From NCBI GenBank assembly GCA_009103225.1, contig RHPI01001616.1, forward strand, positions 250,640-314,639: DNA of 64,000 nt. The letters run 5' to 3'. Of this stretch, positions 1 through 64,000 are shown piece by piece. The translations under genes and the position numbers were made by a program. Numbering within the stretch: position 1 is the first letter of the stretch; every line of letters begins with the position of its first letter. The notes under the pieces were generated by a model. That model did not search any database, was not told where the DNA came from, and was given only the letters and a program-made list of their open reading frames with translations. This stretch comes from Chlorokybus atmophyticus. Lineage: Eukaryota > Plantae > Mesostigma and Chlorokybus algae.

Positions 1-1860
1 GCCATCCCTGGCGATTTGCTACGAATGGCAATAATTTTATAGACGGTGCAACTTCAATGTGCTGGAACGCGAGTTGATTGTGTGTTGGTGCCGTTTGAGT
101 TCCTGGGGCTTTCAGATGGAGAGCACCAGCCAGCTTGAGACTAAGCTCAACCTGTCGTGTGCGCTGCGCTGCGAAGGGAGCATGAGGAATGGACACAAGT
201 ATTACAAGTGCGGGACGCAGTCGTGTCAAGCCTTAATGACTAGTGGAACTGAAGGGAACGACCCCTCCGGAGCCGACATTGTGGCCACGGAAATTTTCCT
301 CCTCTTGACTCACTTTGGCGATGTACCCAAAGACAGTGAGCCCAAAGACAGCAAGCATGAAGACAGCGAGCACGAGAAAGAGGATGCAACTACTAGCGCT
401 CTGGTGCAACAACCCGGTGCACTTTTGCCATTGCAGGTTAGGTTTTGTACTCCACTCAAACAACGCGCACACACAATGTACACACTTGGTGGCTCGTTCT
501 CTCGCTAACTTTGCGGGCATTGTTGCATGCGCAGCTGGTAGCAGCTCATGCGACCCCGGCGTCTGCTTTATAGGAAAAACACTTGGACTCGGATGCTACA
601 CGCGCACCGGGTACGAAGCAAAGAATTTCGGAGAGGATCAGCAACAACACAATGCAGTCTGCGACTCTTACGCTACTGGCATTGGGGTGCCCCCCCACCC
701 ACGATAAAGAGCTTGATCGCGGTCACACTTGAAGGACTTGCTTGTGACACAGAGTGTGACATGTAGATCTGGACTTTGAAGGTGGTTTCTGAGTGCAAAT
801 ATGTGTACGTTTGTATTTGGTGAGGACAAAGTCAAATGCACCGGTGACATGCGCAATCCCGCAGCCATGCGGCCGTACTATATACATAGCGCTCGTCTGG
901 TTGCGGCCATACTCTCAACGCAGTCATTGGCGCCACATCTCCGTCTTACCAATAGCAGGCGCCACAGCTCCGTGGTTTGTGCAATCAGTGTTCTGTTGCT
1001 GATTGCGCTGCTGTTGGGTGATATGTGTGTGCTTTGTTTTAACTAGTGCATGCGTGCGTGTGCGCGGGTGTCATTGGCAGCTCTGTTTGTGCCTATCAGC
1101 AACGATGGAGCAAGCAATGTACTTCCAGATGGTGGACAAACCACTTGAGCACTCAACCCCGTGATATGACACGCATGTTTATTCTTTGTTGCACTGTTCA
1201 CTGTTGCAGGCATTGGCCAGAGTTTAGCCTTGTAAAGAACTTGCTGTTTTTGGCAGGCAAAGTTGTCCAAGCATGCGGCATTTGCTGCTTGGACAGCTCC
1301 ACCAAGTTGCTGGCTACTTTGATTGAGTCTGTCGGCAAAGGTGCAGGCTTTGCAACACTATTGCATGCTTGCTGTTTGTTTCCTGCTATACCATGTGTGT
1401 GCGTGTATGTCACTAGCCGTCAGTAGGTTACATTATTGTGCGCAGGGTGCACACTCCAGAACTCTCATAGCAAACGGTTGTGAAACACCAGCATTAAGAA
1501 TATTGAAAAAACGAGTCGTGTGTGACACAAGCAGACAAAATCAACAGCCACAATATGAATACGAGTATGCATGCGTGCGTGTCACCACAACTGTTTGGCC
1601 GTGTGCGCGCGCACAACCAAGTTGAAATGGCAAGCTATATCATTCATGGAGCATTGCCATGCATTGCACACTGTGTATAATAATGTGTACCCGTGTCGCA
1701 ACTGTACATCAAGATACACCGTTGGCAAGACCACTTATGTGCACTACGCGCTTGTCTGAACACATATGCAAACAGGTATTGCCACTAACTACTCACAACC
1801 ATGATTGTCCAAGAACAAGACGTTTCACGTGACTTTGTGATCGGCATGTACTTGTCTTAC

Positions 1861-3990
1861 CCCTTCAGCACTGTGTTGAGTTGCTGCGCGTCTCACTGTC
1901 CGGATACCCTGAACTATCAACGTAATCGTACAACTCACTGTAGCAAGTTGTGTTGTTAAACTGCGAGTATGAAGTGACCATGTACATGTAGTTGGAGCTG
2001 TAAGAGCTTGAAAAGCATTGACAACTATGGTCATTGGCAGCACGGACGCCTTGCGACTCGTACAGCGCAGGCGCATCGAGGTGAGGCGTCTTGCGCACAC
2101 TTGTCGAAGATGTGTACTCCAAGCCATTGCTTTATGGATGTGACCCGTGTCGAAGAAGAAACCAGACTCTTGCTCGGCCCATGTGTACAAGTTGATTTGT
2201 ACATATAGGAGGTGCATGGCCGTATGCGCGCGATATGGTTATTGTTGCGTCTTGTACCTGCAACACGCACACTCAAGGCCAAGTTGCATTCACTCTTCTG
2301 TTGCCATGTACGCACCGCAAGGTGGAGCGCGTGTCGACAGTTCTAGAAAAGTCATACTCATCCACTTTACGGTAGGCATTGCTAGTGACTGTTGTTGTGA
2401 CAGTGCCGCGCGAAGTCTGGCATACAACGGATGTCATAATTAGTAATGCATGATGGTGGTTATGAACCCAAAACATTGTTGCAATGCGGATTATATGCGG
2501 AGCTGTACGAACCTTTGCAGTGCCGACAAACTTTGAGCTGCCCATAAGTAAGCTGTGGCTCAGTGTCTCTGTGGCGTAGGAGGGTTGACCTTGGGGCTTG
2601 ACAGTAGTAGCGTTCACCGATTCCAAGCCTCTTGTTACTTGCGCCAATATCACTCTCCCGGTCACATTTGCAACGGCGTAAGCGAAGCGCACATGCAAGT
2701 TGGCATCCACCTGCTCAAACGAGTGTTGCACTCTTCTTCTATCGCACCACTTGTTGATGATTACTTGGCACACAGCACCAACTAGAGATCAGCAATAAGG
2801 TGTGCAGCTGTGTTTGCCTCACCTTATATATCCGCCATCATATGTTCCCGTGGCAAGGAAGCCGATGTGATGCCCAAGACCGTCCTTGAGCACGCCAACA
2901 AACGGCGTGATATCAACTTCAAAAGCCTTTCACCACAAAAGCAGGGCTGTAAAAGTTGATACGATCGCTGATGGCGTATGCGACGCCGGCAACTCTCGTG
3001 TCCAAAACAATGTGCACAATAAAAGGCGTGTGCCCAGGCACGTAGTGGACGCTGTCCGGAAATGTATACAGCAACTTAACCTGGGAAGAAGAATAGGAGA
3101 CTATCAATGTGCTTTCCATAGCAGCAAGCTCTCAAGTCCACCGAGCCCTCTACCTCAAGGACTGCGTTGCGAACGTTGGTAGGCGTCATCACCAATACTG
3201 ACGAGGACACCGCAATGGCCGTTGTGTCAGTGACTTTTAGACGAGGCAGCGGCTACGTTTGCCATGCGGACACGACTATCAACCAATGAGCAACAACTGG
3301 CTTAGGATACTTTTTGGATGCGGCAAAGAAGGTTGCGGATACGGTGACGTTGTACGTAATGCCACGATTATGAGGGGATTCAGCACATGAGCGCAACTCT
3401 CCATGTCGCTTCAGTAGGGCAGAGCACTGCACATGGCATGTTGTTGACACACATCAGCAGCTTAACGAATGTTCTACCCAGCTAGCATCCGCAATGTCTG
3501 TTACCTGCGTGATGTCGCTGGTGAAGTCGAACCAGTACTTGTCTCTGATCGGGTCAAGCGGCATGTACCTCTCGGTTGGCTTGACATAAGCCGCAAGATC
3601 CAATACCGAAAGAATGTCCACCCCTACTCAGCATAATTGCTGCAGCATACGAGGTGCATGCCCGCCACATGCACACATACGGGCAGCCTATTACAGATAA
3701 CATCGTCAGGAGGGACCCACCTTGCAGCCACACCCCAAAAGTGCTAGGGATGGGCTCTGAGCAGCAAGTTGGTGGGTCCGCAGGGCTGCGCGCGTACTGA
3801 ACACGTGCGGTGAGCTCCACTCTCGCCCACTTTGTACCAACTCCACGGCAAGAAGAGGCACGCGGGTACTAGTATGTGTGTGTGAAGTGCAGCAACGCCT
3901 GTGTGAATGAGTGCCGCGCCAGCAGCACTGTGCATGACAACGTTGGCAGCGGCGTTGACGGCATTGGTATGCATACGCGCACAGCGCAAA
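1861..3990 (-). pseudogene. Decayed PNGase A-like (peptide-N-glycosidase A family) gene, copy 1
   Basis: Minus-strand fragments in PNGase A order: TFGVWLQGG, WFDFTSDITQ|CSALL, TYNVTVSATFF, TPTNVRNAVLEVEGS, LDTRVAGV, EVDITPFVGVLKDGLGHHIGF, QVDANLHV, C-terminal TTCYSEL..SNSTQC, ending at a GTAAG donor (1860). Several stops and frameshifts. Family assignment is from recalled motifs, not a search. Confidence 0.7.
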
Positions 3991-5929
3991 AGTCGAGTTA
4001 CGACACGGTTTCTGCTCTCATAAGTATGTATAACTTAGATTGAACTCAGCATAAGAGAAGTGCAGCACGAGGACTACACCGACTGAGAGCAGCACTTCTC
4101 ATCAGCAGCTCACTGATGACTTATGCACACATACGCAGGCAGCACAAAGTTACGGAGCTAGGTTCTGGCAAGTTAAGTGCCAGCAGGCAGCTTCACAACG
4201 TGTTATTAATCAGCAGCAGCAAAGCCATCACCAGCCCTTGCTTCCCCTCTGATGTCAGTTTTTAACTCATGGTGGTCGTTGGTGCAGCACAAACTGATGA
4301 GTAGGGATCAGCAGTAATACTGTTGTACTGCAGTAATGGTGGTGTAAGTATTGAGCAACACCTACAGCAACAACGACAATACCAGCGACTGCGACAGAAG
4401 CGACATTGTTGCCTTACATATTATGACGACAAAACGACGACGATGACGATGACAACAACAACAACAATGATGAAAGGAACACTGACAGCGACAGCGGCAA
4501 CTGTAACGCACCACAACCAACAACAACAACAACAACAGTAACAGTTGGATTGCACATGCAGACGTTCGCACGTGTGCAGGGTGCAACACTAGTAGCGGTA
4601 CTCACTTTCTGGAAGGTTGGGTCGGTGTCAGGGTTCGGGTACGGATCTGTGTTGAAGAGCGTTTCGCCTGATGTGGCGACCACCATATGCGTGCATAAGG
4701 TCATGGCCAGCAACAGGGAGCTCTTCACCGTGTTGTGGTGAGCTCCACAACAACACGGTGAACGCCAGCTGGCCATAGCCATTCCCACATGCACGCTTTC
4801 CCCTGGCCATGGTCGCGGCAGCAGTGTGCAACGCAGCAGCAGCGACTGTGTTCTACAACTTCACTGAGTGCGCTTCTGTATTTGCGTACAGAGTGCTTGA
4901 TGCGTGTACCCCTCAACTGGAAGTCCTCCCTCGCCCCCCCCTCCTCCCCCTACCTTCTGGAGCCAAGCAGCACGCACCACAACCAAACACGAAAGCCCTT
5001 TTCATACCAGGTGCCTCGGCAGAACCGACAACTTGTCTTCTCGTATACACACCGGCATCATGAGAGCCTTTCGGCTAATGCTGACTGCTCAGTGATATTC
5101 GGCAGGTCGTTTGATTCCAGCCAGGGTTGGACAAGACAGCTGAATGCCGGTGCACAGTTGCTTGGGGGGAGGGGGGGGGGGGTCCCTCATGTGCCGTCAA
5201 TGTATCTATCGCATTTGAGCACACAGTCAGCGAAGCACTCAAAGCCATCACATGTGCATGGCGTTGGGCTCCATACAGCAGCAGTGCTGCTGTTTGGCAC
5301 GCAGCGAACATGTGAGGTATGATGTCAGAAGTGCAAGCGAGCCCAACTTGAAGTCACGTCATCCAACATACCTTATAACCATTAATAATAGTCGAGTGTC
5401 AGCATTCAGTTGACGTGACGTGACTGCCTCGCGTGCACAATGCAAGCAAGAAAGGAGGCACGCTGCAGCGTGCAGTTCGAGGAGCTGTCGCTGTCAGTGC
5501 TTGGCATGCTGTTGATATATATAGAGCATCGTGTGTACACTGTGCATTCGCGCATGCTGAGCAGCAGCCAATCGGCTGGGCAGGGCAACACGCCCTGGTG
5601 ATTTCCTCTACTGACTACTGAGGAGCTGAACACTAGAAAAACCTGCCTGCCGCCCAGGGCCAGCTCGAGTTTTATGTGACAGCTGCCTCCAGCAGCTAAG
5701 CTGGCCCTGGCTGCTTGGCAGCGCCAGTCAAAGTTGCCACAGTTGCACACTTGGCTGGCAGAAGGCAGTGCGGTCACCATTGTTACACTATGCACAAAGC
5801 ACCTAAGCTTCAAGGTGAAAAAAGGCTCACACAGCAGTCTATAGCACGAGAGTCTACAGCAAGCGACTTATTGCAGCTGCGATAACCAGTGCCGAAGTCT
5901 ATACTGCGCACAACGCACAACACATGCGC

Positions 5930-6270
5930 ACAAAGCTAGTACCTCCCCCCTCCATACCTCCGGCTGGGCAGCTTTACCGCCCTGGTGCTTGGTGTTCTCG
6001 GCAGCTTTGGCGCCGTCGTTGTCGCTCTGTGCGCTGTTGGCAAGAGGGCATGACGGCATGCAGGAGATTTTCAACCCCTGAGCAGCCAGCTGGCTGCCGC
6101 CACCTTTGGAGGTTTGAGCTTTAGGGCGATGAACGCGCTGTTGTAGGGGCAGTGGCTGGGCATTGGGTTGATCGTCGACAACACCAACATATTGGACGTC
6201 GTACGCCAGCACGATGCGGAAGAAGAAGGCCCTGCGCGCCCATTGCGGGCTTTCGCAATGCTTGCAGAAT
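5930..6270 (+). pseudogene. Possible decayed membrane-protein exon (unidentified)
   Basis: One frame reads YLRLGSFTALVLGVLGSFGAVVVALCAVGKRA*..LAAATFGGLSFRAMNALL*GQWLGIGLIV (hydrophobic stretches, internal stops). A homologous segment lies on the opposite strand at ~7560-7880. Confidence 0.25.
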
Positions 6271-7933
6271 GCTGTCTGAAGTGTGTTTTTGGTTGGGTTG
6301 TTGGTTGTGACGCCTGCATGCTGCATGTTGAGAGAGCATGCTGCATGCTGTTCAAGCGGTGTGGTGGTGGCTGTTGATTTATTCAAGATTTTGCTGATTT
6401 GCATGCATCTCAAACTGTAGCGCTTTTTGTGTTGTTGTGTATTGTATTTGTATGTTGCCAACGCCGTTATGGCACATGGTTTGTGATGTTGTACTGTTCG
6501 GCATTGGTGTCACACGATTATTCAGTTAAATATTATATGTTCATATGACATTATACGCAACAAGCTCAAGAGTATCGCAAGAGAAGCAATTCTAGATGCC
6601 GAGCTTTGTCAAGGTTGCCTAATTATTTCTATTACAAGCATGATTGAAAAAAAACGAGGCATATGTCGGGTATACGTATCATTTTATTCATAATCTAACT
6701 TCTGCGGTGCTTAACAACCGCTGAAGTAAGATTATTGATACTATGATATGCATACAGCGTTGTTTGTTGGAAGCAACTTTACATTAACTACCAGCTATAG
6801 GTGATACGCGCTAAGAAGTAACAAGTACTTCTTTGGGAAAGTCTCTTTTTGAACTAATTGGTGGCCAAAGTTCAGCCCAAAAATGTTTGCCATGAAGTTG
6901 AAAAAGCTTCTTTATAATAGAAGCTTTTTGTTGAACAGCTGGTGGGTGATGTTGGCTTTAATATAAGGCAGCTCGTTTAAAATATTTTTCAACACCGCCA
7001 TCATAACGATAATATCTGCACCTTTGAAAAAGCTTTGCTTATAACCAAGCTTGCTACTACTTTCTTTTGCGTGAATTGCAAGCCCTTACATATTATGACT
7101 TTTCATACGAGGTAATAACACTATCAACCAGCTTTGCCAATAAGCTATGGTTGCAATGGGTTTATTATTATGTGTCATTACTGTCACCGGTGTCAATGTT
7201 TATTGACTTTCGACTATTTGTATCAAAGAATCGTTTCGAGAGTTTTTGTCTATGACTTATCTGTGAGTTTAGCATCAACACTTTTTTTCACATGCTGAAT
7301 TCAATGCGGTTGATGGGTTATACAGCACGGGTCTTTTGCTTGGGAACACTTGTTCGCCGTTTTATTTCCTTTGTTTGAGCGCGAATGACAGCAACAACAT
7401 AAACATCACGGGGAGCTTCAACTACATGCAGATCAGCCTAGCCAACAACTCATCACCGCACCGTTGCCTTCCAAACAGCATGCTGCATGCTGTGACAACA
7501 TTGTCGTCACAGCATGCAGTGCAATGTCACCAAACCACCAAAACTCACAACTCACCGTTCAGCAAGCCTGCAAAGGGCGTGCAGCCTCCATGGTGCAGGG
7601 CCTGCCTCCGCATGGCACACGACGTCCTCGTTGCAATTGTTGTCGACGATTGCCCTAATGCCCGGCCCCTGCCCTTCATAGAGTAGATCCACTGCCGTGA
7701 AGCTCAACCCTGTAATGATGGCGGCAGCGAGCTACCATTGGAGGGGTTTTAGCTCAAGCGCTAGAGAACTCCTGCATGCCGTTATGCGCTTGCAAACAGC
7801 GCACAGAGCAACAACGACGGCGCCAAAGCTGCCGAGAACATCAACCACCAGGGTGGTGAAGCTGCCCACCCGGAGGTATGAAGTGGCCACTGCTTGCCTC
7901 TCATGGGAGGCAAGCTTACCCCGGGTAAGCTAA

Positions 7934-8002
7934 AAGGTGGAGCCAGCAGCCTTTCTCTAGCCAAAGGCCCTTTGGCTAGAGAAAGGCTGCTGGCTCCACC
8001 TT
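7934..8002. mobile_element. 69-bp perfect hairpin (mini-MITE-like insertion)
   Basis: Perfect 34-bp arms AAGGTGGAGCCAGCAGCCTTTCTCTAGCCAAAGG with a 1-nt loop, CTAA on both sides, and absent from the paralogous left arm. Confidence 0.6.
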
Positions 8003-10013
8003 CTAAACTGGCATTGGCTGCCCAGCAGTGTGTCCAGGCGGTGGAGGCGGCTGTTGCATGCAACTTGAGCCAGCCCTATGGTGGCAGGTACGTTTTGTTT
8101 GGTGCGGTCAATTGCGCATGGGGCACTTTCAGCGTGCCTGATGCTCACCTGCAAGCAGTACTCAGCTCCTCTGCAACAGCGACTGCTGAGGAGTTCAGCA
8201 GGGGCCTGTTTCGCTGATCAGCCAATGGGCCCGCTGCTCAGCATGTGTGACAAATTGTATATATATATATTGCTATGTAGCAACAATAGAATGCCAAGCA
8301 TTGACAGCGACAGCCCCTGAAACTGAACGCTTTGTTGCAGTGTGCTTGCTTTCTTGGGTTGTGTACGCAGAGGAACGTATGTCACGTCAACGTGACCATA
8401 ACACGAGTGTTAACGTTACAGTTCTGCTTGATTGTGCTCATTGGCGGTTTAAGCTCGCTTGTAATTATTCAGATGTGCTGCACATGCATATTCGCTGCTT
8501 GACATACCATAGCGGCACTGTTGCCAATTGTAACACATCGTTAGTTGATGGCTTTGGGTTCCAGTCATTAGTCTTCCGCACACGAGTACAGGGGCAGTCA
8601 CTGATTGTGTGCTCATGTGCAAAAATTCATTAACTGTGCATGAGGACCCCCAAAGCAACTGAGCAGCATCTGCATGCAGCTGTCTAGTCCAACCTTGCTG
8701 GCTCAACAATTACCTGCCCGGCACCGGGCGTTGCACTGTGCATTCACCATAGCGTATGCCGGATCCTCTCACGATAACTATGTGCTGTGCACATGTCAGC
8801 TCTGCTGACGCATCTGGTGTGAACAGGGCTTTTGTGTGTGGTTGTGGCGCGTGCTGCTTGGCCCTTGGGGGAGGTGGGGGACGTGCAGTTGAGGGGTGAA
8901 CACATGCAAAGCACTCTGCACGCAATGACATAAGCGCACTCAGCGAAGTTGTAGGACATAGTCACTGCTGCTGCGTTGCAAATTGCATACAGCTGCCGCG
9001 GCTATGGCCAGGGGGAAGCTTCCCCCTTAAGCGTACAATTGGGCATGGCTATGGCCAGCTGGTGGCGGTCGCCTTGTTATTGTGAACTTCACTGTTGCTG
9101 GCCATGGCCTTATGCACGCGTATAACGGTTGCCACATGCGAGACGCCCTTCAATACCGACCCGTGGCCGAACTCTGACGTCGACCCAAGTTTTTGAAAAG
9201 GTGGATATTACCAATAGTGCTGCACCCTACATGTACGTACGTCTACATATGCAGCGCGAATATACTCCCATTGCTTTTGTCGGTAGTATGATTGCTGTCA
9301 CTGCCCATGTGCCTACAATTGTTTCTTACGGTTGTTGTTGTTAGGCAACACCTTGGTCGACCTTGTCACTTCTGTTGCGGTAGCTGTTAATGTTGTCTTA
9401 ATTGTCGTTGTTGCTGTATGAGGTTGCTGGGGTCAACACCTACAACATACTACTGCTAGTAGTTTCCCAGCTAGTCCATGTTTATCAAAGGGGGAAGAAA
9501 GACTGGTGATGGCTTTGCTGCTGCTCCTCATACATCACACTATGCTGCGTGCTGGCACTTAACGCCACAATCTAGAGACAACTTTCACTCATGCATGTGT
9601 ACATAAGCCTTCGTTGAATTCTTGATGAGAACTGCTGCTCCCACTGAAAGTATACGCACTTCTCGTATAATTTTCTTTACTGGAGTCGACGTCGTGTTGT
9701 AACTCAACTCGACTTGCACTGTTGCATATACATACAAATGCAAGAGTGGTACTTGCCGAGGCCGTCAACGCCGCTGTCGACAAAATCGTGCAGCGTGCTG
9801 CTAGCTCAGCACTCATTCACACAGGCGTCGCTGCAGTTCGTGCACATGTACTCATATCCGGGTGCCTCTCTCTCTTGCCGTGGAGTTGGCACAAAGTGGG
9901 CGCGAGTGGACCTCATTGCACGCGTTTAGTACATGCGCAGCCTCGCGGATCGCGGATGCCACCAAATTGCGTTACAAGCTCTGTGTACAAACCCATCACT
10001 TTCGGCGTGTGGC

Positions 10014-10352
10014 TGTTACGGAGTGCTACCTCTACAGAGGTTCCCCGCCCTTATTTAGGATTAAATAAGGGTCCCAACGGGTATATACAGCCAATTAAGC
10101 CGTATTAGGGCCGTTAACCTAGTGTTAAGACCCTAATGTAGTGTTATTTAACTGTAACACTGATATCGACATGAGACATGAGTCTCATGTCGATATCAGT
10201 TGTATGGCGGCACTGCTAACGCAGCAGCCGCCATAGCCAGGGGATCTTCTGCTTCGGCAGTTGCCCCTGGCGGCGGCGGTGTGGTCGGCGTGGCTGGTGG
10301 TGGTGTTGGGGTAGGGGATTAAAGGGAGGAGGTAGCACCCCCTCACCTTACA
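10014..10352 (+). repeat. 5' LTR of chromovirus 1
   Basis: TGTTAC...CTTACA, 339 bp. About 11 mismatches to the 3' LTR by manual count (~97% identity). Confidence 0.95.
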
Positions 10353-10353
10353 T

Positions 10354-10365
10354 TGGTATCGGAGC
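10354..10365 (+). promoter_or_regulatory. Primer-binding site, initiator tRNA-Met type
   Basis: TGGTATCGGAGC, 1 nt after the LTR; one base differs from the canonical plant TGGTATCAGAGC. Confidence 0.85.
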
Positions 10366-11192
10366 GCGGGCGGCAAGGGGCCTGTGGGAGGGGCGGCGGC
10401 AGGCTGCAGGGGCGGCGGCAGGCGGCAGGGGCAGGCGGCAGGCGGCGGCAGGCGGCAGCGACATTAAACTAGTGGTAGTTAAAGTGTTTTATGTTTTAAC
10501 TATAATAGTTAAGCGCTGCTGCTGGTGCCTAGCCTAGCCTAGCCTAGCCTAGCTTGCCATGCCATGCATGCCATGCCTAGCCTAGCATGCCTGTCCTAGT
10601 CTAGTTTGTTATTGTGTGAAGGGAGCCGGCCATTCAGGCCTGTCCCTGAAGCATTGCATTGCAGCACAACACATAGTAAACATACATTGATTGTATTATA
10701 TTGTGTGTGTACCACCACGTGGATTCGTGGTGGTGTAAGGGTTTTTCTATTAATTTGAAAATTCCCTTGGGGGGGGCAGTTCGGTGGCAACATCGACTGT
10801 CTCAGTGCCGCCATTTTGTGCGGTGAGGCCGCCAGACTTTTCTGAGCGGCCGATATCAAACTCACCATTCACAACTGGTCGATATCGGCCTGTAACGTCG
10901 ATTTGACGAGATTTTGGCACCCTAAGTGTCAACCACAGTTGTGAATTGTGCTGGGTTGTACAAAGTGAAAACTTTGAGAAATCATAACTCGTGAACCGTC
11001 GCGTGGATTCGCGCACGGTTTGTTGCAGAGTGAGTGTCTAGTTGAGAGGTGTGTGGAGAGCTCTTTTGGGGCTGTATGCTCCATTGTAACGCCTCAAAAC
11101 TTGACGAGACAAAATTATTAGATTTTGCCTGTATTGCAGTGCACAATGAGTACTGAGTACTTGTGCACTTGCTAACGGCTGTCTTTGGGCAG

Positions 11193-12660
11193 ATGTCTGA
11201 CCAAGGAGAGGGAGGTGAGAAGTACTTTACCGTCCCTGACTCATCGTCATCATACGAACCATCAAGTGATGACAAAGTGAGAGACTCGGACACGAGTGAG
11301 AGCTACAAGCTCACTGAGAGTGACAAGGAGGAAGCTGCGCAGGATAGCGAAGCTTCTCCCGATCAATCTACTCAGAGTGGGCCAGCTACAATGGACACAC
11401 AGTCTGTCATTGGTGGGGCTATTGAGAAGTATGCGCGAGAGCGCAAAGCCTTGATCGATGCTCACCCACAGCTTCGTCAGGAAGTGTGGGATGCATGGGC
11501 ACAAAAGGTTCGTGATAGCTATGCAACAGATTTTGCCACTCTCCCTCGCGCAAGCAAGGAGATGGTGATCCGCATGATTGAGCACGAGATGACGAACAAT
11601 GTTCCGCCACTCGTGCGCGGTGATCCGAAGGTGGCTGCTCTGATGGCTGTTTACAATAAGCCTCTCCCTTACCAAGGCAAGCGAATGGCGTTTGAGACTT
11701 TGGCCAACTTGGGAGTGGAAACCTCACAGCGTTGCAAGGACGTGTTCTGGTACTTGGGACCTAACTTGGAAGACAAGTTGACTGGCCGAGTGCAGTTGAC
11801 GGCACGCCTCGATGCTATGCAGTCTGAGTTGGTGGCGCTGCGCCAACAGGTGGCGGGTGCTACTTCAGCAGCTGGAGCATCAGCGGGGCTGCCGGTTACA
11901 GCACTGAACAAGCCTGAGAAGTTCAAGCCCAACGGCAGTGTCAGCATCCATGATTGGGTGGTCACTGTTGAGCACTACTTGACAGCACTGAAGCGACCAG
12001 TTGGCGAGCACATTGCTGTTGCTGAGTTGCTCATGCCATCTGACGCTCTCGCCGAGTGGGCGAGGCAGACAGAGGATGGTGCGGCCAAGACAGTGGAGGC
12101 ACTATTCAAGTTCCTTGTGGAGCGCTATGGTGGCATGGATCCAGCTACTCAGGCTCGCAACAAGCTCAACAAGCTGCGACAGAATGGCCGGACGGCTTCA
12201 GTCTATCTGCAGTAGTTCCAAGCGTTGGTGGGTCGCGTGCACAGTGGCCTCATGCCCATGGACAAGGCTGAGCAGTTTAAGTTGTACAAACGCGGCTTGG
12301 ATGCGCGTGTGCGCGATCAGCTGCAATACAACACGGCAACGGGACTTCCTTGGGTTCCTGAGGACTTGGCCCAGCTGCAGAAGCTAAGCGTGTATCTGTA
12401 CAGCGATGACACGGCGGTGCAGGAAAAGACACATGTGGCAGCTGCGGCCAAGCCGCACGGGGTGGGAGGAAAGCGTTACCCTCAGCCGAGTGCGCACACG
12501 GCAAAGAAGGCGAAGACATTCACGCCTCCTACCGGTGGCACATCTGCTGGTGGTGCTACACCCGCTGCGGCTCGCACCTGTTACGTATGTCACCAGCCGG
12601 GTCACATTGCGAAGAACTGCCCCGCCAAGAAGGGCAAGGCCAAGAAGGTTGAATGGGATT
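11193..12660 (+). pseudogene. gag: Gag of chromovirus 1 (internal TAG at ~12213)
   Basis: Retrotransposon gag segment (ARNKLNKLRQNGR) and CCHC knuckle CYVCHQPGHIAKNC. YLQ*FQ corresponds to YLQEFQ in copy 2. Confidence 0.9.
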
Positions 12661-15600
12661 ACGCCGTGATTAATGTAGATGCGGTTGATAGCCAGTTGCT
12701 TGAGATGCAAGCAGCAAGCTGGTTTGATGATCTGTTTCAAGTGCATGTAATGACACATGCATGGCAAGCACATGACAAGTTGCCACTCTTTGATGTTGAA
12801 AAAGTGGAAGAGAATGCTTGTGTGCTGGTACATGTAGAGTTCAACATGTTTACCGATGTGCTGCATGCATTGACTGAGTTGCAGAATAAGCACAGAACCT
12901 TGAGTATGGTGGTGATGGTGCCAAAGTATCATGGCCCATGGTTAAAACATACTCGGGGAGGGTCTGTGTTGAAGCAATTCAGCAAGCGTGAAACAGGGAC
13001 GGTTGTCAGCCATATTGATCAACCCTCGCATTAGTAACGGACTCTTAGCTACGTTTCAAGGACGGGTGGTACCTCTGTTGTGGACATTTAATGGCACAAT
13101 GCAGGGTGTAAACAGTTCGTTCTTGATTGACACTGGTGCAACACACAACTTCGTTGAGGAACAATGGGTTGTGCACAACAAGATAGCGTGTAAACCCTCA
13201 GCATTTTCAGCTGCCGGTGCGGGGGGTGCGTTGCCAGTGAAAGGGGAAATAAAAATGAAGGTGAAGATTGGTAATTATCATGCCACTCTTACTTTCATAG
13301 TGGTATCCATCGACATATCAGGTGTTGATGTGGTATTAGGACAGGAATGGCAGGAAAATGTCAAAATGACATTGGATACTGGCGCACGTTTGTGCACGGT
13401 AAAAAAAGGTCGTAAGCGTGTAACATTGTCTGTGAAAGGGTCACATAGCTTGGACCACAAGCAGCCCGACCCTGCGCTACTCACTGCACTGCAAGTGAAA
13501 CGTGCGTTGCGCAAAAACACACCAGCTTTTCTGGTACACTTAACGTCGTCGGACGACTTTGTGCCGGGAAATACAGAAGGTGTTGCACACATCATTGAGA
13601 AGAATCAAGATGTGTTCTCAGATGAATTGCCAGGCTTACCTCCTGACCGAGGTGTCGGACACACAATACCACTCATTCCTGACAGTGAGCCTCCGTTTCG
13701 GCCTATATATAGGCTGAGCCCCCGAGAGAGGGGGGAAATGGAAACTCAAATCAAATCAATCCCTATTGGAAAAGGGATTGATTGAACCGAGTTCTTCACC
13801 CTTTGGCGCGCCCATCTTGTTTGTGATGAAAAAGAATGGAAAGCTGCGCATGTGTGTGGATTACCGTGCTTTGAACAAGATCACGGTAAAGAATAGATAC
13901 CCGTTGCCCCGGATTGATGATGTGTTTGATAAACTGTCGGGAAACGCGTACTTTAGTACGTTGGACTTGACAAGTGGGTATCATCAAATCCGGATTCATC
14001 CTTCTGATGTTTACAAGACAGCATTTAGAACACCTTCGGGCCATTATCAATACAAAGTGTTACCTTTTGGATTGACTAATGCGCCGGCAGTGTTTCAGAA
14101 GGAAATGAATAAGATTTTTGGTGGCATACNTGCATACTTGGCAAGTATGTAATGGTTTACTTGGATGACATCATTGTCTTTAGTAAAACCAAGGAAGAGC
14201 ATAAGCAGCACTTGGAAGCGGTGTTCGCCTTGCTGCGTACACATCGCTTGTTTGCCAATCTTGCGAAGTGTGACTTCTGCAAGACGGAGTTGCCATTCTT
14301 GGGGCACATTGTGAGCGGTGCGGGTGTGAAACCTGACCCTCGCAAAGTGCAATTTGTAAAGGATTGGCCTCAACCTAAGAATATCCATCAGCTGCGATCA
14401 TTCTTAGGATTGGCAAACTACTTTCGCAAGTTTATGATGGGGTACTCCACAGTAGTGGTGCCTTTGACAAAACTGTTGCGAAAAGATGCTCCATTCTTAT
14501 GGACAGCTGAACAAGAAGCTGCTATGCAACAGGTGAAGCTAGCTTTGACTTCTGCTCCAGTGTTGGCATTGCCAAACTGGGACAAGCATTTCACTGTGGT
14601 TAGCGATGCGTCCACCCTTGGGTGTGGTGCAGTACTGTTGCAAGATGGCAGACCATGTGCTTATGAGAGTAGGAAGTTCATCCCAGCAGAGGTGAATTAC
14701 ACTACCACCGAGCAAGAGTTGCTTGGTATAGTACATGCTCTGAAGACATGGCGATATTACTTGGAGGGGGTTCAGTTCACAGTGGTGACTGATCATAATC
14801 CATTGGTGTATTTCTCAACACAGCAAAACTTGTCACGAAGGCAAGCTCGCTGGAATGAGTTTCTGTCTCGGTTTACCTTTGAGTGGGTATACCGGCCAGG
14901 CAGAACTAATGTTGCTGATCCTCTGAGTCGTTGTCCATCATTGTTGGCAGTTATGCGTGCGCAATTGCTTGCGACGCGCGGTACAATGCCACCGGATGAT
15001 GAGTTTGTGCAAGCTGTTGTGCAAGGGTATGCTTTTGACCCATGGTTCTCGTCGGAGGACAACGTGCAAAAGCTGAACAAACGAGACAACTTGTATTATG
15101 TGGGCACCAGCTTGGTAATACCTGACCATGCTGGGTTGCGTGCGAAATGCATAGCTGATGTACACGATCCACCGTACGCTGGGCACTTTGGCAGTCGCAA
15201 GACTGTTAAGGCAGCGCAACAGTTGTATTGGTGGCCATCGTTGCCTGTTGACGTAAATCGGTATGTGGACACGTGTGACAAATGTCAGCGTGATAAGCCG
15301 TTACGTCAGAAACCCGCTGGTTTGCTGCGACCATTGCCTATTCCTGATGGCAAATGGGAAAGTGTGAGTATGGACTTAATTACTGAGCTCCCAGAGACAG
15401 CATTAGGTCACACTGCGGTTGCATTTTATGTGGATCGTTTGACAAAAATGGTCCACATTGTCCCTTGTCGCACGGAGATAGGCTCCCGTGAGTTGGCGAT
15501 GGTTTTTGTCGCGTCTGTGTTCAAGTTGCATGGCTTGCCCCGCAACTTTGTGTCAGATCGCGATCCGCGATTTGTAGCTTAGTTTTGGAAGTCGCTATGC

Positions 15601-16973
15601 AGCTTCTTACACATTCAGCAGAACATGAGCACTGCTTACCATCCACAGACGGATGGTCAGACAGAACGCGCCAATCAAGTGATTGAGGAAACCATCCGGC
15701 ATTATGTGAGCCCGAATCAGAGTGATTGGGATATTTATCTCCCAAGGGCTGAGTTGGCGATCAATAATGCATGGCAAGAGAGTGTGCAGGAGACTCCGTT
15801 CTTCTTGAATTACGGAGTGCATCCACTGAGTCCTGCGAACATTAAGTTGCCCGCTACTGACGTGACTCGCGTACCTGCAGCGCGCGAGATGGCTTCGGCC
15901 ATGCAGGATAGGTTAGCGTTGGCAAAAGACTGTCTGCGCGCAGCGCAAGACAGACAAATAGCCCAAGCTGATGCGCATCGTTGAGAGGCCAACTACGATG
16001 TGGGCTGTTCGGTGCTTCTAAGTACCAAAAACGTATCCATCAAGGGAGTGGGTACCCGCAAGTTTTTCCCTCGCTGGATAGGCCCTTTCAAAATAACTGA
16101 TCGGGTCGGCACTCAAGCGTATCGTTTGGACTTGCTAAAGTCGATACGCATTCACAATGTGTTTCACGTGAGTGTACTGAAACCATACCGTTCTGACGGT
16201 CGGGTTCAACCTCCTCCACCCCCTGTTGCAGTGGATGGCCACGATACTTTCGAGTATGAGGTGGAAGCTGTAACGGGAAGGTGCATTAAATTACCACAAA
16301 TCGACCATACAAGCACCAAGTCTTTTGTGGTCGAGTGGGCTGTGACATTGGTCATCGGAGCTTGAGACCCGGGTTCGATTCCTGCCTTGCACACGAATTC
16401 CGCGGTCGTTGTTTCTCGATCCAATAACATCGTAAATGGTCACTTTATGAGTGCCATCATCGATGGGTCGCGACTTGCCTAATGGCAGTCGCGCCGAACT
16501 GACCAGTTCAGTCGGCGCGGCAGGGCGCGACCTGCCTATCGCGGCGACGCGACCTGTGGGGCCGGCAGCGGCGCGGTACGCGCGCGCTGACCGGTATGGG
16601 CCTAAATTGGCCGGTCCTTGGATGGTGGGGCCGGTGACCGACCCTAAATCAGACCCCTGGGAAGATTCCCCAGCTGATGGGCGCCAGCTGCCGAGGACGT
16701 CAGCGTTCTTAAGTGGGGGGGAATGTAACGGGAAGGTACATTAAATTACCACAAATCGACCATAAAAGCACCAAGTCTTTTGTGGTCCAGTGGGCTGTGA
16801 CAGAAGCAATCCTGAGTCACCGGAAGCCTCGACGCGGAAGCGCGCCGTCTTACTTGGTGAAATGGAAAGGGTATGGTGTTGAGCACAACACGTGGGAGCC
16901 CGAAAGGAATCTTACCAACTGCCAAGAGATTCTTCGGGGGTACTGGAGTGCTATGTCCACACGCGGACGGTAA
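12661..16973 (+). pseudogene. pol: Pol of chromovirus 1 (PR, RT, RNase H, integrase, chromodomain), fragmented
   Basis: LIDTGA, YLDD, SDAS/TDH, H-x6-H..C-x2-C, SDRD, TDGQTE, GPF, LVKWKGYGVEHNTWEP. Frameshifts or stops at ~13000, ~13760, ~14130 (N), 15580 and 15982, plus a TRIM insertion. Confidence 0.95.
16269..16802 (+). mobile_element. TRIM (miniature non-autonomous LTR retrotransposon), copy 1
   Basis: 79-bp LTRs (16269-16347, 16724-16802) TGTAAC..GTGACA, TSD GAAGC, PBS TGGTCATCGGAGC, PPT AAGTGGGGGGGAA. Inserted into the chromodomain codons YEVEA|ILSHRK. Confidence 0.93.
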
Positions 16974-17083
16974 AAGGGTGCTGGCAGACATCTTTACCGC
17001 TTAGGCCCTGGTTCTCTCACTGCTTTGGTTCTCGGTGCTCATGGTGGGGCTTTGCTAACCCTTCAATGAGGACATTGAAACCT

Positions 17084-17096
17084 AAGTGGGGGGGAA
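17084..17096 (+). promoter_or_regulatory. Polypurine tract of chromovirus 1
   Basis: AAGTG7AA immediately before the 3' LTR. Confidence 0.9.
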
Positions 17097-17435
17097 TGTA
17101 ACGGAGTGCTACCTTTATGTAGGTTCCCCGCCCTTATTTAAGATTAAATAAGGGTCCCAACGGGTATATACAGCCAATTAAGCCGTATTAGGGCCGTTAA
17201 CCTAGTGTTAAGACCCTAATGTAGTGTTACTTAATTGTAACACTGATATCGACATGAGACATGAGTCTCATGTCGATATCAGCTGTATGGCGGCACTGCT
17301 AACGCAGCAGCCGCCGTAGCCAGGGGATCTTCTGCTTCGGCAGTTGCCCCTGGCGGCGGCGGTGTGGTCGGCGTGGCTGGTGGTGGTGTTGGGGTAGGGG
17401 ATTAAAGGGCGGAGGTAGCACCCCCTCACCTTACA
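17097..17435 (+). repeat. 3' LTR of chromovirus 1
   Basis: TGTAAC...CTTACA, 339 bp, followed by TSD GTGGC. Confidence 0.95.
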
Positions 17436-20400
17436 GTGGCTGCACGGTAAGCACATATCGCGGTCCCTCCTGACGGTCATTGCGTGCGCGTATGTTGTGC
17501 ACGTATATAAACGCAAGCATGTGATTGGCTTACACCTCCTAGCAGTGTGTATGCTGAGCAGGGGTGGACGTCCAATCGGTAGTGGATCTTGCGCCTGCAA
17601 TCCATACATCAATGAGAATTATACCGTGGTTTGACCCAATCGGAGATAAGTACTGGTCCGACTTCACCAGCGGCATCACGAAGGTGATTGTAACGCACAC
17701 TTGCCGATGCTAGCTACAATGCCCTACTGAAGCGACAAGGAGAGTTGCGCGCATATGCCCAGATCCCTCAACGTTGGATCTCTTGAATACCGTGGCCTCA
17801 CCTACAATGTCACCGTGACCGCCTTTGCAGCTTCGGCAAAGTATCCCAAACCGGTTGCTGCTCATGAAGTAATAGCCGTGTTTGCATGGCAAACACAACC
17901 ATTGCCACATATCAGCATAATTGACACAACAGCCATTGCGTGTGACACCACCGCCGGTGTCCCCAGCAGTATTGGTAATGACGCCCACTACCGTTCGCAT
18001 TGCAGTCCTTAAAATAAACGTTTAATCGGACTTGAGTGCTTGCTGCGTGGGAAGTACATTGGCAATCTCCCACTCTTCTCAGGTGAAGTTGCGGTATGTT
18101 GAGAAGTACTCATATACACATGGGCACTCGACTTTTGCTGTGCACGTTTGAGTGCACGGGAGAGTTGCCGGCGTCGCGTACGGTACGCAAACAGCGATCG
18201 TGTCAATTTTGACATCCCTGCTCTTGTGGTGACAGGATTTCAAGTTGACATTACACCCTTTGTTGGCGTGCTCAATGACGGTCTCGAGCATTACATTACG
18301 TTCCTTACCATGAAAATGTTTTATATATGGCGGATACAAGGTGAGGCAAATACGCCGCTGCACACCCGATTGGTGATTTGTAGTTGATGATGTGTGCTGC
18401 GCAGCAGCTTGATATCATTAATGCATTGAGCAGGTTGATGCCAACTTGCATGTGCACCTTGATTACGGCGTTGCGGTTGTGACCGGAAAAATGTTATTGG
18501 CGCAAGCAATAAGAGGCTTGGAACCGGTCAATGCTATAAGTGTCAAACTCCCACGTCAACCCAACTACGTCATGGAGTCACAGCTTGTTTATTGGCAGCA
18601 CAAAATTTGTCGGTCACTGTAACGGTTTGCACAGCTGCGTATAGGATCTTCATCGCGTGCATGTCGTGGGTTTATGGCCACCAATGCTGATATTAATCAT
18701 CTCATCTACAATGTTGCACGACAGACTTCACGCGGCAGTATCACAACCACAATCACCGGCGATGCATACCGCAAGGCGGATAAGTACCACTTTCACTACA
18801 CCGTCGACACGCGGTCCACTGTACATGTGGTGCGTACATAGCAGCAAACACAGTAAGTGCAGCTTGGCCTCGAATACATGTGTCGCAGGTACTGAACGCG
18901 ACGATAACAATTGCACGCGCATACGGCCGTGCACCTCCTATGTATACACCAGTCAATCTGTACACATAGGCCGAGCGAAGGTATCATTACTTCTTTGAGA
19001 CGGGTCACATCCATCGATACATAACTTGGACTCCACGTCGTCAACCACTGTGCGCAAGACACCTCACCTTGACGCGTTTTCGCTATACGAGTCGCAAGGC
19101 GTTGATGTTTACACCTGCTTTAGATACGACGGCTTGACAGTCTATTACAATCCCAACTACACGTAAGTGTCTGCTCAGGATTCGCAGCTCAACATTAACA
19201 AAACTTGCTATAGCGAGGTGTATCAGTACGGTGCCAGATCAGATTATCCAATCGACATCATCAATGAGAAACGCAGCAACTCATCACAGTGCTCAAGGGG
19301 TAAGATGACTTACATTCGGTCAAAGGATTGAAGTGCAGTGATCACTTGTCAACCATGATGGTGGATGGTTAGTAGCTGATCCACCAGCTGCATATGTGTT
19401 GTTCATGTTCAAGCATGTTACATGTAGTTGTCTAGCTTGCCTTTTGTATCGTTTTATACAGCAGCAGATACGCAAGTGTTCATGCGGTATAAGGTATGCT
19501 TCAACACTAACAATGCTTGCAAGCTGTTTCGTGCATGTGCGTGCACACATACGGCAAGGATACTGTTGTATGTGAGGTGCGTACACGATGTACTTGTTTT
19601 GGGCAAACAATATGTGTGAGAGGGAGTTCTTTTAGAGTATACAACAAGCAACACCTTGCAGACCTCGTGCAAGTCTGCAAGCACGCATAACGTTGTGGCA
19701 CGGTTGGTAGCCAGAAGCTGCAATACATTAAGGCAACATGGGTACATCTGGGTACTCAAAACGGTAGGTAATCAGCCTCGCAGCGTATGCAGCTCTGAAT
19801 GCCATGAGCTGTAGCCGCACTGCGCGTGCATTGCAACTCGTACCCCAAATGCCATGCTAATCAACATTTAGTGTCAATGGGGCAATAACGGAGCACCACT
19901 TGCGGCTACAAGCTGCAAGTGAACAACATTGTGGAAAGATGGTCCAGCAATAGGGAGTGGGTCAACTTGCGCAGTAGGCTGCACATAGCCAATGTGCTTT
20001 GACGTGGCGCAAGCGCAGGGCCCAACCACACCAAAGGTGACTCGTCTGGAACAAGCTCAATGATACTTATGCACAAGACTGTGCGCAACACTGCGCAATA
20101 TGCGAGATGCAGCGCACAAGTGACGCACGTGCATTCTTCCGAGTACTTTGCATGTGGAGGCCGCAGCAAAAAGACAAGCGGCTGGTCCCAATGCCGCAAA
20201 CACACGTTGCGTGTGCCACACGGCACTTCACATATCCTGTACACTGTTGCTTCTGCATAAAAGTGCACTGTGTGAGTGGTTGGCACGTCAAAGAGGGAGG
20301 ACAGAGCTGTTGCACACGCTACACGACGGAGGGTCTGCTGTGCTGGCCAGTTGAAGGCCTCCTATTTTCTGACGGTACTTTGCTAAATCAAACACCAACG

Positions 20401-21561
20401 TACCTTACCAACGGTTGATGGCATTCTCATCACAGAACGCGCGTGCATGCGTGTTTGTACGTACACGTGTGCTCGCATCAAGTTTGCTTGCATGCCAACG
20501 CGCTGCCATGCTTACAGTCTTGTTTGCTATGTATACAAGCATACATGTAATTCAGATGTATAGCACATAACATGACTACAGCACTTATGGTTTTGCAGAG
20601 AGGTGGTTGCAGACACGCTGCTGCAGACACGCCCGTATGCGTGGGTGCAGCCCTGCAGTTGCGTGTCTGCTTGCAAGTTAATCTGTGCACGCATGTGTGG
20701 GTGAAAATCCATGTGTGTGCGCAAGTGCATGTACACTTGACAGCAGGTGCACTAAATCCAACTGGGTACATTCCTTGATTGCACACCCATCTGCCATTGT
20801 ACAGGATATGCTGGCAGTAGTTGGAGACATGCATGACCTCACTCACAGCATGCCAAACAGCAACATGCAAGCACATTACAACACAACCACCGGGCTATAC
20901 ACACTGGTTGTTCCTCTACTACACTACACTAGTCTAGACCTCCCCGTTAGGCATGCATACATGCGTATTAGTAGTGCATTACCTGCCCACACATGCCCTG
21001 TCAGTGTGTTCATGTCAAAGTGCTGGTGCATGTGTGCATGCGCCGCTGCGGGAATGCAATCATGTTGGTTGTGTTGTACAAAGTATGCAGGAGGGAATGC
21101 ATAACATGCAAACCTACGTGCTTAGCTGTGGCTGTTCTGTTGGCTTGCTGCGTGAATGAGTGTGTCATGTACAAGACAACACCTCTTTGGAAGAACCATG
21201 CTTGTTGAACTGCGACGTTTGCAACTTGTGTTCACAAAAGTCAGATAGAACCGTGCCACACATGTGACAAGCACATTGCGTCAACCCAAGCACACAAGCG
21301 ACTCAGTCGGCGAACAATCGATCACAAAACCACGTTGCATTAACTGTATCTAACCTCCCCCTCTCCCTAGATAGTTATGTATACGTAGTCGAGTTCTGGT
21401 CTCCTCAGTCTCTGTACATATAAGCCCTAAACAACTCCCTACCCAACCCTATCCTCCCGACTCGCACACACTCAGTGGGCCAAAGCCAGACACAACACTC
21501 TCAACACCCACCACACCCACACCCATACCCACAAACAGGAACCAATCTAACATGTATCGTG

Positions 21562-24500
21562 TCACCGTCCTTCTCTTGGCGGAGGATTGCGTAATTGTGC
21601 GTTTGACAGCATCTGATGCATGCTTCCCAAACCATTGTCGCTTGCATTGATGTTGTTGTTGTGTATGTCTGCGGCGGTGTTGTTGTGTATGTCCGTGATG
21701 ATGTCCATGACGCGGGCAGGGTGAGGCGGCGAGTGCAAATGTGGTTGCCATGACCACAACAAGCTGCTATTCACAGCATCAACGGCAGCAGCCGTAGAGA
21801 GGGAGCCTTGCGTTGGGACCACGCCGTCCGTCTCAGAGTGCTGATTGTGATTGTGATTGTGGTTGTTGGTGTCAGTGCAGTAGCGTTTCGTGTCGTGGGC
21901 ATCAGCATTCGTGTTATCCTCGTGGGCGTTGTTGCCAGTGTTTATGTTGTGGGTGTTGTTGTTGCCGCGGTCGTACTCAGCGGAGGTGCGCTTGAAGTAG
22001 CTCTCCAACAATATCCCACTCCCGCCTCCACCTGCACCACCTCCATTCCCACCTCCACCTCCACGTGCACCACCTTGGTTCTCTCCCAACATGGCGGCCC
22101 ACTGCTCGCGCCACTCTGTGTCCACGCTGTCCCACGTGTGCACGTGGGTGTGGGCATGCTCACTATTGTCCATGAAGCCATCTTGGTTGTAGTTGTTGCT
22201 GTTGTGGTGATGGTTGTTGTGGTGGTGGTTGTCATCCACCTGCACGTTGTTCTCGCCTGCACCAGAGCATAGCCTGCTGTTGTCCGACCCGGATCCAAAT
22301 CCAGAACCAGAACCAGATCCGGAGCCAGATGCATGTGAGCTTCCTCCTCCGTCCATGTCCGCTGCTTCCAGCTTCACTTTGGCTTCTTGCTTCACTACTC
22401 TGGCACTGGATTCTGCTCCCCTTTCAGTGTCGCTACCGCTCGTGCTGCCATTGTCTTTAACAAAAGCCAGCCGCGTGTGCGTGTGCTTGGCACCCGTCAT
22501 GCTGTTGGTGTTGTTGTTGGTGTTGATGTTGGGCTTGATGTCCTCACACATGTTGAGGTTTGTCCACCCTGCGACGTGTGTCGATGAAGGCAAACCCCTC
22601 GGGCTCTGCAACGATAGGTGTGATACACGCTGAGCTGTTGTTGTGGCTACTGCTAAGGCGTGAGCGTTGTTGTTGGTGATGGCATAACTGCTGTTGCCAT
22701 TCCTGAAGGCCACTCTGGCAGGCTGCCCATGCTGTTGTTGTTGGGCTGCCAGTGTGGACACGCCAATAAGCGACCCGTCCATGACCCCACGCTCACGAGC
22801 CACGCGGGCAAGGTCGCCTCTCAGCGCAGAGGCCGAGCGCCAGGACGGGAGGTTAGTGCTCATGTTGTTGTCCATGTTGTTGCTGTGGCCAGAACTGGAG
22901 CTCCCGCTGCCATTCTCACCGTACCACATGAGCATAGGCCGCAGCTCAGATGCCGGCACAACCTGCATGAGATGATGTTAGGACCAAAACAACAACTTAT
23001 ACTGTGTGCGCATGCATGCGGGGGCATTGGTGTGCATGTACGTGTGTGGGAGGGCATCAGTTGGTGCGTGCACACGGGGAACACACACACACACAACATG
23101 TACCTGTACAGGTGGTTGTCCCGATGCCGGTCCCGCATCCAGTGACACTTGCACCATGTTGTGTCCCAGCAGCCCAACAATAGTACATCCCCACCACGCT
23201 GCGTTCCCACCACGCACCTCACCCCCCCCGCCAACCACCTCCACGCGGTCCCCGAGGGCCCACCCGAGGTGCGCCTGACCCGCATGAAAGGCGGGTCCAC
23301 AGGGTGCGCACTCGGCATTGAAAGGGGCAGGAGGCGAAGGCCTCACTAGTGGCAAAGGTGAAGGTGAGCCCTCATCGCTGCGAAGCGTCAGGTCCCGGGA
23401 CCTGTACAAAGGGACCCAAGACGCAGACCTAGGCGGGTTGGGGAATGTGTTTGGGTCCAACACGGGGCCTTGCCTCACGCTTCCTCCTTCACGAGTTCTG
23501 TCACAATACTGAACCTGCGCTTCAATCTGCGGCTCCGTCCGCGCATCCACATACTGCACACATAGGAATACAACTCAACATCAGAACCCAAAGTGGGAAC
23601 CAACATCAGGTCCCAAACACAACATGCAACCAGATCCTGGGATTGGGTCGGTCCTTACCTTTGCATTGAACCAAGCGCCTCGGAACTTCTCTGTTAGGGA
23701 CTGCACTTCCACATTGTCTCCTTTGCGAAATGGTGGTGGGAATCGCGGTGCAAAGGACGAATTGTTGTTGTTGTTGTTGTGGGCGACATTGCTGAGGGAC
23801 GGGGAGAGAGGCGGCCGGGACGCGTAGGAGATTTGGTGGTGATGGTGGTGGTGGTGGTGATGGTGGTGGAAGGAGGAGGATGGAAGGGCCAACATGGTGG
23901 GAGTGTCACCGGCAGCGTCACTGCTGGCGTCGCTGCAGCTGTCATTGTCAAACTCCATGTCGTCTGTGCAAAACACACAAGCGTCAGTGGCTGCATGTGT
24001 AGGTGTGCGTTGGATACCAACCCACATGCATGCTCACAACGATGCGCCCCAACACATGACATACGGGCATGCATGTATGCACGCAACCAACTTGTAAATG
24101 CAGCAGGGTACGCGCACACATGTACACATGCACACATGCATGTGCACTTGCACAACATCCAAGGAAGCAACTCATACCTCCAGCTGCATCGGTATCAGCC
24201 ATCCACCGATTGACGTAGTTGTTGTCATCCTTATTATCCCCGTCCTGGTCATTGCTCATATTGGTGTGCAGCTGCGCCATCATGCGTGGGTTGTGTGCCC
24301 CGGGATGATGAGAATGTTGATGCCCAATCGGAAGGTGATGATGATGATGATGCGACGACGAGGCCACGGGCTCAGATGAAGGGATCATACCAAGACGAAT
24401 CCACATCTCGCGCACGGCGGGAGTTTGAGGCTCGGGCAACGGGGGCCCACAACCTGTGTATGTGTGTTTGTGTGGGTATGTTGTGTCGGTTTTCACTCAC

Positions 24501-27258
24501 TCACTGGCAGAACTGAAGTGATGGGACTGAAGAGTGAAAAGGGTGAATGTGTGCTTATATGTACATGTGTGTATGGGTGTAATGTTGAGGTGCTACCCAC
24601 CTGGTGGGAAGTTGGTGTTGGCATTGGGGCCACGGACAGCACGCACAGCAGCATCATACACGGCCGCGGCCTCCTCGGCTGAACCGTATGTGCCAAGCCA
24701 CACGCGCCTCGCAGCCATCTGACCGCGTATCTCCGCAGACCACTGCACGCAAGAACACAACACCAGACAACATCAGTCACACTGCTCATGTGTTCGATGA
24801 CATACACACACCAAACAGTGTGGATGACCAACCACTTACCCTTCCATAGCGTCGTTGTCTGATGCCTCTGTATCGTCCATTGCGGCCAGGTCCAATGCCC
24901 GTTTGGCTGCCATCGAGACTGTTGTTGTTGCTAATGTTGCTGTGGGTGTTGGGAGTGTTGTACGCGTTGTTGTTGTTGTTGCTGAACCCATAGCTGAAGT
25001 GCATGTTGCTGCTGGGAGAAGGAGGGGGAGGAGCAGTGTTGCTGTTCAGCACGCTATGCATCATCAACGCTGCGTTGGTGTTGCCGTTGCCGCTCAGCAT
25101 GGACATGCTCCTTAAGTACTGCACGTGTGTGGCACAAAACCTGCACACCGACAAGCAGACATTAAGTACTCTATCGACAATGCCAATAACAACAATCACT
25201 ACAACATCAGTCACCACCAACAACAACAACACACAAGCGCGCACATGAACACCCACACTCACAGACATGAGTGCATCCACATGCACATGATGACATGCAA
25301 CTGCTGACACCACACAACAGCAAAAGTAACAACAGCCAGAGAACAACAACTCCCACTGACCGGGTGTCTTCTGCTTGCATTGACACCGCTGCTCTGCACC
25401 TCACTCTTCCATTTCCTTCATCCGAGACGAAGTCACACTGCCTATACGGCGCATTCACATCTTCCAGTATGTGTTTGAGGCAGTACGCATGGGGTTCGAG
25501 ACACAACTTCCTGCATCTTGTTGCTGCGGATGAGCAAAGGAGCCTCCCTTCCATGTTGTAATGCGTCCTTGGCATGCGGGTGCGGTTGTGTTGGTGGGGC
25601 TGGTGGGAGTTGCTGACTGTGGTGGTGGTGGGGGAGGTGTTGTTGCTGCTGGGACTGGTGGTGTTGGCGCTGGTGTTGGTGTTGGGAAGGTTATTGTTGT
25701 TGTTGTTGGGGATGCTCAGCTGCTGGTACTGCCTTTGGTGCCTGGCTGAGGTGCTTCGGCTGGTCCTTCTCGGCCGTGTGGGGTTGCTGCTGTTGTTGTT
25801 GTTGTTGCTGTTGTTGGTGTTATTGTTGTTGTTGTCCGTGCCACTATTCTCCTCATTGGTCTGGTTCTCCTGTGGCACCTGCCCTTGTTGTTGTTGTCCT
25901 TGTTGTTGTTGCTGCTGCTGTTGCATCTGAGCAGCATTCTTGTCTCGCTCCCTATACTTGCGGTTGTACAGCCAACTTTGCACATTCATCTCCGTGATGG
26001 TAGCAGCAATGGGTGGGTTGTTGCTGTTGTTGTTGTTGCTGTTGTTGCTACCGCTGCCACTGCCACTGCTACTGTTGTTGTTTGCACCAGCCTTGTTGCT
26101 GTTGCTTGCTGAGGCTGATAAGCACAATGCAGTCAGCCTGGGCATCACCTCTCTCACAACATCTTTAACACGCAGCTCGCCAGTCTCAGCCACGTACGCC
26201 CTTGTGAAACCCTCCTCAAGAACCTACACAATGAACATGAGCATAACAACCAGGATGACTGTGTGAGTTTGGGTGTGTGTGTGGGGGNNNNNNNNNNNNN
26301 NNNNNNNNNNNNNNNNNNNNNNGGGGCATACCTCAAGTTGTTCAGGTGAGGGTGTCCATTTTGGTTTGGATGCTGGGCGAGAGGAAGGAGCTAGCACGGG
26401 GCTGTTGTTGTGGTTGTAAGGGTTGTAGTTGGTGTAGCTGGCGTAGTTGCTGTGGGGGTTGTGTTGGCTGTGGTGGGGATGGTTCGTTGGGATGTGGCTG
26501 CTGGCGTTGCTGGTGTTGGTGTTGAGGTGGGCGGCCTGGGCAGCTGCCTGCAGGACAAGCTGCTCGTACATGGCAGCGGCAGCAGCAGAGGCGTCCTCCG
26601 CTGCTGCTGAGGCGTCGTCCATGGTGGTGTTGGTGTTGGTCGTCGTCGTTGTCCCCGTGGTCGAAGTCACCTGGTCCATCAATGCCCTGAAGGTGGACAA
26701 CCCAGCCGCCGCCGCTGCCGCTGCTGAGGACGACGACGACGACGACCCCCCTATCGCCGCCATGGCCTGCTGGTAAGACATCCCACCCAGCTCAGCCGCA
26801 TAGGCTGCCAGGTCATCATTGTGGCCAAACCCTCCGACCATACCTACGCCGGCACCCATGTCTAACCCTACGCCCAAACCGGCAACCATACGGACGCCTA
26901 TCCTGTCGCCAGCTCCGCCGCCCTCATCCTTGACCTCCACACCCACGACCACCCTACCGTCAACCCGGTCGCCGCCGCCCGAGTCGCACAGCCAACGTGA
27001 AGCAGGCAGCATGCCTTCGTCAGCATCCAGCCTGACCTCGTCCCTGACTACACCCACGACGACGTGGCTAATCCCCCTGCCAACCCCAACACCACCGCCG
27101 CCGCCGCCGCCGCCTGCTCCGCGGCTTCCACGCCGAGCAAATATCTTCGAGCCGCTAGAATGCGAGCAAAAGATTTGGCCCCACCTTTGCTCGATGAGGG
27201 AATAAAAGGGACTTGAAACAGAGGAAAAGGGGGTCAACGGGGTACGAAACGCTATCAT
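21562..27258 (-). CDS. Multi-domain transcription/chromatin factor: WOX-like homeodomain + zf-C3Hc3H + AP2/ERF + 2x Agenet (~1554 aa, 8 exons)
   Basis: Phase-consistent GT-AG exons 27258-26332, 26223-25361, 25140-24840, 24742-24601, 24453-24178, 23963-23659, 23553-23104 and 22962-21562 (sum 4665 nt, no internal stop). Motifs: [12 protein letters not shown]|[24 protein letters not shown]; LC..RC..C....[23 protein letters not shown]|FCATH; [12 protein letters not shown]|[35 protein letters not shown]; [20 protein letters not shown]; [16 protein letters not shown]..|[13 protein letters not shown]. The start codon is uncertain. Confidence 0.85.
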
Positions 27259-29630
27259 GTTGTAGGCACCTTTTCCCCTTTCCAAAATATCAAGGCGACG
27301 ACATTTAACCGGACGGCTGGTACCGTTTGTAGGTATAATAATTGGGTGCAGTAAAGATCATGCAAATTCGGTGCTGTTGTTGCCGTCAGCCGTTTGCTGA
27401 GTCCATCAGCTTTAACTGTCTGTCTGTTTGTGCGTGGCAGGCGGAGATATTTGTATCGGGTCTATTGCTCTCATGGGTACGTTTCTCGTCACTTAATTGC
27501 ATAAAGGCAATTGCACCATTATAATATCCAAGCTGTCGCGTGTCACTTCGTCTGGGGCCAACCGACGCCGCCGAGTGTCGACATCCAAACCGGTGGCTGT
27601 ACCGGTCGCGTTTAGCCGGCATATCGGCCGTTGCCGACGTGGCCTGCTAAACTCTGCACGTTGCTGCAGCCATTACGACCGGTAGAAGCGTTGAACTCGG
27701 CGGTTAAATCACAGCATGCGTTCGGCGCTGATTCCAGCTGGTTAGCGGGGACAGCGCATCCCAGCAAGGATACCTCCTGATACTTTCCATACCTACAAAG
27801 GTTAGATACCTGTTTGGGGAGCGCAGTTGCGTACGCAGTGTAATCAGGGGCGTATGAGGCTACGTCACCGTAACGTCCACCAATGGTACTTGGAGTAGGG
27901 AGGCATGGGAAATAAGGTATTTGTACTTCCCATGGCTCCCGCGTGCGGTACGAAATTTGAATCTCAAGGGAGTTACAGAGTTCAATGCAAATTGCCGGTA
28001 TGCACACGTTGTGCATGAACGTCAACAGAACACTGTACAGGCATCATTTGTATGCAGAAATGTGCTATGTGTGGGTCAATCATGAGGATCAGGTCTGGGA
28101 GCGGCTTGATCACGTCCGCGCTGTAACTCATGACGATTGACAGGCTGTGTGGTCAGATAAAACGTTAAAGACGCGCTACAGTCCACTGTGAGTAGGACAT
28201 CTTCCGTTGATCAAAGCCATAAATCATGTGGCATTGCAGTCATCTTTGATTAAAGTTTAGCAAACGCCTTTCGAGTTCAATTTGCCTACATTCAATTTTG
28301 TGCATGATAAAGTTGGTATCTTGCACTATGTGCTCTGAAGCATGGAAGAATGGGTGATAATCGTGATGGACGGTGGAGCTCATGCACGCTGTAACTTACA
28401 TAACACCCATAGCTTGTAAGCAACCACTAATGTTTCTGAATAAATATTAAAACATATTTAATGAGCAAATGTTATTGTTCAATTATGTATTATTATATGA
28501 ATTTAACAATAACCCATAAGATAGCGGTGTCAATGTAACATTGTTATCGCCATGTATTAATAACCGCACACAAAAGCACGCACATGACTCATTTGCAAGC
28601 AAGTTGCAACGTCTTCACGCAGCATTGCAATATCAATAACGCGCAGAAGATAATGGCACAATAAATGTTCGAGTACATAATTAATGTACCATCAGCTTGT
28701 ATTTGCCGGGATGTTCATACCAATATAGGACCGCACAACTTGTAACTGTGCAATTACAAGAAGTAAAAGCCCCCTAAGCTGCGTGCATCACTTAGCATAT
28801 GATGGAAGCAGGCACGTGCGCGTGATCCTTTAAGTTGAGTCCAGTGTGCGACATTAAAGTTTGATAAAATAAAGAGATGAGGTATCCCCTTGTTAAAATT
28901 GTAATGTACATTGCCACATGTGTGTCATGTGTCGTAAACACCTTAACATAAGTAAACTAACCAGAGCCTTGTTGTGCCATTTATCGTGAATTGCAAACCC
29001 GCGTGATTGTTACAATGCAGTGTGATAGTGTACATCATTTTTTCGCTGTAAACGTGTCATGCCCATTGCCCTCGTGTGCCAGCCTGCATCAGGCATGCTT
29101 ACATCCAGACCCGCGCACGGACTATCAGCCAACTGACCCGTGCGCGTCACTGACCAATAGGTAGATCACAGCCTTAGACTAGCTCATGACTGTAGCCTAC
29201 ATAGGCACCGCGCGTAGCTGTTCAGTTATACATGTTGTTATACGATATGTTCTATATCGAGGGGGAGTTTCCGATGGGAATAGCCCCAATATGATCGTTA
29301 GCTTGTATTCTAAACAATCGTGATTTGACCTCCATAAGTAGTCGCGGTGTTCACCGGATCAGCTGGTGACACTGTGAGTGCAAAAGCTAGGAGCCTGTGA
29401 AGCGACTTGAATTACGCCGTCCCGGTTACCAAGAATCCTCTCACCGTGTGAGAGTCTGTGCATGCTCGTGTGCACTGTGCTTGTCATTGTTGTGAACTTG
29501 GTGCGCTTAGTTGCGGTGTGCTTGTTGGCATCAGGCAAGGCATAGCATTTATGCGTTGCTTACTCATTCACCTCACCTAACAGTGTAATACAATTTCCAC
29601 TCGTGCAAAGAACAGAGTAAACAGCACTCC

Positions 29631-30300
29631 TACAACAATCAAGGCCAAATTTCGTGATTTTCATGGCCAGTTTAGGCCTTATTTGTGAGATACCATGTTA
29701 TTCATAACTTGTAGCGGATATTGGCGAATTGCGAATCTGCGGCAGATATCGACCGGCCCAGGGCTAGTCTGGAAGACGCCAGAAAACGGAGGGCCAGTCG
29801 AGAAGGGCTCGACCACATTTCTGGAAGGGCCTGGCGCCAAGTAGTGTAACTTGACCACATGAGCAGCAAATGAGGGACTGTTTTGTGCATTGGAAAGGTC
29901 TAGAAGTGTACTACAAGACTCTGCTAGAATATCTTAGCTTCTAGTTCCGTCTAGCGCTAGAATCGTCTAGACAGTAGCATGTGCAGGCTGGTAGGTATAA
30001 AACTGACATTCTACAATTTGCAATACAACCTTTAGCTCCCTAGTTTCTTGTGTGCAAGCTTGATGGTGGTTAGCAAAGGTTGCTACCGTGTGTCCACTAG
30101 TGTGTGCTTGCTTGTGTGACGATCCAAGGCGCTACACGAGTCGGTGTGTAGCTTGGAGTGCATGCGCGTGCGTACGCGAGTGGCGGGGCGCGCGTGTGTG
30201 CTTGGCAGAGGGGGCAAGGTTCCGGTGTGAATACCGTGTCTTGGTGAGAGGGTTGTTAATTCGACCAACTCATAGGAGACAAGGCACGAGCACCGTCACA
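29631..30300 (+). mobile_element. Solo LTR (~670 bp) inserted in the 5' terminal repeat of element A
   Basis: TACAAC..CGTCACA, TSD ACTCC/ACTAC, absent from the 3' repeat (single ACTAC there). Homologous to the reverse complement of 58792-59459. Confidence 0.85.
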
Positions 30301-33300
30301 ACTACCTGTAGTAGTAGGCTTGTTCACTCACAGTATCATACTGTGATGATCACCCTCTCTGCTAAAGTGAGTGTGGTTGCATCTTGCACATCTTAAGTGC
30401 AGCTTGCAGTTGGATACATCCGCATGCATGATTATCACTGTCATCACATAGTGCGCACAAGCATTGGTGCGTTGAGTGGTAGCAGCATTAAGATAGCTTT
30501 GTAGAGCGCAAACACTCTACCTTTTATACACTTTCACTATAGCTATCGCATCACCTGTATGAGCAGCCCTACCCCGTTCTCACAAATAGACTTGGGGGAC
30601 CTCAGCAGCTGGAGCCCGACCTCCAAATTAGCCTACGAACGAGCAAGTGAAGGAAACAGTTATTGTAGCAGCGGAGGCTCTCACCCCGTCTCCGGCGTCA
30701 CCTCCTTCCACTTCACTCCTCGCCATCAAGCTTTTCCACCTCCTTCGGACTATTTGGACCATGACAACAAAGAAATGGAGCCCTTCCAGCTCAACCAACT
30801 TTCAACGCTGCTCCGGACGTGCGGGCACCCCACCACTTGATAAGTTCATCATCAGTGTCACGCCCACAGGGCAGGCAAAAGTCATTCTCTGTCCCTTACT
30901 TATGTGGTAAGTAAGATGAGACCAAGTAGGGACCCACATTACGCAAGCGTGTGTAGTGCTTGTGGGTGTGCTCTCGTGTAGGTCTGCTCTAGAGCCTGTG
31001 CGGCCTTGAGCATGATGAACTACACAAGGCATGATGGCAAGCATAGGGCTGATCATAGCCGATGAGACATCATGTGATGTACAGAGACATATGTGTGCAT
31101 ATGTCCGCATGTGTATGCATGTGTTTGCACATGTGTGCACATGTACGCATATGAGTGCATATGCGTGCATGAGAGGTATGTACTAGATGTATGCATGTAT
31201 ATGCATGCATGCGCATATGTGTGCATATGCGCGCATATGTATGATGTCCTAGGCTGATGTGACCAGCCAAGGACGTTCACAACGTCCAAGGATGATGTGT
31301 GTGATATCCTAGGCTGATGTGACCAGCCTACGGACGTTTAAAATGTCCGAGGCTGATGTGTGATCAGTCTTGGGCGTTGAAAGAGGTCCAAGGGCTGATG
31401 TGGCAGCCCTAGACATGAGTTGTGGTCAACGCAGCCATGACAAGGCATGTAGCCTTGGACTTGGATGTTCTAGGTCGGAGAGCAGCAAAGAGAGGGTATA
31501 TGAACGGCCTCAACATGTGTTGAGGCAGCTCAGCATGTGCATACTCGACTCTTGTGTGTGGGGTGCCTAGTTTAGTTGTTCAAGGGGCTCTCCCTCTCAT
31601 CCCATGTGGGGTGTAATGTCCGTGGCAGCTTTGCACATGTGTGTGAGGTGTGCTTGAGTGTGTGAGTGTGTGGGAGCTGAGTAGAGAGGTTGGTGTCATC
31701 CTCTCCTTCCTTGGTGCGGTGCTGTGACTTCCTCTGCAAGGTACTGCACCAGTGACGGTGGTAGGGCTTCCAGTAGTAAGTCCTTGTGCTTGTGCATAAG
31801 TTCGCCAAGCCGCCCAGCAAGTAAATGAGTGGTATCGTTACAATCAGGTTCCACTCCATGATGCGGCAGCAAACCCTCAAGAACAAGGACTGGTCAGATG
31901 AGGTGTCATTCCACATCATGGCTCAGCCTGCCTTGATCATGAGGCACATGATGTGTGGAAGTTCATTGCTGAGCTGCATAGAGTTGATGGCTATGGCGAG
32001 CTTGCCAGCACCATAGCACCTACACCGACGCATAGCCTAGCAGCTGCTGCCTCAGTAGTAGTGGTCCCTCCAACCCCAGTCACTGGGCGGGCGTTAGCCG
32101 CAGCTATGCAACATGCAGAGGACGAAGAAGCCGAGCTGGTTATTTCCTCGCTAACACTTGCAGAGGTCGAGGTCAAAGCCGACCGACGGATTAGAGTGCT
32201 TAACCGCACCGCTGCCAGCATCGAGGCTCAGCAAGCTGAACAACAAACTGCAGCCTTGAAAACGGGGACACATGTACCACTACCACCGGGCTCGCATACT
32301 CTGGTAGGAGTCAGCCTTTTCACACTCGGCAGCGTTGCGCGCACTAGCCATCATGTGAGACTCTCCTCTCAAGGACTTGTACGCTACACTGCGGCGTACC
32401 TTCCCGCCCCAACCCATAAGCAAGGTAAAGGAGTTGAGACGCTTCCGACGGAAGCCCAACGAGGACCCTCTCCGACTGTATTCGCGGCTGAAACCACTGC
32501 AGGACACTGAGTACAAGATCGTCAGTGAGGAGGCAGCCGCAATGGTGTACGTGGCTGAGTTGGACCCCACCTTGAGTGAGTCAACGCGCTAGACACTTAA
32601 CTACAATAGACCCCTCGGCTACACCCTCAATAAAGCTTTTGAGACTGCACAAGCCATTCACAAGCGTTCGGTGTATGAGAAGGCAGTGTTGGACACCAAC
32701 CGAGCGCCTCACGTCCCATGGCAAGCACGAGTGCTGAGCCCCCTCGATGAGACCTCAGTCGGGATGCTCCAGTCACAACAAGGACAAACGGTTAGCTTAT
32801 GCTGCCCTTATAATAGATATTGCTCCAGTGCCGTGCCGTCAGTGTGTTCGACATGCATGTGGGCCATATGGGCACTACAAAAAGGAGTGCACCAAAGATT
32901 ATGGCAACCTTGTGTGCGACTAATGCCACAAGACGGGACACTTGGCGACAATGTGCTGGCTCAAGTTCTTCGAGCTGCGGTCCTCTATTGGCTACAACAA
33001 TAGCAACAACGCGGGTGGCTATCTATGAGGCTGCTATATGAGGCTGCTGCAGCCATGGCTGGCGAACCCATTGGTGGTGTTGGCACACCCGCTATAGCTG
33101 CGGACACTGCACCAGCCACAACTGCTGCAACGCTCGCAGCGGCGACCTCCGTCATCACAATTGCTGCAGGTGCACAACTATTGCTGCACTTGATGTTGCC
33201 GTACCTCTTTCAGCCCCTACTGCCACTGCCGCCGCACCATCAGGGGTTCGTGCGGCCCCTCCTCCGCACCTGATGTAACTCAACAAGTGCCACACGGACT

Positions 33301-34363
33301 GCAAGCAAAGCGCGCTTGGACGTCCATCGTACGCAACATTGAACCCACCACCGTTGCGTACACACCGGGAAGGCAACGCACAACGCACGTAGCACGAGAT
33401 GAACACATCCTGCCGCTACCACCACCCGAATACAATACATTGCAAGAGCCCACCTAACAACAATTGAACAATGAGATGCTAGCCGGCACTGCTCTTGAAG
33501 AAAATATCATCTCTTCAGGGTCACTTACCAGCGCCCTGCTGTGTTAGAGCTGGCAATTCAGTTGTTCTTGGCGCTGCACGCAAGGCTGCAGGACGCACCT
33601 GGCCAATCACGATAGCCAATGCCAGCGCAACAAATTGACTTTAAGCTTTGACCGCTGGGCCCGCTCGGACTTCAGCATCGCCGAGTGCAAGGCCTCGTGG
33701 TGGCCACCTGAAAATGCCGCCGGGCGCTGACCCGGCACTCCGTAAGCTCACACATAGTAGTCACCAAGAACGGTTCTCTGCTCTTGAACATGCACATCGC
33801 TACCGGCAGGACCAAGCCGCGCAACTTGACACACGCCGACAGGCATACGAAGCAGCACGCGCCGCTGCAGTGCAACCCTCGGGGTCGTCAGATGCTACCG
33901 GCACCTCCACTGCACTTGCCGTGGTGCCATTAGCGCAAGCTACAGTCACCCAGCCAAGGCAAGCAACTGTTGCTGATTAAACGAGGGCGTTGGCGCAACA
34001 ATTAAGGGGGGTGATCGCCCCGCTATTGCCCCCTTTAGTCGATGGTATGCCCGACGATCAGCGGGATGCAGGGCGAGGTTACCTCATCCCACAAGGAGAC
34101 ACCACCCAGCGAGGGGGAGCTGGTATGGTAGGAGAGCAACAACTCCGTACCGCTCTCATACGGCAAGCAGTCATGCTGCACCGGCCTGAGGGCAGTGCAT
34201 TGAGACAGATGATGGGGATGCGGAGAGGCAGCGCCTCTCAAGCACGACTCATGACGTGGCTCGCTACCAATTACGCCGCCATCCCCATGTTCGTTCTTTG
34301 GCAAAAGAGCATCATGGTTGGGGGCATTCATCCGCCCGTTGCGGCAAGCGTACGATAAAGCTG

Positions 34364-34931
34364 TGTCACAGCCCACTCGACCATAAGACACTTGGTGCTT
34401 TTGTAGTCGATTTGTGGTCATTTGATGTACCTTCCCGTCACATTCCCCGCGACTTAAGAACGCTGACGTCCTTGGCAGCTGCCCCGTATAGCTAAGGAAT
34501 CATCATAGGGGTTTGTTAGGGTCGGTCACCGGCCCTAACGGTAAGGACCGGCCAGTTTAGGCCCATACTGATCAACGCACGCATAGCGTGCCGCTGCCGG
34601 CCCCACAGGTTGCATCGCGACAGGCAGACCGCGTTCTGCCACGCCAACTGAATGCCGGCGCATTGCAACAGGCAGGTCGCATTCTGCCACGCCAATTGAA
34701 CGCCGGCGCGAATGCTATTATGCAAGGCGCGACCCATCGATGATGGCACGCCACTATGAAGTGACCATTCACGATGTTATTGGATCGAGAACCAACAACC
34801 GCGAAGTTTGCAAGGCAGAAATTGAACCCGGGTCTCAAGCTCCGATGACCAATGTCACAGCCCACTCAACCATAAAAGACATGGTGCTTATATGGTCGAT
34901 TCGTGGTTATTTAACGTACCTTCCCATTACA
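34364..34931 (-). mobile_element. TRIM, copy 2
   Basis: Reverse-complement homolog of 16269-16802 with ~79-bp LTRs and the same PBS; flanks AGCTG/AGCTC. Inserted between the gag and DNMT regions of element A. Confidence 0.9.
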
Positions 34932-35599
34932 AGCTCCCACTGCGCCAAACACTCTGAAGGGAGTGCAGGATGCAATGCTGCGGCTGCCGGGAGTGGAAGC
35001 AACACGGCAACGCCGGCGCATCGCCATCGCTCACGAGCTACACACATAGCTGACCAACCTCCAACGCACCATACGGGCGCCATGACCGTGCTCGATGTGG
35101 GCGTGGTACAAGGCAGGTGGGATGCCTACATGGTAGGGATCTTACGAGTCCCCACCATCACTCACGACATGCGGCAGCAGCTACTGCGCGCGGTATCCCT
35201 GCAGCCCATGCCACAATATCATTACCGGACCGATGTGGACACAGAGCCCACATCCACGTGGGAAGGGACATTGGTCAGGAAGGCAGCTCATGCTATCCGA
35301 TGGACCTACGCAGCAGAGCCAGGGGAACGCGAGGCAGGCAGGCCCGCAAACACCAGATCTGCCGGGCCCTCCTCCACAACCATTGGGGACGTCGGCAGGC
35401 ATGATCCGGGAGCAAGAGGATGCCACTGTTGAGGTGGCATTACAAGACCCGGCCGAACGCCGTTGATTTGCACAAGTGGACATGCACCTTTTGCTGACCC
35501 AACCATTGATCACTTTGCGTTTCCACAACTACAAGGGACACAATAAGGTGCAAGACCAGCACACCGGAGTTGTGGAGTTCCATACCTTTCGGCTGCAGC

Positions 35600-36930
35600 A
35601 GGGCATCACGGTGGTGGATCGATTCGGATGCATCGGCAGTGTGGTCTCGCCGCGGCCCTCAATACAGGTGTCAAAGTCACAAAATGTTATTATTGCGACC
35701 CTGACCCGCGCGCTCAAACAGCCCTACGGCACCATCTGCGTCACCTGCACGAGCGTTATCCACAGCAATTGTCCTCGTTGGCAATGCAAGGCAGCGTCAA
35801 GGCATTGCCAAAAGACATCCGACTGACTACAGAGGACCACTTGCTGTCCCCCCCTCGGCAACATCAACTTGTTGACAAGTGGATGGGAGTGCCAAGGACA
35901 CTACAGGGCAGGAAAAGGCCAAGGCCTTGACGACCCTCGCTCAGGTCTGTTTCGGGAGTCGATAAGAGTCATCCACCTCCTCCAATAGCACAAAATCTTC
36001 AGGCCCCTAGGGTACGTCATCGAGAACGTGCACTCAAAGGACAACAAGCGTCCCGATGTAGCCTCCACCCACCGGCAGGTGTGCTCCATACTTCGGCATC
36101 CACTCAGTAAACGGTAAACGCAGCGCGCCATGGTTCCCGTGCATATCGCGTCCGCGCCAAGTGGACAACCTTGCTCACCACATAAGAGCTAATGTAGAGT
36201 ACACGCGCAGTACACGGCCACGCAACCTTTGGTCGATGACATCCTCAACCCCAACCGTGGAGCTCAACCTGTCACACGTCTTGACCACAGCCACTCCTAC
36301 CAGTGTAACCAAACCAAACAACCGCGCCGCGCATTTCATTAATTAGTAAACGTAGCAAGAAATATATTAATTTCAATACACTTAAAACTAAAGTCTATTT
36401 TTGTTTAAATGGGTTATAATAATATTGAGTTTTAATGTATAATAGTTGGCCCAGATCTTCGATAAAGGTAAGTAGTGGGAGAGATAAAGGCTGAAGTTAA
36501 TTTCTGTGTTTAACTTGCGGAATTGGTNGCAAGAAATATATTAATTTCAATACACTTAAAACTAAAGTCTATTTTTGTTTAAATGGGTTATAATAATATT
36601 GAGTTTTAATGTATAATAGTTGGCCCAGATCTTCGATAAAGGTAAGTAGTGGGAGAGATAAAGGCTGAAGTTAATTTGTGTGTTTAACTTGCGGAATTGG
36701 CATTAACATTATTCCCACTTTGGTGTCCTACTCAGGGTCATATGCCTTCCACAATGGTGGCGATGGCATGGTATTCAACACCACGACGAGCAAGCTGGAA
36801 GAACCCAATGCACGTGAGCGCGAACGCGCCATAGGGTTCTTTCTCAACAATATCACAGGGTCCTCGCTGACCGACAATTAGCAATGTCAGCTGCTCGGCC
36901 ACGCCATGTATCTTTCGAGGATCTCAAACA
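35600..36930 (+). pseudogene. C5-cytosine DNA methyltransferase domain in pol of element A
   Basis: Motif I GITVVDRFG..GLAAALNTG, motif IV GWECQG, GLDDPRSGLF, motif VI YVIENV, motif VIII HGSRAYRVR, and the C-terminal IPTLVSY..EEPNARERERAIG. Frameshifted, with an AT-rich insert at ~36340-36710. Confidence 0.88.
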
Positions 36931-39900
36931 CCTGGCTGGGGGGTGGGCTGATTGCGTTGCAGAAAAAAAGGCAGCTCACACAGCCCTCGAGACGGCTCAC
37001 ATGGAGGAGCAAGCAGCAGTGCTAGTGGAAAACATCCCCGTGATTGCTAACGCAACGTCATGGGACCACGCCATCGGCCCTCTTGCCACGGAGGAGCACA
37101 CGTAAGAAGCTGAAGGCTCTCCTCAACAAGTAGAGGAGCTAACTCAGCTTCAACGTAAAAGAGCTGGGTATATGTTCCGTGTACTAGATTGACATCGAGC
37201 TAGTGACACCGAGCCGGTGTTCCGACGGCATTACAGGCTCTTCAAGTTGGAGAAGGATCCGGTGGAACAGAGATGTAAGGCTCTGATAAATACAGGCCTC
37301 ATTAAGGAGTCCACATCGGACTTTGCAGCCGCAACAGTTATGCCATTGACGAAGAATTCAGCAGGCAACCCAACAGAACGGCGCATGTGCGGCGACTATC
37401 GCCCCCTCAACAACAAGAGGGCATCATTAACGATGTAGGAGACTGCACAGTCTTTGGTATCCTCGACATGCGCCAAGGATACAACCAAATCGCCATCAAG
37501 GACGAGGACAAGCACAAGACCTCCTTCTACGGCAACCGACAGTTGTACTAGTGGAAGGTGATGCCGTTTGGACTAAAGAATGCCCCCCCGCCAAGTTCCA
37601 GCTTGTCATGGACAAAGCCTTGAAGGGGCTGAACTTTGCGCGGTACTACATCGACGACATTCTCATCATTAGCCGTAGCAATGAAAAGCACTTACATTAC
37701 ATCGAGGAGGTGCTGAAGAGGCTCAAGGGAGTGGGGATGACTGTGCACCTGAGAAGTGCACCTTCTTCACTCACAAGGTACCCTACTTGAGGCTCATGAT
37801 TGTGCCCCCACGGTGTGTACGTACAATAGGCAAAGGTGGAGGCCCTAGCAGCTATCCCTGGTCCAACGGACCTCACGCGCCTGCGCGCAATCTTGGGCCT
37901 TGCCAACTATTATCGCGGCTCGTGAAGGACTTCGCGAAGATAGGGCCCCGTAACGAGCTACTGAAGAAGGATGTGGAGTTCATGTGGAAGGAGCGCAACA
38001 GCAGGCCTTCGAGGAGCTAAAAAGCAGGCTCACTATAGGACCCATTCTTTAACGCTCTGACTACACTAAGCCTTTCATCCTTCACACAGACTGGAGCAAG
38101 CTCGGGATGGGAGCCGTGTTGGTGCAGCACAATGAGAACAGGAAGGAGCGGGTGGTGTTATACGCCAGCCGGAGCAACAACAGTGCCGAGGCCATTTACA
38201 GCAGCTACGAGGGAGAGTGCCACGCTGCATTGTGGGCTATCTACTTCTTCTGGCCCTTCCTCTTCGGCCGACAACTTCAATTGATCACCGATCATCAGCC
38301 ACTTAAGTGGTTGATGACCACCTGACATTTGACAGAGAAAGTTGCCCGTTGAGCCCTGCTATTGCAAGAGCATGACTTTACGATTGACCACGGCGCTGGC
38401 CTCACCAACCAAGACACTGATGGACTTCGTCGTAACCCCCACTAGAGCATCAACGATGCAATTGGCGCTCGGCATGAGCATGGCCCTGCATCATTTGGTA
38501 CGACACTGGTTGCCATGTTTGCTGTCGCCGCTTTGCGCTTAGAGCTCAAGACCGACGCCGGTGCCTCAGCAACAACTGAAGAGATGCATGTTCATGAGCC
38601 AACCAACCCCGCAACTACTGCACCCGCAGGGACCACTCGCGGTGGCGACCTCGAGGTCGATGACACAGAGCTGGCACCCATCGACACCAGGCAGGACATG
38701 GCTAGACAAGCCATCCCTCTCCTTCCTTCAAAGTTGTCACCTTCCCTTTGGTTCGAGTGCGCGTGAGAAGGACCGCGTCAACGAATGCACCCAGCACTAC
38801 CGCTGGGCGGTTGACAAGCTGCATCGTCGCCTTCATGGTGAAGACAAGGAGGTGCCGTCCTCACGCGAAGGCATCATCACTGCCCTCCACGCTGAGCTTG
38901 GACACTTCGGTGTCAAGCACACAGTTAGCTTGATAAGGGCACAGTACTGGTGGCATGGGTTGTACAAGCAGGTGCAGGAGTTTGTAAGTCACTGTCAATA
39001 GTGTGACATAGTGCGCGCCAGCCTCAACACGTGCAGCGCCACATTACACCCTCTTCCCATCTCCGGTCTCTTCAATCAATGGGGACGCGACATCTTTGGA
39101 GACTTAGCACCCTCAACACGCAACAATCGCTACAAGTAGTAGTGATCGAGCATTTCTCCAAGTGGGTGGAGCTGGTGCCACTACTTGACAAAAGCAGTAC
39201 GGGGTGGCTCAAGCCTTCCTCTCTCATGTCCTCAGCCGGTTCGACGGCTGAGCAGAGGTCATCACCGACCAAGGCACTGAGTTCAGAGGGGAGTTCGACA
39301 CTCTCTTGGACAGGTGCAACATCAATCATCAATCACCGTACCTCGCGTGACCCCCCCAAGCCGACGGTCTCGTTGAGCGCACGGTGCAGACCATCAAGAA
39401 GGCACTCCGCAATTATAAGCTTAAATACGACAAGAACACCTAAGATGACCACCTCCCATGGGTGGCTCTTGGATATTGACTGTCAAAGCACGCAGCTCTG
39501 CGCGAGTATAGCCCGAACTGCTTACTGTTCGGGCGACCGTCGCTGCTTCCTTTTCGTGCACAAAATGAGGTGAATCGCGTGGTGAACAACCTCGACGACC
39601 CTGACTGTATGCATTATGACATTATCATGCGCGCAACACTGGTTAAGCGCACAGTTCTTGTGGCCTTTAAGAACTTGCGCATCGCGCAGCACCGCGACAC
39701 GCAACACTACGAGCGCGTGCGCAGCGGCTTCTACAAGGAGCGCCGACGCCGGTTTCAAGCGGGAGACTTCGTCTACCGTATAGAAGCCATCAAGGACACG
39801 CTTGACACCTCCATTGGCCGCACGGTCTACAAGGTGCTCAAGGTGTACCCCACAGGGGAACTGGACCTCCTTGGCCTTGGCGAGAGGTTGAAGAACAGCA

Positions 39901-39974
39901 TGGTGAACTGCGCGCTGTGTCACCTCCCTTACGTAGTAGGGTTCTGACGAATTAAGCACCCTCACCCTGCCCGC

Positions 39975-40122
39975 AGCACGCATCGCGAGCGCTGCGGCAG
40001 CGCCAATGACGACTCATTCATGATGCTCTGTGATGGCTGCAACAAGGGCCTGCATTGCTATTGTTTGGAGCCCCCAATAAATGCGGTACTCATGGAGGAG
40101 TACTGGTGTGATAACTGCCGCG
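39975..40122 (+). pseudogene. PHD finger downstream of the integrase of element A
   Basis: (R)ERCGSANDDSFMMLCDGCNKGLHCYCLEPPINAVLMEEYWCDNC fits C4HC3 with the first Cys mutated. Confidence 0.85.
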
Positions 40123-41181
40123 CTGACGGCCCTCCACACTCATGTTGAACACTGAGCTCTGGAGAGAAACCTCCTCAAAGCCTCAGGAGGGGTGGCTTGT
40201 TTACTGTGTGTCCTACAGCACAGCATGTGTACCAAGGAGGAGATTCTCTCCACGTGTCCGCACCACTCCACATCAGCGGACGTGCTCCAACAAGCATCTA
40301 CTGCTGCATGAGACAACGTGACCCACGACTCTCCTCGACCCAACAGTTGTCATGCCCATTGTCCTCGTGTGCCAACCTGCATTGGGCATGCTTCCATCAA
40401 GACCCTCGCCCAAACTATCAGCATACCGACCCGCAAGCGTCACTAACTAGTAGCTAGACCATGACCTTCGATTAGCTCATCACCGTAGCCTACATAAGCA
40501 CCGCGCGTAGCTGTTCAATTGTGAATTTTGTTTTATGTTATGTTCTATATCAAGTGGGAGTTCCTTGTGGGAACAACCCCGATATGATCGTTAGATTGTA
40601 TTCTGAACAGTCATGACTTGTATAAGCAGTCGCGGTGTTTACCGCATCAGCTGGTGACACTGTGAGAAAGCTAAGAGCTTGTGAAGCGACTTGTATTACG
40701 CCGTCCCGGTTACCAAGAATACCCTCACCGTGTGAGAGTGTACATGCTCGTGTGCACTGTGCTTGTCATTGCTGTGAGCTTGGTGCGCTTGGTTGCGATG
40801 TGCTTGTTGGCATCAGTCAAGGCATAGCATCCACGTTGCTTGCTCATTCACCTCACTTGATAGTGTAACACGTTTTCCACTCATGCAAAGAACTGTGTAA
40901 ACAGCACTACCTATGGTAGTATCTTATTGACTGTGTGTCTCACAGCATGTATACTGAGGAGGAGGTTCACTCCACATCAGCGGACGTGCTCCAGGAAGGA
41001 TCTACTGCTGCACGAGATAACGCAACCCTCGACTGTCCGCACCACTCCACATCAGCGGACGTTCTCCAAGAAGCACCTACTGCTGCATGAGACAACGTGA
41101 CCCTCGACTCTGCTCGACCCGACAAACATAACCGTTACCGTCAGTGGCAAGTTGCACACACAGAGAGAGAGAGAGAGAGAG

Positions 41182-41527
41182 TGTAAAGAGACTAGAGGGG
41201 GTGTGCCCCCTCCTCCCTTTAATCCCCTACCCCAACACCACCACCAGCCACGACGCCACCGCCGCCGCCGCCAGGGGAATCCGCCGGAGCAGAAGATCCC
41301 CTGGCTATGGCGGCCGCTGCGTTAGCAGCGCCGCCATACGGCTGATATCGACATGAGACTCATGTCTCATGTCGATATCAGTGTTACAATTAAGTAACAC
41401 TACATTAGGGCCTTAACACTAGGTTAACGGCCCTAATATAGCTTAATAGACTGTATAATCCCGTTGGGACCCTTATTTAATCCTAAATAAGGGCGGGGAA
41501 CCTCTATGGAGGTAGCACACCGTTACA
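41182..41527 (-). repeat. 3' LTR of chromovirus 2
   Basis: 346 bp TG..CA, homologous to the copy 1 LTRs and including the same hairpins. Confidence 0.93.
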
Positions 41528-41649
41528 TTCCCCCCCACTTAGGTTTCAATGTCCTCATTGAAGGGTTAGCAAAGCCCCACCACGAGTAAAGAAACGAAAG
41601 CAGTGAGAGAACCAGGGCCGAAACGGTAAAGATGTCTGCCAGCACCCTT

Positions 41650-44600
41650 TTACCGTTCGCGTGTGGACACCGTACTCCAGTACCCCCGAAGAATCTTTTG
41701 GCAGTTGGTAAGATTCCTTTCGGGCTCCCATGTATTGTGTTCAACACCATACCCTTTCCATTTCACCAAGTAAGACGGCGCGCGTCCGCGCCGAGGCTTA
41801 CGATGACTTAGGACTGCTTCCACCTCATACTCGAAAGTATCGTCGCCATCCACTGCAACGGGGGGTGGAGGAGGTTGAACCCGACCGTCAGAACGATACG
41901 GTTTCATTACACTCACGTGAAACACATTGTGAATGCGTATTGACTTTGGCAATTCCAAACGATACGCGTGAGTGCCGACCCGATCAATTACCTTGAAAGG
42001 GCCTATCCAGCGAGGGAAAAACTTGCGGGTACCCACTCCCTTAATGGATATGTTTTTGGTACTTAAAAGCACCGAACAGCCCACATCGTAGCTGGCCTCT
42101 CTACGATGCGCATCAGCATGGGCTTTTTGTCTGTCTTGCGCTGCGCGCAGACAGTCCTTTGCCAGCGCTAGCCTATCCTGCATGGCCGAAGCCATCTCGC
42201 GTGCTGCAGGTACGCGAGTTATGTCGGTAGCGGGCAACTTGATGTTCGCAGGACTTAGTGGATGCACTCCGTAGTTCAAGAAAAACGGAGTTTCCTGCAC
42301 ACTCTCTTGCCAAGCATTGTTAATCGCAAACTCAGCCATTGGGAGATAGATATCCCAGTCAGACTGGTTTGGACTCACATAATGCCGAATGGTTTCCTCA
42401 ATCACTTGATTGGCGCGCTCTGTCTGACCATCCGTTTGTGGATGATAAGCTGTGCTCATGTTCTGCTGAATATGTAAGAAGCTGCATAGCGACTTCCAGA
42501 ACTGAGACACAAATCGCGGATCGCGATCAGACACAAAGTTGCGAGGCAAACCATGCAACTTAAACACAGAGGCGACAAAAACCATCGCTAACTCACGGGA
42601 GCCTATTTCCGTGCGGCAAGGGACGATGTGAACCATTTTTGTTAAACGGTCCACAAAAACTGCAACCGCTGTGTGCCCTAATGCTGTCTCAGGGAGCTCA
42701 ACAATCAGGTCCATACTCACACTTTCCCACTTGCCATCAGGAACAGGCAAAGGTCGCAGCAACCCAGCGGGTTTCTGACGTAACGGTTTGTCACGCTGAC
42801 ATTTGTCACACGTGTCAACATATTGCTTTACGTCAACAGGCAACGATGGCCACCAGTACAACTGTTGCGCTGCCTTAGTAGTCTTGCGACCCCCAAAGTG
42901 CCCAGCGTACGGTGGATCGTGTACTTCAGCTATGCATTTCATGCGCAACCCAGCATGGTTAGGTATCACCAAGCAGGCGCCCATATAATACAAGTTGTCT
43001 CGTTTGTTAAGCTGTTGCACATTCCCTTGCATCGAGAACCATGGGTCCAAAATATACCCCTGTAAAACAGCTTGTACAAACTCATCATTAGGAGGCAATG
43101 TACCTTGCGTCGCAAGCAAGTGCGCACGCATAACTGCCAACAATGACGGACAGCGACTCAAAGGATCTGCCACATTGGTTTTGCCCGGCCGGTATACCCA
43201 TTCAAAAGTAAACCGCGACAGAAACTCATTCCAGCGAGCTTGCCTACGCGACAAGTTTAGCTGTGTTGAGAAGTACACCAATGGGTTGTGATCAGTCACT
43301 ACTGTGAACTGAACTCCTTCCAAGTAGCATCGCCAAGTTTCAAGAGCATGCACTATACCCAGCAACTCTTGCTCAGTAGTAGTGTAATTCACCTCTGCTG
43401 GGATGAATTTTCTACTCTCATAAGCACATGGCCTGCTATCCTGTAGCAATACTGCACCACACCCTAGGGTGGAGGCATCGCTCACCACAGTGAAGCGCTT
43501 ATCCCAATTTGGCAGTGCCAACACTGGTGCTGAGGTTAAAGCCAGCTTCACTTGTTGCATAGCAGCTTCCTGTGCTGCTGTCCAAGAGAATGGGGCATCT
43601 TTTCGCAATAGTTTTGTTAAGGGCATCACAGCCGTAGAGTACCCCATCATAAACTTGCGAAAATAGTTTGCCAACCCCAAGAATGATCGCAACTGATGGA
43701 TATTCTTTGGTTGAGGCCAATCCTTTACCACTTGCACTTTGCGAGGGTCAGGTTTGACACCCGCACCACTCACAATATGCCCCAAGAATGGCAACTCTGT
43801 CTTGCCAAAGTCACACTTTGGCAAGTTGGCAAACAAGCGATGTGTTCGCAGTAAAGCAAACACCGCTTCCAGATGCTTTCTGTGCTCCTCTTTTGTTTTA
43901 CTGAAGACAATGATGTCATCCAAGTAAACCATAACATGCTTGCCAAGCATGTTATCAAAGATCTTATTCATTTCCTTCTGAAACACCGCAGGTGCATTTG
44001 TCAATCCAAAAGGTAACACTTTGTATTGATAATGACCTGAAGGTGTTCTGAATGCTGTCTTGTAAACATCAGAAGGGTGAATACGGATTTGATGGTAACC
44101 GCTTGTCAAGTCTAGCGTACTGAAGTACGCATTACCCGACAGTTTATCAAACACATCATCAATCCGTGGTAACGGGTATCGATTCTTTACCGTAATCTTG
44201 TTTAGAGCACGATAATCTACACACATGCGCAATTTCCCATTCTTTTTCATCACAAACAAGATGGGTGCGCCAAAGGGTGAAGAACTCGGTTCAATCAATC
44301 CCTTTTCCAATAACTCTTTGATTTGAGTTTCCATTTCCCCCCTCTCATTGGGGCTCAGCCTATATATTGGCCGAAATGGAGGCTCACTATCAGGAATCAG
44401 TGGTATGGTGTGTCCGACACCTCGATCAGGGGGTAAGCCTGGCAACTCATCTGAGAATATGTCCTGATACTTTTCAATGATGTCTGCAACACCTGCCGTA
44501 CTGCCTGGCACAAAGTCATCAGATGACGTTAAGTGCACAAGGAAAGCCGGTGTGTTTTTACGCAACGCACGCTTCACCTGAAGTGCACTGAGAAGCGCAG

Positions 44601-45417
44601 GGTCTGTTTGCTTGTGTTCCAAGCTATGCGACCCTTTTACAGACAACGTTACACGCTTACGACCCTTTTTCACTGTGCACAACCGTGCACCAGTATCCAA
44701 TGTCATTTTAACATTGTCCTGCCATTCCTGTCCTAGTACCACATCAACACCCATTATGTTGATGGACACCACTATGAAGGTGAGATTGGCATGATAATTA
44801 CCAATCTTTACCTTCATTTTGATTTCTCCTTTCACTGGTAACGTACCCCCAGCACCGGCAGCTGAAAATGCTGAGGGTTTACACGCTACTTTATTGCGCA
44901 CAACCCATTGTTCCTCAATAAAATTGTGCGTTGCACCAGTGTCAATCAAGAACGAACTGGTTATTCCCTGCATTGTGCCACTAAATGTCCACAACAGAGG
45001 CACAACCCGTCCTTGAAATGTAGCCAAGAGTCCGTGACTAATGCGAGGGTTGAGTAAAATTGCTGACAATCGCACTGTCCCTGTTTCACGCTTGCTAAAT
45101 TGCTTTAACACAGTTCCCCCTCGAGTATGTTTCAACCATGGGCCATGATACTTAGGCACCATTACTACCACACTCAAAGTTCTGTGTTTACTTTGCAACT
45201 CAGTCAAAGTGTGCAACACATTGGTAAGCATGTTAAATTCCACATGTACCAACACACAAGCATTCTCTTCCACTTTTGCAACGTCAAAAAGTGGCAACTT
45301 GCTATGTGTTTGCCATGCGTGTGTCATTACATGCACTTGGGACAGCTCATCAAACCAGTTTGCTAATAACACAAGCAACTGGCCATCAACCACTTTTACA
45401 TCAGTCACGACGTAATC
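41650..45417 (-). CDS. pol: Uninterrupted Pol (N-terminal extra domain, PR, RT, RNase H, integrase, chromodomain)
   Basis: Open frame of ~1255 codons with LIDTGA, YLDD, SDAS, TDH, HHCC, D-D-E and a chromodomain. In frame with gag behind a single TAG. Confidence 0.95.
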   Translation of the reverse strand, partial: DYVVTDVKVVDGQLLVLLANWFDELSQVHVMTHAWQTHSKLPLFDVAKVEENACVLVHVEFNMLTNVLHTLTELQSKHRTLSVVVMVPKYHGPWLKHTRGGTVLKQFSKRETGTVRLSAILLNPRISHGLLATFQGRVVPLLWTFSGTMQGITSSFLIDTGATHNFIEEQWVVRNKVACKPSAFSAAGAGGTLPVKGEIKMKVKIGNYHANLTFIVVSINIMGVDVVLGQEWQDNVKMTLDTGARLCTVKKGRKRVTLSVKGSHSLEHKQTDPALLSALQVKRALRKNTPAFLVHLTSSDDFVPGSTAGVADIIEKYQDIFSDELPGLPPDRGVGHTIPLIPDSEPPFRPIYRLSPNERGEMETQIKELLEKGLIEPSSSPFGAPILFVMKKNGKLRMCVDYRALNKITVKNRYPLPRIDDVFDKLSGNAYFSTLDLTSGYHQIRIHPSDVYKTAFRTPSGHYQYKVLPFGLTNAPAVFQKEMNKIFDNMLGKHVMVYLDDIIVFSKTKEEHRKHLEAVFALLRTHRLFANLPKCDFGKTELPFLGHIVSGAGVKPDPRKVQVVKDWPQPKNIHQLRSFLGLANYFRKFMMGYSTAVMPLTKLLRKDAPFSWTAAQEAAMQQVKLALTSAPVLALPNWDKRFTVVSDASTLGCGAVLLQDSRPCAYESRKFIPAEVNYTTTEQELLGIVHALETWRCYLEGVQFTVVTDHNPLVYFSTQLNLSRRQARWNEFLSRFTFEWVYRPGKTNVADPLSRCPSLLAVMRAHLLATQGTLPPNDEFVQAVLQGYILDPWFSMQGNVQQLNKRDNLYYMGACLVIPNHAGLRMKCIAEVHDPPYAGHFGGRKTTKAAQQLYWWPSLPVDVKQYVDTCDKCQRDKPLRQKPAGLLRPLPVPDGKWESVSMDLIVELPETALGHTAVAVFVDRLTKMVHIVPCRTEIGSRELAMVFVASVFKLHGLPRNFVSDRDPRFVSQFWKSLCSFLHIQQNMSTAYHPQTDGQTERANQVIEETIRHYVSPNQSDWDIYLPMAEFAINNAWQESVQETPFFLNYGVHPLSPANIKLPATDITRVPAAREMASAMQDRLALAKDCLRAAQDRQKAHADAHRREASYDVGCSVLLSTKNISIKGVGTRKFFPRWIGPFKVIDRVGTHAYRLELPKSIRIHNVFHVSVMKPYRSDGRVQPPPPPVAVDGDDTFEYEVEAVLSHRKPRRGRAPSYLVKWKGYGVEHNTWEPERNLTNCQKILRGYWSTVSTRER

Positions 45418-46892
45418 CTATTCAACCTTCTTGGCCTTGCCCTTCCCCTTGGTTGGGCAGTTCTTTGCAATGTGGCCAGGCTGATGACAGACGTAACAGG
45501 TGCGAGCCGCAGCAGGCGTAGCACCACCAGCAGGTGTGGCACTAGTAGAAGGACCATATGTCTTCGCCTTCTTTGCCAAGTGTGCACTCGGATGAGGGAA
45601 ACGCTTCCCTCCCACCCCTGGCGGTTTGGCCGAAACTGCCACATGTGACTTGTCCTGCACCGCCGTGTCATCGTTGTATAGGTACACGCTCAGCTTCTGC
45701 AACTTGGCCAAGTCCTCGGGAACCCAAGGCAGTCCCGTTGCCGTGTTGTACTGCAGTTGATCACGCACACGCGCATCCAAGCCGCGCTTGTACAACTCAA
45801 ACTGCTCGGCCTTGTCAATAGGCATGAGGCCGCTGTTGGCACGACCCACCAATGCCTGGAATTCTTGCAGATAGGCTGAAGCCGCCCGACCATTCTGTCG
45901 CAACTTGCTGAGCTTGTTACGAGCCTGAGTAGCCGGGTCCATGCCACCATAGCGTTCCGTCAGGAACTGAAACAGTGCCTCCACTGTTTTGGTAGCACCG
46001 TCCTGTGTCTGCCTCGCCCACTCGGCGAGAGCGTCAGAAGGCATGAGCAACTCAGCAACAGCAATGTGTTCACCAACGGGGCGTCTCAATGCTGTTAAAT
46101 AGTGCTCAACAGTTACCACCCAGTCGTGGATACTGACGCTGCCGTTGGGCTTGAACTTCTCAGGCTTATTCAGCGCTGTGACCGGCAGACCCGCTGATCT
46201 CCAGCTGCTGAAGTAGCACCCGCCACCTGTTGGCGCAGCGCCACCAACTCAGCCTGCATAGCATCGAGGCGTGCCGTCAGCTGCACTCGGCCAGTCAACT
46301 TGTCTTCCAAGTTAGGTCCCAAGTACCAGAACACGTCCTTGCAACGCTGTGAGGTTTCCACTCCCAAGTTGGCCAAAGCCTCAAACGCCATTCGCTTGCC
46401 TTGGTAAGGGGGAGGCTTATCGTAAACAGCCATCAGAGCAGCCACCTTCGGATCACCGCGCACGAGTGGCGGAACATTGTTCGTCAGCTCGTGCTCGAGC
46501 ATGCGGATCACCATCTCCTTGCTTGCGCGAGGAAGTGTGACAAAGTCCGTCTCATAGCCATCACGAACCTTCTGAGCCCATGCATCCCATGTTTCCTTGC
46601 CAAGCTGTGGGTTGGCATCAAGCAGAGCCTTGCGCTCCTGGGCATACTTCTCAATTGCCCCGCCAATGACACTCTGAGAGTCAACTGCAGGTGGTGCCAT
46701 TTCAGCGTTTACTGCAACTGGTACACTCTGAGCAGACTGGTCGGGAGAAGCATCGCTCTCTTGCTTGTCTCCCTCCTTCTCACTGACGGTCAGCTGATAG
46801 CTCTCACTCGTGTCAGAGTAATTCACTTCCTCTTCACTTGATGGCTCATATGATGTGGACTTCTCCACATCGTCCCCTCCTTGGTCAGACAT
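45418..46892 (-). CDS. gag: Gag of chromovirus 2 (1-bp deletion at ~46199)
   Basis: Collinear with copy 1 gag and has the CCHC knuckle. GCTGGAG-ATCAGC lacks one C relative to copy 1 (mutation or sequencing error). Confidence 0.88.
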
Positions 46893-47047
46893 CTGCCCAA
46901 GAATATAAGCCGTCAATAGTTGAAGTTTGCAAGTGCACAAACACACGAGTTGTGCACTGCAAAAGTGTCAAAATCACTTGATTTTGTCTCGTCAAGTTTC
47001 AAGTGTGTTACGTGGAGTATACAGCTCAAACAAGAGCTCCCCACACA

Positions 47048-47802
47048 NNNNNNNNNNNNNNNNNNNNNNNNNNNNNNNNNNNNNNNNNNNNNNNNNNNNN
47101 NNNNNNNNNNNNNNNNNNNNNNNNNNNNNNNNNNNNNNNNNNNNNNNNNNNNNNNNNNNNNNNNNNNNNNNNNNNNNNNNNNNNNNNNNNNNNNNNNNNN
47201 NNNNNNNNNNNNNNNNNNNNNNNNNNNNNNNNNNNNNNNNNNNNNNNNNNNNNNNNNNNNNNNNNNNNNNNNNNNNNNNNNNNNNNNNNNNNNNNNNNNN
47301 NNNNNNNNNNNNNNNNNNNNNNNNNNNNNNNNNNNNNNNNNNNNNNNNNNNNNNNNNNNNNNNNNNNNNNNNNNNNNNNNNNNNNNNNNNNNNNNNNNNN
47401 NNNNNNNNNNNNNNNNNNNNNNNNNNNNNNNNNNNNNNNNNNNNNNNNNNNNNNNNNNNNNNNNNNNNNNNNNNNNNNNNNNNNNNNNNNNNNNNNNNNN
47501 NNNNNNNNNNNNNNNNNNNNNNNNNNNNNNNNNNNNNNNNNNNNNNNNNNNNNNNNNNNNNNNNNNNNNNNNNNNNNNNNNNNNNNNNNNNNNNNNNNNN
47601 NNNNNNNNNNNNNNNNNNNNNNNNNNNNNNNNNNNNNNNNNNNNNNNNNNNNNNNNNNNNNNNNNNNNNNNNNNNNNNNNNNNNNNNNNNNNNNNNNNNN
47701 NNNNNNNNNNNNNNNNNNNNNNNNNNNNNNNNNNNNNNNNNNNNNNNNNNNNNNNNNNNNNNNNNNNNNNNNNNNNNNNNNNNNNNNNNNNNNNNNNNNN
47801 NN
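47048..47802. other. Assembly gap (other Ns at 14130, 26288-26322, 36528, 60630, 62062-62268)
   Basis: Runs of N. Confidence 1.
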
Positions 47803-47854
<52 letters not shown>

Positions 47855-48311
47855 GACTTTGTTTTACGAACACAAAGTTTATAAAGTTAATGCCCCTATT
47901 CAATGTTTTTAATGCAAAAGCGCTACATGCAAAAGCGCTACATACTATTATGTCCGCATGCCGTATGTGTAACTTCATTGCTTGATTGTTGCAACGCTGT
48001 TAACATCATCAAGGATTAAAGTGAGCCGCAATGTTCGTAAGGTTCTAAGGCCACGTAATGATTGCTTATCGTTACTTATGGCACAAGCCACGTAACTATG
48101 AGCTTTAATGAAGCAAAGGTGTTGAGATTAAGGGTAACATTGTAGGTGACAAAAACAATCGCGCCCCCGATGATGTCGAGCGGGATGGTATAAAACTGGT
48201 TTGTGTACACACCTGACGAAAAAGCTTGCAATAGCAATAATTGCAATGATGGCGCCGAGTCTAGGGTTTGAACTACGCATGCGTTCGCAGCATGTTGCCC
48301 CCCTCATCGAT

Positions 48312-48312
<1 letters not shown>

Positions 48313-48371
<59 letters not shown>

Positions 48372-48377
48372 GCGCGC
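48313..48377. repeat. Compound microsatellite (CA)n(CG)n
   Basis: About 22 CA units followed by about 11 CG units. Confidence 0.95.
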
Positions 48378-48665
48378 ACGTGCGCAGCCATTTCACACTG
48401 TAGGTATGTTTTTGTTACACACAAAAACGCTCCGCCTTTCAGAATGGAAAGGACACAAAAGGTCTGGTTGAATTAAGCTTTGCATGTAGTGCCGATCAAC
48501 AACCTGGTTGGTGTGATCAGCATGCATGCAAGCTGTTGGGAAGATGATGTATCGATGAAGGTTTATAATGCACGCAAAGCATGTCACCAATTGAGCGGCT
48601 GTAACTGGCAGTTTGAAAGGCTGGCGAGAAATTTCCGACCTGCACGGAGGGACTACTCTCTCTCT

Positions 48666-50752
48666 CACACGGATTGACGTTCGGGGACCATGCATGGTCC
48701 CCGAACGTCCTTCCACGGACCCCGCGGGCCATACATGGTCCGTCCCCGCGGACCACGAGTGTCTGGTCCGCGAGGGACGGACTGTCCATGGTCCTTTTGG
48801 GGCCCCAACACCTGGCGCGCAGTCGCGCACCACATATGATCCGTGCCGCACCTTGTATGGTGCGGCACGGACCAGTACTCTACGCTGATTCCTGGATGCG
48901 GACCAGGAGTGGGCCCGCGGCTCAGCGGCCCGGCAGCCGCGCACCGTACATGGTCCGTGCCGCACCATGTATGGGGCGGCATGGACCAGCAATGTTGCTG
49001 GTTGGCGGCCCTGCAGGGCGCGCTACACGTGTACCATAACTGAAGTATAGTTATTGCATGTACGAGTACATAGGTACATTGTGTGTATCATCATTTAATA
49101 AATGACAGGCCGCACCGACTGTCGCCGCTTACCATAAAGTGGACAGTCGCAAATGGTCGGCGGCTGTCAATGTATATTGGCAGCCGGCTGTCCATGTACA
49201 TTTTAACTTAAACACAAGTGGACAGCCGCCGACCAGTTGCGGCTGTCCACTTGTGGCCTATATTTGTATAAATGGATATGTGTATACATATAAATATATG
49301 TGTATATATACACATATATATATATATATGTGTATACATGCTTATGTATATATATGTTAACAAATATACGTGTGTGTGTGTGCATGTAGGAATAGGCTTA
49401 AAGTATACAAGCAAAAATTGTTGACGTATTGCGGCCGCAATTTGCAGCCGTACAATAACTTCATATCTATCATTTCATGTACATACATTGTTGTAAGTAT
49501 ATTGATGCGCGTACACATGTGAATTAGACCTTTCATATGCGAAATTATATACATCGTAAATAATATATAAGAATATAATTGTACAAAGTGTTATGAATAC
49601 TGTACAATTACATAGTCTAAAATAATAACTATATCAAATTTACATCCATGCATTGCGCGTGTTAATTACATAAAATATAGTTCGTTGGTTATTACATTAT
49701 CATAATGTTCACAACCGTTAACATCATACCATGAATACATATGTTGATGCTGTTCGCATGTTGCATTGCTAAGCGTAGTTTATGATATGATTGGTTTTAA
49801 TAAATTGTATGAAACGAAAGCGCAAGCAATGTCAGATGTCATGACTTATAGCCTTACTTGTATAACCTCATAAATGGCCTATAAAAGCCTCATGCGACCA
49901 CAGAATCATCGACAGCCCGATAAGGTACACTGGCTGCATTGACAGTCGCAATTTGGCTACTATCACTAAGCATTGTCACAATGACAGCCCCTAACAAGTC
50001 TACAAATTGTACTGGCGTATTGACAACCGCCGAGTTCGCGTATGTAGTTTTACCACCGTCCATGTAACTGGTACAGCCTATGAATGCTACAATTGCATAG
50101 GCTCAGCCTATGGGCCTATCAAAGCGACACACAATCTCCGACTGTCCATCGGCAATTACTGCCGCCGGCCGACAGTCGCCAAGCGGCTGTCGGCGCATGC
50201 AATAAACGACATGATATAGGTTGCCATGCGACCCTCCCGATACGTGCACTTGTAGCTTAGTGGTTAGGGCGTCGTCTTTGAAATGCTAAAGGTGCTGGGT
50301 TCGAATCCGGCCGATGCGTGTTCTAGACTAATCATTCCACTAACGCCGCGGAGCCGGCCGCGGCCTCGTGCGCAGCAGGTTGGGCGTGGCCGATGTCGCC
50401 GGCAAAGTTGTCTCAACTTTTACTGCATTTGCACTCATATTTACATTGTTCCATAATAAATTCGGTCCATGGTCAGCTAGCCGGACCAGTTATGATTGAA
50501 ATATTGTAATGTTATGATTTTGTCCCTGGTCTGATGGCCGGACCATACCTGGTCCTGACGCAACAGTAATCGGCCGGACCTTAAGTGGTCCGTACCAAGG
50601 GACTATGGTACCATTCACGTGAAATTCGGACCATGCATGGTCCGACTGTCCATGAAAGCCGGACCATACATGGTCCGTCAATTTCACTTAGCAGGGGAAA
50701 ATCCCGGTCCTGCGTCACGGACCATTCATGGTCCTTGAACGTCAATCCGTGT

Positions 50753-50753
<1 letters not shown>
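48666..50753. mobile_element. Non-autonomous TIR DNA transposon, CACTA/CMC-like
   Basis: ~35-bp TIR CACACGGATTGACGTTC..GGACCATG.ATGGTCC, dense subterminal GGACCA/TGGTCC repeats at both ends, no coding capacity, inserted at a (CT)n tract. The superfamily is inferred from the CAC termini and subterminal repeats. Confidence 0.75.
50246..50318 (+). other. tRNA-like sequence (pseudo-tRNA or SINE head)
   Basis: A box TAGCTTAGTGG and B box GGTTCGAATCC at tRNA spacing. The D stem pairs, but the acceptor, anticodon and T stems are broken. Confidence 0.6.
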
Positions 50754-50811
<58 letters not shown>

Positions 50812-53800
50812 CCAATGCTTCATAACCATCAGTGATTACTTGTCAACAAACCCCGCTTCATAATGTATTTGCTATGATGTTGCAGCTGACTCCCCACAAA
50901 AAGCAATTGCTTGTCCTTTGTTTGGTTGCGTCCTTTATAATGATAATCTGCCTGTAAAGATGTAACCTGATTCTGTGTCTACTGCAATGGCATGGTTCCT
51001 GCCGAAGCTGTACTGAGACTTTGTCTCTGTTGCAGTAATACTTACAGGCTGTCATCACACGCAGGCTTACCTGTGGCTGATTCTAGCCGTGATCAGCTGA
51101 GTCAGAGCATCCATGAGTACACAACAACAAGTGAGAAGCTTCTTGTCCTCCATCTCATGCGCAGTGCACATGGGTTGGAGGACAGAAAGCTTCTCACTTG
51201 TTGTCTTGTGCAATGGCACACACCAGCAGCGGCGTGACCACCACTACCACCCCCACCCCCACCCCCCTCGTCTTGATTGTCATCACATAATTACATCTTC
51301 ACAAGCAACACCGTGTTGACAATACAGCAGAATACAACACAACATGAATCGCGAGGTCGGTTGGTGGCGGGGGGCGAGGTGTGCGGGACCGCACAGCGTG
51401 GTGGGGGATGCACCGTCATAGGGGCTGCTGGGACACAACCTAGTACAAGTGTTATTGCAGGACCGGCATCGGGACAACGCCCTGTTGTCGTGCCTTCCCT
51501 CGTGGCTCATCGTGGCTCGAACTCATTGTAAACCACCTTGTCATGCATGTCCGCATGCTATTGTACTCCGTAAGACCATCTCATGCATTGTCTCTCATCA
51601 CATGATAGACACACACAATGAAAGATGCGTGTCACCACCCCTTGAAAGGTGCATGTCCCCTTGCAAATGATAGGCAAGATGACCACAGCTTGACTTGCAA
51701 TCAGCCGTTCACTTGTGTAAAGCAATCCAAACTCAATCCTCACTCAAAGTACATGCTAAGGCAGCCCATACGGTGCGTCAAAGTCGCAATAGTGACACAC
51801 ACCCCTTCATGCACAGCAACGCACAGCAACGAACACGTGCACACACACCATTCATGCAAGTACGTGCACAAGCATCCGCTCAGCCAAGAACCTCTTCCCA
51901 AAGGTGTCGCTTGCACTCCAGTAGGCCAACTTGTATCCAACCAAACTAGGAAACAAGCTAGCAAAGCCTTGTATTCTTGGTCTTCCTCTGCAGGTACACG
52001 AAGTCTCCTGGTTAAAACTTCTGCAGTCTTGGCTTATAAAAGCCACTCCTCACCCTCGCACATCGCAATATGTCGCGGTAATGCGCCACTTGCAAGTTGC
52101 CAAGTGCGATTGGCATCACACGGCGGTCCGCACGCTTCACCATCTCCTTCTCCCACACATTGGGATCCTCCAAGCCAAGCCCCTGCTCAACCGATCTCCA
52201 GATTGATGTTGGCAATATGGGCTCCCTCCTGTCACAGCTGCACGGTGCAAAAAAAAGTAGGGACTGTACGAGCTCAAGCAGCCTGCCGCGTCATGCAATA
52301 GCCTATCGCCAGCCATGGCAACGCCAAGTCCCAGTCTCTCATGTTGTGGTTGAGACAGTACTAGCGAAGCCCCTTCTTCACCGCCTGTACCATTCTCTCA
52401 GCAAGCCCATTGGCCTAAGTATGGTTACGGGAAGTCCTTTGAAAGTCGATGACGGCTTGCGCCAACAAGTCGTTGAAATGGCCACGAAACTCGGTGCCTT
52501 GGTCAGTGAGAACCTCAGCACAAGCACCAAAACTGCTAAAAAAATATTTAAGGAAAGCCTCAGCCACAAGCTTGCTCTCCTTCGAAAGCAGCGCCACGAC
52601 CTCGATTCACTTTAAAAAGTGCTCTATCATTACGAGCACGTAACGGTTGCCTTTTTTGCTAAGTGGTAGGTCTCCGGCCAGATCTAGGCTCCACCGATAC
52701 AATAGTCCTTTGAGGCAAAGGGTGCAGCTGTGGGTGCTTGGCATTGAAGCTCGCCTTCATCCTGTCGCACTCTACACAGCTTGCAACAACTCCTGCCACG
52801 GTAGACCGCATGCCAGCCCACCAATATGCTGATTGCACGAGCCTAAGTGTCCTCTTGACACCAAAGTGGCCCATCTTCTCATGAAGCAGCTCCATAAGCG
52901 GCTTCATCTCATGTGGTTGAGGCACAATCCTCACACCTCCATTCGGCATCAAGCGCACAAGGTGGTTTCCCTCCCATCGATAGCGTTGTGCGCGTTGCCA
53001 CATGCGATCTCTTGTTGCCGTGCTGCACCCAGCTTGGAACAGCCCGGGCTTGAGGTGAGCAAGCACTTGCTCATCCCTCCAAATGTCTTTTAAAGCCTCG
53101 CCTTCCTCCCCTTGAATGTTATTGACCGTCAGGGCTGGTGCAGCCCTCAAAGGTGGCATTATACCATCATTGTCACCCTCTGCAGCTGCGTTTGCGTGTG
53201 TGGATGCGCATGCGTCCACCGAACCCGCCAACACCAGCAAGGAGGCCACACGGTAGGCCAAAAACCCAGCCACGCGCATGCCATAGTCATGCCTCGCCTC
53301 ACTCTCGTCCAACGATAAAGGGTTTGGGTTCCTATTTAGCCCATCCGCGTCCATGTTGTCAACACAAGCTCGGTGTTCAATATTCAACTCATACTCCTGC
53401 AGTATGAGCGCCCATTTGACATGCTTCCCTGTGAGCTTGTCATTGGTCATCAACCAATTTAAGGGCTGGTGGTCGGTGATGAGTGTGAAGGCACAGCCAT
53501 AAACTATGGCCCAAACTACTGCCAAGCACTCCCCCTAAAAAGAGCTGTAGTTCGCCTCTGCGTTGTTGTTGCTTCGGCTGCCATATGCCACCACATACTC
53601 CTTCCCATCATCATCCTTTTTACACAACACGGCCCCTATGCCCAAGCGGCTTCAATCCGTGTGTTGGGTGAAGGGACGGTTAAAGTCCGCCCATCTCAAC
53701 ACCGGCGCCGTGCATAGCTTCTCCTTGAGAAGCTCAAAGGCACGTTGACACTCCTCCGACCAGCACCAGGCCTTGTCCTTCTTTAACAACTCATTCAAGG

Positions 53801-54929
53801 GCTTTGCAATCTTGCTATACCCCTTCCCACAAACCTTCAATAGTAGTTTGCCAAGCCGAGAAACGCCCGTGGTCGGCTAATGTCTGTCGGTGCAGGCACT
53901 TGCACTAAGGCATCCACCTTTGCTTGCTGCACACGTACACCATCCGGCACTATCTCATGGCCGAGATAAGGGATACGATCAGCTCCAAACAAGCATTTCT
54001 CTGGATGACACCTCATGCCTCTCGCGCGCACGCGCTCAAACACGTGCTCCAAGTGCACGAGATGCTCCTCCATCGTGTGGTTAAACACCAATATGTTATC
54101 AATGTAGCACCTTGCGAAGGTAAACCGCGAAGCACACGGTCCATCACACGCTGTAACTTCACAAGTGCATTCTTCAAGCCGAATGGCATGACCTTCCATT
54201 TGTAGAGCTGGTCCACTCCCCCGAACGCTGTTTTGCCACGGTCCTCTGACTTGATGGCAATCTAGTTGAAGCCCTGCCTGAAGTCCATGATAGAGAACAT
54301 CTTTGCATCACCGATGTCGTTAAAGATAGCCTCAGGGCTAGGCATAGGGTATCGATTAGCCTTAGTCTTCTCATTCCATGGCCGATAGTCACCACACAGC
54401 CTCCTTGAGGTCCAATATCCTCGTGAATTTTTCTTCAACGGCAACACCGTCGCCGCCATGAAGTCCGCAGTTGACTCCTCAATGAGTCCGGCCTCCAACA
54501 AGTCAGCACACTTCTCTGCCACAACCTCCTTCTCCACCTTGCTCAGCCGATACTGCCTACGAAAGATGGGCTCCGGAGAGGTCAACTCAATGTCCATTGT
54601 GTAGAAGTTGCAGCCCCCAACTCTTTGGTAGAGTGGGCGAAGCAGTCACGCTTGCGCGCCAGCAACGCCTCGAGCCATTCACGCTCATGTGGTGTCGCAT
54701 GCTCGCCCACACACCACTCCATGGTCTGGTCGGTGGCCTTCTCCTGCTTCAAGGCACCATCTACAGCCGCTTTCTTGCCACTTGCAGCTGTCACAGGCGA
54801 AAAAGACACCCCCTTGCTATCCTCATCATGTGCAACTTGCTCCCACACCCTCGACAGAGGCGCAGGCTCCCGACGCGCTTGCTGTCGCGCCGGCATGATG
54901 CTTGCTACCAGGTTCTGTGCCACCAAGTA

Positions 54930-55880
54930 GACAACCATAAGCCACACCATGCTGTTCTGGTCCATGGCTTGTCCTAGCAGCACTTGGCGCTGTTGTTCAC
55001 TCAATCCTGGCGCCACCGTCGCACCGGACAAAAGCTCGCGCTCCCTAGCTGTTGGCTCTTCCAACCTGCTGTTCCGTGAGTCCCACACCAGCCCTGGCCC
55101 TCCCTTGCGAGATGCATAAGAGCCTAGGTATGCCACCAATGTCGGCAACGCCGCCATGTCGTGTCAGACCTGGTTTACCACCTCCTGAGGCAGCCAATCA
55201 GCCTTGCTGACCTGTTGTGATGTGCGCCCATGCTCCAGGACCTGGTTGACTGTCAAACCTTGCGGTCTAAATACTCTTGCTGCACCATGCGAAGCAACTC
55301 AACCGGCGCGAGGTTTGTCCACTTCACACGCAGCCGATGCGCGCGAACCATGCTGTGCCGCATCCATGACCAGCTCATGGCCTAGCACATCATGATGTCT
55401 CACCAGCTGGTAGTCTTCTTGCACGCGCTTGCGCTTGTCATCTTCAGCCGGCACATACTCAATGATGTACGCCATGGGCTGCTCTTGTCCTTGCTGAATC
55501 ATGTTGATGACGCGCACCAACTCCCAAAACAATGACGAGCGCGCATCCATCAATCCCTTGCCATGACCAGCCCGTGATTGCCCTTGGCATTCCCACCCCG
55601 CTATAAGCAAATCCACATGGCCGATTGCCGCGAGATGATGTGGCCCCACCAAGCAAATGTCTTGCAGCCATGTGCTTTGAAAGCCCTTCACCGCATCCTC
55701 ATGTCACAGATCCGGATGCTTCGTCAACAACATCCTCACATGATGTTGTGCACCTTGTTGCGCTGTTGACGAAGGGTCCGCATAGACATAGCGTCGCACT
55801 TTAATGCCGGTGTTTAACGCGGCCGCAAGCCCACTTGCAATGCCACCAAACAGCTCCACCATCACAACACCCTCCTCGGG
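54930..55880 (-). pseudogene. C5-cytosine DNA methyltransferase domain in pol of element B
   Basis: VMVELFGGIASG (motif I), RRYVYAD, VDLLIAGWECQG (motif IV), GLMDARSSLF, IIEYV (motif VI, N>Y), DAAQHGSR, LPTLV..EEPTARERE..RQVLLGQAMD (motifs IX-X). Lies between protease and RT. Confidence 0.9.
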
Positions 55881-58791
55881 GACCGTCCACTCGATGGTGT
55901 TGCAATTGATAGGCACATGAACAGCTCTCACACCCTCGGGCAGCAACGGCGGCTTCAATGCCATCACATCCCTCATCCATGCTTGGCTAACCTTGTCTCG
56001 AGCCTCTTGTTACCGCTGAGCATAATGTTGTGAAGCCAACTCCAGCTCTTGTGACTGAGTTTGAGCCATATAGACCAGCTCCGGAGGTCTCTCCTCCTCC
56101 ATGTGTGCGAGGACACTCTCCCCCTCCTCCACATGGTCATGGTACATGTCGGTGCTGTCACCAAGCCGTCCCTTGACTGAACGGCGACTCAAGCACGCCC
56201 ACAAAGCAGAGGTTGGAGACCTCTCAAGACCCCCTTGCGTGATGCTCAACGGAAAATAGGCCTTCTCACCTCTACCCACACGCCAACGCGGCCGAAAGAA
56301 CCGTTGTTCAATCCAATTGTCAACGCCGCCGCCGACAGGGAACAAGAAGTCTTGTCCAAGCAGCACATCATACCCCTTCGCATCCGTGATGAGGCATCGG
56401 ACCTTGAAGGACGTGGTGACACCTCCCAACGCAGTTAAGCATATGTCCACCGGCTGCACCGTGATGCCGCACGCGGCCTCCACGGTCCCCGCCGAGGTAT
56501 TGATTATGACCGGGCATGGCTCCCACTCCTTGAGGCTGATTCCCATCCCCTTGACAGATCCAGCACCCAAAATGACAGGTTGTGCACCTGTCTTCACCAA
56601 GACAACACCGGGCATGAAGCCGTCTAGGCTGATGTGTCCACCACGGTTGTCCACCATCGCCACATTTGGCGATATCTTCGCTCTCAAGGCTGGCCGAGGG
56701 GCGGGAAGCTGTGCCAACATCCCTCCTACACTCCCAACACCTTCCTCCAGCTTGTCTTCAAGCTGAGTGAGACTTCGACGCCGACGCCGACCCCTCGGGC
56801 GCCGCCAGCTCCGCGCGCGCAGCCATACGGCCTGTTTGCGCCACCATACCTTCATGAGATTTGCTCACATGGTCATGAGACTTTGTCGAGGCAGACATAT
56901 GGTGTCTAGAGCACTTTGCAACAGCTCCACCACGTGTTCCTTGCTGACTCCAAGGTCCTTCAAGCGAACAAGCGGCTGCCCGACAAGCTCCGCCGCAACG
57001 CTCTCCAACGGCGCCGTCAACTCCAAGTTTTCTTCTTGGCTTGAGTTGCGGGCTGTTGGGAAAGCATCTTGACACCCTCGAGAAGCTTCACACATATTCG
57101 TAGCAGCTCCTCCACCCTCTTGTGCTCACCATGACGCTGACATCATGTCGCGCCGTTGCAGTAGCATTGGCTGCACTTTCGCACCCTCCGAGCGCAAACT
57201 CTCTTGCTCCAACGGGGGTATTGGCAGCAACTTGAATGACATAGGCATGCGTGCAGCTGGTGCCCGCATCCTATCGTGATCCACACCCTCCTCGCGGACG
57301 GGTGCGGCCTCCTCCTCAACCATCCTAGTCTTATGCTAAAGTGCAGCGTTTCGCCGTGCCGACGCTCTCGTCGTCACAACCGCTGCCACCTTAGTGCCTC
57401 CGGAGAGCGCACTATACGCGAGGTAGCCCCCAGAGCTGCTTGGCTTATCCTCCGCTCCTCTCTCGGGCCATCTCCCTCGCTCAAGCATGTTCTGCTTGCA
57501 TTGCCGCCAATGCCTTTGTCACTTGCGACATCGTTGGCTCTTGTCTCACACTTGAGTGAGCTCCATCTGCCCCTCCTTGTTTTTTACGCAGCTCCAGATG
57601 CTTACTCCAACACTTAGCATCAACATGCCCCCCCTTCTTGCAATCAGCGCACACCACCTTCTTGCCTTTCCCACAATCCCTTGCAATATGGCCTTGCTCG
57701 CCACACGACCAGCATTTGGCACCCGACTCACCTTTCACAACCGCGTTGTTGGCGTGCTTGAACTCCTTTAACTTCCCATCAGCTGTTTGCCGCCGATGCC
57801 ACGGGCTTGGAAGAGCTCTTCTCCTCCAAATCTCAAGCAACTTCAACCCCCGACGCTGCCGATCAATGTTCTTGAGGTACTCATGCTGCATTTCTGCCAT
57901 CTCGGCCACCTTGAAGACATCCGCAAGCGTGTACATGCCGAACTCAGACTGAGTGGTCAACATGGTCTCCACCTTCAGCCTTAAGTCCGCCTCTAGTTGT
58001 TGAAGTTACACAACCGCCGCGGTCTAATTGGTCATCACCTTTTGATCCATGTCCATCAAGAGCTTGAACATGCGCGTATACATCATCCTCGCCGTCTCCC
58101 TGACATTGCGCTTAAAGAAACTCAGCTCATGAACCTTTGGGGGGTGTTGATTGTGGGTAGGTCTTGAACTTAGTCACGTGCTTCTCCTTCTTCCACTCCG
58201 CTTCAAATGCAGCCGGTGCGTCGAGCTGCAAGCGCCCTCTCCTTCACCTCCAGCTGCTCCTTAAACTCTCTCCACGTGTTAAGGGCTTCATCGTTGAGGC
58301 AAACTGCAACATCTCGAAGGCTTTGTGCTCGTCCCACCCCGACTTGTCCCAATACTCCCATTTGACCATCTCGGAGTCGAAGCAATCGATGAAGTCCCGT
58401 AAGTCCGCCGTGCCCGGCCTCCCACTGAACTTTGGTGTGCTATCCATGGTTGAAGCTAAATCAGGCATCACTCCACCCTCGTTCTCAATGTCGGACTTCT
58501 CGTCACTCGACAACTCCACCTCTTCCGCAAGGCCCTCCTCCACTGGAATGATACTTCCTTTCGCTCCTCTCTTTGAGGGCGGCTTGGGTGGGCGTGACTG
58601 CCAGTCCTCTCCAGATCTGGTGGGCATGAACTCGCCTGCAACTTGCTTCTTCCTTGAGCAAAACTCAGCTGATGGGTTGGATGCAAGTGAAAGGTGCGTG
58701 TCCCCTGCAAATAATAGGCAAGATGACCACAACTTGACTTGCAATCAGCCGTTCACTCGTGTAGAGCAATCCAAACTCAATCCTCACTCAA

Positions 58792-59459
58792 TGTGACGGT
58801 GCTCATGCCCTGTCACCTTGTGAGTTGGTCCAATCAATAACCCTCTCACCAAGACACGGTATTCACACCGGAACCTTGCCCCCTCTGCCAAGCACACGCG
58901 CGCCCCGCCACTCGCGTACGCACGCGCATGCGCTCAAAGCTACACACCCACTTGTGTAGCGCCTTGGATCGTCATACAAACAAGAACACACAAGTGGACA
59001 CACGCTAGCAACCCCTACTCACCACTGCCAAGCTTGCACACCAGAAACTAGGTAGCTAGAGGTTGTATTGCACATTGTAAAATGTCGCTTGTATACCTAC
59101 CAGTCTGCACATGCTACTATCTAGATGATTCCCGTGCTACACAAAACTAGATGCTAAGATGTAATTGCAAAACCTTGTAGTATACTTCTAGAACTTTCTT
59201 ACGCACTAAAGATCTCCTGATTAGGTGCTCACATGGTCAAGTTATACTACTTGGCGCTAGGCCCTTCCAAAAATCTGGTCGAGCCCTTCTCGACTGGCCC
59301 TCCGTTTTCTGGCACCTTCCGGACTGGTTCTGGGCCCCGATCGATATCCGCGGCAGACTCATAACTCGCCGATTTCTGCCACAAGTCATGAAAACGTGGT
59401 GCTCGATAAATGGGCCAAAAAAGGTCTTAAAATTATATAACTTGGCCTCGGCTGTTACA
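58792..59459 (-). mobile_element. Solo LTR (668 bp) inserted in the 5' LTR of element B
   Basis: TGT..ACA ends, TSD CTCAA/CTTAA; the 3' LTR of B has a single CTCAA at this site. Same family as 29631-30300. Confidence 0.9.
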
Positions 59460-60099
59460 CTTAAAGTACATTCTGAGACAGCCCATACTATGTACGTAGT
59501 ACGGTGCGACAAAGTCGCAACAGTGACACACACCCCTTCATGCACAGCAATGCACAGCAACGAACACGTGCACACACACCATTCATGCAAGTATGTGCAC
59601 AAGCATCCGCTCAGCCAAGAACCTCTTCCCAAAGGTGTCGCTTGCACTCCAGTAGGCCAACTTGTATCCAACCAAACTAGGAAACAAGCTAGCAAAGCCT
59701 TATATAACACCGTTGAACCCAAACCCAACCAACTCTCCAACTACCCTAATTGTCAGTCTGCACCAGCTTAGTAACAGTATGATGGCGTTGATAAGTAACG
59801 GTAGATGGTTAGGAAAGGCTTATCCAATTCAAGCTCATCCTCTTCAAGTACACTTTAAGATGCATCTTTTTACGCCAACCCACGGCCAAACCGCCACTCC
59901 TACTGTAAGTTATGGCTTCTCAAAGTCACAACTCAAAAACAGCTGCGCGGGATACCATAATGACTCGTATATGCTGTCAGCTCGGTATCTAACCATGGAT
60001 ACACCTCGAACACATCTCCCTCACGTCCATGAGGACCTAAACATGAGTTCCCAACGAAAACCCAACACATAAACCGTGTAAAATGGCTATGAGAGCCGA

Positions 60100-60543
60100 A
60101 ATCCCAAGGTCCATCCATGCCGTCAGCCCCGAGGGCACCATGCACATGACACTTCATGCTCGCGCATGACACTGTACAGGTACATATTGTGTTTGTGTCT
60201 TCTCTTCCTGCACGCATCCTCACAAACCAAGACCTGCCACACACATATGTGCACACGCACGCATACACACACATGCTCACGCACACACATTCAAGTGGTT
60301 GTGTTGGTCCTAACTTCACCTTCACCGTGCAGGTTGTGCTGCACTCAAAGCTATGGCCAATGCTCATGTGGTACGGTGAGATTGGCAGTGAGAGCTCTTG
60401 TCTCAACCACAGCACCAACAACAACGACAACAACAAGAGCAGCAACAACAACAGCAATAACATTCTTCCACGTGGACCTTGGCGGGTGACCCGTGATTGC
60501 GGGGTCATGGGTGGGTCGCTATAAGTATCTGATATCGGCGTGT

Positions 60544-60629
<86 letters not shown>

Positions 60630-61685
60630 NCCTGCCAGAGTGGCCAGGCACGACAACAACAACAACAATGCCACCACCAACAACAACGCTCACACCTTAG
60701 CAGTGGCCACAACAACGGCTCAGCGCGTATCACACCTATCGTTGCAGAGCCCGAGGGGCCTCATGCCTTCATTGACATACGCAGCCGGGTGGTCCACCAC
60801 AAACATGATGAGTGAGGTTGTAAAGCACAACAACAACAACAACAACAACATGATGGGTGTCAAGCACACGCACACGCACACGCAGCTGGTTTTTGTCACA
60901 GACACCGGCAGCACGCGCGGTAGCGACACCAAAAGGGGAGAAGAAGGAGGAGCCAGCAGAGCAGGGGGAAGTAAGCAGCCAAAGTGAAGCTAGAAGTAGC
61001 GGACATGGATGGAGGAGGAAGCTCACATGCATCTGGCTCTGGCTCTGGCTCTAGATCTGGCTCTGGATTTGGATCCGGGTCGGACAACAGCCGGAATTGC
61101 TCTGGCGCAGGCGAGAACAACGTGCAGATTGATGACCACAACCACAACTTGTGGTTGCACCACAACAACCATTATCATGATGGCTTCATGGACAGCAGCG
61201 AGCAGCCCATACACGTGGGATAGCGTGGACACGAAGTGGCCGGAGCAGTGCGCCGCCATGTTGGTAGAGAGACAAGGTGGTGCACGTGGAGGTGGAGGTG
61301 GGAGTGGGATACTGTTGGAGAGCTGCAACAAGCGCACCTCCGCCGAGTACGCCCGCGGCCACCACCACCGCAACAGCAACATCGGCTACTCCGAGGAAGA
61401 CACTGACGGGGACGCCCACCACACGAAGCGCTAGTGCACCGACACCAACAACCGCAACCACAACGTAGCAGTCTGTTGTGGTCATGGCAACCACATGTGC
61501 ACTCGCCGCCACACTCCGCGCGCATCATCAACGCGCGTCATCACAGACATACACATACACAACAACACTGCCGCCGACATATATACAACAATGCCAACGC
61601 AAGCGACAACGGCTTGGGAACCATGCATCAGATGCTGTCGAACGCGCAGTTGCGCAACCCTTCGCCAAGAGAAGGACGGTTATGA
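60100..61685 (+). pseudogene. 5'-truncated, decayed paralog of the last exons of the HD/zf/AP2/Agenet gene
   Basis: Keeps the last intron and [48 protein letters not shown] and [17 protein letters not shown], but with frameshifts, stops and a (CA)n expansion. The 3' flank also matches 21350-21560 reversed. Confidence 0.85.
60545..60629. repeat. (CA)n microsatellite ending at an N
   Basis: Direct reading. Confidence 0.95.
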
Positions 61686-62268
61686 TGATATGTGTTGGTT
61701 TTGGTGTTGAGTGGGTGTGGGTGTGGATGTTGTGCTTAGGTTGTGCTTAGGTTGTGCCTAGCTTTGGTCCACTGAGTGTGTGCGAGTCGGAATGGATAGT
61801 ATTGTGTAGGGAGTTTCTTAGGGCTTGTTTGTACACAGACCGAGGAGATCAGAACTCGCTACGTATACAACTACGTGTGGGGTGACTCTCAAAGAGGGGG
61901 AGGATAGTTAGGGATGATGATGCAAGTTTTTGTGGCGTAGATGCTTGCTACGGTGATTCAATTTGATCGTCTTGTGTGCAACATTAAGCCAAACAAGCCG
62001 AAGCACAATTGCGTGACCACGCAATGTGTTACACCACAATAACTTTGCGATGCCCCCCCCCNNNNNNNNNNNNNNNNNNNNNNNNNNNNNNNNNNNNNNN
62101 NNNNNNNNNNNNNNNNNNNNNNNNNNNNNNNNNNNNNNNNNNNNNNNNNNNNNNNNNNNNNNNNNNNNNNNNNNNNNNNNNNNNNNNNNNNNNNNNNNNN
62201 NNNNNNNNNNNNNNNNNNNNNNNNNNNNNNNNNNNNNNNNNNNNNNNNNNNNNNNNNNNNNNNNNNNN

Positions 62269-62307
<39 letters not shown>

Positions 62308-64000
62308 GTGTGCTTGTGTGGCAGCATTGCACACACGCTACCATGGCAATTGTGTCAATGCACGCACGTGCACGCAAGCACCATGCCATTGAATTGTTGG
62401 GTATATGTGCACGCACGCACGCACGCACGCATGTACTCGCTCATTCATGCACTCGGGCGAGTGTGTATGTGAGGGCACACAAACAAAAAGTGTACATACA
62501 TGTGCGTGTATACATGCACATGCGTGTGTGCGCGCAAAACAAACACGCACACATGCATGTGCTGCACTTGTGTGTACCTGCTCGTGCGTGCGTGTGTGTG
62601 CTTGTGCATTCGCGCACGCACATGCACACACATGATTGTCATCACTCCACCCCTTAACCCCACCACTTGCTTCATAGTATCTTCCCCCACTTGAATGGCT
62701 GTTATGCACCACTCAGACAGTCACTGACTCATACATACATACAACCGCTCACTCTGTCCGCGTGCGTGTTTCTGTGCGTCCAATATGTGACAACGCGACT
62801 GTCTACGTGTGCATGCACGCGCATGCATGTACGCACAGACACGCGTCCGCACACGTATACGCGTGCGTGCGTTACAATCGTGTACACAACACAGGTAACA
62901 ATCGTCCGTGAGTTAAGCTGGCCAGGTCAGGAGAGTGCTCTCTTGCAACCCGTGCCGCGTGGTATGCACCGTATGCACTTCATCCACACCCGGTGTACCC
63001 ACGTCTCCTCTTTTCGCACAATACTCACACCGTCCGACGATGGGTAGTCAATGGAGGAGAGTCACCTGCACCGCGCGGGCTTCAACGGCTCGGCACTCCG
63101 CGATGATCGACATCTCTGGGACCACCTTACGGGTATACATTACCACCACCACCACTGCTCTGTTTGCGGGCGACAGTGCACGCGTGACAGCCAGGGTGCA
63201 AACGCTAATTGAGTGTGCAATCAGAGTTGAAGAAGAGGATATAAGGAGCAGGGGTCCCCCCTACCATCTTCCTCACATAGATGGGAGTGCAGGTAGGTGC
63301 AGCAACTTTATGTATGTTGTTATCAACATACTGAACACAATTGAGCTGATGTGTAAGGTGGACACCCGAGAACACCCTTTTGGAAGCCAGCGCTTTGCCG
63401 TGATGCGCTTTCAGCCACATGTGGTTTGCATGTTGGTTGTGTTGTGACTCTCAGTTCCACACTCATTTGGACGACTCATTGTTTTTCATACTGTACTGGT
63501 TGATTGTAAGGTTGGAAAAGGCGAGGTGATGCCACTTACCTGTGACACAGGGTGCATGTTGTTAATCATCGCTGCACACAACACGCCGTACGGTGTGTCA
63601 AGTTGTCAACTGCAGACGCGCCTTGTGTGCAACTGCGCAGCACGTCTCCTACTACCCGCTGTTTGTGTGTTTTCACATGCATAGTATATAGTGTGTGCCT
63701 GTGCCACCTGCCCACTGGTAGAGCCGTAGTGTGGGACAACGGACTCCGCCGTAACAAACTTGGCGAGTACGTGTGACATGTGTGCGCACCCCAAAGCACC
63801 AGCGTGGTGTACATACAACGGGACGCGCTCATACCCGTCACACGCTTCGACTATCCAACAGGTTGGTTATGCTGTCTCGTGGGGCAGCAGGTTAGAAAGC
63901 TGTGTGCACGAGACAACACACTGTATGCTGCCGCGACGCACCGAGATTATACGCACGGATGCATGCAGAGACACGAAACGCATACGGGTTGTGAACGTGT

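What the first reader, a model, noticed from the sequence alone, without database searches (positions are those of the whole stretch)
21562..27258. Single gene fusing WOX-like homeodomain, zf-C3Hc3H, AP2/ERF and tandem Agenet domains
Seen: eight phase-compatible exons give a stop-free ~1554-aa protein, and splicing is required to complete each domain (QLE|VLEE, TR|FCATH, YGR|WSAEIR, FNAK|YV, PVQ|VVPASELRP), which argues against a chance concatenation. Known: WOX and AP2/ERF are separate plant TF families, zf-C3Hc3H (PF13891) occurs in KANSL2/INO80D chromatin-complex subunits, and Agenet is a Tudor-like histone-mark reader. I know of no characterised protein with this combination. Inference: a TF with two DNA-binding specificities that reads histone marks and may dock a remodelling or acetylation complex.
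Basis: partly seen in the sequence, partly recalled or inferred. Interest (0 to 1): 0.85.

Follow-up and report, generated by a model that had tools for sequence, protein, structure and literature searches.

The report
Mosaic four-domain algal transcription factor
In the early-branching green alga Chlorokybus, one predicted gene joins a divergent WOX-like homeodomain, a KANSL2/INO80D-type zinc finger, an AP2/ERF DNA-binding domain and two Agenet domains, a combination I found nowhere else, although liverworts, mosses and ferns have an unstudied look-alike (B3, the same zinc finger, then AP2).

Summary
On the minus strand, eight exons (27258..21562) joined by seven canonical GT..AG introns give a stop-free 1554-aa protein. 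The assembly gap (26288-26322) lies inside intron 1 and does not affect the frame. The window is Chlorokybus atmophyticus. The public RNA-aided gene model Chrsp187S08761 (P0001, 1463 aa) uses the same seven junctions. On the spliced protein, zf-C3Hc3H (48 bits), AP2 (34.6) and two Agenet stretches (50.5) pass Pfam's cut-offs. The homeodomain is sub-threshold (20.4 vs 22.9 bits) and is split by a 34-aa low-complexity insert, but both halves match the WOX proteins STENOFOLIA and WUSCHEL co-linearly. HD-zf-AP2 must be one gene, because exons 2 and 3 each carry parts of two domains. The AP2-to-Agenet link rests on one junction without independent support (intron 5). No paper describes the combination. 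Uncharacterised Marchantia, Physcomitrium and Adiantum proteins carry B3-zf-C3Hc3H-AP2, with Agenet added in Marchantia; common descent is neither supported nor rejected. The AGDP1-type methyl-lysine cage appears not to be conserved, so histone-mark reading and complex docking remain conjecture. The scan had noted this same stretch once before (s1-174104).

The parts
21562..27258 (-). Whole coding span of the 8-exon model (1554 aa). The public model P0001 starts at the ATG at 27012 instead.
26332..27258 (-). Exon 1: low-complexity N-terminus of uncertain start, plus the first 12 residues of the homeodomain (26367-26332).
26224..26331 (-). Intron 1 (GT..AG), containing the assembly gap 26288-26322.
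25361..26223 (-). Exon 2: rest of the homeodomain (26223-25939, with a 34-aa low-complexity insert at 26118-26017), an N/Q-rich linker, and the first 61 residues of zf-C3Hc3H (25542-25361).
24840..25140 (-). Exon 3: the last Cys and His of the zinc finger (25140-25113), a linker, and the first 12 residues of AP2 (24875-24840). It physically ties the finger to AP2.
24601..24742 (-). Exon 4: the remainder of the AP2/ERF domain.
24178..24453 (-). Exon 5: no known domain. Its first ~40 residues (24451-24329) are ~90% conserved in paralog P0130 and precede the first in-frame ATG of the exon.
23964..24177 (-). Intron 5 (GT..AG, 214 nt): the only junction without domain or paralog support, and the only possible hidden gene boundary.
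23659..23963 (-). Exon 6: acidic and His-rich linker, and the start of Agenet 1 (23730-23659).
23104..23553 (-). Exon 7: the rest of Agenet 1 (to 23323, with a loop insert) and the start of Agenet 2 (23262-23104). The public model removes 23424-23398 as a 27-nt intron.
21562..22962 (-). Exon 8: the end of Agenet 2 (22962-22924), a 450-aa N/H/G/S-rich tail with no detectable domain, and the stop codon.

Best explanation
This is one real nuclear gene of Chlorokybus atmophyticus (public model Chrsp187S08761). It encodes a ~1460-1550-aa mosaic chromatin-associated transcription regulator. The parts in order are: a low-complexity N-terminus; a divergent WOX-like homeodomain with a 34-aa insert; a single KANSL2/INO80D-type C3Hc3H zinc finger; one ERF-type AP2 domain; a plant-type tandem Agenet cassette; and a long disordered tail. 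About 72% of the protein is low-complexity linker. Shown here: the exon structure, intact zinc ligands, a bona fide AP2 domain and two Agenet domains. Inferred: the AP2 domain is the main sequence-specific DNA binder. The homeodomain may add a second, weaker DNA contact. The Agenet pair and the zinc finger tether the protein to chromatin or to partner proteins, though probably not through an AGDP1-like H3K9me2 cage. The N/Q/H-rich regions act as activation or multimerisation regions.
For: The gene model is reproduced independently and is identical in all seven junctions to the RNA-aided public model. The genome paper reports transcript support for 9,066 of about 9,300 Chlorokybus models (PMC7027972). 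Exon 2 carries homeodomain plus finger, and exon 3 carries finger plus AP2, so no gene boundary can lie between these three domains. Exon 5 has no in-frame ATG before its most conserved peptide, which is ~90% identical in paralog P0130, so it must be spliced to an upstream exon. Exon 4 lies 147 nt away in a compatible phase. GC3 is 0.58-0.70 in all eight exons against T/G-rich introns. No TGTAA or AATAAA occurs on the coding strand inside the gene. Genes average about 8 kb apart in this genome, whereas intron 5 is 214 nt. Pfam cut-offs are passed for zf-C3Hc3H, AP2 and Agenet. All eight conserved zinc ligands are present. AP2 matches solved ERF, WRI1 and TEM1 domains at E 3e-15 to 3e-11. The Agenet pair matches both halves of the AGDP3, AGDP1 and DUF724 cassettes. 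Marchantia also puts Agenet, this finger and AP2 in one protein.
Against: The exon 5-6 junction is supported only by splice signals, phase and composition, and exon 6 does contain in-frame ATGs. The same annotation merged the paralog with a neighbouring acetolactate-synthase-type gene (P0130), so mergers do occur. That paralogous copy stops inside exon 5 and has no Agenet. The homeodomain is below Pfam's cut-off, and the single-sequence model gave no homeodomain fold match. No function has been tested.
Confidence: 0.7

Rival explanations
1. Two adjacent genes were merged by the predictor and by the first reader. One encodes HD, zf and AP2 (ending in or after exon 5). The other is a tandem-Agenet gene starting at an ATG in exon 6.
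For: Intron 5 is the only junction with no domain or paralog support. Retaining it adds 64 codons and then a stop. Exon 6's open frame holds in-frame ATGs. The paralogous copy contains zf-AP2-exon 5 only, and the scan's note on that locus lists HD+zf+AP2 without Agenet. The same annotation demonstrably merged neighbours in P0130.
Against: Only 214 nt separate exons 5 and 6, in a genome with about 8 kb per gene. The junction has canonical GT..AG and a compatible phase. Exons 5 and 6 share the GC3 bias of the other exons. No poly(A)-type signal was seen inside the gene. Marchantia has Agenet together with the same finger and AP2 in one protein.
Confidence: 0.2
2. The N-terminal 'homeodomain' is not a functional homeodomain. 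The protein is then a zf-C3Hc3H-AP2-Agenet factor with a helical, low-complexity N-terminal region that only resembles WOX helices 1 and 3. This rival is compatible with the single-gene reading.
For: The Pfam Homeodomain score is 20.4 bits, below the 22.9 cut-off. A 34-aa insert sits between helices 2 and 3. Position 49 is Leu rather than Phe. The atlas and both fold searches gave nothing. No WUS-box or EAR motif is present.
Against: The Pfam E-value is 4.6e-4, with two stretches in the right order. Phmmer against PDB finds STENOFOLIA (E 0.0044) with helix 1 and helix 3 co-linear at chain positions 3-33 and 53-79, and also WUSCHEL and CDX2 helix 3. The single-sequence model places three helices at the expected positions. 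W48, N51 and the K-x-R-E-R motif of WOX helix 3 are present.
Confidence: 0.2
3. The locus is a decaying or transposon-assembled chimera of gene fragments, not a functional gene.
For: According to the scan's unchecked notes it lies between retroelements. A partial duplicate exists about 250 kb away inside a chimeric model. Over 70% of the protein is low complexity.
Against: All 1554 codons are open across eight exons with seven intact splice-site pairs. All eight zinc ligands are kept and the AP2 core is intact. GC3 bias is uniform.
Confidence: 0.05

Closest known systems
Land-plant B3-zf-C3Hc3H-AP2 proteins: Marchantia MARPO_0093s0032 'EREBP-like factor' (P0005/P0097, 2171 aa), Physcomitrium A0A7I4A7U5 (P0027), Adiantum nelumboides MCO5603119 (P0055). 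All are uncharacterised.
   Same: They have a single C3Hc3H finger followed downstream by AP2 in a very long, linker-rich protein, with another DNA-binding domain upstream of the finger. Marchantia also has an Agenet region that aligns co-linearly with both Agenet domains here. The finger shares 'APY..QCD' and 'RCR'.
   Different: B3 takes the place of the homeodomain. There are 2-5 AP2-like domains instead of one. Agenet is N-terminal, not C-terminal. The AP2 here is closer to canonical ERFs (65-75 bits) than to theirs (about 38-41 bits). Their fingers form a 100/98 clade that does not include P0001 in the best tree, though joining it is not rejected (AU p 0.30).
WOX homeodomain proteins (WUSCHEL 6ry3, STENOFOLIA 6wig)
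   Same: The helix-1 motif K/R-W-x-P-x-x-E-Q and the helix-3 motif N-V..W..N-x-K-x-R-E-R are shared, and these are the best homeodomain matches in PDB.
   Different: The match is below Pfam's cut-off. There is a 34-aa insert between helices 2 and 3. No WUS-box or EAR motif is present. WOX proteins are short and carry no AP2, finger or Agenet.
ERF-type AP2/ERF factors (AtERF1 1gcc, ERF096 5wx9). RAV/TEM1 is the known AP2+B3 two-DBD precedent.
   Same: There is a single AP2 domain, about 58% identical to ERF-group proteins. RAV shows that plants do combine AP2 with a second DNA-binding domain.
   Different: ERFs are small single-domain factors. No known ERF or RAV carries a homeodomain, a C3Hc3H finger or Agenet.
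KANSL2 / INO80D (zf-C3Hc3H, PF13891)
   Same: The finger has the same eight-ligand pattern. It groups with the first finger of two-finger KANSL2/INO80D-like proteins.
   Different: There is only one finger rather than two, the protein context is unrelated, and nothing here shows association with NSL or INO80 complexes.
Plant tandem Agenet cassettes (AGDP1/ADCP1, AGDP3, DUF724 proteins)
   Same: Two consecutive Agenet domains end in the typical 'LRP...W' and match both halves of the AGDP3 and AGDP1 cassettes.
   Different: The matches are weak (E about 0.01). Agenet 1 has a long loop insert. Of AGDP1's Tyr122/Trp127/Phe144/Glu149 cage, only the Trp seems to be kept.

Membership tests
Homeodomain, WOX class | Match to the Homeodomain profile (PF00046) at or above the curated cut-off | tested here: not met
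   20.4 bits against a cut-off of 22.9, E 4.6e-4, two stretches, on P0001:205-345. No hit at E<=0.01 on the whole protein.
Homeodomain, WOX class | WOX-type helix 1 and helix 3 signatures in the right order and spacing | tested here: inconclusive
   STENOFOLIA 6wig E 0.0044 with stretches at chain positions 3-33 and 53-79, and WUSCHEL 6ry3 E 0.25. However, a 34-aa insert separates helices 2 and 3, and the fold searches were uninformative.
Homeodomain, WOX class | WUS-box (TLxLFP) or EAR motif, which are features of the modern WOX clade only | tested here: not met
   A regex scan of P0001 found none.
AP2/ERF superfamily, ERF type | AP2 profile (PF00847) at or above the cut-off | tested here: met
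   34.6 bits against 33.3. Solved ERF, WRI1 and TEM1 domains match at E 2.9e-15 to 2.6e-11.
AP2/ERF superfamily, ERF type | A single AP2 domain | tested here: met
   One stretch only, at P0001 604-653.
zf-C3Hc3H (KANSL2/INO80D-type finger) | PF13891 at or above the cut-off, with all conserved Cys/His ligands | tested here: met
   48 bits against 27. All eight conserved ligand columns are filled in alignment A1.
KANSL2 / INO80D proteins proper | Two C3Hc3H fingers per protein, and membership of the NSL or INO80 complex | tested here: not met
   P0001 has one finger, whereas KANSL2/INO80D-like hits have two. Complex membership is not testable here.
Plant tandem Agenet cassette (AGDP1/AGDP3 type) | Two adjacent Agenet domains (PF05641) at or above the cut-off | tested here: met
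   50.5 bits in two stretches on P0001:820-1010. Both halves match AGDP3 7yt9 co-linearly.
Plant tandem Agenet cassette (AGDP1/AGDP3 type) | Aromatic cage Tyr/Trp/Phe plus Glu in the second Agenet domain, used for H3K9me2 | tested here: inconclusive
   The cage residues are taken from PMC6208443. In the HMMER alignments the Y-x-D-G-W-W motif reads G-N-A-A-W-W and the Phe/Tyr position aligns to Leu or Ser. The alignment is of low confidence.
Land-plant B3-zf-C3Hc3H-AP2 proteins | C3Hc3H finger upstream of AP2 in one polypeptide | tested here: met
Land-plant B3-zf-C3Hc3H-AP2 proteins | N-terminal B3 domain | tested here: not met
   No B3 hit in P0001. A homeodomain-like region occupies that position.
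Land-plant B3-zf-C3Hc3H-AP2 proteins | Finger belongs to the land-plant finger clade | tested here: inconclusive
   The clade has 100/98 support without P0001. Forcing P0001 into it costs 5.4 lnL, AU p 0.298. The earlier AU tests were mis-specified.

The most novel reading that the evidence does not exclude
A 'DNA-binding domain - single C3Hc3H finger - AP2' core, with Agenet readers attached, is an ancient streptophyte regulator family dating back to the split of Chlorokybus from the rest of the lineage. Its N-terminal DNA-binding module was later swapped (homeodomain in Chlorokybus, B3 in bryophytes and ferns). It has gone unnoticed because it was not recovered from seed plants. The Chlorokybus protein would then be the only known factor pairing a homeodomain with an AP2 domain.
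Probability: 0.3. Interest if true: 0.7.

Novelty: new variant of a known kind. Interest (0 to 1): 0.5.

Why it matters
Plant transcription-factor families are normally treated as separate lineages defined by one DNA-binding domain. This gene, in the earliest-diverging streptophyte clade, places a homeodomain-like module and an AP2 domain in one polypeptide with two chromatin-type modules. An unstudied bryophyte and fern architecture (B3-finger-AP2) repeats the finger-AP2 core. If the two are related, this defines an overlooked streptophyte regulator family and a natural case of DNA-binding-module swapping. If they are not, it shows that the same modules were assembled twice. In either case, Chlorokybus and Marchantia offer testable proteins for how two DNA-binding domains and an Agenet pair cooperate. 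The result is limited because function is wholly inferred and one junction lacks RNA proof.

Tried and rejected
(2) X1 holds 58% of the sampled words and looks like a transcriptome-sized assembly from a multi-organism study, but its kind is only guessed, so I do not count it as expression evidence. (3) search for homologous proteins with exon 8 found nothing; low-complexity words probably filled the candidate list. With P0001:600-860 it found only generic ERFs and no Chlorokybus transcript fragments. (4) look-up of encoding contigs has no record of P0001. (5) The spliced exon 5-6 joint is absent from metagenome contigs, which is uninformative. (6) The AlphaFold single-sequence model of the homeodomain region had pLDDT 57.7, and Foldseek and VIA-align returned only generic helical matches. 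The protein atlas gave no usable hit. (7) I did not submit an insert-free composite of the homeodomain because it has no reference. That step is left out. (8) My first two AU tests rejected a Chlorokybus plus land-plant finger clade, but they were mis-specified, because four B3-finger fragments nested in the land-plant clade had been left out of the constraint. The corrected test does not reject it. (9) The zinc finger has no solved-structure relative by sequence; only WDR5 noise appeared. (10) Rfam found nothing on either strand.


Full report
WHAT IS THERE. The feature lies on the minus strand. I located the junction peptides and read the splice contexts. There are eight exons: 27258-26332, 26223-25361, 25140-24840, 24742-24601, 24453-24178, 23963-23659, 23553-23104 and 22962-21565, with the stop at 21564-21562. 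Seven introns of 97-220 nt separate them. All are GT..AG and all are in compatible phase. The joined CDS is 4665 nt and encodes 1554 aa with a single terminal stop. Retaining any intron runs into an in-frame stop, after two codons for intron 4. GC3 is 0.58-0.70 in all eight exons, whereas most introns are T/G-rich.

THE GAP. The N run 26288-26322 starts 9 nt after the intron-1 donor (GTATGCCCC|NNN) and ends 63 nt before the acceptor, so it is entirely intronic. The exon 1/2 joint rebuilds helix 1 of the homeodomain in register: the alignment to the STENOFOLIA homeodomain runs ungapped across it. Frame continuity across the gap is therefore not an issue. Only the true length of intron 1 is unknown.

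WHOSE GENE. An exhaustive HMMER search with exon 2 returned P0001 (1463 aa), 100% identical over all 287 residues. Its source name is jgi/Chlat1/2782/Chrsp187S08761, from Chlorokybus atmophyticus. P0001 uses exactly my seven junctions. It equals my model from residue 83 onward (ATG at 27012) minus nine residues, which it removes as a 27-nt GT..AG mini-intron at 23424-23398. That intron is much shorter than the other seven, so I regard it as doubtful. The genome paper (PMC7027972) describes a PASA/AUGUSTUS/GeneMark annotation aided by RNA. It reports 74 Mb assembled and about 9,300 models, and it states that 9,066 Chlorokybus coding sequences are supported by transcripts. Its main text does not mention AP2 or WOX, and its held supplements do not list this gene.

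DOMAINS. On single exons Pfam sees only pieces, as expected if introns split the domains. On the spliced protein, three families pass their curated cut-offs:
- zf-C3Hc3H scores 48 bits (cut-off 27).
- AP2 scores 34.6 bits (cut-off 33.3).
- Agenet scores 43-50 bits in two stretches (cut-off 27).

All eight conserved Cys/His columns of the finger are filled, and the last Cys and His are encoded by exon 3. The AP2 domain matches solved WRI1, ERF096, AtERF1 and TEM1 domains at E 3e-15 to 3e-11. It is about 58% identical to ERF-group proteins. The Agenet pair matches both halves of the plant tandem cassettes of AGDP3, AGDP1 and a DUF724 protein, but weakly, at E about 0.01.

The homeodomain is the weak member. 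Pfam gives 20.4 bits against a cut-off of 22.9 (E 4.6e-4, two stretches). A search of solved structures finds STENOFOLIA (E 0.0044), with helix 1 and helix 3 aligned co-linearly to chain positions 3-33 and 53-79. It also finds WUSCHEL (E 0.25) and CDX2 helix 3. A 34-residue Ser/Asn/Gly insert lies between helices 2 and 3. A single-sequence AlphaFold model (pLDDT 57.7) puts three helices where expected, but it is too poor for fold searches, which gave only generic helical matches. No WUS-box or EAR motif is present. I call this region 'probably a divergent WOX-like homeodomain'. About 72% of the protein lies outside the four domain types and is N/S/A/G/H/Q-rich.

ONE GENE OR SEVERAL. The links differ in strength:
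- Exon 2 encodes most of the homeodomain and most of the finger.
- Exon 3 (100 codons) encodes the end of the finger and the start of AP2.
- Exon 4 finishes AP2.

No gene boundary can therefore lie between these three domains.

Exon 5 has no domain. Its open frame has no ATG upstream of its first ~15 residues, and its first ~40 residues are about 90% identical in the paralog P0130, far better conserved than the finger-AP2 linker. Exon 5 is thus an internal coding exon that must be spliced to an upstream exon. Exon 4 lies 147 nt away in a compatible phase.

The Agenet domains are split across exons 6/7 and 7/8, so those three exons belong together.

That leaves intron 5 (24177-23964, 214 nt) as the only conceivable gene boundary. 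Several points argue against a boundary there:
- The splice sites are canonical and the phase is compatible.
- Exons 5 and 6 show the same GC3 bias as the other exons.
- No TGTAA or AATAAA signal occurs on the coding strand inside the gene. This is weak evidence, because I do not know the Chlorokybus signal.
- Genes in this genome average about 8 kb apart.
- Marchantia has Agenet, this finger and AP2 in one protein.

Other points argue for a boundary:
- Exon 6 has in-frame ATGs.
- The paralogous copy ends within exon 5.
- The same annotation fused that paralog to an acetolactate-synthase-type enzyme (P0130: three TPP-enzyme domains at 130-670, then from residue 694 a 70%-identical copy of P0001 residues 496-704).

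I put the single-gene reading at about 0.7 for all four domain types, and near certainty for HD-finger-AP2.

RELATIVES. Among 96 finger hits in 1.84 billion representatives, most are short or are two-finger KANSL2/INO80D-like proteins. Three named long proteins also carry AP2 downstream of a single finger:
- Marchantia MARPO_0093s0032, 'EREBP-like factor' (2171 aa): Agenet, B3, finger, and several AP2 domains.
- Physcomitrium A0A7I4A7U5 (1755 aa): finger and AP2.
- Adiantum nelumboides MCO5603119 (1339 aa): B3, finger and two AP2 domains.

In a careful tree of 49 fingers, these and four unnamed fragments (two of which show B3 as well as the finger) form a clade with 100/98 support. P0001 falls in an unresolved polytomy among 'first fingers'. 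Forcing P0001 into that clade is not rejected (AU p 0.30). My earlier AU tests were mis-specified and should be ignored. P0001's AP2 domain is closer to ordinary ERFs than to the AP2 domains of these proteins. Common descent of the finger-AP2 core is therefore open. No protein with a homeodomain next to this finger or next to AP2 was found anywhere. No paper holds the relevant term pairs or gene identifiers.

HOW IT PROBABLY WORKS. All of this is inferred. The protein is most likely a nuclear regulator whose ERF-type AP2 domain provides sequence-specific DNA binding. The divergent homeodomain may add a second contact. The finger and the Agenet pair may provide chromatin or partner contacts, and the long N/Q/H-rich regions may act in activation or multimerisation.

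AGDP1 binds H3K9me2 through Tyr122, Trp127, Phe144 and Glu149 of its second Agenet domain (PMC6208443). In the alignments the Y-x-D-G-W-W motif reads G-N-A-A-W-W here, and the Phe/Tyr position aligns to Leu or Ser. An AGDP1-like cage is therefore probably absent, although the alignment is of low confidence. 'Docks a remodelling or acetylation complex' rests only on the finger's occurrence in KANSL2 and INO80D, and is conjecture.

SURROUNDINGS. The flanks hold no convincing ORFs. The scan's unchecked notes place retroelements at about 16.3 kb and from 29 kb.

VERDICT. This is a new variant of a known kind, a mosaic plant transcription regulator. It is already present as an undescribed public gene model, and an overlooked partial counterpart exists in bryophytes and ferns. 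The scan had noted this same stretch once before in another window (s1-174104), and had noted its partial paralog (s1-078994).

Noticed in passing
outside the window, same scaffold (public model Chrsp187S02968 = P0130), about 250 kb beyond the window end: A partial paralog of this gene (end of the finger, AP2 and the first ~40 residues of exon 5; 70% identical) is joined in the public model to a complete acetolactate-synthase-type TPP enzyme. It is followed by a short second TPP-like piece. This looks like an annotation merger across a segmental duplication.
   Followed up: partly
window 23398-23424 (-): The public gene model removes 27 nt (nine in-frame codons, GT..AG) as an intron inside the loop of Agenet 1. 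All other introns here are 97-220 nt, so this mini-intron is probably a prediction artefact or a transcript variant.
   Followed up: partly
P0005/P0097/P0098 (Marchantia), P0027 (Physcomitrium), P0055/P0102 (Adiantum), plus fragments P0056, P0009, P0043, P0052: An apparently undescribed land-plant protein family with the order (Agenet)-B3-single C3Hc3H finger-AP2 x 2-5, 1300-2250 aa long. Its fingers form a clade with 100/98 support. Only bryophyte and fern members were named among the hits.
   Followed up: partly
window 26700-27258 (-) and 26819-27205 (+): The first ~80-200 codons are Gly/Val/Ala-rich with no homolog, and the start codon is ambiguous (27258, 27012 or later Met codons). A 128-aa Pro-rich ORF on the opposite strand mirrors the same GC-rich repeats and is probably not a gene.
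   Followed up: no
window introns 2, 3, 5, 6 (25360-25141, 24839-24743, 24177-23964, 23658-23554): On the coding strand these introns are strongly T/G-rich with (TG)n-like runs, whereas the exons are A/C-rich (AAC and CAG codon runs giving poly-Asn, poly-Gln and poly-His). This is a sharp compositional exon/intron contrast that could help gene finding in this genome.
   Followed up: no
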